DNA from: Lepidodermella squamata
Taxonomy: Eukaryota; Animalia; Gastrotricha
Assembly: GCA_047495785.1 (NCBI GenBank)
Contig: JBLDXI010000007.1
Span: 1,860,001 to 1,924,000, forward strand
Direction: 5' to 3'
Length of the DNA stretch: 64,000 bases
Every line of letters begins with the position of its first letter. The first letter of the stretch is position 1. Positions 1 to 64,000 of this stretch are shown here, in pieces. The notes beneath the pieces were generated by a model. The model did no database searches, was not told where the DNA came from, and saw only the letters and a program-made list of their open reading frames with translations. The translations under genes were made by a program, and so were the position numbers.

Positions 1-1703
1 ACTCGCCGGGTAAGGCGTTGCAACCGGGAGATTACGACCAGAATTTCTCGCAGAACGGCCCGTACGACCCGCATCGCGCCGATCACGTGTCGCAACAGCA
101 ATTGACCGAAATCGCTGCGGCGATGTTGAGTGCCTCGAACAGTATGGTGGGCAGCAATAACGGTAACGGCCATTTCAATCAACAGCCCAGGCAGCACATC
201 AGCCCGCCTCAACCCGGGCAGAGTGCTAATTCGCTGTCGCCGGCCACCCCGCCGCCATCCGCTGCGTCTGGCTCGACGCCGTTGATTCTGCCGTCGACAC
301 CCTCGCGAAACCAGTTGCCGCCGATGATGCCGCCGCAGTTGGCTGGTCTGCATCAAATGCAGCAGTTGGCCGCGTTTGGTTCGGCGAGCAAGCCGGTCGT
401 CAACTCGGCGATGAGCGACGTCTCGATGGCGCTCGGTTTGCCGAAAATCGACTCGGCGCTGAATCCTGATGTGCCGGTTTTCACGCCATCGACCCGCAAT
501 GATTCGAACTCGATGAACCAGGCTGTTGCGCCCACGAATAGCCTACCAGCTATGCTGCGCCAGCAACAACAGCAACAACAACAACAACAACAGCAGCAGC
601 AGCAGCAACAACATCAGCAACAGCAACAGCAGCATCAACAGCAACAACTGAGCAATTTGAACATTTCTCAGGTAAAAACTCGGTTTTTCTGATATTTTAA
701 GGTGGAATTTTTGAATATTGACATTTTTTAACGTTTTCTTTCTTCTTGTGTCTTACAGGCTGCTTTGAATCAATTGAGTCAATTGACTGGTATGGCTAAC
801 CAGCAACGTATGATGCAGCAACAGCAACAACAACAGCAGCAGCAGGCTCCTCATCAGCAGCAACAGCCTAGCCAGCCACAACCGCCTCAAATGCCGTCCC
901 ACTTTCAAATGCCAGCGCAATCTGCGCCCGTTCAAAACAACGATATGAACCAAAACAATCGAATTCCGCCGTGGTTTGCTCAGCAAATGGCGCCGCCGCC
1001 GACGCAGCAAATGGGCCCGTACGGCCGCGTGCCACCACCTCCGCCGCAACAGCAGCAGCCCGGTCCGAATTCAATGGACCAGTCGCACTTCGCGCAGCAA
1101 CAGCAGAACCAGTTCAACGCGGCTCGCCACTTCCAGCAACAGCAGCAACAACAGCAGCAACAACAACCGCCGCAGCCACAACGGTCTAAACTCGGCGATT
1201 TCATCGCACCAGGTGCGCCGGGCTTCATGCCTCCGTTTGGGCCTGGCATGCCGCCGCCGCCTGATTTCGCCGGGCCGGCTATGCCATCTCCAATGAAGTT
1301 CGTCGACTCAACCGCAGGATCGAATAAAATGGCGGATTTCTTCGCCATGTCGCGGGGTCGTCCGATGCCGCAAATGCCGCCGCCGCATCAAATGCCGGAA
1401 CCCGGCTACGGAATGGACCAGCAGCAGCAGGTTCCGCCGCAGCAACAGCCGCCAATGTGGTCGGGCGACGGCTCAGGGCTCGGCGGGATGCAGTCGCCCT
1501 TCGATTTGAACGCAGCTGATGCCCTCGGTCGCTATGGCATGGGCATGCCGTCCCACATGACGGGTAGGGTGCCTCAGCCTCAACAGCAAAATAATATGAT
1601 GTTCGATTTGGGCCGATCGGTCGATCAGGTATGACATTTGATCCATCAAATTGCATTATTCTTTAATTGCTGTTTTTTAATTCAGCAGTGGCAAGACAAC
1701 TAA
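1..1703 (+). CDS. 3' part of a Gln/Pro/Met-rich low-complexity protein with a PAM2-like motif; exons <1-671, 759-1628, 1686/1689-1703
   Basis: ORFs 18-692 and 765-1634 join in phase 0 through a GT(672)..AG(758) intron. Last exon follows the tandem acceptor TTCAGCAG and reads (Q)WQDN*. Long polyQ tracts and the motif SALNPDVPVFTPS. The gene starts upstream of the window. Confidence 0.75.
561..647 (+). repeat. CAA/CAG trinucleotide tract encoding polyQ (more tracts near 815-845 and 1134-1166)
   Basis: Mixed CAA/CAG/CAT codon run visible directly in the sequence. Confidence 0.9.
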
Positions 1704-3780
1704 GTCGGGTCGGGTGAATGCCAATAAACAAGTTTCTTTTACCTGGTTCTTGCGGTAGTAATCAACAGCTGAAAAGGAATTGCATACTAAACAACGTTTT
1801 CTTTGTTCAATGCTAATCGTTCTCCAGTGGAATTATAAATTCTCTCTTTACGTTGTTATATTTTCTTTCTCTCTCTCTTCTCTCTCTCACGTTGGCGGGA
1901 TACGTAGAAAGCACACGAAACAGTGACGCGTTGGATCTTATCCGTTCATTTCACTATAATGATGCTCTAGTTGAGTTGCATGCGGTTGAACGACGACAAA
2001 AACGTTTGCTCGATTTCTTCTTTTATTTCAAAAATACGATGATTATGTATAAGAGCCTGATTTATCGATAAAACCTTGTATCAAATCAAAGATGCAGTGG
2101 TAATTAAAATTACCCCAACATACCGCTAGTTATACAATACACGAAACCATATTATCAGAGGATGCTAGTGATTAAACTATTGACGACAAAATTCAATCGT
2201 GGTTGCGATTCGGCTGTGGCTGCAAATTGTTGGTTTTAGAATCAGACGTCAGCATTTTTGTTTTTCTTTGCGCAAAGTTGCTTCTTCTTAAATTTTCTTC
2301 TTTTCTTGATTATCTTGCATCATTGTGCTTTTATCGCAGCCTTATCACGTAATTAACTGTCTAATATCGATTCGATGATTGCTTGCTTTATTATAATTAT
2401 TACCACTGTCGTTATTACTCGCTTTCTTTATTTCCTACGTTATTTCATTCGAAAAATTATTGAATTACACTACCTATATTGTTGGCATTTAAGCGGGAAT
2501 TAATTTTTCTTCTTTTATCCAAGTCGCAGAAATTATTTCTATGTTAAAGAAAGAGCTTCGAAATTCATTTCTTTTTTTTCTGCTTTCTATGATGGAGTGT
2601 TGTGTTGCGTTTGGTTCAATGATGAGGCAAGTACATGAATCATTCAGTTCTTCCCCGCCATAATTTTGTCGCTAAAATTCGTGAATTTTGATACGCCGTT
2701 GAAAAGACATGATAGAAAGAAGCGTATATATACGACTCTAGTTTTGGATAATTCTATCGCGATTATTGGTGAAAAGTGATTAATTAGGGATTTATTATTC
2801 AAAATACTACTTTATATACTGTGTTTATTCGGAAGAGCTGCCTTAACGCAGAGGTCGTGGCTAGATGATGATGATTATGTTGTATTGTAATTTGAAATGT
2901 TTTTCAGAACTTCGTTCTCTTCTTTTTTGCCGATTATTATTTCTCGTTCCAACAATTTCTTCTTCTTCAGCAACCAACCCGCCACATACAAAGAAAACTA
3001 TATTAACGCGAATGTATAGGCGTATCCCCGATCCAACACTTTACCGCAATGTACATTGAGTTTTTATTAACGTTAATATTATATCTATAGCTAACGTTGA
3101 CCTTGGGAAAAAATGAATATAGAGTGTAAATATATCTCATGACTGATGATGATGTTGAAGATGAGTTTTCTCTCGCTGATCGTTGTAAAAAATATTTCGT
3201 GTACAATTTGTGCGCGCGTCAGTGCATTGTTGCAATGCCACCACACCATTGTGTACAAACGGAGATGTTTCTCTATATATCTCTCTCGCTCTCGATAATA
3301 AACGAAGGAATGAATTCGCTGTGTTAGTGGTTTTGGTCAATGAGGAATAATTAATATGATCGATGATGATTATTGATAATGGTCCTTATGTTGATTGATC
3401 ATAGCAACTTCGCATTCTTCTAAATCATGTGTAAATACGGTATATCACTTATCCAGTATGATCGAAAGCATACTGATAATACACAATAACAAATAAACTG
3501 GCTCGTGTGAGTTAAATTCAATGTTTTGTTTTGACCGAAAAGAAATTACAGTTTGGTTGAAATTGAGACCGTTTATTCCCGCATTGGCCGAGTCGAAATT
3601 CGACAGGAATTCACAGACAACTCTCCATCCAAAAGCACGTGTCTCTACAGTAATGCGTGGTAATTATGGACGAAGCATATTATATTTTATAACAGCAGAG
3701 CATCTGTCTGAAACTCGATCTGAAGATCGGGTAAGAATCAGGAATCGTGTAATCAATACCCCGAACCGAAGAAGCTCATA

Positions 3781-4062
3781 GTAGTAGGTTAGTGCTGTCC
3801 CCTTTCGGGCGGACTGCCTCCTCGCACATCCGTCTCCGCAGGTCCCGTTCCCTGGCCGAGAACTGAGCCGAACACCCCGCTCAACCCCATCTCACGCAGG
3901 TCGTTTTCAATCGTGACCCGCCAAGTAGTTATTGGCCGCCCGACAGCCCGTTTACCCTGTGGCGTGGCCGAAGGGCTACTCGGGGAGTGCGCCTGTCCTA
4001 GCCAGCGCAGTCGGCGGAGTCTGATGTCGGCCGATATTGGCCGGCATTTGCAGATGCGATGG
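3781..4062 (-). mobile_element. 5'-truncated, degenerate RTE-clade non-LTR retrotransposon copy (C-terminal ORF fragment plus short repeat tail)
   Basis: Minus-strand translation from 4061 is HRICKCRPISADIRLRRLRWLG...TPQGKRAVGRPITTWRVTIENDLREMGL, matching the RRLRWLG / GKRxxGRP / W..TIExDL motifs of RTE C-termini. It ends in a CTACTACTAT tail and is flanked by direct repeat AGCTCATA at 3773-3780 and 4063-4070 (target-site duplication, TSD). Not in the ORF track because it has no start codon. Confidence 0.85.
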
Positions 4063-4498
4063 AGCTCATAACCCTAGCTTTATTCACCATAATATTCTTC
4101 ATAATATACTCAATAGCGGAAAATCATTTTCCGAAATGGCTGAATCAACGATAGAAGTCATCTCATATGTAGCAGATTATTCTAAAAGGAAAAACGTGAA
4201 GCCATGCCTTCGTGCATTCATCCGGAGCGCTCCTGAATCATTTGTGTTGGATCAGAATTATGCCTATGATTTACAATAATCTTCAGTGAAAAAGCGTGAA
4301 TTCGGGCCATTTTCAAATCTAGGATTTCAAATATCATTTTACGGTCTAATTTTCTCCCCGAATTCTTTTCGCGTGTCGTAATTCGGATGCTATTCGGGGG
4401 TTAGCAGACCTACATTCATGCCTTTTTTCTTGTGTGTCTCTTATATTATGTTGTAATCGAGTTTCAGCTATTAGTCCGGCACCGCTTTTAAGCGGTAT

Positions 4499-5374
4499 CT
4501 AAAAGCGATCCGTATTTGGTCGTTCGGCAATATATTGGGCAATTGCAGGAATTTCTTCAATTGACTTGGCCAATGTTACAAGACTTGGGTACTCCGATTC
4601 GATGAAACCAGCCAGACACTTGACGTAATCTTGACAACCACGAAGAAACCCGGCGACGCAAAAATCAGCCCATGTTAGCTGCGCGATGAATGAATCATAC
4701 AATATAAAAGGATATTGTTCAAGTATTCCTTACTTGATTTCCAACAATATACTTGCCGCCATTTTTGACAAGGCGCTTTTCCAATGCACCGAAAACTCTG
4801 GGATACTCTTCAGTTCTGAGTGATTCAATTGTCGTTTGCTTGAAGTGCTCGTCATCGCTGTAGTATACAGGCACAGCTTTGTTGAAAGGCTCCTGCAGGA
4901 CGTCGGCGATTTCATCACAGAACGCTGCTTCGAATTCAGAAGAGCCGCACAAACCTGAAAAACAGTATTAGTTGTTGTCAGTCGGAAGGCAAAAGACTTC
5001 ATTCACCGAATCGTTTCGCCAGGAAACGAGAAATCGCCAGAGTTTGAGCTAATCTATGTGTGGTGCCATTCTCGGTAATCTCCAGGACAGGAACTTCCCC
5101 ATATTCGTAGAGAGAGAATGGAACTGAAAGGGGGAATTTTTCGATTTACACTGGAACTCTCACACGGGACACAGGGCTTACTTGTCGGGTCTTTCGCCAC
5201 CCATTGTGGAATAGAAAATCTGTAATCCTCGAACTGAACACCAGCGTAGTGAAACAAATATCTGATGGCTTCCGCCCGGCCGCGACCCTAAATCAAGCAA
5301 ACATATTTACAATTCTCGCTTTTTCAACCCTGTTAAGTTACCTCGAAATAATGTAGCTTGTATTTGGTAGACAT
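4499..5374 (-). CDS. Glutathione S-transferase, sigma-class-like (5 exons)
   Basis: Spliced product MSTKYKLHYFE|GRGRAEAIRYLFHYAGVQFEDYR...VPVLEI...LAQTLAISRFLAKRF|GLCG...GNQ|LTWADF...IAQYIAERP. These are the typical GST N-domain, QTxAI and LTWAD motifs. GT-AG introns of about 55 nt. Confidence 0.9.
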
Positions 5375-7018
5375 TATACGTATGAGAATAACTAAAAACA
5401 CAGGCCTTGAGCACGTTATACGTCAGGATCTTTATAGAGAAAACGTATGGAGAGTGCAGCAACTGATGCATATATGAAAAAAAAAATATCGAGGGGTGGG
5501 TGCCATAGAGTACGGCCTAGAGAATTAAAACAAATGGCGTAAAAGTAGCTTTCTTCATCTTCCCCAAGTCATTCGCGCGTCTGGTCGTTTAGTTCATACG
5601 CCATTCTAAGCGAGTCGTTACGGCGCCCACCCCGCGATATGTGGGGGAGCATGTGTTGGAGATTAGAAATATCACTAGCTGGGGAGATCAGTGGGGAGAT
5701 CAGTGATCATATTTACGTGATAACAGTGCTAGAATGAAATCCCAGCGAAAAAGTGCTTGGCCGAACATGCTTTCAGCCAATTTTTGCTGTTTGGGCCCAC
5801 ACAGCTGACCCACTAGATATGAGACACCTACTTTCTAACGTCTAACCTCGTTTTACTCAGAATTCTATGGTCTACACAATGTCGCATATTTTGCAGATGT
5901 GTCAAAATCGATTTGTGACATCCGAATTGATTTCCTCAATGAATTCTAAGTTGGGCACTTATGCCGTGAGATCATAAGCATAAACATAAGCCTACTAATG
6001 GGAAATTGAGCAGCCAAAGGTTTTTTCTTTGTGGAAAGGAGTTGTGAGTTGGAGACCAAAGCGGCCAATGGACTTGGTTCCACATCCCCTAAAAACACTG
6101 CGATTAAGTCTATCAAATTTATTATTTAATACTCTGTTAAATTGGTATCCTATCAATATTTTCAACGAAAAATAAATAATTTGAATTTGTTTCAATAACC
6201 TTCGCCGTGAATTTGTTGCGGGCACTTTTTGAGCCTCGAAAAACTCAGCTGACTTTCTGCGGTTTGCCCTGAACCCTGAACCCTGAACGTTACCTGGATC
6301 ATTTGAATTTGAGTTTCATTTTACCGTAGCCCCCTACGCATTTTGCGCACCCTCCTTTCCAGAACCTCATTCGCGGATTTTAGATTGAAAATAGATCCAC
6401 GTGTGTTGCTGCTATTGTAATTTCACTGTCAGCAAAATTCCCCGTCATTTATACCTCAATTTAGCCAATTTTAATAGTACTTCCCTTCGAGATGATGCTT
6501 AGTTTTATATTTTTCTTCTGTTGCCCGAGTGGGAGGATACATTTTTATATATTAGAAATTAAAATGGTAAAAGTTGTCATTCCGAAGGAGTACTTGATAC
6601 ACACCATGACTGTTTGGTTCGCAGCCAATGGCTAACACTGTGGTTGCTTTGGGGCTCTTAATGCGACTTGAAGTGATAGAGGATAGATTAGTCGCCTTTG
6701 AAGATAGCTGGATCGCTCATACTTTTGACATTGATGCTTTGATTGATTTTGAAAGTTTGGAAGAGAAATTTCTTACGCTCTTGGCGATCTCACCCCGGCA
6801 GTTATGAAACAGGATGTAACTCGAGCTGAATGAATGAAGTGATTTTTACATATTGTTTGAATTTCTCATGGTACCTAGTTATCGTTAAAATCCTTTTATA
6901 CCATTCGTTGATACTTGATAGCGACATGGATAATTGAAATTCGTGTTCATCGCTTCATGTTGTGGGGTATTCAAGTGAAATTGTATATTTTCTTACTCTA
7001 GATATACCCGTGTTTTTG

Positions 7019-7948
7019 ATGGTCACATATGTTCGGCGCCCAACTTGCTGCAACAGTCCTTATGTTCCGACCAGGAATGAACAGATTGCAAATATCTTAA
7101 CACACGGGGTAAGTAATATTCCTGTGATTAAACATATATTGCAACAGGGTTATTTTCTCAAAAAGTTATGGATCGTACCGACCACTGTATCGGTATTGCA
7201 TTTGATATCATTGGCGCGTGATAACGGTGCTCTATTTCCGGTAACTATTTATGGCATATCCCTCATACTGCTCTTTCTGGTGTCGACGGTGTTTCATGCT
7301 GTGTCATTTTTTGCCAGCTATGATAGGTAAACTCAGTCATGAAAAATGAATTTATTTATATGGTATTTCTTCAGTAAATGGCGATATTTCTTGCACCTGT
7401 CAGATCGAACGATGATTTTTATTTTCATTGCCGCATCTTACTCGCCTTGGATTCAGCTTAAAGAGCTCGATGAATACGCAACATATCCGTTGAGCTCATC
7501 ATTCGCGAGGTCACTCTTCATGTGGGCAATTTGGATTTTTGCATTTCTCGGTGTTTTGTATCAATATACTTTTTACGAAAAATACAAGCATAAAGGTATG
7601 TGTTAATGAAGCCTTTGAATATATTATATAAGCGTGTATTTTCAGAAACTTTGATTTATGTTACTGTTGGCTTGCTACCCGCGCTGACTTTGCTCTTCGT
7701 GCTGGCCGACATGTCAGGAATATTGGAACTTTCCCTAGGCGGGGCAGTATACGTTATTGGGCTATGCTTTTTCAAATTAGACGGACGAGTACCATTTGCT
7801 CATGCGATTTGGCATGTGTTTGTCATCCTAGGTATGAAATTAAAAAATAGTTCAATATTATGTCATCTATGTCGCATTTTCAGGTTCCCGCATTCATTAT
7901 AACGCAATCGAACAGTATTTGGTTCGACAATCAATAAGTGTGAAATAG
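7019..7948 (+). CDS. MMD: MMD/MMD2-like PAQR (hemolysin-III family) membrane protein, 5 exons
   Basis: EQIANILTHG, LFLVSTVFH, DRTMIFIFIAASYSPW, FFKLDGRVPFAHAIWHVFV and a last exon IHYNAI match the MMD/PAQR10-11 pattern. Start ATG position is inferred. Confidence 0.88.
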
Positions 7949-10900
7949 CTCGGCATTTGCGGTCATTAATTGCTACCCGATAAGAATTCAGCCGTGTGAA
8001 TTTCTGACATTTGCTATTTTCAGATCTCCCTCAAGTTGTGAATGAGGATTCATAAATTACATGATTATAGATGCGAAACTCTTTCTATTGCGCTTAGTTT
8101 TCCACATCGCTTTATTTTTTTCTGGTCAGTCGCTTTTGTCTGGTTTGCGGAAAAACGAAGTCATGACATGTTTTTATTTTGTCCAGTTATTCGCACAAAT
8201 TATTTTCTTTCTACCTGATACTGCGACAACAGAGTGATGATGACGAAAATCTTCCTATCGAACCTGGAAGTCGAGTATTAATTCACTCTCATTAGTTTGC
8301 CTACGCACGATCGATGCGCACGTTTTATTTGTACGTCTGCGCTCTGATCGGTATGTTTTAACGAATGATGTATGTGCGTGCATGTATGTGTTTGTATTTC
8401 TCAAGTCCTGCGCAATGTCAAGGCCCATCCGGGGCATTCGGTGCAAAACATCTATTTTTCACCAATTAAGTGATTGCTTATTTTTAGTCCCAACTTGTTA
8501 CCTCGTTGGTCTTTGATTTCGGGTTACTACGCACAGTTAATTGTTCTTTCCCTCGTTACGTTACTACACCCGTCGTTAGCTTCCAGTTATTTTGTGCCAA
8601 AATTGTTGCCAGCAAGCAAAATTTTTATTATTGCTCCATTATTTTACGCGGAGGTGGTGCGATTTCTTGATTTTCAATATTCTAGTTTACCCGTGTCTTT
8701 TTATCGATTGAATTGCTCGAATAATAGCTAGTATATTCTCCTGCACGGTTCTATTGACTCATCGTTCGTTTCTGTAAATTGTTTTATTTATTCATGATTT
8801 TACCCTGTTTATCCATCTTCCGGTCTTTGTGGTGCTACCCGTGTGCTAGTCAAGCGGCAGAGGAAAATCAAATAATACTAATAATCGAATTCACCGGTGT
8901 GATGTCTCAAAAATGTTGTTGGGTTTCTTTATTTCAGTATTTATGCCTCATCTTATTTTTGTACTCGGCGAATGATGATGATGATGTAGTTTTTGCTAAT
9001 TTATTATTAATTAATTATTATTTACAACGGAATTCAAATAAAAAACGAGTTATTGGTTTTGAACCATGATGTTTTTTCGCCCTGCGTCATCCCGCATTGG
9101 TACACGCGTGAGCTCAGCTGCTACGCGACGTCATGAAAGGCGGTCTTTCAACATCGTCCAGCGCCTAAAAAACCCGCCGGCGTTTTTCAGGACAGCAATT
9201 CTAATGAATGAAATGAATAAAATTGGCATCACTCCTATTGGCAAATTATAAATTTTGGCAGGAATTTTCTCGGCGTAAAAAATAAGGTAAATAATAAAAT
9301 GGCGCACAACCCTGGCAGCAGCAGCAGCAGCCGCAGCCACCCTAAAAAATATAGGCGGCCGAACTAATGGCAACCACGCACGCGGAACAGCCAGCTAACA
9401 CCAAAAACGTATAAAATGCGTTTGGTATACAATGAATAGAAAAAAAACAGAGAGCTCAAAATGAGCACGATGTAGGTAATATGCCCGCATGCATAGGCGT
9501 ATAATAAATACCCTTATGCATGCTGCTATCCAATACATACCATCACTCAATAACAGCGATAAGTAATGATACTATGCTGCCGGACTTGCCTGATAACTGA
9601 CTCATCATGGACAACAAAACACGAAAAATCACAAGAAACAAACGGCTTTATTTTTTTCAACGCCGCTACATCTTTCAGTAAAACAAGTGTATATATATTT
9701 AGATTTTTCAATATATATATATTTGAATTTATATATATTTTTCTTTCTCCAATCATCGATGACTTGAATGATTTGCCGACGACTGCGACCTCATCATGGA
9801 CAAAACAGAAGTTGAGTGATAGTATCCACCGAAAATTGATGCACATAAATGATTTTTTCGCGCCTACTACGGTTTGCAAATTTTTAAAGAGGGTTACACA
9901 TTGCTAAAGAAAAACAACTTAACAGCGAGAGATAGCGAGAGAGCGAAACTGAATTAGAAACATTTACGTAATTTGATCGTTCACCGGTCATGTCTCACAA
10001 GACAGACGACTCGACGTGAGAGATGATTAAGAGGCTTTGTAAAGAAGACACTAATCGGACGAATCATAAACATTAAAAATCAAGAGGACACATGATTCAT
10101 TGATATTATTACATAAAATATAACAAAATTATTCAGTTTCAAATCATTGATAGCAGCATTGGAAAAGCGGCGTTTAAAAGCCTGCTGTGAACAAGGGAAG
10201 TGGTTGAACTTTGGGAGCTAAAGTTATGTCTGGGCGAGGGCTTTCATTAGACCCATTTAAAGAGAATACTTAAAAATGAACCTCGCTTAACAACAACTTT
10301 CTGTTATTTCTCAGTACGATCGCCGATAACCATTAAAACAAAGGTTATAAGTTGTCATATAAAACAAAAAGCTCTTCCGAACGCTGAGTCGACAAGTTGT
10401 TCCACACAACACACCTGGAAATGTGAAGCAGTTTTACCCGCAGCTTTGATGACTACAGTATTACGCAAACAACGATTGCAGAGCTACCGAGAGAGCTTAT
10501 ATAAGGTTGTGTGATCAACGATAACAATGAGAAAACTTGCCTCTCCACATAAGAGACCGTTGCATGAAAAACTAAGGGGCAACATTTCGCAGATATGACA
10601 TACCCCTAAATAATTGCTAATTTCTCTATGAGAGTTTCAGCCTTATAAAGAAATTATATGACGCGCATAGAAAGGAAAACAAGAACTGAAGAAAAGAACG
10701 AAATAACACAGACATGAGACAGTGTCGTAGTGAGAAAAATGTGCTTCTATTTACAACGATCTAACGTTACAACTCCTTCGCTCCGCAGAACATCAGTTCA
10801 GTTCTGTCCATCATCCAGATTAACAATTTCCAACATCTACATGGATAAGAGCTGATCGATGTTCAGGATAACTTCCACATCTTCATTTTTCAAGTCTTTT

Positions 10901-10968
10901 ATGAGGTACATAGTTTTTTATATATAGGCTGGCCACTTTATGAGCGTCAGACGCACTGGTTTAATGAT

Positions 10969-11435
10969 TTATGGTGACATTGAAAGCGGAGAGGGAGCTG
11001 GTTTCGCATTGATGCGACTCAAGTTGAGGATCAATGGGTCGAAAGATGGCGGAGTAGCAGGTGTATTGGAAGGGACGCAGACCTGTTGAGAAATGAAGGC
11101 ATAATTTTTCGAGAAACAATTCAATCTAATGAGCTCACTTGATAACCGGGTGGATGAATAGTATTGCACGTTTTGCACACGGGAAGAGTAGGAACTTGTT
11201 CGAAGAACATACTTAGAGCAGCCTGAAATTGACATGAATCAAGCAGGAGATTTTGAAAAGTAAAAAATTACTTGAGTATCCCATTTGCACACTTCCAGCA
11301 ACCGCCGAGCTTCGTCCTCCCGCATGCCGGTAGCATGCATGAACTAGTCAAAATAATAATATAATTAAGTATTAAACATCAAAAGTTGGACCTTACTTGA
11401 TTAATGATGATCATTTGGCGTTTGGCGTCTTCCAT
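10969..11435 (-). CDS. UBALD: UBA-like domain-containing protein (UBALD1/2, FAM100 family), 4 exons
   Basis: Manual splicing gives MEDAKRQMIIINQ|FMHATGMREDEARRLLEVCKWDTQ|AALSMFFEQ...GYQ|VCVPSNTPATPPSF, matching the UBA-like INQF..W...ALSxFF and PxNTPATPP motifs. Introns at 11344-11396 and 11223-11271. Confidence 0.88.
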
Positions 11436-13243
11436 TTCACCACTTGGATTCGGAACAAACAGTTATAGCCTAATCAAAATTAAAGGAAGGTAAAATGATT
11501 TGTCATTAGTCAACTCTGGATTAGAGTGAAGTATAAAAGGACAACGGTGGCGAAATATTCGGAAAGAAAGTTGTTCCTTGAGTAAATTTAAGAAAGAAAA
11601 AACCATAAAATGCAATTGAAGTACTTAAAACCCTTGCACGGAGTGCAACTGGCCTCGTGCCAAAAACTTGGAACCGAGCCAAATAAAGAAAAATATGAGT
11701 AAATCTTGAAAGCAAAAGATAAAGACAGTTTGGCTGTATTTCCATATAAGCAAACTCAAACGAGTGATGCTACCGGTTGCCCATGAGCACATATGGCATC
11801 ACCAAGTTGGCAACAATAATCACTGGGCTGATTACACCCGATTTTGACAGTGAGGTTGCCAGTCGCACTCTGCCGTACCGCCGGCTTTTCTTTGTTGTTC
11901 TTTGTTCTTTAATAGGCGTTTTTTGTTTTTCACGTTATTTATTATTCGATATTCCATAATTCGATTTTGCCCGATAAATTTGGCAAAAAAACATAACTTT
12001 TATTCCGCTATGAGTCAGCTGCTGACCTTCGCATTTTGGCAGGGCTTCAGCACCGGTAGATTTGATCCCGCGACTGAAGACTGAAATGCCAGGTAACTGT
12101 CAGGCGGCAGCCGGGCGAACTGTCTCCCGCCTATCGCAAACCGCATGCAAAAACTCATGGTCAACGGATAGCTGCCTCAACTTATAGTTCAGTTGAGATT
12201 GCCACATAGCGTTGCTTCACTTTTCTCAAGAAAATCGGGGCCCATGAAATCGGAGGATTCCAAAAAGCTTGAAGCTTTTACAATGCGATACAGGTTTCGA
12301 GGAATGCATCGTCGATTTGGCTATCTGTTTTTAGGAAATTTCAGCTTATCAATTATGCTCATTTTATTAAAAATTCGCATCAAACTGGAAACCGTTGCAT
12401 GAGCACACAAAACCCTCGAGTGATGTCGTGGTAAGAAATTGTTCCCGAGGATTGCGCTGAGAAACCACCGAAGAGAGCGCTATTTAATTTTGTCGATTCC
12501 GTTAACTGTTCAACTTTCATTACCGGAAGAACCCACCTTGTAGCCGATCTATTTGAATTCAGTACTTGATAAGCAGTGCTCATCGAGCGAAAATGATTAT
12601 CCGCTCTTGATTGAATGCTATGCTCTCAGATATTCGGATGAATTGTTTCATATGTCGGCATGTTCCCTCTGACGTGAAACTAGTAGTAGAGCTTGGACAA
12701 AACATAATTAGTTCTTCTATAACAGCGCCAGTTGTGGTGATTCTTCGCAATGCCGTTATTTTTTTGCCCTGGGAAACATTCTCAGTCGGGTTTCCGCTTC
12801 CTTTTGATGCGCGGTTTTATCCAGTGACTCGAGTTTTTGCGTGTCAACGATTTCATTTGTCTGCCCTCCGTCTCAAAGACGCTCGCGGCGCGACAACCAC
12901 ATAACTATATAACTATAGTGTACGTTTGTTTTTCTGTATGTAGCCAGAAAATATAAAACAAGAGGTAAGGCGGCAGAGAGAGGTACATTATTAAAATTAG
13001 TTTGTCATTCACATGCTTTCGTTAGCGGAGATCATTTACGATTATCAATTATACAACAATCAATTATATAAATTATAAACAATACAAGCTATCAATTGCC
13101 ATCGGAGATCGTTTAGTTTAGCCGCGGTCTAGGGTAGATAGCACGTTTGACTGTATGTGTTTTGTAGTTAACAATAAGTATCCAATATCCTCTACTCCTC
13201 CTGCTGCCATTTTAAAACTCTAGCGTATTTTTCTGTTTTATAG

Positions 13244-14830
13244 ATGTTAAACTCGTTGGCAGATTTTCCCTACCGCTTCTATGTGTTTAGCGAAGAGCTC
13301 GGTAATCACGAGGGACGCGAACACGAGAAAATATTATATGGCTATCCATCATCAAGATCTGTCGACGATCAGCTGAAAGACGTTGGTCTTGCGGAAGCAT
13401 TTTTCCGATTTTACAAGTAAAATTCAACAAATAATTATTCTGATGAACACTTTCATCTTTCAAATAGTACGTTTGCGCCACATGGAAAGTATCGAGTTTT
13501 AAGAACCGCTGATGGAAGACAAGCTTTGTTTTCGCCTGAGCCATCGATTTGGCTATGCCTAACCATCAAGTTCCCATCAGTTCGGCCGGAAGGTTCGCCA
13601 GGTGTTCCAAGTTCAACGGGATGGCTGCACATGACGTCTTTTGTTTCTGATGGCGTGCTATCGACTCTGCTATCGATGTTCTGGCAGCTCTGGCACTTGC
13701 ATTATGATTCAGTTGGAAATGTGCTAACTGCTCATGGCGTTCAGGATTGCCGTTATCACTTGAAAAACTTTTTTGATCGGCTACTTAACGAAGCTCAATC
13801 GTTTACCTGGAGTTTGCTCGATACTTTTTCGGGCGTATCTTTTCTCCCATTGGAGCGCAGTTCGTATCTCAAAATACATGTAAATTCCCGAACTTGGAAT
13901 TGATTTTCAACAATCATTCTCTCATTTCAGAGTTTCAGGAACCGCTTGGAATGTACATTCAGCCAGATTGAATCTACAATGTTTTTCCATTCGAATTTCT
14001 TAACTTGGTCCGGTCTTAATCAAGACGATACGAAAACCCTTTTCTTTTACGCGAGCCGATTTTTGCAGCCCACGAAGGATGACATGAACGATAAATCGAA
14101 GCCGTTGACAAATGGCCGTTTCGTTCAGCCGGTGTTCAGCGATGGCGGTCCTTATCATGTGGTTTTTCGGGCCTATTTAACGACCTACCCAGACAAGCAG
14201 CCGGTCTGCTTGCTAATTTATCGAATGCTATCCGTTATGGTATTCGTAATCGTGCCCAATGAAAGTGATATCAACGAGGAATTTGTTCATGACTTGTCGG
14301 ATTTCTTCTCCGAACATCTACTTATTCTCGCCTCGGACTTAGTGAAAACTGTCGTTCCTGTTTCTTCATCAAGGTTAGCTCGAGCTCGGCGATGATGGAC
14401 TTATTTTTAATAATTTTTTTAATTTTTCCAGCAAAGACGAGACGAATTTCAAGTTCATATATTATAATTCATCGAATTCGGCTCTCAAATCGACAATTCA
14501 CGACGAGAAGACGCATTTGATTGATCGTGCAATCGTTCCTATGGACGCGGTTGCTAAGCTGACGATGCTGTCGGATTATCTGGGGCCTGTCGAGCCCGTT
14601 GAAGTTGCTACTTCCGTCTCGAACGACACCTGGATTGTTGTTAAGAAAACCGCCCAGCGCCAGCTATTTCTAGTCGTAACTCGGCAACGTGGCACGTGCA
14701 CGCTGATTCACGTTGCAGGTAATTCACATTTTCACCCGAAATAATCCTTTTTGACCCTTCGTCACTTTCAGATGAGCTGCGGAAACTTTCAAATTCAACG
14801 TTTTCAGACATTCTGTTTCTGGAAATTTAA
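13244..14830 (+). CDS. CCZ1: Vacuolar fusion protein CCZ1 (MON1-CCZ1 Rab7 GEF subunit), 5 exons
   Basis: Exon 1 FYVFSEELGNHEGREHEKILYGYP..QLKDVGLAEAF; internal LLDTFSGVSFLPLE..YLK, LTWSGLNQDD, FKFIYYN, DTWIVVKK; C-terminus DELRKLSNSTFSDILFLEI*. Confidence 0.88.
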
Positions 14831-16251
14831 CCCTACATTCTTGGAACGATGCTTTCAATAAAATTTTAAATTATAATATAACTGCAAATGTGATTTCGAA
14901 TGAAGTGGAAATAAAAAGACCGATGACTTGCACAGATTATTTTTTATTTGTAATTATGAACACTTTCAACTTTGTATATATCATACGTCTGGATGATCAG
15001 GTAAATAGTATATTGAAATTTCAACGCAATAGACAAACGAAGACATTTAGCAAAGAATTGCGGATGTAATGATGGATAAATAATAATAGATGTAGTTTCA
15101 TGTTGGTTACATATTGCTACGTCTGTTTTCCCCGTAAAAGCGCAAAAATGATACAAGTCCGAAAATTAAACAAGAGGTTCTTGCTAAGACATGTTTCACC
15201 AAGTTTTTCTATACACGGCAAATGTTATCTCCATCAAGAGAGAGAAAAGGCCTTTACAAAAATGTGCACAAACGCGGAATACTAACAGAGTCGGAAACTA
15301 AAAATCTCTGCTACATTTCTTTTTTCTGTCCAAGTTTTAAAAAGATTAGTCGTCAAATGGAAACGGATAAGAAAATTTCCGGCGACAAGAAAGACACGTA
15401 TCAATTATATTATTATCATCATTCATCATCATCAACATTAAGGTGGTTTTGTCTCGTTTTTTTGTAACCAAATTGTTAAGTTTACACAATACCATGGGTA
15501 AGAAAAAAACGACAGCGACAGACGTTAGAAGGAGCCTATCTCAAGCTGTTTTTTTTAACTGATATCATATTGTATGATTGTGTTTTACAATAAAGGAATG
15601 AAAACGAAGAGTAAATCAAATAATGTGTGTTCAAGAGTGAATAATAAAATATCGACGACGTGTCTCGGTTCATTTTTCGCACACGATGGGGACTAAATTC
15701 AAAAAAACGCACGTCTTGAAATGGCGGACACATAGCGGGCAAACACGGAAGCTGTTATAATATAGTATTTCACGAGCTAGCTAGACGGTGAATATCTATG
15801 CAGGCATGATGAAGAAGTAAGCTTGGCACCACTTTGAAATTGGACATCCGTGGCACTTGCAGTGATTTTTTTTACAAGATCAAAAAATCCACCTTAACAA
15901 TTTGTTGAATTTTTCAAATTCTTGCTGAAACAATATTTCGGGCGCGCGGAGAATGAAATAATGAAAAAATATCAGCAGCCTAGACAAATCAACATGGATG
16001 ATGGATGAGCACACCCGTTATAGAATGAAGAGAAGTTGAAAAGCCGTAAATCGGGTTGTGTTTATGAAGGTATTTTTTCCACAGATAATCGCTAGGACGG
16101 TCAGAACGTGTGCCAAATCAAGACGCGAATTTTAAGACAATGGGATTTTTTTTAAATTAACACAATGAAACAAGAAAACCATTCCAGGGCTGTCGTTTGT
16201 TCCTCTCGCTTTGTTCCTTTTTCTTCCGAAAATTATGACTATTTCAAGTGA

Positions 16252-19200
16252 CTATATGACGGTGAGACTGCGGTCTTTGTAGACCGTATCGGCCCAGCCT
16301 TCGCGATTTTCAGCGTAGCCAACCGCGGTTTCGGCGTAAGTAGCCGGCGAGTTGGTCAGGCCGGTAGTGGCCGACGATGGTGACTGGCTTAGCGAAGTTT
16401 CCTGGACGGCTTCACGCTTTTCGCTAGCCGCCAGTCTGCCTGAAACTTCTTCACGATTTTTAAGACTAATATCAGATTCTTTCGCAGATCCGGGAGGGAA
16501 GGCGGTGAGGTCGCTCGTCGAAACCGACCGGCTCCGCGACGAGCCGTGGCTGCCGCAGTCGAACGGCGACGTTTGCCGCGACTGGTCGGTGACGATTCCT
16601 GAACTGCCGCCGTTTTTGTGAACGCGAACCACGCCAAGTTTCGCCGAGTTGGCCGTCGTCGCAACTCCCGGCGGCGCGTTCTTCCGCGAAACCGGCGACG
16701 TCTTGCCGCTGCTCGGCTTTGCGGCTTCCAGATCTCGGTTGCTGAGCGAGTGGTGAGTGGCGGATGTTTCGTCCTCATCCCTGCTCTCTTCTTCGTCGTC
16801 TTCGTCGCGTTTGCACGGATTCCAGTGGCGCAAGCGGCGGTAGAACGGCGTCAGCACGCCGATCATGATGCCACTGACGAGCAGCCAAGCGCCCGTGTGC
16901 ATGAAACACACCAGGTATCTGCATCAAACACACAAAGCACATCATTAGATTGCAACGCCAAATTTTATCACTTATTCATTAATCATGCTAGCGAATTTTT
17001 TAATGACTCATATTTAGCGAGAACGAGACTCGCACTCAATAAACCTTAGCATGTTTGATTAACCTGCTAAGAACATTTACTAATTTTAGGACATTAGCAA
17101 GGGGGTCAAGTTACTGCCTGAAAAAATGGTTGGACATAAATTTGATCACTCATATCTTTGTTCCTCGAGGACAGTTAAGTTTAATTTGTTGACCTATTTT
17201 TCGGAATTTCCGCAGCTCCTCACAATTTACGCCGACGCCAAAAACGTTGAAACAACCCAAAATGTCATAAACAATCTGATAGCTTGAGGTGACAGTTGAG
17301 ATCATCGAAATGCTAATGAAATATGACAGAAGACAAACATTTTCTTTTTTGAAATGAAGAGAAATGACAGCTTCAGTTTTCAATTTTCTCCAATTTTAAC
17401 AAGGAAATAATACCCTCTCGAAAGTAATCGACCTATAGGAGACTGTTACCAATGACTCCATCTTTGGCTATCCTTGAAATTGATTACCAAATCGCGACAA
17501 TTCGGCATTTATCGCTCATTTGATTATAAAATTATTGCAAAATTTTCAATCAATTTGAACCGCTTCAAATCAAACTGAGATAACAAACGTGTGTTATCAG
17601 CCTAGGCCAATTAACGCCAGGCACGTCACTCTTAGTTTTTGTCCCGCCGCCTACGTCAAGGTTACAGTCCACATTCCGGGCGTCTGTCTCGTCGCCAGTC
17701 GCGTTATTGTTTACTATAGCAGTATCAATTAGGCCTCACTTTGTATTGCACAACGAGCGCGCGCGCGCCTTGTTAACAAAAGTGTTTATCTTATACTGTC
17801 CAGACTAATGCATTATTAATTGGAGTGCGAGCAGAGAGTTCGCCGTTATCAAGTAAAGCAAAAAAATACGCGAGAAAAGTCACAAACCCTTGCATCTCGC
17901 CGTATGTCTCCACATCGTAAAGGTCGATAATATAACCGGCGAGTGGTGCACCGAAAAGCGAGCCCACGCCCTGCCCGACCATCAGCAGGCCGTAAGCATT
18001 AGTCAGGCGTTTAATGCCGAGAATCTCGGTCGGAATCGTCGTATCCAGTGCCGTGTTGCCGCAGGAGCCAATCGTGAAAATGAACGCATAGATAGATAAG
18101 CCCCAGTAGTCTTTAATCAGCGGCAAAAACAGCGTGGAAATGCCTGTTATCGACACACCAACGCCGTACAGCAACAGTGAGGACATCCACTCCTGGTCGG
18201 CCAGCCAGCCGAAGATAACTTGGCCGACGCAGGTGACGAGACCTATGATTATGACAATTACGTCATTATGCTCGGAGCCGGTTAGTTTCGTCGTAAATTC
18301 TGGAATGTAGTTCAGCGGCACTTCGAACCACATGTAGAACAGGAAGTTCGATAGCCAGAACCAGAAAAACAACGGCCGGCGCATGATTGACATTGATCCC
18401 ATTCGCCGCAGCGAATCACCGACCTGAAAACAAAGAAGATAATTTAAAAAATCCACCTTATAAAGTTTTTCTCATCATTTATTCTCAATCATTTTCGCTC
18501 TATTTTTTATTTGCCATTTCTGGATTAAATTTAAATGTTTACTTTCTATCAATGTTTTCCCACCAGGACCTGGCGGGGTCGTTTGCAAACGATATCTACA
18601 TTTACCATTTAACCTATGGTGGCAGATAAGCCTACGCTAGCTAATAAGCTTCTCTCGAGTAACAACGAACGTGAAAAAAGTAAATTTGCACTCGAGGTAG
18701 CCAATGTGTGCATGTAATGCTATAGCTCTGGTAAAACACCGGCTCGCGCACGTCGCAACTCATTATCATCATTCGCGTGTTGAAATTCAAGTTCGCATCA
18801 AGTTTTTTTCTATGTGTGGCATTCAGCCGAGAAAAACGCTGATTCGCACTCTCGTTCTGCATTCATCTAAGCTGCGGTTAAAGGGGTCAAATCAATATTC
18901 GTGCTGTAAGTGCGCGATGACATAAAGCTGATTTATTAGTGTGATTAGCCGGAGGGGGAAACACTTGCGAGTCATAGAGATTTAACGAGAAGATGAAAAA
19001 ACGAGCTTTTTCATGTGCGCGCGCAATGTTCCATCCCTGGCAACAAAGCACGTGCAGCCAGGGTGGGGCTAAGAAAAAACTATCAATCGCTAAACCATAA
19101 ACATTTTTTTCGCCTTTGTAATACCGCATGTAAACATGCTAACGCGCCTTTCTGCGATCGACACGCCCCGTAGATGTTTCCAGAAGAGAAAAAAAACGCC

Positions 19201-20809
19201 CTATCTTGATCTTCATTTACACCGCATCAATGACAATAAATAATAAGAGCGCTAAGGGAATGTAAATATTGACTTACCTCTGTGAAAAAGTCGGTGGCTT
19301 GCGCATGCCAGCGTGGTTTCTTAGGTTCACGAGGTGCCAAATGAGGGCAACTAAGCGCGCGTTGCTGATCGGCCAAGTTTGTTGTTTTCACTTTCTGCAT
19401 GTGGTTGTTCAAAGCCGAGCCTCGGTAGAAAATATCGACCCGTGATAAGGGTGCGATGGTGTGAGGCTGGCGGCGTGTGACCGGGACCAAGCGGACTTCC
19501 CGGGGATTTTTCGATCGCTTGCGACGCCGCTCAAGAGATTTGCCACGACCAAGATGAGCTTTCTCGACATTCGTCACATTCGACAATAGCTGAGATGATA
19601 GCTCGGTTGAGGTGTAATTGTCGAAAGTAACGACATCGCAAGAGCGCGTAAATGCAGGCGGCGCTGCCCCCAGTGAATTTCCAGGTACATCGATAGTGAT
19701 CAGATCTTCAGCGATAATTTCTAGATCTCCAGAATTTTGAAAATGGCTATGAGGCGATAATTTATCGGCGACGTTGGCAGATGGGTCATCGCCGATAAAT
19801 TCTGAATCTGGTAACCGTGCGGTAGGTGGGGTACCAGCTACGAAAAGGCTGCTCTCGCGTGACATACGAGACATGTTTTCAAACTTTTCCAAATTCCTCT
19901 TGCTCCGGAATTTTCGTTTGAATTCACGAGTAGCCAACGGGCGATACAAAGCGCCGCAGACAACGAGATTTAGAGACATGCCACCGAGAATCAGCATCAT
20001 ACCACGCCAATCGTATTCGTGCATTAGCATTTTAAGAAGTGGAGCTAAAACTGCTGTACCGATTCCAGATCCAGAAACCGCTATGCCATATGCTGTAATG
20101 CATATTAAATTGGAATAAGTTATTAACAAAAAAATGTATTCATCTGAAACTCACCTAAAGATCTACGTTCCTCAAAATAGTAGGGAACGATGACCGAAGA
20201 TGCAAATAGCACAAGAGCCTGGCCAAGACCAAATATCGCACCGAATGTGATACATAGCATAGCCAGTGAATCCGCGAAGTAGCTAAGGACGCAACCGATA
20301 CAGCCGATAATTGCCCCAGTAATTGTTGCCACGCGACATCCATAACGATCAGTAAATGCGCCGGCAAACGGGCCAAGAAGGTAAGGAACAGCGAGAAAAA
20401 CAGACGATACCCAGGCGGTTTCACTTGCGCCAGTGTGGAAGGTATCATGTAGATGTTCATAGATGATCCCAGCATTATAGGCAAGACCATCGCAAAGGAA
20501 GTGTGCAAAAAAAGAACCAATCACAACTACCCATCCCCATCCGCCGTCAAGAGGAGGAGGGAGTGAAATTATAGACTCAGAGTCCGACTCAGACTCTGAA
20601 CTGCTGCTTGAGCTCGAGGATGACAAGGATTCGCGCAAGTCCTCCTCGGAATCGGAAGCCGATTTTGACGCCAGAGGTAAGTTTTCTCCAGTAACCTTTG
20701 GCTCCTCTGCGTCCGTTGTAACTGTGGTTTTATTACGCTTTTTGCGACGCTTCTTGCCACGCGTACCGACCGGGATGGTATCCGAGCTACCCGAAGATGC
20801 CGTAGACAT
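16252..20809 (-). CDS. Monocarboxylate transporter-like MFS protein (SLC16 family), 4 coding exons
   Basis: PPLDGGWGWVVV, YFEERRSL/AYGIAVSGSGIG, a long central loop and LFGAPLAGYIID across ORFs 20123-20896, 19227-20129, 17791-18456 and 16252-16911. The start could lie slightly upstream. Confidence 0.9.
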
Positions 20810-22797
20810 GTTGTCGCGGTCGAGGTGGCAAACAAGTGGTCTGGTAGCGATATGCTTGATAGATACGATACGGGAGGAGGTTCTTTCATTCACCAACCAA
20901 GAAGATAAACGGGGTTGATTACGTTCAGTGCAATAACTCTAGTAAGATAACAAAAAATGTTTAGGAGATAACTGCTGGTTCAAGTCGGATGTTTTTTATC
21001 GCACTTATAGTGGCCCAAAAATGAATCATAGATCATAGATCGATGTCCGCATAAATGCAGGATCACATGCGGGGATAAATAAACAAGTATTATAGCGCAT
21101 GATTGAGAAAAACAATGTAACAGAAAATTAGCACACAAAAATGCAGGTCATGGGTTAAAGGTATCACATACAGAGGGCAAAACCTGAACAAAGCCAAGCA
21201 GGATTCGTGACGCATCAACTTCGCCCACTGAAAAAGAGAAAAAATACCCATTATTCCCACCAGTGAAGGACAACAAAATTTTGTAATTATATAAATGTTT
21301 TTATTAATTTGAGCAATAACTTTCAATTTAGATTATTATTGAAAATTTTAAATACTTTATTTAATTTAGATTTGCCGCATCTTACTAGAAATTTTGATCT
21401 TGATTTGAACCGCTAATGCTACGACTCGAGGGAGACAGCGAATCTTGCAGCGAATAGGCCAATCAGCATCTCGTTTCTTGTTAATGCTTTTTGAGGCGTT
21501 TTGCCCAGAAAATTGATTTGTGCAATCCCCTTCTTTGCCCATTAAATCCTCGGAAAAAGATAATTGCGGCGGGGATTCATCTTCCCGAGATTGACTCGAT
21601 TTCCCTCACACTTGAGGCATGGGGTCGACTGTAACAACGGCGATTCACAAAGGTGAAGGGTCTCCGAGTCGTCGAGTGATCGGTGACAGGTAAATTAATG
21701 AAAATGAATGAATTTCTCGGGTATGAATGATTTGTTGGCAGTTTTTGCGGATGAGAGCGTTGGACCAATGGCACTAGATAAGCAAGGCCGGGTCATCCAT
21801 TGGGCAAGTAAGGCAGTTGCCTTGGGGTCTGATTAGAAGCTTAGCAACTAATAAAAACCTCAGGGGGTTTTGATAAGAAACAACATCAGGATAGTTTAGT
21901 TAAGTTAAATTGGGGGCCGAGGGATCGTTGCTCCTTGGCAGCGACATCCTCAATGCTTCAAAGTACACGGAGTGGCCGGAAGGAGCGAGGGCAAATCGTA
22001 CCGAACGTGGTATTTCGATATAAGCGGAAACTAAGCTATGAGCTACCAGATTTTATTTTAGAATTTTCTTGTTTTACTGTGTAACAAACGGGCACGCAAC
22101 TCGTTCAAGTCGCGGAAGAACTCGCACTTCGGAAAAAGTCCGAAAAAACACTGAGTACAGTAGGTAATAGGTAAGTGTACGAAACCCCTCCACCGTCTCA
22201 CCTTCGGACAACAACTTGCTTAATATCACTAATATATATGATAATATGACGAAGTTATCACGGGATTGCCTCATTATTCATCTCAAACGTCCTTTTCGAC
22301 ACAGTGACATCCACAATTGCCGAGCGGCGTGCCACCAGCTGCCGGTTGTACTCGGTCTTTAGACACCAAGTTTCTCACTGCCGGAACAAAAGTAGCTAAT
22401 CACCTAAACATCTTCAGGCCGAATTTTGCCGCAATACTTTCGCCAGTTTACAATATTTTTCCCCTTCCGAATCTAAAAAGGTTTGACTGGTCAGCAACAT
22501 GAAATGTTCAGGCTGGCAAGGTCGATTGCTTATCGTCCGCGGCTGGGGAAATCATAACTGCAATAATTCTCAAGGCGTCGTTACACCTCAATTACATGCG
22601 ATAACCAGTACGATAGCAAAGTTCTTTTGATCGGTGGCTAGAGCAACCTGGCGGGAGTATTTTTTAATGTTATCAAAAATAATACCGAGAAACTGTTTGC
22701 CTCAACTATAATATATCAGTCAAAGAATGCTGAAGAGCATCTGAAGTGGATTGCAGCTGAGATTCCAGTGATAGGTGCTTTGTGCTAAAAGAAACCT

Positions 22798-23994
22798 TTA
22801 GCCCTGATGCAGCGACTGTGCTGTGACCATGTTGTTTTTTCGTTTTGACAGAAGCAATGAACATTTCGAAGTCCAGCCAGGCTTGATCATCTGAATGCAA
22901 GATCCTACAATGGCCTGCAAGAAAATGAAAAACATTCCTAGCTTATGCAGCCAACTTGAGGCATGACGCGGGCCCAACTCAGGGTAGAACATTTCTAAGG
23001 TGAACGCGAGAAACCCAGGCAGATGGAAAGTGCAGAATATGGCAAAAACCACAACTGACTGCTGAGCAAAGAAAAATTCTCGATCACGCCGTTTAGCCAG
23101 CTTGACTAAACGAGCTTGCGCATTCGAATTCAAACTGCTTGTTCCTGTGCTAAAACTAATCATCATTTGTCTCTTTGAATCTCGAATACATCGAAAAATT
23201 CTGTAGTAATTGTTGGCAAGAAAACATGCCGGAAACGCTACGCCTGTCAAGTAATACAGGAACAGTAGGAAGCTTGAGTCGAGGTCAGCAGTAAGCCTGT
23301 AGTGAAAACCTGTGCAAATCCAAACGGGGTTACCATCGTTGAACCCTTCGATCTCAATCAATTCATTCCGCCAGACTTGATGAGGCCATATTCCCATAAA
23401 GAAACTTACTACAGTGAAGCAGCAGATGATGCCTAACACCCATGAGAGGAGCCGTTTTGTGTTAGTCTGATAATTGGGGCTATTTGACAGAATACAAAGA
23501 CGGCGTTCATATGAGATCAAGGCATTCATGTATGTTCCAAAAGCTCCTTGGACGAAGAGAGCCCAAAATACAGTCGGGCAAGTCCAATGATCCGCCTCCC
23601 ATGAGCCAGTTTTCAAACTAATCGCGAGTCCTATTGTGTAGAGCGATGTGAAAGCGATATTTCTAGCCCCGTTTATTGCGATAAGCATGAGAAAATTGCG
23701 TTTTACTCGGCGTTTGTACAAATCGATGCAGCTAATGATTGTTACCAGCGCAACAAGGACTAAGGTGATAACAAACATCACGAAGTGAGCGAGTCGGCTG
23801 TTGAGTGTGACATCGAGATCGTGGTACCAGCCGATGAATTGGGGTCTCGCAGTAACGTAGCCCGATTCAGGCAGATAAACATTGATCCAGCCTCCATTGA
23901 TCATTTTGGCCTTCGGACAAGAAAAGTTTCCGACAGTTGTTGTGTTTTCCTGCGAAACGTTGTAAGCTGTAGCATTGAAGCTGAAGCAGCTCAT
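22798..23994 (-). CDS. Intronless divergent rhodopsin-like (class A) 7TM receptor
   Basis: 398-aa ORF with seven hydrophobic segments, N-terminal N-glycosylation sequons, Cys at the top of TM3 and in ECL2, ISYERR (DRY-like), FPAC..YYRI (TM5) and FCTFHLP (CWxP-like). Confidence 0.8.
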   Translation of the reverse strand: MSCFSFNATAYNVSQENTTTVGNFSCPKAKMINGGWINVYLPESGYVTARPQFIGWYHDLDVTLNSRLAHFVMFVITLVLVALVTIISCIDLYKRRVKRNFLMLIAINGARNIAFTSLYTIGLAISLKTGSWEADHWTCPTVFWALFVQGAFGTYMNALISYERRLCILSNSPNYQTNTKRLLSWVLGIICCFTVVSFFMGIWPHQVWRNELIEIEGFNDGNPVWICTGFHYRLTADLDSSFLLFLYYLTGVAFPACFLANNYYRIFRCIRDSKRQMMISFSTGTSSLNSNAQARLVKLAKRRDREFFFAQQSVVVFAIFCTFHLPGFLAFTLEMFYPELGPRHASSWLHKLGMFFIFLQAIVGSCIQMIKPGWTSKCSLLLSKRKNNMVTAQSLHQG

Positions 23995-24661
23995 TTTAGC
24001 TTGAAAATCAGGAGTGAAGGCAGTTTAACAAGCAGACATATCCTTCTGTCTTTTCTTCTATGAGTAAGTGGGAGACAAAAATCTTGAGAGCGATATTCAT
24101 TGGACAAGAAGTTACGGTCTCGCTTACATCGGTCGATAATATATAATTTGCTGTAATTAGCAGCTCACGTCAGTACCGCGGCGGCTGTATATCAATTTCA
24201 AAGCATAGCTTTCAATTTCCTACCTCGCCTTTACTATCTCTATCCGAGAATTCTAGTTCAAATTCTTATTTTCGTCGTGTTGAAAATATGTTATGATTTC
24301 AAGGGAATAAATTGTCTCAATATAGGTTTTAGACGATTTTATCAGCCATTTCGACATTCAAATTTTTCCAAGTATTTTCTCTGCTCAGTCAATTTTTCCA
24401 CGTGCAAATATTCATGATTCAGTAAATATCAGTTTCCAACGTTCCCAAAAACTCGACTTAAAGTCTCGTATGAGTCACAAAACAGTAACAGTAGACTGAA
24501 AGGCGATGGTCAAATTTATTTAAATATTCAAAATTTCAATAATGCGAAGCTTTGATTTTTTCAACATTAAAAACAACACTACGTGAATTGAGAAGTGACA
24601 GCAAGTTACAAAAAATAGCACATAATAATCTGGAATAATTTACAAAACAAATTGAATTCCA

Positions 24662-26137
24662 TCATCGACGCCAAACGATAACGGTACCACTACTGTCGGC
24701 AGAGGCTAGCAAGCTTTCGTCATACGCAAAATCGAGGCAGCAAACAGGCGACGCATGGCCGGGTAGAGCCGTTAGCACAACTGGAGACCCGGCCGTAAAA
24801 ACCAGGTCAGGCACCGCCGCAGCAGAATCGACCGCGATCAAGGTGACTAGGTGTTCTCGGTGCGGATCCCCTGTCCCTGCAGCAATAACCAGCCAACGCG
24901 ATGAGGTCAAAAGCGGCGCGAATGAAGCAGCTCCGTCCAGCCTAATCGGAACCTGGCAAACAGGTCTAGGCGCTAATGAATTCATTCCACTAGCAGAAAG
25001 CGGAGACAAAGTTGAATTCGAACTAGATGAACTCGAGCCAATGGTGAAGAGCCATAAATTCGACCCTGCCCCAATCAATAACAATGAATCTTCGGTCGAA
25101 GTAGATTTTTTGGTAGAATTGGGCGGTCTTTTTAAGGTAGGTAAAATGCGGCAGCCCAACGAATTTATCGGCATTCCCTCAGCAACTGTAATCTTATGAA
25201 TCCGAGTCAGCGAACTAACAGCCGGGTCAATTACAAAGGAGTAAATCGACCCAGTATCATCGCCGAGCCAAAAGGTTTTCAAATCTCGCTGGAAACAAAT
25301 TGATAGAGCCTGTCCACCAATTTTTCCAGTTCCTCTCTTCACCGATCTGCCAGTTGAAATGTTGATTAATTGCACGGTTTGTTTTGAAGTTCCGACTAAG
25401 ATGAAGTTGTTATTCAACGGTACGAATCGCGTCAAAGTTGGCATGTGAGGCGATGATAACATTATAGATCGCATGCATTGCGCGTGGGAGAGGCTCCATA
25501 GCCTGACGGTAGCATCTTGAGCCGCAGTTACCAGTAGTTCATTCGTTTCCGAGCAAGCCATGTCAACAACCCCGCAGCTGTGCTTCAAAACCGCAACAGT
25601 CGACGCTGGAGGCGGAAGAACTTGACGAATCACGACTTTACCGTCACTAGACGCTGTTGCCAAGCGAGATTTGTCGTCATTGAGGAAGAAAAGCCGGGTA
25701 ACTTTCTGGGTATGGTCGTCGAAAATGTGAAAGACGCCGTTGAATGTGTACGAAGTTGGAGGTGGCGGTGGCCTATTTGGATTTGATGCTGGATTAGGCG
25801 AGCCGGCTTTTGAGGGCGTATCTGATATCATCGAATTGATAGATGGTGGACCTCTCATTGGTCTACTCGCACTAGTAGTTCTATGAACAAAGCTTTGATT
25901 GAAGCTGTCTTGTTGTGACGAGGTGATAGAACCTCGTATCGATCCTTGGCCTGTATTGCCGAACTGCACTTTGAGCATTTGTGATCTAAGCTGAAGATAA
26001 TCTTTTGACCGAGAAGCTCCTGTAAGCAACTGACGCCGTCGCCGCAGATATAATGTGCGAAATGATGAATCCTGAAAGCGCAGTGGGGCGTACCTCGCGT
26101 CCAGCGTCAAGCAATGTTGAAGTTCCGTTGACGTCAT
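24662..26137 (-). CDS. WDR13: WD repeat-containing protein 13, intronless CDS
   Basis: N-terminus LTLDARY..FRTLYLRRRRQLL..YLQLRSQML, YTFNGVFHIFDDH, FLNDDKSRLA and C-terminus GHASPV..FAYDESLLASADSSGTVIVWRR are characteristic of WDR13. Confidence 0.92.
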   Translation of the reverse strand: MTSTELQHCLTLDARYAPLRFQDSSFRTLYLRRRRQLLTGASRSKDYLQLRSQMLKVQFGNTGQGSIRGSITSSQQDSFNQSFVHRTTSASRPMRGPPSINSMISDTPSKAGSPNPASNPNRPPPPPTSYTFNGVFHIFDDHTQKVTRLFFLNDDKSRLATASSDGKVVIRQVLPPPASTVAVLKHSCGVVDMACSETNELLVTAAQDATVRLWSLSHAQCMRSIMLSSPHMPTLTRFVPLNNNFILVGTSKQTVQLINISTGRSVKRGTGKIGGQALSICFQRDLKTFWLGDDTGSIYSFVIDPAVSSLTRIHKITVAEGMPINSLGCRILPTLKRPPNSTKKSTSTEDSLLLIGAGSNLWLFTIGSSSSSSNSTLSPLSASGMNSLAPRPVCQVPIRLDGAASFAPLLTSSRWLVIAAGTGDPHREHLVTLIAVDSAAAVPDLVFTAGSPVVLTALPGHASPVCCLDFAYDESLLASADSSGTVIVWRR

Positions 26138-26411
26138 TTTCAGTTACATAACTCTATCAATTACAAACAGCGTTTTTAGCCAACGAAAGATTTACTTCCA
26201 CGAAATCACCAGGCAAGATAATCAGGAAAAAGACTTATTACGCACAACGGTCCTCTGACTATAGCAAAGCAGTTTCAATATAATTCAATAGTAGACATTA
26301 TTTGCAATATCATGACTAATATTTATCATTTATAGGTTCATATTGATCAATATTGTCCTTGTTTTTAAGCGTTCACAACGCTTCATAAATTGTGGAATTG
26401 CGATGTCATGT

Positions 26412-26985
26412 TTACAGTTGGCCGCAGTCAGCGATGACGACACGCTTGGTAGGAGTGCCGGACTTGCTGCCGCACTTTTCGATGGTCTTCAGGAGGTCGT
26501 GGCCCTCGACCATCTTGCCGAAGACAACGTGCTTGCCGTCGAGCCACGGGCAGGCGACGGTGGTCAAGAAGAACTGCGAACCGTTGGTGTTGGGGCCAGC
26601 GTTAGCCATGGACAGGAGGCCAGGGCCGGTGTGCTTGTGCTTGAAGTTTTCGTCCTGGAACTTGGCACCGTAGATCGACTCGCCACCAGTGCCGTTGCCA
26701 GCGGTGAAGTCACCACCTTGGCACATGAAGTCGGGGATGACACTACGAAGATGTTGAGATTATGAAATACAAATCATTACAAGTTGAGGCATTTATTTAC
26801 CGGTGGAAAGCACTGCCCTTGTAGTGAAGGGGCTTGCCAGACTTGCCAACGCCCTTCTCGCCGGTGCAGAGGGCACGGAAGTTCTCAGCGGTGCGGGGAA
26901 CGTCGTTGGCGAGCAACTCGAAGGTCAGGCGGCCAGCATTGGCGCCATCGATGGAGATGTCGAAAAAGACACGAGGGTTGGCCAT
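26412..26985 (-). CDS. Cytosolic cyclophilin (peptidyl-prolyl isomerase), divergent-loop type; intron 26743-26800
   Basis: [37 protein letters not shown]|[38 protein letters not shown]. Strong GC3 codon bias. Confidence 0.96.
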
Positions 26986-27939
26986 TACTAACGATACCAG
27001 GAGAAATAAATTCAAGCCTATTAGTGAGAAAATTGAACATAGAAATGTCAAGTTCCATGAAATTATGACTCAGTAGCGGGGGGAATGTAAAATAGTAATT
27101 CTAAATTCCAAGCCGAAAATTGAAGACTAGAGGAAGTCGAAAGTCGCGAACTACATTTTAAAAACGCCGCGCTTACGGGTTGATGGATATACGATTTGAA
27201 GCTAAAAACTGCAAATACTTGGCGCAGAAAATCACGCGAATTTACGAAAGAAGGATCATGTCACATGCTGTGATGACACGTCACACAGGGGCACGATCAT
27301 CGCCGAAAAAGCTGAACAAAAACAAAGAAAACATGCCGGCGCCGCTGCGCCTACAAAAAAACGCGTTGCTTTTTTTAATAGCTGAAATTCAGTTTCATAT
27401 AAAAATTTCTATTAAAACAAGGATTACATGTGGATAAAATTCTTCGTTGAAAATGATTTGAATTTACGCGGGAATACTTTTGTGAGGTCACCCTGTTTTT
27501 TTTGGCTCTTGCATCATGATGCGAAGCTCTCGATGTTTCCTTCATACGTGGCCGCTGATTCATGGCTTTAACTCTTGTCTCTTGTTAATATAGCTGTTTA
27601 CATCTTGTGGTTTTGCTTTGAACTCAATTCATGAAAGGGATGTCTAAGAGGCCGAGAGCGTCCTCCGAGTCGTAAAATTCGGAAATGGTGTTGGTTCAGC
27701 TTTTGGTTCAGCTTGTGAAATTCAGCTTTTTATGCCTTTATGCAGGAACTCGCGTTTGATTTTCGTCACCGCATAAACAATATTTTGAAAATAATTGAGA
27801 CAGCGGACAGCTTTTCACACATGCTCATCAGCTGGTTGCTAATAACTTCTTTATATTTTTCATCGTTTTCTAGCTAGCAAAATGAGTTCAGAGAGTACTG
27901 AATAATTGAAAATGATATGTGAACGCGAACGATTCCGGC

Positions 27940-30900
27940 ATGCGGTCTGATCTACCTTCCTTAGCGTCATTATTGACGCTCCTGCTTTTAATCTGCTCAA
28001 AAACAGCGAGAGCTAACCAGAGTGCCGATTTATCCGTCGTTGCCGTTGATGACTTTCCGTCACCTGCGAGTTCTCTGGTCGGCAATGCTCCTCAAGAACT
28101 TAAGACGACTAATGTAGACAGACATATGGTAATTTCAGCATGGCGTGTGTTTCAGCACTCCTGGTTCACGCATATAATTTCAGGTCGTATTGACGATGGA
28201 TGGCTCGTTACACTGTGTCGGTCAGCGAAGTGGTAGCTTGTTATGGAAAACTACAGAAGAACCTCTGATTAAAGTGCGTTTTGCAGTCAACTGATCAATC
28301 ATTCATCTGTTATTTCTCAATTTCACACTCAGGTTACACAAGACAGCGTGAAAGAGTTCTTGCTCATCCCAAACCCTAAAGACGGCTCTTTATACGCTTA
28401 CGATGGCAACCAATTGTCAAAATACCCTTTTTCTATACCACAACTCGTGGCGTTGTCTCCTTCACGGACTGCGAATGGTCACTTGTACGCCGGCTCAAAG
28501 CGGGATGTTTGGATCGCCATCAGTAACAAATGAAATTTCAGTAAATGACTAGTCTATAGAAAATTATTTCTTTTAGATATGACCAGTGGCGAGAAAGTGG
28601 AGACAGTAACGCTGGATCGTGGTTTCGAGAAAATGTGCCCCGCCAATAATGAACATCCATCGCAAGCAAGTGAAATAGCTTACGTCGGACGAAGTGAGTA
28701 CAATCTGGGCGTTTTCGATTCTAACTCGCGTCAAAAGAAGTGGTTCGGCTCATTTATGGATTATTCATCCCACGCAAATCTCGACGTTCAAGACTACGAT
28801 TTGCGTCATTTAACCACCAGCACAGGAGGAATATTGGCAACAGCTGATGAAACCACGGGCGAACTGCTGTGGTTTAAAGATTTCGGATCTCCGGTGGCGG
28901 GAATTTTTCTATGGGAAGCTGCTGGCTTGCAAAGAGTTCCATTTAATACATTCGTCCCAGACGCCTTAAATCTACTGTTAAACCCTAAAGGGCCGTCCTC
29001 ATTGCTGAAAGATCTCTCCTTTCGTCAACGAACTGCACTATTAGCGCCAAGTATCCAAGCCATTTTGTTTGTCGGCTCTTCAAAATACGGTGCCTATACT
29101 ATGCCTACCCTTGGTCTAATGCAAGATTCCATTAAGTTGTTGGCGAATGACAAACAGCAGCTATTAGCCGGTGGTTCTGTGGAAGTTGCACCTCATCCGA
29201 CTAACATGCCGAAAAGTATCGAAGAAGAGAAAACTGGGTCATATTTACAGGGCTACTACAATATGCCTGATAAAACTGCGCTCGAGTTGATACCAGCTCA
29301 TGGCGATTTATTCAGTTACCCTAGTTTCATTCCTAATGTACCTCGATTGCCCGGGCCAACTGCCGGCGACGATGCGACTCCTGATACTGATCATTTAATG
29401 GGGTTCGCCTTTTATTTATCGTCGCTATTAGTTGCGGTCGTGGTTGCAGTTGGCACTTCTTTCTATTTCACTCGTGGTCGTAAAAAGCCAGTTTCATCAT
29501 CAACCGGGGCTCAAACTACAAAAAGCACTATTTTGGATCATACAGATTCGTCTGGTCGCAAAGTGTACCACGTTGGCAAACTTGAATTCTACCCAGATAC
29601 CATTTTAGGCTATGGATCTGCTGGCACTATTGTTTACGAGGGTAAATTCGATGGTAGAAGAGTTGCTGTCAAGCGACTTGTACCTGAATTATGCGGCCTA
29701 GCCGAGAAAGAAGCGCAACTACTCCGGTTATCTGATAAACATTCTAATGTGATCCGCTATTTTTTGACTGAAACTGACTCGCATTTCTGCTATTTGGCAC
29801 TTGAACTAGCTGCCGGGACACTGGCAGATTACGTTGAAGGGAAATTAACCCAAACCTGCCCATTGCCTCCGTTGACCATCATTGAACAGGCTTTACATGG
29901 GCTGCAACATTTGCATAGTCTTGGAATCGTTCATCGCGATTTGAAGCCAGCTAATGTGTTGATTTCAATGCCTGAAAGTAAGACAAATACGAGAGTTCGG
30001 GCGATGATCAGCGATTTCGGGCTTTGTAAACGGATTTCGCATTCGTCAAGTTGGGTCGCAAAATCATCGACCATGGGCAGAACAATCGGCGGAACTGAGG
30101 GTTGGATCGCCCCAGAGATTTTGCTGCACTGCTTTCCGGCGAATGGCACTGGAGCTGGCGATGGAAATGTTGTTGAAACAAGTAAAATGCCGAACATTAC
30201 GCCGGCTGTTGACATATTTTCAGCCGGTTGCCTGATTTATTACGCAATGACGAGTGGTAAACACCCGTTTGGCGAACCGCTGCGTCGCCAGGTTAACATT
30301 CAATCGGGCAAGGCTGACTTTTTCGAGTTGCAACAGCTCGGGTTTTACCCGGCGAAGGATCTATGCGAATGGATGGTTGTTTTCGACCCGCAGAAGCGAC
30401 CAACTGTACAGGAATGCCTTGTTCACCCTACTTTTTGGCCAAATGGTAAGCTGTAACTTGATATTACTGATTAAATATAAATTCAAAGAATATCATCAAT
30501 TTTCTGATATATCTCGAATTTTTTATTGGTTTATTCATTATTAAGAAGGATTTTCATTTCAACTTATTTTATCGATTTTCTAGGCAAACAGTTGTCTTTC
30601 TTGCTCGACGTTTCTGATCGATTGGAAAAAGTACAACCGGGCGATGGGTGCCCGGCACTGACCAATTTGGAACGCGGCGCCTCTTACATTGTCAACCACG
30701 ACTGGCGGCGGCATGTCGGCGACGAATTGCAAGCTGAACTGCGATCGCACCGCAGTTATCGCGGCAATTCGGTTCGCGATTTGATGCGCGCTATTCGCAA
30801 CAAAAAGCATCATTATCAGGTAATATTTTAAGGAGGATTTTTATTTCTAATTTCGTAATTTTACTATTGTTTGCTAATTTTTTTAATTTCATTTTTGCTA

Positions 30901-31247
30901 AATGGAAAAATCAATTTTTTTTAAAGGAACTGCCTGAGCCGGTAAAACTGGCGCTTGGTGAAATTCCAGACGGGTTTTTGACGTTTTTCACGAACCGCTT
31001 TCCTCGCCTGCTGATCCACGTGTACCGCGCGGCGTCGTGCATCGGCGACGAGCCGCCACTTTCAGGCTACTACTGCAAGCAGGTCAGTCCGAATTCGCCG
31101 CCGAAGCGCACCAACACCCCAGTTGAATCGCTGCGACCGGCCGGAATCGCACCGCGGCCAACCCCAGAAAACACGCCACCGCCTTCTAACTTAATTCAGC
31201 CCCAGCCTACACCAATTGATAAACAGTCCAACAATAGCGAAGAGTAA
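27940..31247 (+). CDS. IRE1: IRE1 ER-stress sensor kinase/endoribonuclease, 6 exons
   Basis: Signal peptide; luminal domain (LTMDGSLH, IPNPKDGSLY, PFSIPQLV..SP); TM helix; kinase (LGYGSAGTIV, VAVKR, HRDLKP, ISDFGLCK, GTEGWIAPE); KEN RNase domain (DVSDRLEK, VRDLMRAIRNKKHHY, FTNRFPRLL). Confidence 0.96.
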
Positions 31248-31901
31248 AATCGTGTAGTATTTTTATTTATATTTTATCGTCCATCAAGAAGTTGAACGCA
31301 GACAGGAAAACATCACCAAAAACATTACTATTTTTTTTATTGAATTGAGTTGACTGACCAAAATCTTTGTTTTCCTAGATCTTGTTGTTTGAGCTGATGA
31401 TGAATACTACACTATATTATGTACAAAATATATTAATTCTCTCTTTCATTGTGAAACGGTTTAACGTAAAGTTAAATTTTTGTTGATACGATTTTGAGTT
31501 CGAGAAAAATCATCATTTAACCATTAAAATATCTGCATTTTCTCCTCGAGACTATCATCAAAAATACCTAATGCGATACTGCTTGTTAACGACTTACGGT
31601 GTGCGTTTATTCTTTCAATTTTTCGGTTTTTTTCGCTCTATGTTATTTTTTGTGGCTCGTTATTCTGCCGAATAGGTGCTGGGCCATCCTTTGTGCTGTT
31701 ATTCCTTGAACGTATAAACTCTCATTATCCAAATCCATAATAATCATGTGTATTATCCGCGTTAATGTAGCATTTCATGGGCTGAGCGAAATATTTTGCA
31801 AAATTGTTAAGGTTGTCACACTCAAAGGACACGTGTTTTTTTGTTCGATATCAATAAAAAAGGAAATTTTTGAATGAAAAACTTCGGAATTTTTATTGTT
31901 T

Positions 31902-32569
31902 TCACACGCTGTAAAAGCTGGGGTCCATGCACGTTTTACTGCCACAGCCGTTGGAGCAGCATAATTGACCTCGAATCGGACAAATGAACTCACAGCTCGG
32001 CACCTCGGGCAGACATTGGCCCGGCGGCAACGGCGGGCACGAGCCACTGACTTGCAGTTTCAGGCGTTGCAAAATTAGCGGTATAGGCTCCGTTGTCGTG
32101 ATGTCCGTGCCGTTGTACGGCACCATTATCGGGTCTTTACACAGCGTGCCACAGCCGTTCGAGCAGCACAGTTGCTGGCGATCCGCGCAGTTGAAGCACA
32201 AGTTAGCGCACGTGCCAACAATGCCAGATGGAACTTCCGGGCACTCGGGTCGCATCAGCGCTGTGGTTGTTTCAATTGAGGAGGACGTCGTAGTTTCAAC
32301 CGGGTCGCAGATGACGCGACGTCCGTTCAGGTAGAACAGGTAATCGCAACCTCCACCGCAGAAATACGGCATGCAAAACGCATTAGGATAGGCTGTTAAA
32401 ACAAAACAATTTTTTAAGGCGGATTTTCATTGCGAAATTTAACACCTTTGCACTTTGCATTTGAACACGGGTCAATACAGCCAGCTGGCCTGACGCACGG
32501 GTCGTCAGCGAGGCAAATTTCGAAGTAGGAAATTGACACTAGTGAAACAACTAGAGCCTGAATAAACAT
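31902..32569 (-). CDS. Secreted cysteine-rich protein with two WAP-like (four-disulfide core) repeats, 2 exons
   Basis: Signal peptide MFIQALVVSLVS; N-terminal Cys module DPC..C.AYPNAFC..YFCGG; Thr-rich linker; two CP...C..C..CCSNGCG..C.DP repeats. Confidence 0.8.
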
Positions 32570-32870
32570 GGCGACTGGGTGTATTTTACATTGAATTAAC
32601 ATCAATTAAGATGGCTGTAATTTGTGTATACATATACACTTGCTATAGTCATAGCGCGTGTTGCTTGAACCTTTTGTTTACTGAGTTTTTTGTTGAGGAG
32701 TTTGCACGTAGAGGGAAGAATATTGTTGCTTATGGCATATAAAAATGCTCTATAAGTCTGATGGTTGCGTGGGTGAATATAAGGCAGCATTCTAGCTCAA
32801 TTAAATTACTTATCACATCATTTTGCTGATTTTATTTAAAAAAATATCACAAATCACAGATTTTGAAAAA

Positions 32871-33488
32871 TTAGGATGATTCATCAAGAATAGTTGACTT
32901 GAATAGTCTCAAATGAACGCGTTCATGTACCACATGGTCGATGAGCTGCCAACCGTAGCTGTTGGAACCTTCCAGATGCGGCAATTTATGAGGCGAAATA
33001 ATGACGAGATATCGCGAGATCATCGCTAGGTTATAGCACAGCAAAACTAACAGCGATTGAGGGCACAAATGCATGGCGTAGCTGCATACGATTAAATCGT
33101 AGCTACGACCCTCGAGAACTCCCAGTGTAGCTATGCCTGAAAAGGTGAATGTCTCAGCCCGCGTGCCGGTTCTATCTAGATAAGCATCGGCTGTAAAAGG
33201 GTCGATTCCTGTCACATCGTCGGTGATTCCAAGAGATTGAAAGGCCAAAGTTGCCTCGCCGCTGCCACAGGCTAGATCAAGTATTTTCAACTTGGTCTTA
33301 ATCAAATCATCTTTCAGCCATTTTCTCTCGTCGAAACAGTATTTTATTGCGTCTGAAATCTTTGCTTCGTGAGGGTTGCGGTAATAACTTCCGGATTTTT
33401 TATAGTACCCCTCAACGCCTTGATCGGTGTAACTTTTCCTGAATCCTCCTCCATCGGTCTTGCTTTGTGCTGTTTGATTTGGTGACAT
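32871..33488 (-). CDS. Intronless class I SAM-dependent methyltransferase of unknown substrate
   Basis: 205-aa ORF with SAM motif I ILDLACGSGE, VTGIDP, YDLIVCSYAMHL, IISPHK and N-terminal GVEGYY..YRNPHE. Confidence 0.85.
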   Translation of the reverse strand: MSPNQTAQSKTDGGGFRKSYTDQGVEGYYKKSGSYYRNPHEAKISDAIKYCFDERKWLKDDLIKTKLKILDLACGSGEATLAFQSLGITDDVTGIDPFTADAYLDRTGTRAETFTFSGIATLGVLEGRSYDLIVCSYAMHLCPQSLLVLLCYNLAMISRYLVIISPHKLPHLEGSNSYGWQLIDHVVHERVHLRLFKSTILDESS

Positions 33489-35017
33489 TTCAAGGTAGAA
33501 AAGGTGTGACTACGAGTGACAAAATCGATGTGTCTATATAATATAAACTAGCTGCCAGTAACTGTTTGTAGCTAGTAAAGCGACAGAGAGGTAAAATAGG
33601 TACCTTGATGGTTATAGCGCTGCAGTAGCGAAAAGCAATAAAAAATATTAAATATTTGATTACATGTGCGTGTTGTTTACGGTGTCGATCAAGTTTTGCA
33701 AGCGTGCGAGGCGTAATCGATAACAAAGATGAGCGTTGTAGCCCTTCTTTGGAAATTTGGCCAGCAGATAAAGCTATAGGAAAATGAGAGAAAAAGGGCG
33801 GCGTGAGCATATATAAATATGTATGTAGCAAGAGTAGTCTTGTTCTTGAGATTTTTCCAGACTGAATCCTCAGCATAAGTTTGACCGACCTATTTCAACG
33901 AGCCAATCAGATATTCCGCACTAATCTTATCACTTGCTTGAAGCGACGTAAAAAGATATTTCCACAAACAAACAAAAATGCATTTTTGTCACATAATACG
34001 TTATATTCTGGTGGAGTGCCAACGATTTTCGGGAATGAAAAACCTCCTTTAACCTGCTCGCTCTATTCAAAAAAAGAAAAGCGAAGATAAAAAATGAATG
34101 GGGTAATAAAAAAATTGACAGTCCTTTTATTGGCGAATCGCAACCTATGCAGCTTTCGAAAAAATCAAGAAGAACGAACCATGATCAAAGAGGAGACTTT
34201 GCGGTTTGATAACTGATGAATACGTGATTGAGGAATCCTTAGATATTTAGAGCAAAAATTAAGGAATCCTTAACGGTGTCGAAGGCAGTCACGAGGGCCC
34301 AATTGATATTGAAAACTTGCACTGAACATAAAATACATGGTTTTGTACATCCTTGGCATCCTTGTATCATAATTCTCTGTTTTGATCTTATATAGGTATT
34401 ACAAAACTTTAGTCAGCTTAGACTGTCTCAATTCATTCACGACCTTTTTGTTGAAACCGGTAGATGATGAAATAAGAGTCAAACACAATGGAACGTAATT
34501 TTTTTTTGCAAAAACGCGCTTCCTTTTGTCAGTTTTAGTCATCGGCATCATAAGCCCAATTCTGGAGAATGTTCTGAATGGTCTTATCAGGTTGTGCAAC
34601 ATCAGACGCTTCAAAAATATCCCACAAATTATTATACCAATCTGCATGGAACTCGGCTAGATAGAAAAAACTCCATTCGATGTTCGAAGAGTCAACTCGC
34701 CTTCAAACGCAAGTACAGTCAAATAGGGATGCTTTATATCTAATCATACATTCTCTTTATTTGGTCATTTGTTCCTTCGAATAAACAATATAAAAGCATT
34801 TACAAAGAAAATGACAGTATTATACAGAAAATGAGAAGGAAAAATGATAAAATAAAACTCTCTCCGCTTTACCCAGCCCGCCGGGCGTGATATTAAATTA
34901 ATTCACGTCAAGCGAAGCGAGTACTTAATCTTGCAATAATAAATTGCCGATGATTACAACTTGAGGTTGATTTTTGATTATAAAGCCGTTAATCTGCCAA
35001 GAAAATCTATGAAAGGT

Positions 35018-36815
35018 TCATAGTCTTCGTTCTGGTTGGAGCATGATGCTACAATGGGGAGTCCTGAACGCTGTGGGCAACCACCTAATGGGCAAATCAG
35101 TTTCGGGGGAAATCGTAAATTTAAAACCGAGGATTAGCTTTGCTAGTGCCATTTTGAGCTCTAGAAGAGCCAACCTCATCCCAATGCAATGCCTGTTACC
35201 ATCTCCAAAAGGAATGAAAGCATTCTGTATCAGGCTTTCCGAGTTTTCTGCAGAAAATCGCTCAGGTATGAATTTATCGACATCAGTCCAGTAGTCAGGG
35301 TCATGATGTACAGCACTAACTGGAATGATAACAGTGACCCCTTTTGGTATAGTTATACCACTGATAACTGTTTCGGAGGTGCACATTCGATCCACCCTGA
35401 AAACAAATTATATTCATCAGAAAAATTAGCCACCAAAGTTTGGCGGTATGTTACCTTAGGACAGGCGTGTAATAGCGCAGCGTCTCATTCACGACCATGT
35501 CGAGATAGGGTACTTCATTCAAGGCATCCATCGTGAATGCCTTGCCATCTTCCGGGAAAGCTTTGCGCAAATCTTGGTAGAGCTTCTCTTGAACATGAGG
35601 ATTCTCGCATAGTGCAAGCAAGGCCATAGTAAGAGTAGTCGCGGTTGTCTCATAGCCAGCAAGGAAGAACAGGACCGATTGTCCGATTATTTCATCTCTC
35701 GTAAGACCATTTCGAAGCCAAACCCCTCCGAGCTCGTCGTATTCAACAAATTCCTTGTTTTTCGGGTCTTTGGGATCTCTTTCGAGCGGTATCACCATAG
35801 ACAGAAAGTCATGACGCTGAGCCGCCACTTCTGGCTGCTTTCGCCTCTCAATTTCCTCTTCAATTACGTCTTGGAAAAGTTTGAAAAGTTTAGCAACCAT
35901 TGACCAGATCGGAAGCATTTTCAACAACGCTTCCGTGAACCCAGGGAAGAGGACTATCAAAATTAATGTATTACCTCTAGCAATTAAGCCTAGCATAGGA
36001 AACTATGATTACGTAATGAGGCGATGAATGAGCCTGTTAGCGGAACCACTGAGAACACTTTCTTCGCATTGGTTACAAAGGGGTTTTGCTGGTTGTTGAA
36101 CGAATCAATTTCCAAACCGAATGCCACTGATGCGACTGCATCTAGAGTATAAAACCCGGCGTATCTAATGCGATGTCACGGAAGTTAACCAAGTGCGCAG
36201 AATAAGAAAAGCGCATCTTACTCTTTAGCATCGAATGGCTTCGAAATTAGCGCCTGCTTTTCAATGTTCACATAGAGCTGGTCAACGACCTTTTGTATCA
36301 AAGGCTCCATTCTTCTCATATTCGCAGGGGTAAACGCTGGCGTCAACTGCTGCCTTACATGCTTCCATCGCCGGCCGGTCAGGTTTGTTACCTGAAGGTC
36401 CATTGGTCGATCTCTCGCAGCGAAGAAAACCCTTCGATCAATGAAGTGATCGTGTTCCTTGATCATGACCTGTTTCAGCATATCAGGGTCTGCCATCATA
36501 ATTGCAGGCTGGCGTCCTTCAAAATAGCCGAACACTTTCCCATGCTTTCGTATGAGATCCGTTTCAAGCTCAAACAAGTTGTCTCCCTGCAGGAGGATGA
36601 ATTATTCTATAAGCAGATTAACGGTCTTCAAATACCTTTTCCATCCACAAAGTCCAGCCTCCCGTCCATCCTTTCTGAGGCAGCTCGTTAAGTCCGATCT
36701 CCTTGAAGATGTTCCTGTACTTCCTCACGTATCGGTAAGCTGCTATGAAAGCAAAAATCGCTGTAATCCCTGTTGCGGCTAAAATGCCGCCCCAAGGTAT
36801 TGAGATGATTGCCAT
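35018..36815 (-). CDS. Cytochrome P450, CYP3 clan (CYP3A-like), 5 exons
   Basis: N-terminal anchor, WKHVR (WxxxR), FFLAGYETT (I-helix), ETLR, PERF and heme motif FIPFGDGNRHCIG. Five exons splice in frame via GT-AG introns. Confidence 0.95.
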
Positions 36816-37820
36816 GAGTATTGGTTTTTATTCAAACGCAAATGTATTACAATGCGGTTTATGTGGCAAAAGGAATCCAATATATAGAGCACGATAAATT
36901 GCGGCGGAACTGTTTGCGATTACCTTATCCTGATGAATAACGACTGAACTAATTATTATGATGCAATATTGTCCATACTCCGGTACTTTGTCCATATGTT
37001 TGAGTACGTGATTCACGCCATGGTTTTTTCTGCGCGGGGAAACATTATTTTTATCATTATTGGTACTGCCATAAATAGAAAACCGCTGATTACTTCGTGG
37101 CGATTTGATTAAAAATTGTCCGTTATTAGTAGTAAATGGTGTTTTGATTGTGATTCATTGCGGCACTTTTCAAGATATCAGTCGCTTTCTTACAAACGGT
37201 CTCATTTCCACCGTGTCGTTTGGCCAGCAGTGTGCACTCGAGCTTGGGAATAATAGTGATTATTATTAGTCCCAAGCCCATATATCTATTGAATCAAAGT
37301 GATTTCAGTGAAGTTCATACCTATGCTTAAAATTCAATCAATTTCAGGGGGAAATTATTCGAAATTCCAAGAGACCAAAATTATTCGTATAAATTATAAA
37401 TCGAGCGAGCGAATTCGACAGACAGGGGGAAAGCTTCCCAAAGAAATTTTTTCGGCACGGCGCATTTCATGCACCTTGTTTGCGTTGTAAACGGTTCAAA
37501 TTTCGTTCTTTACGACTGAACATTCTGAAGGGTTTAGCCGAAATTTCGCAAGATATGGTCATTGGATACTGTACAGGAAAATATTGAAAATATACGAGAT
37601 ACAAGAAGCGAGCTTGTTATGCCGTGAAAATCTGAGTTTGATCAAAAAATGTCAAAAAAATGTGAACTTGAAATTTCTTTACAGGGTGGCCGAAAAATTC
37701 CGCAGAAGGCGCGTCAATGAGGATCTTTAAGAAGTTGAAGAATTTCAAGCATTCTTTTGCCAATGGAACTCCTCAATTTCTTAAAACTCCTGTACAAGAA
37801 GTCACCGTTTTCTGTCAGTA

Positions 37821-38635
37821 CCGTAAGCTGGTCTAATTTCATCGGACGGGGTAATTTCGGACACTTATGACTTTGAAATTAAATTTCTCCTCAACCCGGG
37901 CAAATTAGAGTCCGTTCAAATGCAGAAGATAGTCCTGAGTCTTGTCTTTCAAATGACACATGAAACATGAAAAACGGATATGGATGCGAAGAATGGCCCA
38001 ATTTCTTCGCAGGCATGTCCCGCAACCCAAAATTACTAACTTTTCACCAAGTAGGTATTTTTTGGCGGAAAGAAGCGGAAAATATAGAGCGCCATCGATT
38101 TAGTAATGCTGTTATGTTCAAACCGTTTTTAAACGAAAATTTTGATCAGGAAATGCTTTAGAAAACCCATTTTGTCCCGGCTAATTTCGGACAGCTTCAA
38201 ACTACAAAGAATTTAAAAATATGCCAATTGACCGTGACATTTTTTTAAATCCATATCTCAGTGAGAACAGCACCAGCTGCGTTGGGAGCACAATTCACGA
38301 TCGAGGGTTCGAATCCCTCTCATGCATTTTGTTTTTTTTTTTATATATTTTTTTACTTTTAATCTGCTCACAAATTTTATCTCGCTTTAATGTGAACTTT
38401 GGCCCCAATCTAAATATTCACACTGAGCTGTCCGAAATTACCCCAGTTGTGTCCGAAATTAGCCGGATCAGTTTTCCTTCAATACCTGTACAGGGAAAAT
38501 TATTTGTTTACCGGAGTTGATGCTAGACTATGCAGTTTTTCAAGGCGCATCTTTTGACATAAAGCGTGTAAAGAAATTCGTTAACCTCACAAAACGAAGC
38601 CCGAAAAACAAGTCCGAAATTAGACCAGCTTACGG
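37821..38635. mobile_element. Non-autonomous DNA transposon (MITE), Tc1/mariner-pogo superfamily type
   Basis: Perfect 20-bp terminal inverted repeats (TIRs) CCGTAAGCTGGTCTAATTTC ... GAAATTAGACCAGCTTACGG, TA on both sides, and internal copies of TAATTTCGGAC/GTCCGAAATTA in both orientations. No transposase ORF. Confidence 0.88.
38251..38342 (+). pseudogene. Degenerate tRNA-like sequence inside the MITE
   Basis: Perfect T-arm GAGGG-TTCGAAT-CCCTC (38303-38319), A-box-like TCTCAGTGAG upstream and a T-run downstream. The acceptor and anticodon stems do not form. Confidence 0.45.
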
Positions 38636-41021
38636 TATTTTTAGGCAAAACGAAAATGAAAGAGCGGGATTCCAATTCAGACAAAACCGTTGCATTATTG
38701 CAAGTCCTTTATTGCGAGGCTATCTTTCTGTTTACAAAATTGGAAATTTGGAGGCGCCAACTTATAATTTTTGTTTTATTGCCATTTTGATCATTATTTG
38801 TCAGTTTTGCCACGTTCCGGAGCGGCTATAATCTATCGGCCTAAAGTGAAGACCTCTCCGTGATACCGAACAACACCGCAGCTGGTATAAGCTGCTATAT
38901 TCGCATTTTCTATTCACGTATTTTTCGTGCTATTTATTGTTTGCCTATACAAAAAAGCGAGCACTGCGCCTAATGCTGATGCGCCGACGCCCTGAGATCC
39001 GTCACAATCGTGGAGGTGAGGTGATGGTAGTAGTGCGCGGAAGCTTTTTACTCGCTTGCCCATTAAAAATTCAAACCCCGCGCACTTTACTCATCCTCTA
39101 CTCGACGCTTTTTTTCCCAGCGGTGCCAGACTGGCTACATAACTTAATGGAGCATCAACCAGCCGCGCTCGGTGGGAAATCGCGCCGGTTTTTAGAATCA
39201 TATTGCGAAATTGATTGTTATGCTTTCTACATGGCAAAAACCCACCCGAATTGTACTTCGTCATCATCATCATCATCATCGTCATATCATCGCAGGTCGG
39301 CGGCGCGCAATACAACCAAAGCGCGGCTCCTTGTTTGGGGTTAAGCATAACGTGGCGATGTTAAGAGGATTGGCCACAACGACACCGCGCGGTAGCCGGC
39401 AGAAATTCAGCGAGAGATGTACCCATTGGAGATTGCGCGCACATATCATCTATACCTACCTAGCTTCAAATAATAATTTTCGCAAAGGGACTGGTTTATT
39501 GCCACCGCCGCCGCCAGTCGCGTCGTGCGTATTGGTGGGCTACGCAGTAATACCCACGTCGAACAGCAACAAACGCACTGCAGGTCACCACGCGAACCAG
39601 GCCTGGCGGCGGCGGCTTTATTGAACGACAATATTCATTCAAAACATGCCTTGGCTCATTATCGTCAGTTTTAACGGGCCGTGAGGATTGCTGAAGCCCT
39701 TAATCGACGAGGTACTAGTTCCACTGCCGTGTTCTATTTCTGCAATAAATTTCCGGTATTAAAATGAAAAGTCCTCCTTAAATATCGTTTTTTCTGCCAT
39801 TTTTTTTAGCTGCGCATAAAACAACCCGGCAGAACCTTGTGTTTGTTTTTATAATTTCTAGGGCGCCTGTCGACTGCTGCACGAGGGGGTCATTAAAAAA
39901 GAACGCGTCGTTTATTATGGTTTTTTCGCCACTGCCACGTGCTGGTCGTGTGGTGCGGGCTCATCCCGCGCTCTCGGTGCCCATTAATAAAGAAGACCAC
40001 GACAGCCACTCTGGCGCTGCAGAAAACACACGCGCGTTTATTGCTTGTCTCCTCTCGCTCGGCGGCTGCCTGGTGTGTAATTATTTTCGCAGTAATGTGG
40101 CCGAGCAAAGCCAACCCAGACCTGGCCACCTCCTCCCGCTCGCTCGCTCGCTTGTTGCCGACCGTTGGTTTGGTTGGTTGACAATAATTTTAGTACTGCC
40201 GTACAGTTATTTAGCAGCAGGGGCTGCCGTATTGCAATATTTTGAGAAGCGTGCGCGCGTTCCATCGTATCGTGGGCCCTAAACCCGCCACCGCCGCTGT
40301 CGCATCATTACCACCACCTTCGTCGCGAGCCTCGCAAGGTGCAATGGAAGCCTCAGCGTGAATTGTTTTCGTTTCATTTAAGCCCGGTACGTGCGTTCCC
40401 TAAACTTCAAACGCCCAAAGCCATGCTGGAAATAACATAATAATAATAGGCGCTTTTAAGAGATTAGTCCTATTATTACTTCGCGTTTAGTTGTGTTATT
40501 ATTGTTATATAGCACCCGGGCGCTCGAGTTGCTAAATCTGATGAATTACCTTTATCGCCGTTCGCCATCGTCGACACACGTTTTGTGTAACAGACACAGG
40601 GCGCATCCTGTCCCATCCATCGCGAGTGAACTTTGGCTGGCCACCACTGTACGCGGTCTTTTCATAACGGGCGCGCGGGGCCTCTCGGGCACGCCTTTCT
40701 TCTCACACCGGATTAGGTGCAGCACCGTAGCCTGAATTGCGGCGGCGCTAATGCGTGCACCCGATTATGACTATGACTATGATGGTGATGATGGCACTTT
40801 TTCAAAGGAGGGGCGCCACGATCGCCATTCATTCGCTCATAGACGCCAGCAGTTTCAACTTTTCAAAGTTGCTTAGCAGCGCGATGCGTCAAAGGCGCAA
40901 AAAACTCGCGCATAAATGGTACTGAAAAGTTACCATCTCAATAACACTATGCACCGAGAAATGGTCACCTTAATTTTTTATCTCTTTTTAATTAATAGCT
41001 GTGTTAATACTTTGTAAAAAA

Positions 41022-44000
41022 ATGGTTTACTGCTGCATGGTCTGGGGCTGCCAGAACCGACCTGATCGGGAGGATTGCCGAAGCCGCGGGGTGTCTTTCC
41101 ATCGTCTCCCCGTTTCCGATTTAAACCTGCTCCAAAGCTGGGTCGCTAAGATTGGCGTGACAAATTACCCGTTGTCGCGCAATCTCCGAATCTGTTCCGA
41201 GCATTTTGAACTGGATAATTTTGTCGTTCATAAAGACGGTCGGCGTGTCTTGAAACGAACCGCCGTGCCGTCGCTATTCAACTTCCCGGCCGATAACGTT
41301 CAAGCCATGTTCCCAGCTTTCCCGCTCCACAATTTGTCGACCGATGACTTGCGGGCTTTGAAGGCGGAGCCTACGACGCCTAATTCGATGATTGCGAAAA
41401 TGAGCGCTGCATCGCCTGCAAACTTGTCTATGAAAAATAATAACCACAACGCTAACAACAACAACAACAACAACGGCGAAGAGAACCAGCAGGGATCAGG
41501 ACCTCCATCGACCCGCTGGTCTTTGTTGCCTGATGGCAAGAACATGATCGATTCTCCTTATTCAATTGGCGACGACATGAAGCCGCATGTCCACGAAGAC
41601 CTTCGGCGGTCAGGTGATAATTACGAAGTAAGTTCCGTTTTTTTCTTAATTAACGAAACTACATACTGATAAGTATTTGCGAGTTATACTTAATCACCTC
41701 GAAAAGGACGATTGATCGTTTTTTAGTTCGCCCTACTGTCGTAGGCGCTGTGCGTTTGTCACACTTTTTCGACAGATTTCGGTCATTTTTCTTGTGTGAC
41801 TTCGTGACAATTTCGATAACTGTTACACGTTTGTCTTGAAGTTGGATGTCCGGTCAGGATGACTGCATTTTTCTAGATATATCTCGACATTCGGTGCAAA
41901 GCTGTAACAAAACGAATCATATTACATTGCGATACGGTTGCGTTTTTTTATTGAATTTAACACTTTAATGAAATAATCTACGCTCGGATGCACGTAGCAT
42001 GCGCTATTCCGAAGCGAAAGGTGATGGCGCTGAGGCGAATTCGATTACCTGGGCGTTTTTTTTCCACATCTCGCCTTCGCATGTTTTTCTCGCTACAATG
42101 ACAGATGATGCCACGGCACTCATTATAACGCGCTCACGTGTACGAAAATAGATCAAGACGGCGCTAAATCTCGTAAAAAAACGCCATCCGCAAAATTACT
42201 GCGGTTAAAAAAGATAATAACGCTTGAGGTAAGGCGATAATACAATAATAACAAAAGAGCCCACGTCAGGAAATAAATTCATCGTAGTATGCAATGCCAA
42301 TGTTTTGTGAGGATTCGCAAAACAACTTCCTTTTTTTGCGAAGCCTTTCATATCTACCTTAAATTTGATAAAAGATGCGCTGATTTATGCACTCATCATC
42401 ATCTTGTAATGAGACATCATTGTCGCGTGTGATTAATGTGGAAAAGATGTCTCGGGCGAGATGTAGATGCGCGCAACGAAACTCGCACCTCTTTTGTTCT
42501 CAAAAAGTGCGCCCTGCGTTATATTATTAGTATGCGGTACAACTTGCGATGGGTGCGACCTCTCTCGCGCGGCCAACCAGGTTCCCTCGGCCCAGCCAGC
42601 GTGAAGAAGGCAAGGTGCACTACACGCTACTTGCTATAAACTACCTAGCCGTTATGCGATTATTATTGCCCGCCAATAAATTTATTTACTATGCGTTATA
42701 ATAAATTTTCGCTCAACAGACAGTTACGAGTTATTCGCATAAAAATCCCGCGAATCAGGCGCAATTTCCGTGAAAAGCCCGCGCGCGATGCGACTTGATT
42801 ATCGCGCCTAAATTAATAAAACAGTTCTCTGCTCGACTTCCGCTTACAGTCAATGCACACGCGGTGCCATAAATGCGCGGCATCTACAAAGCGAACGCGC
42901 CAACATTTATTGCGCTCAAGTTTTATGCGTTTCCGTTAACGTCATGTAGTAGTCGTAGTAGGTAAACGATCGTAAAAATTGCCAGCTATAACTGCTTCTA
43001 TTTTCGAAATAACAGCCATTCCTGAAATCTTGTTTACCAACACTTGATTTCTTTACAAGACGCTCTCGCTTATTAATTTCGGTGTCGCATTTTTTACCCG
43101 AGCTACAGTGTCATAAAAACTAGCCGTTAGAAGACCCCTGCGTAATAAAACACCTTCACATGTCTTTATTACTAGCTGGCTGCTTCATTTTTCTTAGAAA
43201 TGAATAGCTTGCACGTGCAGATATCAACTTTCCATGCTTCGCGGCTTGGGACTGCTCACTTTATTTTTAGCTGAAATTGGCGATTTGACGTCGGTGCAGA
43301 CCTGACACTTCTAATCAATTTTCAGTTGTTCGTATTCTACCCGCCACTGCGATTTTTTAAGGCGGATCTATAAACTTCTTATGTTTTCAATAGCCGAGCT
43401 ATTAATGGTGAAAAATGTCGGTATGTGGTGACCAATCTCTTTCACGGGGGCTTTTGATGCTGCCAAAAAAACACGCCACCTCTATTGAAGCATTCACGTG
43501 AGCGCGCGCACTCGTTACTCGTTTGACTCAGCGCCGGTATTGTAGCGCGATAATTTCAACATCGTGCAGTAGTATGATGTTTGATAACCCAATTTACGCT
43601 ATTTTTAGCTAAAAGCGCTAGCTTAGTTCAACTGCTTGTTTTCGCGTTTAAATAAATTTAACGCTGCGTTACAGCAACATGTGACTCAACTTGCATCATT
43701 ACCCCTGAAAAACCACCGACAAATATGGTTATTTTTGTAACCTTGAAAATGAAAAAAGTCATGGCTTTCGTTTCTACTATCAAGCGTTATCTTTTAAAAA
43801 TAACATGGCGCTTAAAGTAAAGCAAGATAACCACAGTCAAAACGGAAGCGAACATGGCAGTTCGAGCGAAATAACAGTCGACTCGCCCCTTTCTGATGTG
43901 AATCACTGCAGTAATATCGGAACCGCGCCTTCACCCCACTCATCGTCGACTGGTGGCCACGGCGGCGGAAGTGGAGTTGCTTCTCGCAAACAGTGGAGCA

Positions 44001-46611
44001 TTGAAGATAAACTGCGATGGATTGGAATGGTCGAAGCGGAAAAACTACCGCGATCGGTTATTTTACGCCGATTTCCTGGCCTCAGCTCAACAACCCTATC
44101 GATGACGCTCCGCCGTAAGAAGTTCATCATAAAACGCGCTTTGACAATGAACGGTGTTCCGACATCACGCAAGCGACTTCGAGCCGGCCAGTTCGAACAG
44201 GTCGAGGAAGAACTCGTTCGTTGGATTAAAACTGACGGCCGCGTGTTGAATGGCGGTGCATTACCGAGACCGGAAATGATCAGGCGGAAAGCTACCGAAA
44301 TCGCGGCCAGGCTTGGGGTTCAGGGCTTTGGCGCTTCGACCGGCTGGCTTCATCGCTTTAAGCAGCGCTACGATTTAGCCTCATCTTTGGTACCTTAAAT
44401 AGGCTTAGAATAATTCGATAATAATATTTTAAAATTAAGCTGGATTTTTTAATAATTTTTTGTAACAATTTTTTCTGATTTTCAGGGCTCTCCAAGTGCT
44501 GCCGAGACGCCTGGCGCTTCGTCGACTGTTTCCGGAAATGGCGGTCACAACGGTCACATGATGGGTGGGGATGATCATCTGCCTTCATCGTCTCCTCTCG
44601 TCGCTGTTTGCAACAACGACGATATGATCGATGGTGAAACTGATGAGGTGAACGTCGACGGGTCTGTTGAGCCTGATGCGAAACGCTACCGGTCATCGCC
44701 GGCCATCAGCGGCGATCAAAACATGCCGGGCAGCGGCTATGCGCGTCACCCGTTGGCGAACGGCGCCCATCATCACCTGTTGAAAATGCATCAGCCGCAT
44801 CATTTGACGCAGATGCGGCGGCCAAGGCAGCGGAAAGCTGTTCTGCCGCGCCAGTCTCGCGCCTCGCCTAACCAACAGGTCGGCGGTATGCCTCAGCCTT
44901 CGCCGCAACCACAGCAGCAGCAGCAGAACCAGCAACAGCTCACGCAACAGCAACAAGCGGCTGCGGCTGCGAATTTTATGAGTCAGCTATTTGGGGGTGC
45001 AAATTTTCTCACTGCTTTTCAGAACCAGGACCGACTCGGTTCAGGTCAGTTTTATTCCTTATAAACCAGTTATATTAGCGAGCGAAATACTAGACATTGA
45101 AAGGGTTAGGATTATAAGTGTCTTACATTTTTTTACACTACATTGTAGTCGTCTGACGAAAAATTTGAGACTTATCCGAATAATGCAGGGTAAGGGAGAA
45201 TCATTTTGGAAGATTCCCGAATATTTCTAAACGAATTTTACAAGATTGAACAAATTTGCATGGCGCCATACTTCAAATTAGTCAGCAAAGTCTTTAATTC
45301 GAAAAGAATGGAATCATGGCTGCAAAACTTGCGCGACTTCCAGGGAACCATTATAAAATGTCCAGATTTTTAGCTGATTTATGACTATGTTTTTGCATGA
45401 TGGCATATTTCGAGATTTCACAAGAAGGAAATAGGAAAATGGTTAGCGAGCTAAGCGAGCAACAATTTTGGGTTGTTACCATGAAAAGTGTCTAAAAATG
45501 CTTGGAAGTTGAGATTGTTGAAATATTTCCAGGTTTTATTAAATTTTGTGTTCTCGAAGCGGTGATCTGAGTGATGACCTTACACTGAAAATCACACAGA
45601 ATTCCATGGTAATTGCTTGGATTTTTTTAATTTATCATGGCATTGCCGGAAATAACGGAAAAGCATATATCGGCGAATGAATTGTTCAAAGATTTTTCCC
45701 CTTCTGGTCGAAGTTCGTTCTGCTTTTAGATTGATTCCCTTGAAATAAATCGATTTCTTTATTTTCGATGGGATTTCTAAAAAATCGTTTATTCTAAGAT
45801 TTGTACTCACCAATCTTTACCTATTATTAGCATAGGCGTAGTAGCCGTGAATTATTTCGGGCTGTCTTTCGATTGGTTGAGGTAGACGAAGTGCCAAAAA
45901 TTAAGCAATTAGGCACTTGGTGACCTTGTTTCAGGATTTCTCTGGGGGTGTTGAAGACCCAAACCTCCTACGCCACTAGTCATATTATTGAGTAATCCCG
46001 ATAATTTCCTACCTTAGCCTAGCTTTTGAAGTACAAATTCTCATTTCTTGGAATTCTTAGACTATTTAGTTTGAGATTTTCCTGGAATTTTTATGTTCTA
46101 ATGAGCTTTCAAAACTGATTAGCCTCATATTAATTGTTGATTTGTGCATTTTTTAGGAACCCCAGTGGCGACTCAACTCGGTGCCGGTGCTCTCGACCTG
46201 TCGGTTCGCAATCTGCCGGTGCCACCCACGCCTCTCCTCTCTATGCCGCCCCCTGGCGTAGCCACCTCATCGCTTCTCAACGCCATGGCGCCTCGCTTCG
46301 GAGCTGGCGGCGACGTAGGCCGGGTTCGTTCACTAATCGCCGGCTATCGAGAATCAGCCTCGTTTCTAACAAAAGCCGCCGATGAACTGGAAACATTCAT
46401 GGCGCAGGTGCAGCAGATCGCCACCAGCAACAACAACAATCAAGTTTCCGCATCCGGCGCTTCGTCGACAGTCAGTTCGACGAGCAGCTCATCGTCATCG
46501 AGCAATAACAATAACAACACGAACTCGCTTTTATCCTCAGCTTTTTTGAATCTTATGCCGTCATTGCCTTCGCTGTCACAGCAACTCGTTCAACAAGCTG
46601 AACTTGCCTAA
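41022..46611 (+). CDS. THAP-domain isoform: exons 41022-41627, 44486-45044, 46157-46611 (THAP + low complexity + ALDLS + NOL4-like C-terminal helix)
   Basis: C2CH THAP signature CMVWGC..FHRLP..W..RICSEHF..AVPSLF (41022-41279). Strong phase-0 donor GAA|GTAAGT at 41628, compatible with phase-0 acceptor TTTTCAG|GGC at 44486. Then a phase-1 intron 45045-46156. The THAP-to-44486 join is inferred. Confidence 0.72.
43805..46611 (+). CDS. CENP-B/pogo double-HTH isoform: exons 43805-44389, 44486-45044, 46157-46611
   Basis: RKQWSIEDKL..LSSTTLS (psq/CENP-B N-type HTH) plus RKRLRAGQFEQVEEELVRW..IRRKATEIA..FGASTGWLHRFKQRY (Tc5/CENP-B HTH). No DDE domain follows. Phase-0 donor TTG|GTACCT at 44390 and a 96-nt intron to 44486. 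Confidence 0.8.
45831..45979. mobile_element. Possible small degraded non-autonomous DNA element in an intron
   Basis: Imperfect termini CATAGGCGTAG ... CTACGCCACTAG. No clear TSD. Confidence 0.25.
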
Positions 46612-48032
46612 AAAACAACATTTGCCTCAAATTTATCTCTCTATCTCTCCTAGCCATGATCGACGACAGCTTGTTGTCACATATTAAAAGAATCTGTACA
46701 GAATATTATATACTTTTAAAGTGTGATCTTACGTTAAAAATTTTACGTTTTTTCTTTTTCTTCCGATTATTTACACTACTACTACTACTAAAACAAATTA
46801 TATCATGTCGTCTTAATCGGTGATTTTTTTGCCTGAATTTTTCTATTATTATCATGACTGATATTATACGGCGCGTAAATCTTGCCATTTCATACGCTAC
46901 CTGTGCAGCAAATATGATGAAGAAAAATACCTAGCTAAAACGAGAAAATTGTGCAAGAAAACTGTGTTTTGTAAAAATTTTCTTTATATTATCGAAAAAT
47001 TATATGAACCTTATTAACCCCTATATTAATTTTTTGGGACATCAAGAACTACAAGCTGTTAATTGTGTGCATTTGTACAAATTTACGAGTAAACTCGGAT
47101 GTTATATGGGTCGAATTTTTTTAATTGAAATTTCGTCCTGTTATTTTATGGCGTGCATCTCACAGTGCGCTGTTCTATATCTATACATTGAATTGTTATT
47201 GAAAGCCGGAGTTTTCAGTCTTGTTTGTATTTTATACCTAAATATACACATTTTTGTTGAGCTGATGTATTCGTGCTTCGCACACCGCTCGACGCTAAAT
47301 GGTGTATATGTAGATCGTGTCGGTCATGTTGTAATCTTTGTTTGAAAAGGAAACAATCTCAGCTGGAAATTGATGGAAAAAACTTGTTCTAATGATGATA
47401 ATAATGATTATAATGAATAAAAATTCAAAATTTTGGTCTAACCTAGTGTTTTTTATTGGCCTTAAGGATCACATAAAAAGGCCATGGGTCTCACTTTTAG
47501 CGGTAGCAAATTCAGCCGGAAGCGGAACCAGCTTACGAATAATTAAGCCTCCCGAAAATGCTTTTGAAATTTCATATTAAATTATCAAAAATCCAAATAA
47601 TTGGATAAATTTCAATTTGTTCGAATTTGCCCTTTCGAAGCCTTGGGAGCTCATTGAACCCTGCAATCGTGATGACGGAAATATGAAGCGGCCATTCGAT
47701 CCCTTAACCTGAAGGTTCGACAATTTCACCATCTTTTACGGGGTCAAGTCTCAGAATTCATCAGACTAACCTTATGTGTTTCTTAATGGAGCCATCTTAA
47801 TGGATCTGCTACCCCATTATTTTCAAATATTTTTACAACTGTCGATGTCCATAAAATTGTTCTGCTGGGTGTGCGATTGGATCTAATGCTATTTTACGTG
47901 CTTCATCGGCTAATAATAAATCTGGAATTTTTCTTTGCTCTCTTGCTTTATACAGTGAGTATAGCCAATATCATGATTTTTAGCTACTGATTCTAGTTTA
48001 TTATTATTATCATAATATCATCATCATCATCA

Positions 48033-48941
48033 TCATTTTTTTATCGAGCTGTTCATGTGGTCGATCAATTTGATCATAGCGTCAGTTGATTCAATTGAGC
48101 GTTTTATGTCATCAATGAACGTATCGATAGGAGCGAATAGCGGGTGCTTGGACTTCCACGACTTGACCAGAGAATAAACGTCGCCAACAGTGAAGCAGAC
48201 ACTAACAACAAACATGCCCTTGGCAAGGAAGGACAAACCGCTCCCGCTCATAATTTTTTCAGGTGTCCTAATAAGCATTTGTTGTTGAGCTGGTGACAGT
48301 AAGCCCATTACTTCAGGATGAAAAGATACCGAGATTCCTTTGCCGGTGATCGATTTGCCAATTTGGAGACCGACTTTGTTCGCTTGCAAAATCTTCGTGA
48401 TATTGCCGACTTTTACAGCATTTGACACTTGGCTGGCGAGACTCGTCAAATTGTAAACTTTCTTACCCGTGTCGAAAATGAAAGCAATCACGCTAAATAG
48501 AGCTGCATCGGTATCAATTTCACAAGATCTTTGCAAGTGGCTCACTAGTTCATTCCACTTCTCCAGTTCTTCGTTCAGCTTACTGACACTTCGCTGATGA
48601 GCACTCTGAGCTTTTTCGATTCTTCTTATGGCGATTTTGCCATCATGGCTATCACCAAATGCGCATAAGACAGTAGCAGCAATGCTGCCAGCTGCCCCGC
48701 CAACAGCTACACCGGCTGCAATGGCAGAAAGACCAAACGTTAGAGGCGCAAAGAGGAGTCCGGCAGTCGCCACGGTGCCCGCTACGCCAGCGCTGGTTCC
48801 AACAGTTTTCACAATATTGGAACCTTTGTGGGAATTTTGCACGAAACGACTGATGCTTTCGAGCTCACGAATAGTGCTCCAACTCTCATTTTTGTAGGTC
48901 TGAAGCGCTTGTCGAAGTGAATCTATCGAATAGTTATCCAT
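48033..48941 (-). CDS. Apolipoprotein L-like protein, intronless
   Basis: IRELESIS..HKGSNIVKTVGTSAGVAG..GLLFAPLTFGLS is the ApoL hydrophobic-hairpin signature, followed by a coiled coil and C-terminal DVYSLV..W...H. Confidence 0.75.
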   Translation of the reverse strand: MDNYSIDSLRQALQTYKNESWSTIRELESISRFVQNSHKGSNIVKTVGTSAGVAGTVATAGLLFAPLTFGLSAIAAGVAVGGAAGSIAATVLCAFGDSHDGKIAIRRIEKAQSAHQRSVSKLNEELEKWNELVSHLQRSCEIDTDAALFSVIAFIFDTGKKVYNLTSLASQVSNAVKVGNITKILQANKVGLQIGKSITGKGISVSFHPEVMGLLSPAQQQMLIRTPEKIMSGSGLSFLAKGMFVVSVCFTVGDVYSLVKSWKSKHPLFAPIDTFIDDIKRSIESTDAMIKLIDHMNSSIKK

Positions 48942-49052
48942 TCTAATAAGAGCCCGATAATACAGTTTTTTGAAAAAGGGTGTGTGTTCACCTATATTCT
49001 TAAAAAATTAATCTAAAGAAATAATAGAAATATAGGTAATATATATAATATA

Positions 49053-49398
49053 CCGTACTGCCCGAAAATAATGTCAGCCTCGAACAAATGGCAGCCTCAA
49101 ATAAATGTCAGATCAATGGCGGGGACAGTACTGAAGATCACTAATGAGATCATTATAGCCATTCTGAATGGAAATAATTTCTACTCTTGGCACATAGAAA
49201 GGTCAGGGACCAATTTTTTGGGTCAAAATACGTAGAATCTCAGGAAAATGTATGCCATTTTGGTACCAAGCAAGTTACTAGTTAGCTCGAATAAATAAAT
49301 GTCAGGCCCGAAATAAATGTCAGTCCCTTTTAAATGTTAGAGGTTCATCAACGTTTGAAAAAAAACAAATTTCATGGTTTTTGTTCCGGGCAGTACGG
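49053..49398. mobile_element. MITE with CCGTA-type TIRs and TA TSD
   Basis: TA|CCGTACTGCCCG ... CGGGCAGTACGG|TA. Internal repeats of ATAA(A)TGTCAG, about 4 copies. Confidence 0.85.
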
Positions 49399-49426
49399 TA
49401 TGTTAATGACTATAAAACGAATCCAG

Positions 49427-50164
49427 TCGCATATAAATATAAATTAGTTGGTACAGTAGGTATTAAGGGAATACTCTATTATGGCTATATCCTAGACTTT
49501 GATAAATGAAAACACTTTGATAAAACTAGCTTTAAAAAGGGGCACCTCAGCGCCCTTGGGAAAACCTGGAAAAACAGCTTATTGAAGACCTGGTAAAAGG
49601 TCTTCAAAAACGTGCCAGCCAGTTCCCCAAAGAGCCGGGGTGCTCCTCCGAAAGCTAGCTTCATCGCAGTAAACTACCGGAGAGAAAAACGCGCAGAATA
49701 ACTAGTATACTAGTTATACTAGTAATGATGCATAATCCTCGTATTTTCTCGAAGAGCAGCGTAGCGAAGGCAAAAAAAGTCAACAGAAAAAACATGATAA
49801 TATGATTCATCTTATATCAAAGTGTAATGAGCCTCTAGTATATGCGCATAATCTGAAGCGACTTTTTGGAGTGTTAAAGGGTCATACCACAGTTAAAATA
49901 GCGTAAAAAATTGAAATAACAATTCCATCTCTGGAAATTTTTTATTCAACTATAGAGAAATTCAATTTCCCAATGGCTAAATTTTAACATGCGCATGTAG
50001 GAATACCTAAGGCCAAAATAAACTTGTACAAAATCTGATCCACCGTTCACTACACAAATTCTACATCATTGTTACCATATCGTTTACTACATACCGAAAA
50101 ACTATTTATTCAAGCTCTAAATCCTCAATACCTACTGTACCAAATAATTTATATTTATATGCGA
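49427..50164. mobile_element. Inverted-repeat (foldback/MITE-like) element
   Basis: 38-bp inverted repeat TCGCATATAAATATAAATTA(G/T)TTGGTACAGTAGGTATT with one mismatch. It encloses a TA|CAGTAGG...CCTACTG|TA pogo-like core (49454-50137). Confidence 0.75.
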
Positions 50165-51148
50165 TATTCATTTTAATAGATTATGCTAACTATCTTCGAT
50201 TCTTGTGACTAATTTTGATACTACGTTCTCGGGGAAAACTTATTTCATTCGAAAAACAAAAATGGGACTAAAACCTTTTCATATTTTCAAAAAATTACAG
50301 CAAAAAAGTGACAACTCGGATCGCCGTAAATCTTTCCCCATTAAATTATGCCGGTTCAGGGGCCAAATTAGGGTGCATCAAAGAAGTACTTTCCTGCGGA
50401 AAAATCGAACTCGGAAAATACGAGAAAATCGATATTTTCATGTCGGATGATTTTAGTCACATTTTTGGTTGTCTGATGAAAAATGTCACACCGACGTTCT
50501 CTATGAATTTATTTAAATACAGATACTAATGCGAATTTTTCTTAATTCGAAACGCGAACATTCATGGTTTCGTAGCAACAAATTCAACGGCCATAAAACG
50601 AAAGATAATAAAACCCAAAAACCACAATACCAGGTCTGTTGTGAGAAGGTAATCACCAGATACCGGATGATCATTTGCGGAGGCTGGGTAATGGAGATGC
50701 AGTCGGTAATATTACTACATAGTACATAGGTATATCTTAGGATTCTGTGTGCTGTGGGTTCCTTACGTCGCAACACGAACGATATCCTTTTCGCTGAACC
50801 GGTTTTTTTATTCGCAACAAAAAATACAGCTAGAACTACAGTTGTTTGCATTCGAACATGATCTGAATATTCGTGTTTTGTGGCTCAGGCAAAAAATCGG
50901 CCCAGTCCTGCGTCCGTCAACATCTACGTCACATGGTTAAATGCTCCATTCATGATTAAACAATTTAAATTTTCGAGGGGTGTTTTTTTTATTCGACTCG
51001 GCTTCGACACGTTCATTTATTTGACCCAGACCGCCCGAGTGGGGAATAAAAAAAACTCCCCAAGCGCGTGGAAAATTTGGATAGCACGCGTGCTGAATAG
51101 TGGGAAACAGCTTTGTAGTAAAAGTTGGAAGAAAATCAAAATTTTGAA

Positions 51149-52243
51149 ATGTTTAACAAGCAACTAAGATCTAACAAAGTGGCCGCACTGCCACCCAACA
51201 GACCCCCACCACCTCGACCGCCCGGGGCCGAAGAGCTGAAACCAGCTAAATCTTGCGGAAACATATTTCTCGGAAAGTCGGCCGATGAAAATCAGTCTAA
51301 CCTTCGTAAGGTGGATACGACAGCCAACCTGCTGGATCGAATAATAACAATCAAGCCAGTTCGAGCTGAAAACCCGGTGAAGAAGAGCAATATCGAAATC
51401 GATGAATGGCCGCCTATCGAAGCGCAATTATCAACAAAAAAGATGGCAGCCTATTCGTTTCTATTTGGTGGCTTTCTCGTACCTTTCACAAGCCTACCCG
51501 CTCTCTACCTAGCCTACAGCAGTCGCACAAGGTAGAAAATAATTTGTTAATAGCCGAAAAATTTTCGATTGAGACCGAAATCGTAGAAAAACAAGAAGTG
51601 CTGAAATATTGTCCCGTTTATGCCAGTTAACTAAGCTAAACCGGTTTGTTCTGAAAATTTCGACAACATACAACCGGTTGAGTCTTGGTTAACAGGCAAC
51701 TGGACTGCTGAAAAGTCAAAGGCGCATCGGGGGCGAAAATCTCGGCGTTTGCTTAGCGGGGGTCCTTGGATCCGTCTTATAAACCCGCACCTGTAATTAC
51801 AATTAGCGAGTATGTGCTCGCTCGGACGCTGGGGCGTGTCATTAAAATGCAAATGACCCGTCGCATCGCACACTGCCAAAATTCGTGACTTTGAAATTTG
51901 AATAAAATTTTCCGCCCCGTTTCATAATTTTCGTTTCCTTTCCTTGGTGTATATTTATAGGCTGAAACGGCGCTTGTCACTGGCGTTCAGTGGGCTAACG
52001 ATGGCCCTCACCTGGGCACTGGTCATGGCTGGGCTTTATTACTGCTACACGACCGTCGCCATGCCGCGCTATAACGGGCTCCTCAATGGCGCCGCTCATT
52101 TGGCCGAGGTCGTGCCTAATTTCATCGAATCGACCTGGAACGACTTGAACGCGAATTTAACTCAGGAACTCGAAAATCTCACGAACGAGTTGGTACTCAA
52201 GCCTTTGAACAACGATGGTACTACTATCGTGAATTTAACATGA
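51149..52243 (+). CDS. Small membrane protein with Pro-rich N-terminus and two hydrophobic segments (possibly dispanin/CD225-like); exons 51149-51531, 51961-52243
   Basis: ORFs 51125-51535 and 51944-52243 join in phase 2 (AG|GTAGAA ... TTTATAG|G), giving AYSFLFGGFLVPFTSLPALYLAYSSRTRLKRRLSLAFSGLTMALTW. Family call is tentative. Confidence 0.6.
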
Positions 52244-53573
52244 TGAAAAAGACTCGAACTTTGAACATTTCATTTTATTTTATTTTTCGTCCATTTTAAT
52301 GCCATCTTCTTGTGTTGTGTCGCTTCACAGACACCATAATTATATTATCATAATTACATAATGATCAAATAAATAGAAATATATTATGTTTTATATCAAA
52401 CGAATTAATATATTATCAGGTTTTTGTGTTCAAACGACGAATAGAAAATTTTCCTATATTTTTTATCACATTTCTCGCATAATCAATATATGATAATACC
52501 AAATTTTCGAATTATCACAAACTTTCAGTTGAAATTATGCCCAAAAAATAGAACTACATTTCCAGAAGATTCGATTTCAAGAAAAGTGCTGTAGTTATCA
52601 TCAAGTCAGAAAAAAAGCAGCAACAACAACAACATCAACAGCGAAAGAACACTTTCGATTTGTTCTAGCTGAAAAAATCACATGGAAAAATTGAACTGAA
52701 AAAATGCGCACCTTGTAGGTGCAGCAAATTTTACCATCACATCATTGTCTATTTTTTCAATGTATTGTTTGATTTTTTTTCGTTTCAAGCAGCCAGGTAT
52801 GCCACATTTTAAAAGTTGAACTATATTATAAGAGGTTTGATCGACACGTTCGGCTATCGCAGCATATATTTGGCGCAAGAGCAATAATCGCGTTGATATT
52901 TTAGCCACCTTAAGAATGAAAACGTGAAATAGCTATCGAGATATCAAGCTGTGTTTGTTTCCGTGCAACTACAGGGCGAAAGTGGCTGGAACACAACAGT
53001 GTTGTCCCTAGCGCAAACCATCGACTGAATTGATTCGTTAATAATTAATAGGAAATTATCGACGGGGTAGAGAGAGGAGAGTTGGGGGAGAAGGAAGGTG
53101 CGCGTGTGATAAATATCGGCCGGCTTGAAGGGCGCGCACGCGACAACAAAAACGCGCGCCAATAAAATTTCCTTTGCGCAAATAATTACTAGTAGGTAAA
53201 ATGATGATTATTATTGTAAAAAAGACAATAATTTTTTTAATACGTGTGTCGAGTGTGTATAAAATTTAGAATAAATATAATATATATCGAAACACCCACC
53301 ACGCATCACGGGGTACCAGCCAGATTTTTTCTGAGAAAATGAAGATCAGTTGGTGATATCGCCATAATATAAATAAAATTTGTTAACGAGTCGGGCGAAA
53401 AAAATTATCAATTTTTTTTCGTTCGACTAGCGAGCTATAAATGAGAGAGAAATTTTATCAACACAACATTTGATTTCAATTAAAAGCAGTAACTGAAATA
53501 CTTATTTTTGTCAAAATAATGTCGAATTTTTGTGTTGCGGTTTTTTTCGATCTCGTGGGGTATTTTTTGTGGT

Positions 53574-56500
53574 TTATTGGGCGGCGTTGTGCTTATTCGC
53601 GTTGCCGCTATTGCCCGAAGCCGGAGCGGCTGGTTGAAAGGTGTCAAGCGACTCTGGGTCCCAGTCGGCATTGGCCCAGATAGAACCGTCGGAGGCGAAG
53701 AAGGACGCTGTTAGCGAGTTGACAAGCGGGTCGATGCCGGCGCCGTTGTTGCCCGGCTGGTTCTGACTGCCGCCGGCGCCCATCTGCGGCGGCGGGCCCA
53801 TGAGCAGCTCGGCGACCTCGGGCGCCCACCAGTCGGGCGGCGGGCGCAGGCTGATGCCGGTCACCGTCAGGTCGAGCGCTTCACCGGTGAGCAAATCAAC
53901 TGGCGTCTGGCCGTTCATCTCGTTGACCATGTCCTGCAGCAGCAGTTCCTCGATCGAGTCCGTGTCGCCCTCGGACGACGGCGTCGCGCCCGCCATGGCG
54001 CCGTTGCCGCCGCGGTGCGGGCCGTGGTGGCTGTGGTTGTGGTGCGAGGCGGAGCCGCCGCCGCCCAGGTTCAGCGGCGGGATGTTGAAAGCAGAGGGCG
54101 CACCTAGTAAGCCGGGATGTTCACCGTCCGTGGCCAAATCCGTGAAGAGAGCCGATTCGGCCGATAGTAGATCGTTTATTAATTCAGGACCAAATAGATC
54201 CGTCAGGTCACCGGAAACCTACAAAATTCATTAAAAAGTATTAAAATAAATAAATTCTGAATAATTTTAGGGAAGAGAAAAAAATATTAAAAAAATGAAA
54301 AAATGAAACGCCCGATGTGGGGCTCGAACCCACGACCCTGGGATTAAGAGTCCCATGCTCTACCGACTGAGCTAACCGGGCTATTTACATAGTAACGATA
54401 TGGGTTGGGCAGTATGTGGGGAATATACAGAAAGCACTCACGCACTACAATAATATGTTCGGTAATACCCGTAATAAAGTGGTAAAAAAACATGTGCTCA
54501 TTATATGGTATAGGTATACTATAGAATAGCCAGGTATAAGTTTGCGTGGTCGACATTTTGCTATTCGGGAACTACAGCTATAATGTTTCCAAGTTTGGGC
54601 ATCGACTATTTCAGTAAAATTTGCAAAAAAATCTTACGTGATAGGTTCGGTAAAAAAGGTAAAAAAAAAAATAGACAAAATTAGAAAAATTTGCCAAAAT
54701 AATGCAGTCATTACTCCAGAAGCCTCTAAATAGACGAAAATCGAATAGACATCGGCATCTCACATAAAAACTAAATTTGATTTCGAAATTGGTCACCCAA
54801 CTCAATCGTTGCTCAATAATTTTAGGGCTATGGCAATGATTCTTTGAAATGTGACCAGCAGAAAGTTTATAGAAATAAAAATCGAATTTCGCCGTTCAGT
54901 AAAATTTCTGAAAAATTTCATTAATTTATTTTAGCGGTAGCCGATAAATGTAGGCCACAATAAGTAAAATTGAGGCTCAGCTCAAAATTTCACCAAAATA
55001 TGGTTTTTCTCCACTTTTCAAGTACCGAATATTCGAAGTAGGTATATCGAATTTCAAAATCAGTGATTTTTCTGATATCAGCAGCCAAAATTGAAAAATT
55101 GCCTATATACCTGAGGATCCCAAGTAGCCAAAATAAAAATCCCAGGTTAATGTGCTCAATCGTCATCGATCAAGATAAATTCGAAAACGCAAAAAATATA
55201 GAGCTCGAGCGCTCGAATTTGAGACTGAAATCTCAATTATAGGGTGCGAATATTTTGGCCGATTGCAATTACCTTGAGGCGCTTGCTGGGTTCTTCGAGG
55301 GTGTCCATGGCCCCGAAGCGGCGCCGAGGCGAGAGCTCGTCGTCGCCGACATCGCCGGCGCTCTCGAGCAGGAAGGCGTAGTTGCGTGACAACTGCCACA
55401 GCGACGTTTTCTGCGTCGGCAGCAGCATGCCCGTTGTGGCGTCGCGTTTCCGCGACACGCGCTCGAAGCAGCGGTTCAGCTGCAAGTTGTGCCGCACCGA
55501 ATTCTGCCAGCTAGGGTCCGCCGACCGGAAGTACGGGTAGTTGTCCATTATCCAGTCGTAGATCTCTTGCAGGCTCATCTGCGGCTTGTCCGGCGAGCTG
55601 GTCAGCGCGAAGTAGATCAACTGCGAGTAGGAATACGTCGGCTTCAGATGAATATTCGCCGTACCAGCTATCAACTGGTCGAGCGATGACGGAGGAGCAG
55701 GCTCCATAACTGTACAAATTGGAGGAAGAGTGACGTGGCCAGCCTGAAATAAAAAAAATTATCCATAAAATTCGAATTCATATATTTTTTAATTCTTTCA
55801 AATTCTGGAAGACCGTCATAACAGAAAACACCCAAAACAGCAAAAGCGACAAAACAGCAAATTTTTCAACTTGCGACATAACAGCAGAAACACGTTCATC
55901 TTTTGCATTATAAGTTTTCGCTGTTTTGTCGCGAAATTAAAAATTTGCTGTTTTGTCGCATTCGCTGTTTCGTGCAGTTGCTGTTTTGTCGCTGTGCCCA
56001 AATTCTTTATCAGGTTAAAATTGGGAACTCCGAAATTTTCCCTCTTGGTTCTTTGTACTGATTCTCTACCCGAATCGATGCAATATCAAATGGGATTCTA
56101 GGTGTTCAATGAGCCAAAGCTGTTTTTATCGATTTATTGCATGCTATCATTAATTATTAAACCCTAAACTTTTCCCTAAAATTGGCAGCACCAAAGTGAA
56201 AGTGAAAAATACAGTTTAACAAAAAAAAATGGGTTGAATAGGAATCTCAAAAAAATTTCAGTACTTCGTTTGATCTTAGCTCCATTCTCAGTAAAAAAGT
56301 TTATAAACCAATTTGAGGCTATTTTAATTAAATCAATGTGGAAATCCAGATCCAGCGACCCAGGCGGAAATTACATAAAAAGAAGTCGAAACCGGAGCAA
56401 GACCTCCATTCTTCAATTTCCCTTGAGATTTTAGTAAAAAAAAATCTATAAAAAAAGACGAACAAAATTTCTTTACCTGGTTGGTGTAGTAACCATTTGC

Positions 56501-57196
56501 GTCCAGGTGTGACCAGGCGTCGTTATTACCGGTGATTTGAAGCGGCTCCATGCCGGCTGGCACTAAATGGTGCTCGCCGTTGGCCGTGATAAATATTTGC
56601 TGCGCTTGTGGCGCCTTCAACAACTGAGAACCGCGTGGCGTTGTCACATAGGGCGACGCGTTGCCCGCCTGCCCGCCGCCGTAATTCGAATGCTGCATCG
56701 CTAGAACGCTAGACGACGCGCTCGGCAGCCCGGCGGACATGGGCGCTTTCATCATCAGGCCATTCCGCGGGCTGGTCGGCGGTGTCGAGCCGGGTAGCAC
56801 GCCCAGCTTCACGCTTTGTAGCCACCCTAAATTTGTCAACGAATCGTCGAGGAGTTCGTCGTCGTTATTCGAACCGTGGTGGTGGTGATGGTGGTGATGG
56901 TGGTGGTGGGAGTGGCCGGAACTTGCGGAGCTGTTGTGCGACCCTGAGCTGCCGCCGGATAAATTCCGCTGAACTAGCGACGAAGAGCCGACGAAACGCT
57001 GAAACGGCCGGTTCGAAGCGCCGTTCGACGCCGGGTTCAGTATAGGTGCGCTGATCATGATGCCGCCCGGGGGTGGGCCCATGGGCGCTGGGGCTAGAAA
57101 ATGGTGGTTATTGTTCATTCCACGATCAACGCCGTGAAGTCGTATAGAAGGTATGCCATGATGCTTGTTGTCCATCATCGAAAAATCTGTTGCCAT
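53574..57196 (-). CDS. Forkhead transcription factor, FoxJ1-like; exons 57196-56477, 55743-55273, 54218-53574
   Basis: N-terminal LDDSLTNLGWLQ (FoxJ motif) and forkhead domain KPTYSY..IYDWIMDNYPYFRSADPSWQNSVRHNL. Both introns are phase 0 GT-AG. C-terminal LDLTVTG. PolyHis tract. Confidence 0.85.
54309..54381 (-). tRNA. tRNA-Lys (CTT), inside intron 2 of the forkhead gene
   Basis: GCCCGGTTAGCTCAGTCGGTAGAGCATGGGACTCTTAATCCCAGGGTCGTGGGTTCGAGCCCCACATCGGGCG forms a full cloverleaf with anticodon CTT and has downstream T-runs. Confidence 0.97.
55815..55992. repeat. Inverted array of a 13-bp unit GCGACAAAACAGC (foldback) in the forkhead gene intron 1
   Basis: Units point rightwards at about 55815-55891 and leftwards at 55914-55992. 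Core arms 55846-55891 and 55914-55959 are near-complementary. Confidence 0.85.
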
Positions 57197-59425
57197 TCAA
57201 CAGTTTCCCGCGAGGAGGAGGACCAATTTTTTCGGGCTGAAATTTGATTAAAATTGCTAATATATATTCTCGCGCTCAGGTCGGACGGCGACCGGAGGTA
57301 ATTGATAAAACCGAGCTAGCCAGCAGTTCGACTTGCTATTGTTAACAACATCTACGACTGTTTTCGGCGATTATTATAACAGTAAACACAAATATAGAGC
57401 TATTATGGGTCAAAGGTGTGGCCGCGCTTGCCAAGCTTCGAAAAACGCGTCACGCTTAATTAACTGGAAAGACTCTAGAAATTTCACCAGGTCAGCAGTC
57501 TGGCCGCCTAAGCCAATTAATTAGGCTTGTAAAATAAACGCGTAAAGTGGAACATAAGATATAACGCGAAAGGAAAAAATTCGGGGAAAATAACGGGAGG
57601 AAAAAATCGAATTTTTAGCGCATGTTAGTATTGAGCTGGCGTTTTATCGTTTCGGGTCGATGGAAGGTCGCGCAAAAAAGTTGTTTCTCACTCGTCGAGG
57701 CGCTTTCTTGTATAGGCGCGAGCGGGCGCGCTCAATAAAACGCTCACAGCACGACACGGGTCAATCACGATGAGCACAATTTCTCGCCAGCATGCCTACC
57801 AATATTATTATTATTATTATTACATCCGTCAATAGGTGCTCGCGGGAGATGGGTAGATGAAGGAGTCGTGTCTGCTAAGGTATTATTGTTTTATTATTAT
57901 TTTAGTGGAAGAATTTCGCGCCCTAAAAGAAGCAAATATTTTACTACCTGCGCGCCAACCTGTGGCTATTCAGCAGTGTGTGCGCGCGCGCGCCAAAATG
58001 ACTACGCGCTAGTCATCGCGTATTTTCATCGCAGGCTCAACCGAAAAAGGGCGCGCATACACACCGCTGTTTACGGCGACGCCTGGCAACGCAACAAATG
58101 CGATGATTATTCGCAGCGGCAAGTACTTGCGCTATTATTAATACTACCCAACTGTTGAATATTGAAATATTTTATCGAAACACACGGCCCAGTACTTCAT
58201 TAATAAAATACGCACCTGAAACCCGGCGGCTCAGCCTTTTCACCATTACACTAATAATAACAAACGTATACACATTGTTAAGAAGAGCGTTATGATTTTA
58301 CACGTTATATAATATAAGAAAATGTTACATTTTATAAACAAAAATTTGGCGCTAAAAAAGAAGAAGACGCCGCCAATAATCGTAGTATAATACCTACCTG
58401 CGTCAATGTTGTTTTATTGTATACCGCTCCCTTGCGAGCCTGTTTTTCGCCACCTGTGTGTATTCTGATGAATGCAATGCGCGCCGTCGCTCTATTCGCC
58501 GCTAAATAAAATATGGGTGACCAAAAACACCTTCACTTCGTATATTATAACGGGTGTATATCAAACATGTACTGCCGCTTTTGTCATTACCGTCTAATGC
58601 GACGTCTTGAATATTAGTTATTTTTCTTAGCGAGTAACTCTTCTTCGTTATAATATATATTCTTTCGAGTGTCCTTTGTGCGAATACTTAAATTTGATAT
58701 TTAAATTACGCGTACGCGCACGTTGTATATAGAAAAACAACCACCTAAAAATTGGCCCAAGTGCGCAAAGGTAGGAGCCGCCGCGCGAGTGGCCAGCGCG
58801 CTATTCACGTCTGCTCTCGTCAATAAACTACCCTGTCTCAAGAATTTTTTAACAGCACGCAACTCTTATGTTATTATTTTATTATTAATAAATATTAAAT
58901 TGAAAATAACTCTCTCAATATAATTATACGCCATCGAACGGCTATAGAAGCGATATGCGCAATGTTTTTCTTAACCTACGTCACTCTCCTTTTGACAATA
59001 GCCAATAGTTGCACTGGTCAAAGCCAGGCGTACGAAAAATATGACACTTGTGCACGCGAAAAAAACGCCCATAGCAAGGAAATTAATACCCTTACCCAAC
59101 TCAAATGGAGGGTGTTTATAAAAAGCGTGCACTTTGATCTAGCGTGCATGATCCATTGGTCATTATTTATGATTGCTGCTTTGCGGCCGGCTGAAAATGT
59201 ATATATACCCATCGTATAATTCAACACACACAACGCGGATAACATGGTGCAACTTTTTCGAGGGCCACCCTCTCGGGAAAATATAATTTTCTAGAACCAG
59301 AACAAAAAAATCGCTAATGAATTTTATTACTATATTTTTCTATTTTAGGGCAAACAAGGCATAATTGCACCGGGCAGGTTAAAATCAACATAATAATAAT
59401 AATGTAAAAAAAACAAAAAGGATAT

Positions 59426-62400
59426 CTAAGAACTCGCGTCAACAAGGCAGTTAAAATCGTCATTTCCGAACGGAATGATCTGTTCGGGCCGAAGCAGCCG
59501 AGCCATATCGGCAACGGGCGGAAATTGCGAGATCAAATGATTCAGCGAACCGACGGCGATAAGCTTTTTCTGAGCTCTAGTCAGCGCGACATTCAAGCGC
59601 TTGCCATTCGATAAAATTCCTCGATTTTCAGACGCTGATTGCTGATTTTTCGAATCAGTTATCGTCTCTCTTTTGACGAAAGATAGTAAAATCACGGATT
59701 TTTCACGACCTTGGTATTGATCGACAGTGTTGACCTCAACGTCTGAAATTTTCATATCTTCTGCCAACATTTTTGAAATCAATCGAACTTGATCGGTGAA
59801 TGGTGAAATTACGCCGATTTCCGCCGCTGGAATCTCATCAAATTGCATATAAAATTGAACAAGGCGGGCAACAAGCATAGCTTCATCATGATTCGAGGTT
59901 CGAGTTGCGCTAGACTTCTTCATCAGCGACAGAGACGTAGTATCAAAGAACAGGAATGAGTCACTCAGTCCGCAGCTTGATAATTTTTCCAAAATTTCCG
60001 AATTCCATGATTTTTGCTTAATTTTTAAGGTGGCATTTTCCATTTCTTTACCACAGGTCAATCGATTTTCGTAATAAAGAGCGTTTGGAATTCTTAGGAT
60101 CTCCGAATTCATTCTGAACTGTTCCGTTAGGTCGCAAATCGCATCTTTCGCTGCCTTTTCATTTGAATTGCAATGTTTCAACAACTGGTCGAGCAAGCTG
60201 AGTTCGCAGTCTTTCGCCTGCTCAACCGCGTTAACAAGCAACGGTGATAGCTGGTTAGGATCACCGACTAGAACAAACTTCTCAGCGCAGAATATAGGGC
60301 CGAGGCAGGTTGGCAGTAGCGTTTGACTAGCCTCGTCGACGATGCAAACGGAAAATTTACGGCGAGAAAACAAGGCGTGATTGAAAAGGGCGTGACACGT
60401 CCCGGCAACGATCTGAGGTGTTTCGTATAACGATATCAAATCGTCCAATGTTTTCACCTTTTTAAGACGCGATCGTTCGGCAAATCGTTGAAGACCAGGC
60501 GCAACCCGTTCAAGCGGGCCAATTCGTAAAATTTTCGAATCTTCGAAAGTTTCCGTTGGGGACGAGACTAATTTTGTCAAAATCGAGTCAACAGCTGTGT
60601 TCGTATAAGCGGCTAGAATGATGCTCTGGCCTAGGGCGACAAGCGATCGGATCAAACAGGCGATCGTAGTCGATTTTCCTGTCCCAGGATAGCCTCGAAC
60701 CAGCAGATAATCCTCAGCTAATAAAACTCGTAGCACGACCTCCTTTTGTAGCCTGGTTAGTTTTTTAAGCGACACAATTTTCTGAAGAGCTTCCAGGTCA
60801 GGTTTCCGCAAATTTCGTTTTCTTTGAGGCAAACGATGGCCGGTGACCAAAGATCGAATCCGGGTACTAAAAAGTCGATAAATAATACAACACTGCCGAT
60901 AAAAAGTTCAGGAAACGTACAAATCAGGGAGATTTTCAAACATAGTCGACATATTAGAGACTCCCATCTTGTAAGAAAAGCCGTTGGAGAATGACGAAGA
61001 AACCACGTCCAAACGATACTCTTTTACTGCAATCGAAAATCTTTTAAATACAATTATCTCGGCACTTAAAACTTACTATCTGGGTAAAGTTTTCGAAAAT
61101 CCTTCTCAGCAATGACCTTACATGTGTAAATTTCATTGGAGACGGAGACATTTTGAAGAGTAGCAAAACAAAATCCGACGAATTTTCGATCGCCGGGAAC
61201 ACCCGAACTGACTAGCATTCGCGGGCGGAAATTGTCATCCTCTGAAAATGACTCACTAAATGGAGAACTAGACGAAGACTTAATCGATTCCGGTAATTCG
61301 CGATCTTTCTGTCGCGTGAATTCAAGGCAGAAATCAGGCTGGTCGGTGCCGTTGTCGTGATTAGTAACGTTTGTTAGCAGCAAATGGCCAAGAGTTTGCC
61401 CAGACGCTTCCATTTCATCGATAGAGAGTTGCCAAAATTTGTTTAGCCACTTTTCAACGCCTTCCTGAACTCCGTACTCAGCATTTAGTATAGCCATCCA
61501 TTTCGACCAGAACGCTACATCGCTTTCGCTAAAATTTGAGATCAAATTTGACACGATAGAAGACACTGGCCTGCTGTTTTCGTTCAAGGCTGAGCGCGTA
61601 ATCAAAGCACAATTTATCGACTGCGGGCACCAAGAGCAGGTGCGTTCATTAGTGATTGGCGGCGGTAAATTTGACCCGTCCGGTGTCCAAGGTTTCGCTA
61701 GAAAATGAGCCAGTTCATTCCGAGTTTGCATTAAACCTGGAAAACTTCCATGATATATTAAATTTGGATACTCCTCGAGATAATACCTTGAACGGCTTGC
61801 TTTACCCTTGTGACTTTGATGCATTGGGTGTCTTTATTTGCATTTTTCAGGTAAGATAACAGCCCAAAATCAGGCACCACATGGCTACCATAACGATCAG
61901 CCAATAGAAGACTGTATAACATAGCCTAAAATGACATTTTAGATTATCAATCGTTGAACTAGCGGAAATTTACCTGTCCATAATGCTCCCTCGATTTAGA
62001 AGCTTGGCCAGTTTTCAATTCCAATGGAACCAAAGCCTTCGAACCTTTCAGCATTATTTTGATACTCGCATCAATCTATTTCAAAATGCAAGGAATATTT
62101 TGATCATGAAATGATCGAAGCCAACTTACTTTGCCCTTGACTCCGAAACGAGGTGACCACACGTTTTCTTCAATATCGCGAACTTCTACCATTTCGCCGA
62201 CTTGCGCGGTCGAAAATTGAAGAATGGCTGGGATATACAGCGTCGTGATTTCAGCAATAATGTCTTCCAATTTCGCAGTTTGTCCGATGCTGTACAGATC
62301 TTGCAGAAATCTCGGTTGGGCAAAAACGCGCGTCAATTGTGAGGACAAAATTTTGGCATCAACTAGTTTTTTCGAGGTTTTCTGCACAATCGCCCACTGG

Positions 62401-63343
62401 AACAGCTCGTGAACAGCTGAACCAATCAACATTGCCTTATTCGTAGTTGGTGAGTGAATCGAAACCGATGGGAAAGGAAATTTGTCATTCAATACTGTTT
62501 GCCGAACACAGTTCATTGACCCAACAAGATTCGTGGCGCTGACCAAAGTATCCGGGTGTAATACCAACAAATTGTGCATATCATCAACAACAATTTTATC
62601 CGAACTGGTCAACAATTTAGGCGAATCGAGAATGATGTTACAAATATCGCCCTCTTGAACCGCACATTCGGCCCAATAACCATCTAACTCGACGGTCATC
62701 TCGGCGTTTTCTGGCAAGTTTCCTTTGCAAATCACAATTTCTAGTCGATCAGTGTGGCGTAAAACTCGAGAAACACTGCCGCGCACTACGTCCGTCTGAT
62801 ATGAAAAAGCCCAATTGTTTGATTGAGCGACTTCTTCCTCAAAGTCAGCGTCGCTGGCAAACGCGAGCAGGCAAGCATCATCGATCATATCATCTTCCGC
62901 AAAATGCCCACCAGACGCAATATTTTCCTTCTGAGGCGAGCTTATTACCACAACAGAGTCAGAGAAATAGCCTTCAGGCGGGTTAGAATTTGACGAGAAG
63001 TTTTGAACGCGAGATTTTTCTTCATTCCCATTGATTCCAACATTGAAGCTACGAGTTGGATGACTCATCTTCTGGCGTTTGCTGGATGTATTTAACAAGT
63101 CGATAGTTAAGTCGTTGGCAGGGGACAGCCGGCGCGTAGCTTTCAGAGCCCCGGCGGATTCTTTCCGATTCCCATCGTCTCCCTTCGAGCTTTTCGTACC
63201 AAAAAATGCTGCTATAGCCTGCTGCGATGGAATTCTCGTACGTAACTGAAATATTATATATTGGAAATTATTCCGATTTTACGCTACGGAAACTTTACTT
63301 TTTGATTGGGATTCTGATTGGCTTTTACAAACTGCTTTGACAT
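59426..63343 (-). CDS. DNA2: DNA replication ATP-dependent helicase/nuclease DNA2
   Basis: LHPDTLVSAT..C.RQ, IGSAVHELFQ, IEENVWSPRFGVKGK|IDA, PLELKTG, Fe-S motif CSWCPQSINC, Walker A GYPGTGKS, DEASQ, TVDQYQGREK and RLNVALTRA. Short first exon 63343-63299. Confidence 0.95.
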
Positions 63344-63672
63344 CGAGCTAAGTAAAACTACCTATACAAATTTTGAAAGCAACATTTTCGTGAAAGCAAA
63401 TAATAGCGAAAGCAACGAGCAACGCGGCTGAAACATCAAGTTGGACATGAGCAGCATATTTGTTGAGGCAAAATGTTATGTATAATAAATTCAGTCACAA
63501 AATGTTCACAAAACAAACTTTACCGTTAAGTTGTTTTCAAGCCGACTCAAAAATCAACGAAATTCTCTGATCAATGGTTCAGTCATGAGAGGCGCCAAGT
63601 CTAGTCAAGATTCCTGAAACTGTTGACGCGCTGAACTGCGGCCTTCTTTTTTCAACACGCACTTCGACGTTG

Positions 63673-64000
63673 ATGGCTATTCCAACGTTAGGTTAGGTAT
63701 CATACAATACACGTTTAAAAAGTCATAATCAGAATGCGGAAATGACGATCGAAGATATGCGGTGCAACTGCGTTGCAATCTGGCAATCACACAAAAGCTG
63801 GGCAGCCAGACTAACTATGTCCTCTACGCCTACGCTATGTTGAACGTTGGGAGGCGGGCCGCGGATGCCAAATCTAAAACTCGTTTCGGGCAAACCCGTG
63901 TCTATCGTTCACGATCAAGGCCTCTACATTGCATTTTTGAGGATTTTATACAAGGGTTTCCCCGGGCAAGACAAAAGGCGCTACTCCTTCAAAAACGCCT
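63673..64000 (+). CDS. Possible 5' end of a gene transcribed divergently from DNA2 (unknown product, runs off the window)
   Basis: ATG 63673, a putative 41-nt intron 63692-63732, then an open frame to the window end: MAIPTL|ECGNDDRRYAVQLRCNL...RRYSFKNA. Confidence 0.4.

Follow-up and report, generated by a model that had tools for sequence, protein, structure and literature searches.

A candidate locus with alternative THAP and CENP-B/pogo-type first coding exons on one tail

The coding exons of the locus

Three coding blocks lie in one orientation in a window of 64 kb from Lepidodermella squamata (the whole stretch of DNA that was analysed; all features below are on the forward strand). A preliminary description had delimited a THAP exon, an HTH exon and a tail acceptor, and the sequence confirmed the coordinates of all three, together with the ATG and the phase-0 GT donor ascribed to each exon. 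The THAP first coding exon (41022-41627) has 202 codons, 606 nt in all, and is closed by a strong phase-0 donor, GTAAGT (41628-41633); unspliced, its ORF stops at 41669. Its zinc finger (41022-41291), a type that is the DNA-binding fold of the P-element transposase, is called as THAP by Pfam (E 4.7e-16), and residues 1-86 match the THAP1 domain (phmmer against PDB, E 3.7e-12), with C5, C10, C58, H61, P30, W40 and AVPSLF intact. Outside the finger, the exon has no basic cluster and no effector motif, and neither an HCF-1-binding motif nor a coiled coil was found in it. It does carry a 22-residue linear motif, TRWSLLPDGKNMIDSPYSIGDD (41511-41576). An acceptor-like tract, TTTTTAATTAATAG (40985-40998), lies 23 nt 5' of the ATG and is, from its letters, a candidate trans-splice or 5'UTR acceptor.

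The second block is a CENP-B/pogo bipartite HTH first coding exon (43805-44389) of 195 codons, 585 nt, with its DNA-binding domain at 43982-44368. Pfam finds HTH_Tnp_Tc5 in it (E 7.5e-14), and residues 60-188 match residues 4-129 of CENP-B, comprising both HTH halves (phmmer against PDB, E 4.5e-11). The first half (CENP-B_N) received no Pfam call on this exon and is identified because the CENP-B alignment and the fold cover it. The AlphaFold model (pLDDT 89.8) gave TM scores of 0.72-0.76 against 1HLV, and a fold search of Swiss-Prot returned CENPB, TIGD, JRK and POGK as top matches. The nearest sequence kin, apart from the relative described below, are multi-HTH arrays of ~30% identity, and 22 of the 97 nearest homologues have a DDE_1 catalytic domain. 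As had been claimed, no catalytic domain follows either exon, and no DDE domain was found in the window. Between the two exons lies a gap (41634-43782) with no ORF of more than 67 aa, which is presumed to be an intron and/or an internal promoter region. It ends at an AG acceptor (43783-43784, context TTTCTACTATCAAG), 20 nt 5' of the HTH ATG.

A 96-nt intron (44390-44485), whose donor, GTACCT, is weak and whose acceptor, TTTTCTGATTTTCAG, is strong, separates the HTH exon from the tail, which opens with G at the boundary 44485/44486. The first tail exon (44486-45044), placed from its ORF and from alignment to the relative's tail, is disordered and contains a poly-Q run and basic clusters of the nuclear-localisation type, KRYR (44681-44692) and RRPRQRK (44816-44836). 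It is followed by a phase-1 intron of 1112 nt (45045-46156, GTCAGT...TTTTTTAG) and a last exon (46157-46611, stop codon 46609-46611). The last exon encodes ALDLS (46189-46203) and a conserved, predicted amphipathic helix of roughly 40 residues (46318-46419), and its AF2 model is disordered except for a long helix that spans residues 51-96 (pLDDT 77-90). ALDLS has been shown experimentally to bind CtBP in RAI2 (PMC11187106), and in the tail it is a CtBP-type motif with a putative role in CtBP recruitment and repression. Virtual splicing bore out the earlier claim that both exons fit in frame onto the acceptor at 44486, the spliced frames being open over 539 aa (THAP+tail) and 532 aa (HTH+tail). 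The HTH+tail gene model is firm. No cDNA-derived protein of this species or of the relative was present in a collection of 15 billion proteins.

Conservation in a second species

The sole relative of the locus in databases comes from an animal known from metagenome contigs; the comparison is thus with one species, in which the loci L001-L005 are alleles about 99.3% identical. In L001 the THAP exon, the HTH exon and the tail occur in the same order and orientation, both donors are in phase 0, and the frames are open (501 aa for THAP+tail, 484 aa for HTH+tail). Similarity between the 16-kb locus of the relative and the 64-kb window is limited to these three blocks. The flanking genes differ (EFTUD2, PKC-like and HP1-like in the relative; P450, ApoL, Forkhead and Dna2 in the window), and therefore the trio has been kept as a unit.

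Both modules are under strong purifying selection, dS being saturated in each. The THAP domain is 95% identical (dN 0.045), with the residues listed above invariant, and the HTH core is about 85% identical (dN 0.19). Decaying transposon debris was rejected on these values, and neither exon is a high-copy, neutrally decaying TE fragment. Further copies of the exons and terminal inverted repeats flanking the locus were sought in the window and none were found; tblastn with 186 stored proteins, 22 of them pogo relatives with DDE_1, gave no match in the window outside the locus. The motif TRWSLLPDGKNMIDSPYSIGDD is identical in the two species, while the linker around it, the remainder of that variable stretch of the THAP exon, has diverged and differs by indels. 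The relative's THAP donor is CAG/GTGAGC (CAG exonic), also in phase 0, and in both species the THAP frame closes 12-14 codons beyond the donor. Sites similar to the upstream acceptors are present as well, namely ATTTTAG 7 nt before the relative's THAP ATG and TTTTTAG 14 nt 5' of its HTH ATG, the latter likewise 2 nt out of frame.

An intron is also found at the same place between the HTH exon and the tail of the relative, with a length of 119 nt (GTACTT...TTTTCAG). The relative's tail is a single uninterrupted exon, colinear across the point of the window's 1112-nt intron, which it lacks. The conserved tail segments are SPxxAxTPGASSTVS, EPxxKRxRSS and RRPRQRK, followed by GALDLSVRN and RVRSLIxGYRESAxFLxKAADELETF. 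No homologues of the tail were found beyond that of the relative, so a host origin of the tail is not demonstrable. The gap, 1.18 kb in the relative, showed no blastn or tblastn similarity between the two species, no common peptide of at least 5 aa and no DNA k-mer above shuffle expectation.

Readings of the transcripts

In the reading that we favour, each DNA-binding module would have its own ATG-started first coding exon and its own acceptor upstream; in transcripts started at the THAP exon, its strong phase-0 donor would be spliced past the weakly defined HTH exon to the tail acceptor at 44486, the one that the HTH exon also joins. We give about an even chance to this being a lineage-restricted, single-copy transcription-factor locus, in which THAP and HTH first coding exons, two domesticated transposase modules, alternate on one tail. 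We infer the THAP-to-tail junction and the separate 5' ends of the two exons from several features. The linkage is conserved despite the differing flanks, and so is the phase-0 compatibility, with a THAP linker whose frame is preserved despite divergence and a length that differs by 18 nt. Both species have a strong consensus donor after the THAP exon (GTAAGT, GTGAGC) and a weak one after the HTH exon (GTACCT, GTACTT); a weak donor is what one would expect if an exon in internal position were skipped. The gap holds no conserved downstream THAP exon, and the THAP exon lacks the basic clusters and effector motif that the tail has. A join of the THAP donor to AG 43783-43784, which the preliminary description had predicted to hit a stop, does so after 11 codons (RYLLKITWRLK); joins to any AG 5' of the HTH ATG stop within 3-22 codons in both species, and none of them yields a constitutive in-frame THAP-HTH junction. 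Other features count against a shared tail. It is normal for a THAP protein to stand alone with a length of about 200 aa (213 aa in human THAP1), and THAP pre-mRNA might use the good TTTTTAG before the relative's HTH ATG, with a premature stop as the result. The phase compatibility is inherited, and therefore the two species are not independent tests of a match whose chance is one in three.

A serious rival, which we regard as possible though well short of probable, is that there are two genes, one for a THAP protein that stands alone (about 200-215 aa) and one for an independent HTH+tail, possibly in an operon. The THAP donor would then be joined to a terminal exon in the gap that is short and evolves fast, or be used only some of the time, with the ORF ending at 41669; in the operon form, spliced-leader trans-splicing would occur at the acceptor before the HTH ATG. 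The preliminary description had overlooked that an unpaired acceptor precedes the ATG of most genes in the window by 1-40 nt, a pattern that makes the genome look spliced-leader trans-spliced, so that an acceptor beside each ATG is by itself no sign of a shared gene. Small stand-alone THAP proteins are common in general, and an operon would equally account for the conserved linkage. An AATAAA lies at 43651-43656, about 130 nt 5' of the HTH acceptor, but it is not conserved in the relative, and chance alone would place about one in 2.2 kb. Against two genes, the gap is without a conserved exon, peptide or k-mer; the 1.2-2.2 kb from THAP donor to HTH acceptor is long for an intercistronic region; the strong conserved donor speaks against an unspliced single-exon THAP gene; and phase 0 retained across indels would have to be a coincidence. 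The earlier proposal of one gene with alternative first exons is supported in part: transposon debris and an in-frame THAP-HTH join through an AG upstream of the HTH ATG are excluded, and a two-gene or operon arrangement competes with it.

Unlikely, in our judgement, is a cis-splice that joins the THAP donor to the acceptor ahead of the HTH ATG, adding 5-11 residues to THAP and stopping at or just after the HTH start; HTH+tail would come only from transcripts trans-spliced there or started internally, with one acceptor serving in either mode, cis or trans. The acceptor is the first plausible one downstream in both species and a strong one in the relative (TTTTTAG), where the THAP-frame stop overlaps the HTH start (ATGA). 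The overlap is not conserved, however, as the window's stop lies 13 nt after the ATG, and the window's acceptor is a weak AAG. Translation of such transcripts would end prematurely, with one or two exon junctions still to come and some 1.6 kb of 3'UTR, a poor design given the very strong constraint on the THAP domain (dN 0.045).

Even less can be said for one protein with both heads, in which the THAP donor is joined to an internal acceptor, CAG/TGG (43994), at the conserved Gln-Trp that opens the HTH domain. The site is present in phase 0 in both species, the THAP-HTH-tail frames are open (671 aa in the window, 633 aa in the relative), and a pyrimidine-rich stretch precedes it in the relative. 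The window, though, has no polypyrimidine tract there (GGCGGCGGAAGTGGAGTTGCTTCTCGCAAACAG), the CAG is accounted for by a conserved glutamine codon, and the HTH exon's own ATG and upstream acceptor are kept in both species. Hardly credible, finally, is that the exons are inactive remnants of a P-type and a pogo-type element that inserted beside a host gene, their gene structure being accidental: both domains are transposase DNA-binding folds, and DDE_1 does occur among the nearest HTH homologues (22/97), but the 95% and about 85% identities stand against saturated dS, the layout is syntenic, all zinc-ligand and signature residues are intact, and DDE remnants, extra copies in the 64-kb window and flanking terminal inverted repeats are lacking.

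Relation to known systems

Host-transposase fusion genes such as POGK, KRABINER and SETMAR have been described as cases of transposase capture (Cosby et al., bioRxiv 10.1101/2020.05.07.082677). HTH+tail fits this model directly, with a transposase DNA-binding domain on its own exon spliced in frame to regulatory or repressor exons, a lost catalytic domain and purifying selection. The described cases, however, are from tetrapods and involve a single transposase domain that usually follows host exons (e.g. KRAB), whereas in this locus the DNA-binding domains lie 5' and come from two unrelated superfamilies (P/THAP and pogo), with one tail. CENP-B, TIGD, Jerky and POGK share the bipartite HTH (TM about 0.7 for TIGD3-7) but keep a DDE-derived central domain, and CENP-B also a C-terminal dimerisation domain; here the DNA-binding domain alone is kept, joined to an unrelated disordered tail. 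In a comparison with NOL4/NOL4L, the tail showed a weak language-model feature similarity to a cluster that carries HTH_NOL4_2nd (scores of 0.82 with the relative's tail and 0.67 with exon 4 of the window). No sequence-level match was found, the Pfam HTH_NOL4_2nd model gave no match to the HTH exon with E allowed up to 10, and NOL4 is absent from the 30 best Swiss-Prot fold matches of the HTH.

The THAP exon resembles THAP1-11 and C. elegans CTBP-1a, LIN-36 and HIM-17 in its N-terminal C2CH finger, AVPTIF-like box and low-complexity linker, with the conserved motif TRWSLLPDGKNMIDSPYSIGDD in place of an HCF-1-binding motif or coiled coil. THAP+tail, if joined, would have the usual layout of THAP, linker and C-terminal helix, and would also couple THAP to CtBP, as does C. 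elegans CTBP-1a, which links the two by direct fusion. Compared with the PxDLS-type CtBP recruiters (RAI2 and EBNA3A with ALDLS; LCoR), the tail has an exact ALDLS, a putative CtBP site, which lies in disordered sequence as the validated motifs of RAI2 do and keeps its flanks (GALDLSVRN) in both species; the remainder of the tail is without similarity to these proteins. The arrangement proposed here, a common effector with alternative DNA-binding modules at one locus, is like that of Drosophila lola, mod(mdg4), fruitless and broad. Those genes combine a constant N-terminal BTB with variable C-terminal zinc fingers of one family, whereas here the variable part would be 5' first exons, with alternative starts rather than alternative 3' exons, and only two modules, from two unrelated folds. 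If the reading with alternative first exons is true, one locus would yield two repressors that have a common effector and read different DNA sequences.

The two DNA-binding exons and the downstream tail

Sequence inspection recovered both of the exons proposed in the preliminary description, each with its own start codon and its own donor. The THAP exon opens with an ATG at 41022 (+) and runs for 202 codons to 41627, where it meets a GTAAGT donor, and the exon encoding a CENP-B/pogo-type double helix-turn-helix (HTH) opens with an ATG at 43805 (+) and runs for 195 codons to 44389, followed by GTACCT. The third coding stretch, the tail, begins at 44486 (+) behind a strong acceptor (TTTTCTGATTTTCAG/G), runs to a phase-1 donor at 45044/45045, resumes at 46157 and stops at 46609-46611, according to the sequence and its ORFs; the locus is compact, at 5.6 kb. 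When the exons were spliced virtually, both did fit in frame onto the acceptor at 44486, as had been proposed, with open frames of 539 aa for the THAP exon plus tail and 532 aa for the HTH exon plus tail. The stop predicted for a direct THAP-to-HTH join was found as well: joined at the AG at 43783-43784, the THAP frame reads RYLLKITWRLK and then terminates, and the remaining AGs 5' of the HTH ATG (exon starts 43759 and 43675) also lead to stops.

The first exon codes for an intact THAP zinc finger, matching the full Pfam THAP model (PF05485, positions 1-87) with an E value of 4.7e-16 and 59.8 bits against a cutoff of 23.9, and also the THAP1 domain in the PDB (E 3.7e-12). THAP domains are recognised by C-X2-4-C-X35-53-C-X2-H zinc ligands together with conserved P, W and F residues and a C-terminal AVPTIF-like box. 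All of these hallmarks (C5, C10, C58 and H61 as the C2CH ligands, P30, W40, F62 and an AVPSLF box) are present, and they are invariant in a second animal species, hereafter the relative, whose metagenome contigs L001-L005 carry an equivalent locus.

The second exon codes for both halves of a CENP-B/pogo bipartite HTH, contiguous and complete. The identity first assigned from sequence alone is borne out by Pfam for the second half, and by alignment and fold for the first: HTH_Tnp_Tc5 (PF03221) matches the second HTH with E 7.5e-14 and 51.9 bits against a cutoff of 22.2, while Pfam made no CENP-B_N (PF04218) call in the exon. Using phmmer, exon residues 60-188 aligned to residues 4-129 of CENP-B (E 4.5e-11), and the HTH family profile matched 1HLV, the CENP-B/DNA crystal structure, at E 7.6e-38 over positions 1-125. 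The AlphaFold (AF2) model of the HTH, with a pLDDT of 89.8, gave TM scores of 0.72-0.76 on 1HLV, and its best Swiss-Prot fold matches were CENP-B, TIGD2-7, JRK, JRKL and POGK.

Conservation of the locus in a second species

Searching ~15 billion proteins with the THAP exon yielded only one close relative, a 203-aa THAP ORF, 74% identical, in ENA metagenome assemblies, and the five contigs that carry it are alleles of one species at ~99.3% identity. Synteny, suggested earlier as a check, is conserved there, with THAP, HTH and tail in the same order and orientation. The relative's THAP exon (5625-6197) ends in a phase 0 donor, CAG/GTGAGC, and is separated by a gap of 1.18 kb (1182 nt) from the HTH exon (7380-7901), whose donor, GTACTT, is also in phase 0; an intron of 119 nt (L001 7902-8020) then leads to a tail that is a single uninterrupted exon (8021-8953). 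Virtual splicing again left both frames open, with 501 aa for THAP plus tail and 484 aa for HTH plus tail, and the THAP exon joined to either AG before the HTH ATG ran into a stop after 3-5 codons. The tail of the window is split by a 1112-nt phase-1 intron (45045-46156) that the relative's tail (L001 8021-8953) does not have, indicating an intron gain or loss between the species. Among the alleles L001, L002 and L003, the relative's 119-nt intron is hypervariable: 23 positions vary or carry indels, almost all of them in L002. Only 4 sites vary in the 1182-nt gap and 1-4 in each coding exon, too few for a test of constraint among alleles.

Beyond these three parts, the 16-kb locus of the relative had nothing in common with the whole window. 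Its flanking genes are EFTUD2, a PKC-like kinase and HP1-like genes, the last being at least three tandem copies with chromo and chromo-shadow domains 3' of the locus (L001 14391-16236, L004 14391-17143). With the three parts in common and all else different, the trio has kept its order and orientation as a unit through rearrangement of the surrounding genes. No named protein exceeds 74% identity to the relative's EFTUD2, the top matches being molluscs, a brachiopod and echinoderms. No further relatives were found in JGI metagenomes (searched with the THAP and HTH alignments), IMG/VR or GTDB genomes, and in cluster look-ups the relative's members all came from ENA metagenome contigs. Proteins derived from cDNA or Logan sequence were found in the collections for neither species.

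Synonymous sites are saturated between the two species (NG86 dS was not computable, or ~3), and at this distance the proposed purifying selection is seen in a dN of 0.045 for the THAP domain (86 of 90 residues identical) and 0.19 for the HTH core. Within the linker of the THAP exon, a 22-residue motif, TRWSLLPDGKNMIDSPYSIGDD, is fully conserved, while the linker around it has diverged. Most of the tail is disordered and evolves fast, yet several blocks are kept between the window and the relative: an N-terminal SPxxAxTPGASSTVS, the basic clusters KRxR and RRPRQRK, GALDLSVRN, and RVRSLIxGYRESAxFLxKAADELETF, which forms one long helix in the AlphaFold model (residues 51-96 of exon 4, the last tail exon; pLDDT 77-90) amid disordered surroundings. 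Each tail exon of the window carries one copy of a 17-nt direct repeat (44513-44529 and 46456-46472, 16/17 identical) encoding GASSTVS, a peptide that occurs in the relative at the N-terminus of the tail only. Both species keep an exact ALDLS, of the PxDLS class, in a stretch with predicted disorder, and experiments have established ALDLS as a CtBP-binding motif in RAI2, with a Kd of ~5 uM (PMC11187106). Given this precedent, the tail looks like a putative co-repressor-recruiting effector. A tail search of protein collections returned only the relative's own ORFs, and no homologues that would point to a host origin of the tail were detectable.

One gene or two

As judged from the sequence, alternative first exons, THAP or HTH, on a shared tail are a plausible arrangement that we favour modestly, our confidence in it being evenly balanced. 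It is favoured because the linkage has been kept despite scrambled flanks, and because in both species the THAP exon ends at a strong consensus donor. That donor ends a non-conserved segment which holds its frame across an 18-nt length difference, the frame closing 12-14 codons past the donor in both species, and the persistence of the frame across the indel right up to the donor again favours use of the tail. Joining the THAP exon to any of the AGs upstream of the HTH ATG gives premature stops in both species, which also speaks against the constitutive THAP-HTH junction that had been named as a refuting finding. The HTH donor is weak in both species, as would suit an exon that is skipped when internal. 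Moreover, the THAP exon has neither a basic cluster nor an effector motif, and the tail would supply both. A hidden terminal exon for THAP within the gap (41634-43782) was sought and rejected: there was no blastn or six-frame tblastn match between window and relative, no gap peptide of at least 5 aa was shared (shuffles give 1.7), and DNA k-mer sharing was at the level expected by chance. A gap that holds no conserved exon likewise favours the shared tail. Each first exon would then probably have its own start or trans-splice acceptor, and two independent transposase captures would serve as interchangeable DNA-reading heads of one repressor. The fuller proposal, that this is one conserved gene in which two alternative first exons set either a P-element-type THAP or a pogo-type HTH on one CtBP-recruiting tail, we hold a shade more tentatively, just short of an even balance.

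Several points count against the shared tail. Phase compatibility is a one-in-three event, and both species inherited it from a single ancestor. Free-standing THAP proteins of ~200 aa are common, and in the relative a good acceptor, TTTTTAG, precedes the HTH ATG by 14 nt. The genome also appears to use spliced-leader trans-splicing. At 11 of the 13 gene starts inspected in the window, a pyrimidine tract and an AG lie 1-40 nt upstream of the ATG, which is the signature expected of such trans-splicing, and an acceptor beside each ATG is thus the local norm. These starts include 23994(-), 26137(-), 28579(+), 32372(-), 48941(-), 55707(-), 57196(-), 41022(+) and 43805(+), and most ATG starts of long ORFs combine such a tract and AG with the lack of any visible upstream exon. 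With a CpG observed/expected ratio of 1.24 overall and a GC content of 0.43, the window is not depleted and offers no usable CpG-island contrast for a promoter in the gap; the ratio is 1.8-2.1 over much of the gap (41600-43100), and in the relative it is 0.86 over the locus and strongly depleted (0.1-0.45) in the first half of the tail exon.

The best-surviving alternative, somewhat unlikely in our estimation, is that THAP is a separate gene, with or without an operon joining it to the HTH-plus-tail gene. An operon in which the THAP gene precedes the HTH-plus-tail gene would preserve the linkage equally well, and the two lie on the same strand with an acceptor before the HTH ATG. However, the THAP-HTH spacing of 1.2-2.2 kb is long for this arrangement, no THAP gene is seen to end before the HTH exon, and the one AATAAA there, at 43651, has no counterpart in the relative and matches the number expected by chance. 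Splicing of the THAP donor in cis to the acceptor 5' of the HTH exon, giving a stop-containing mRNA that encodes THAP only, is improbable, and a triple fusion through an internal CAG/TGG acceptor at a conserved Gln-Trp is decidedly more so.

Least probable of all, to the point of being negligible, is that the exons are transposon debris. Neutrally decaying fragments are excluded by the low dN of both domains at saturated dS, and the locus is present in one copy within the 64-kb window. The absence of a catalytic domain after either exon, noted at the outset, was confirmed: ORFs in the gap are at most 67 aa, and a tblastn of 186 stored proteins, including 22 DDE_1-bearing pogo relatives, against the window gave no match outside the locus. 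Neither terminal inverted repeats flanking the exons nor a P-element catalytic domain 3' of the THAP finger was found, and the gap has no conserved content. An autonomous pogo/Tigger transposon was rejected on the lack of DDE_1, terminal inverted repeats and a second copy in the window, and a P-element transposon on the lack of a downstream catalytic domain and terminal inverted repeats.

The neighbours in the window are ordinary host genes, namely IRE1, a GPCR, a WD40 protein, a P450, an ApoL-like gene, Forkhead and Dna2. The ApoL-like gene, a single-exon ORF of 302 aa, follows the locus directly on its 3' side but is encoded by the other strand (48033-48941 (-)), and its Pfam ApoL match (E 1.3e-6) lies narrowly above the cutoff. 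The forkhead-domain exon (55237-55707 (-), Pfam E 9e-29) lies within 53574-57196 (-), flanked by His/Gly/Gln-rich low-complexity ORFs, probably parts of the same gene, and that span also contains a tRNA gene (54309-54381 (-), Rfam 69.8 bits), the only RNA family in the window. At 18-1634 (+) are two adjacent ORFs very rich in poly-glutamine and proline, with runs of at least 20 Q.

Relation to known transposase captures

New transcription factors are known to arise from transposase DNA-binding domains, and to our knowledge the described cases of capture involve one captured domain joined to host exons. By its geometry, with the intron in the same place in both species, open frames and low dN, the HTH exon plus tail would be a typical example of the host-transposase fusions described by Cosby et al., in that a DNA-binding exon goes with a regulatory part, the catalytic domain has been lost and selection is purifying. 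Unlike those fusions, it comes from an invertebrate and carries its DNA-binding domain 5'-most, and homologues of its tail could not be detected. The HTH exon belongs to the CENP-B/TIGD/JRK/POGK class, and an exhaustive HMMER search with it found one close relative and otherwise uncharacterised multi-HTH arrays and pogo relatives at ~30% identity. The nearest non-orthologous HTH relatives (P0005, P0006, P0007, P0008, P0010 and P0012) consist of 3-6 tandem whole CENP-B-type bipartite domains without a catalytic domain, an uncharacterised architecture that occurs in a fish, molluscs, shrimps, and metagenome and Logan contigs. THAP was absent from the common families of the 97 nearest HTH homologues, and apart from the relative's own ORFs neither the window's THAP nor its tail had a match in the 186 stored proteins. 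NOL4/NOL4L was considered and rejected, as there was no PF23079 match or sequence similarity and NOL4 did not rank in the top 30 of the Swiss-Prot fold search; the only link to it was weak, sub-threshold Atlas feature scores.

If the THAP exon does share the tail, the logic would be similar to that of lola and mod(mdg4). Unlike in those loci, the variable modules here would be 5' first exons; they are only two, and come from two unrelated transposase superfamilies. A literature search found no described gene that combines a THAP head and a CENP-B-type head with the same tail, in keeping with the preliminary description, which had known of none. The observation is real, conserved and non-trivial, and the locus would combine known kinds, transposase capture and alternative first exons. 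Even if THAP is separate, the tight linkage of a THAP gene and a pogo-derived gene amid rearranged surroundings is unusual, and the HTH exon plus tail would be a clean invertebrate case of a pogo domestication that kept the DNA-binding domain only, fused to a tail with a CtBP motif. If the shared tail is true, two unrelated captured domains would have become interchangeable 5' modules for one effector, which would mean that transposase capture is able to produce a small combinatorial regulator, beyond the single fusion, and would provide a natural experiment on the separation of DNA specificity from effector function.
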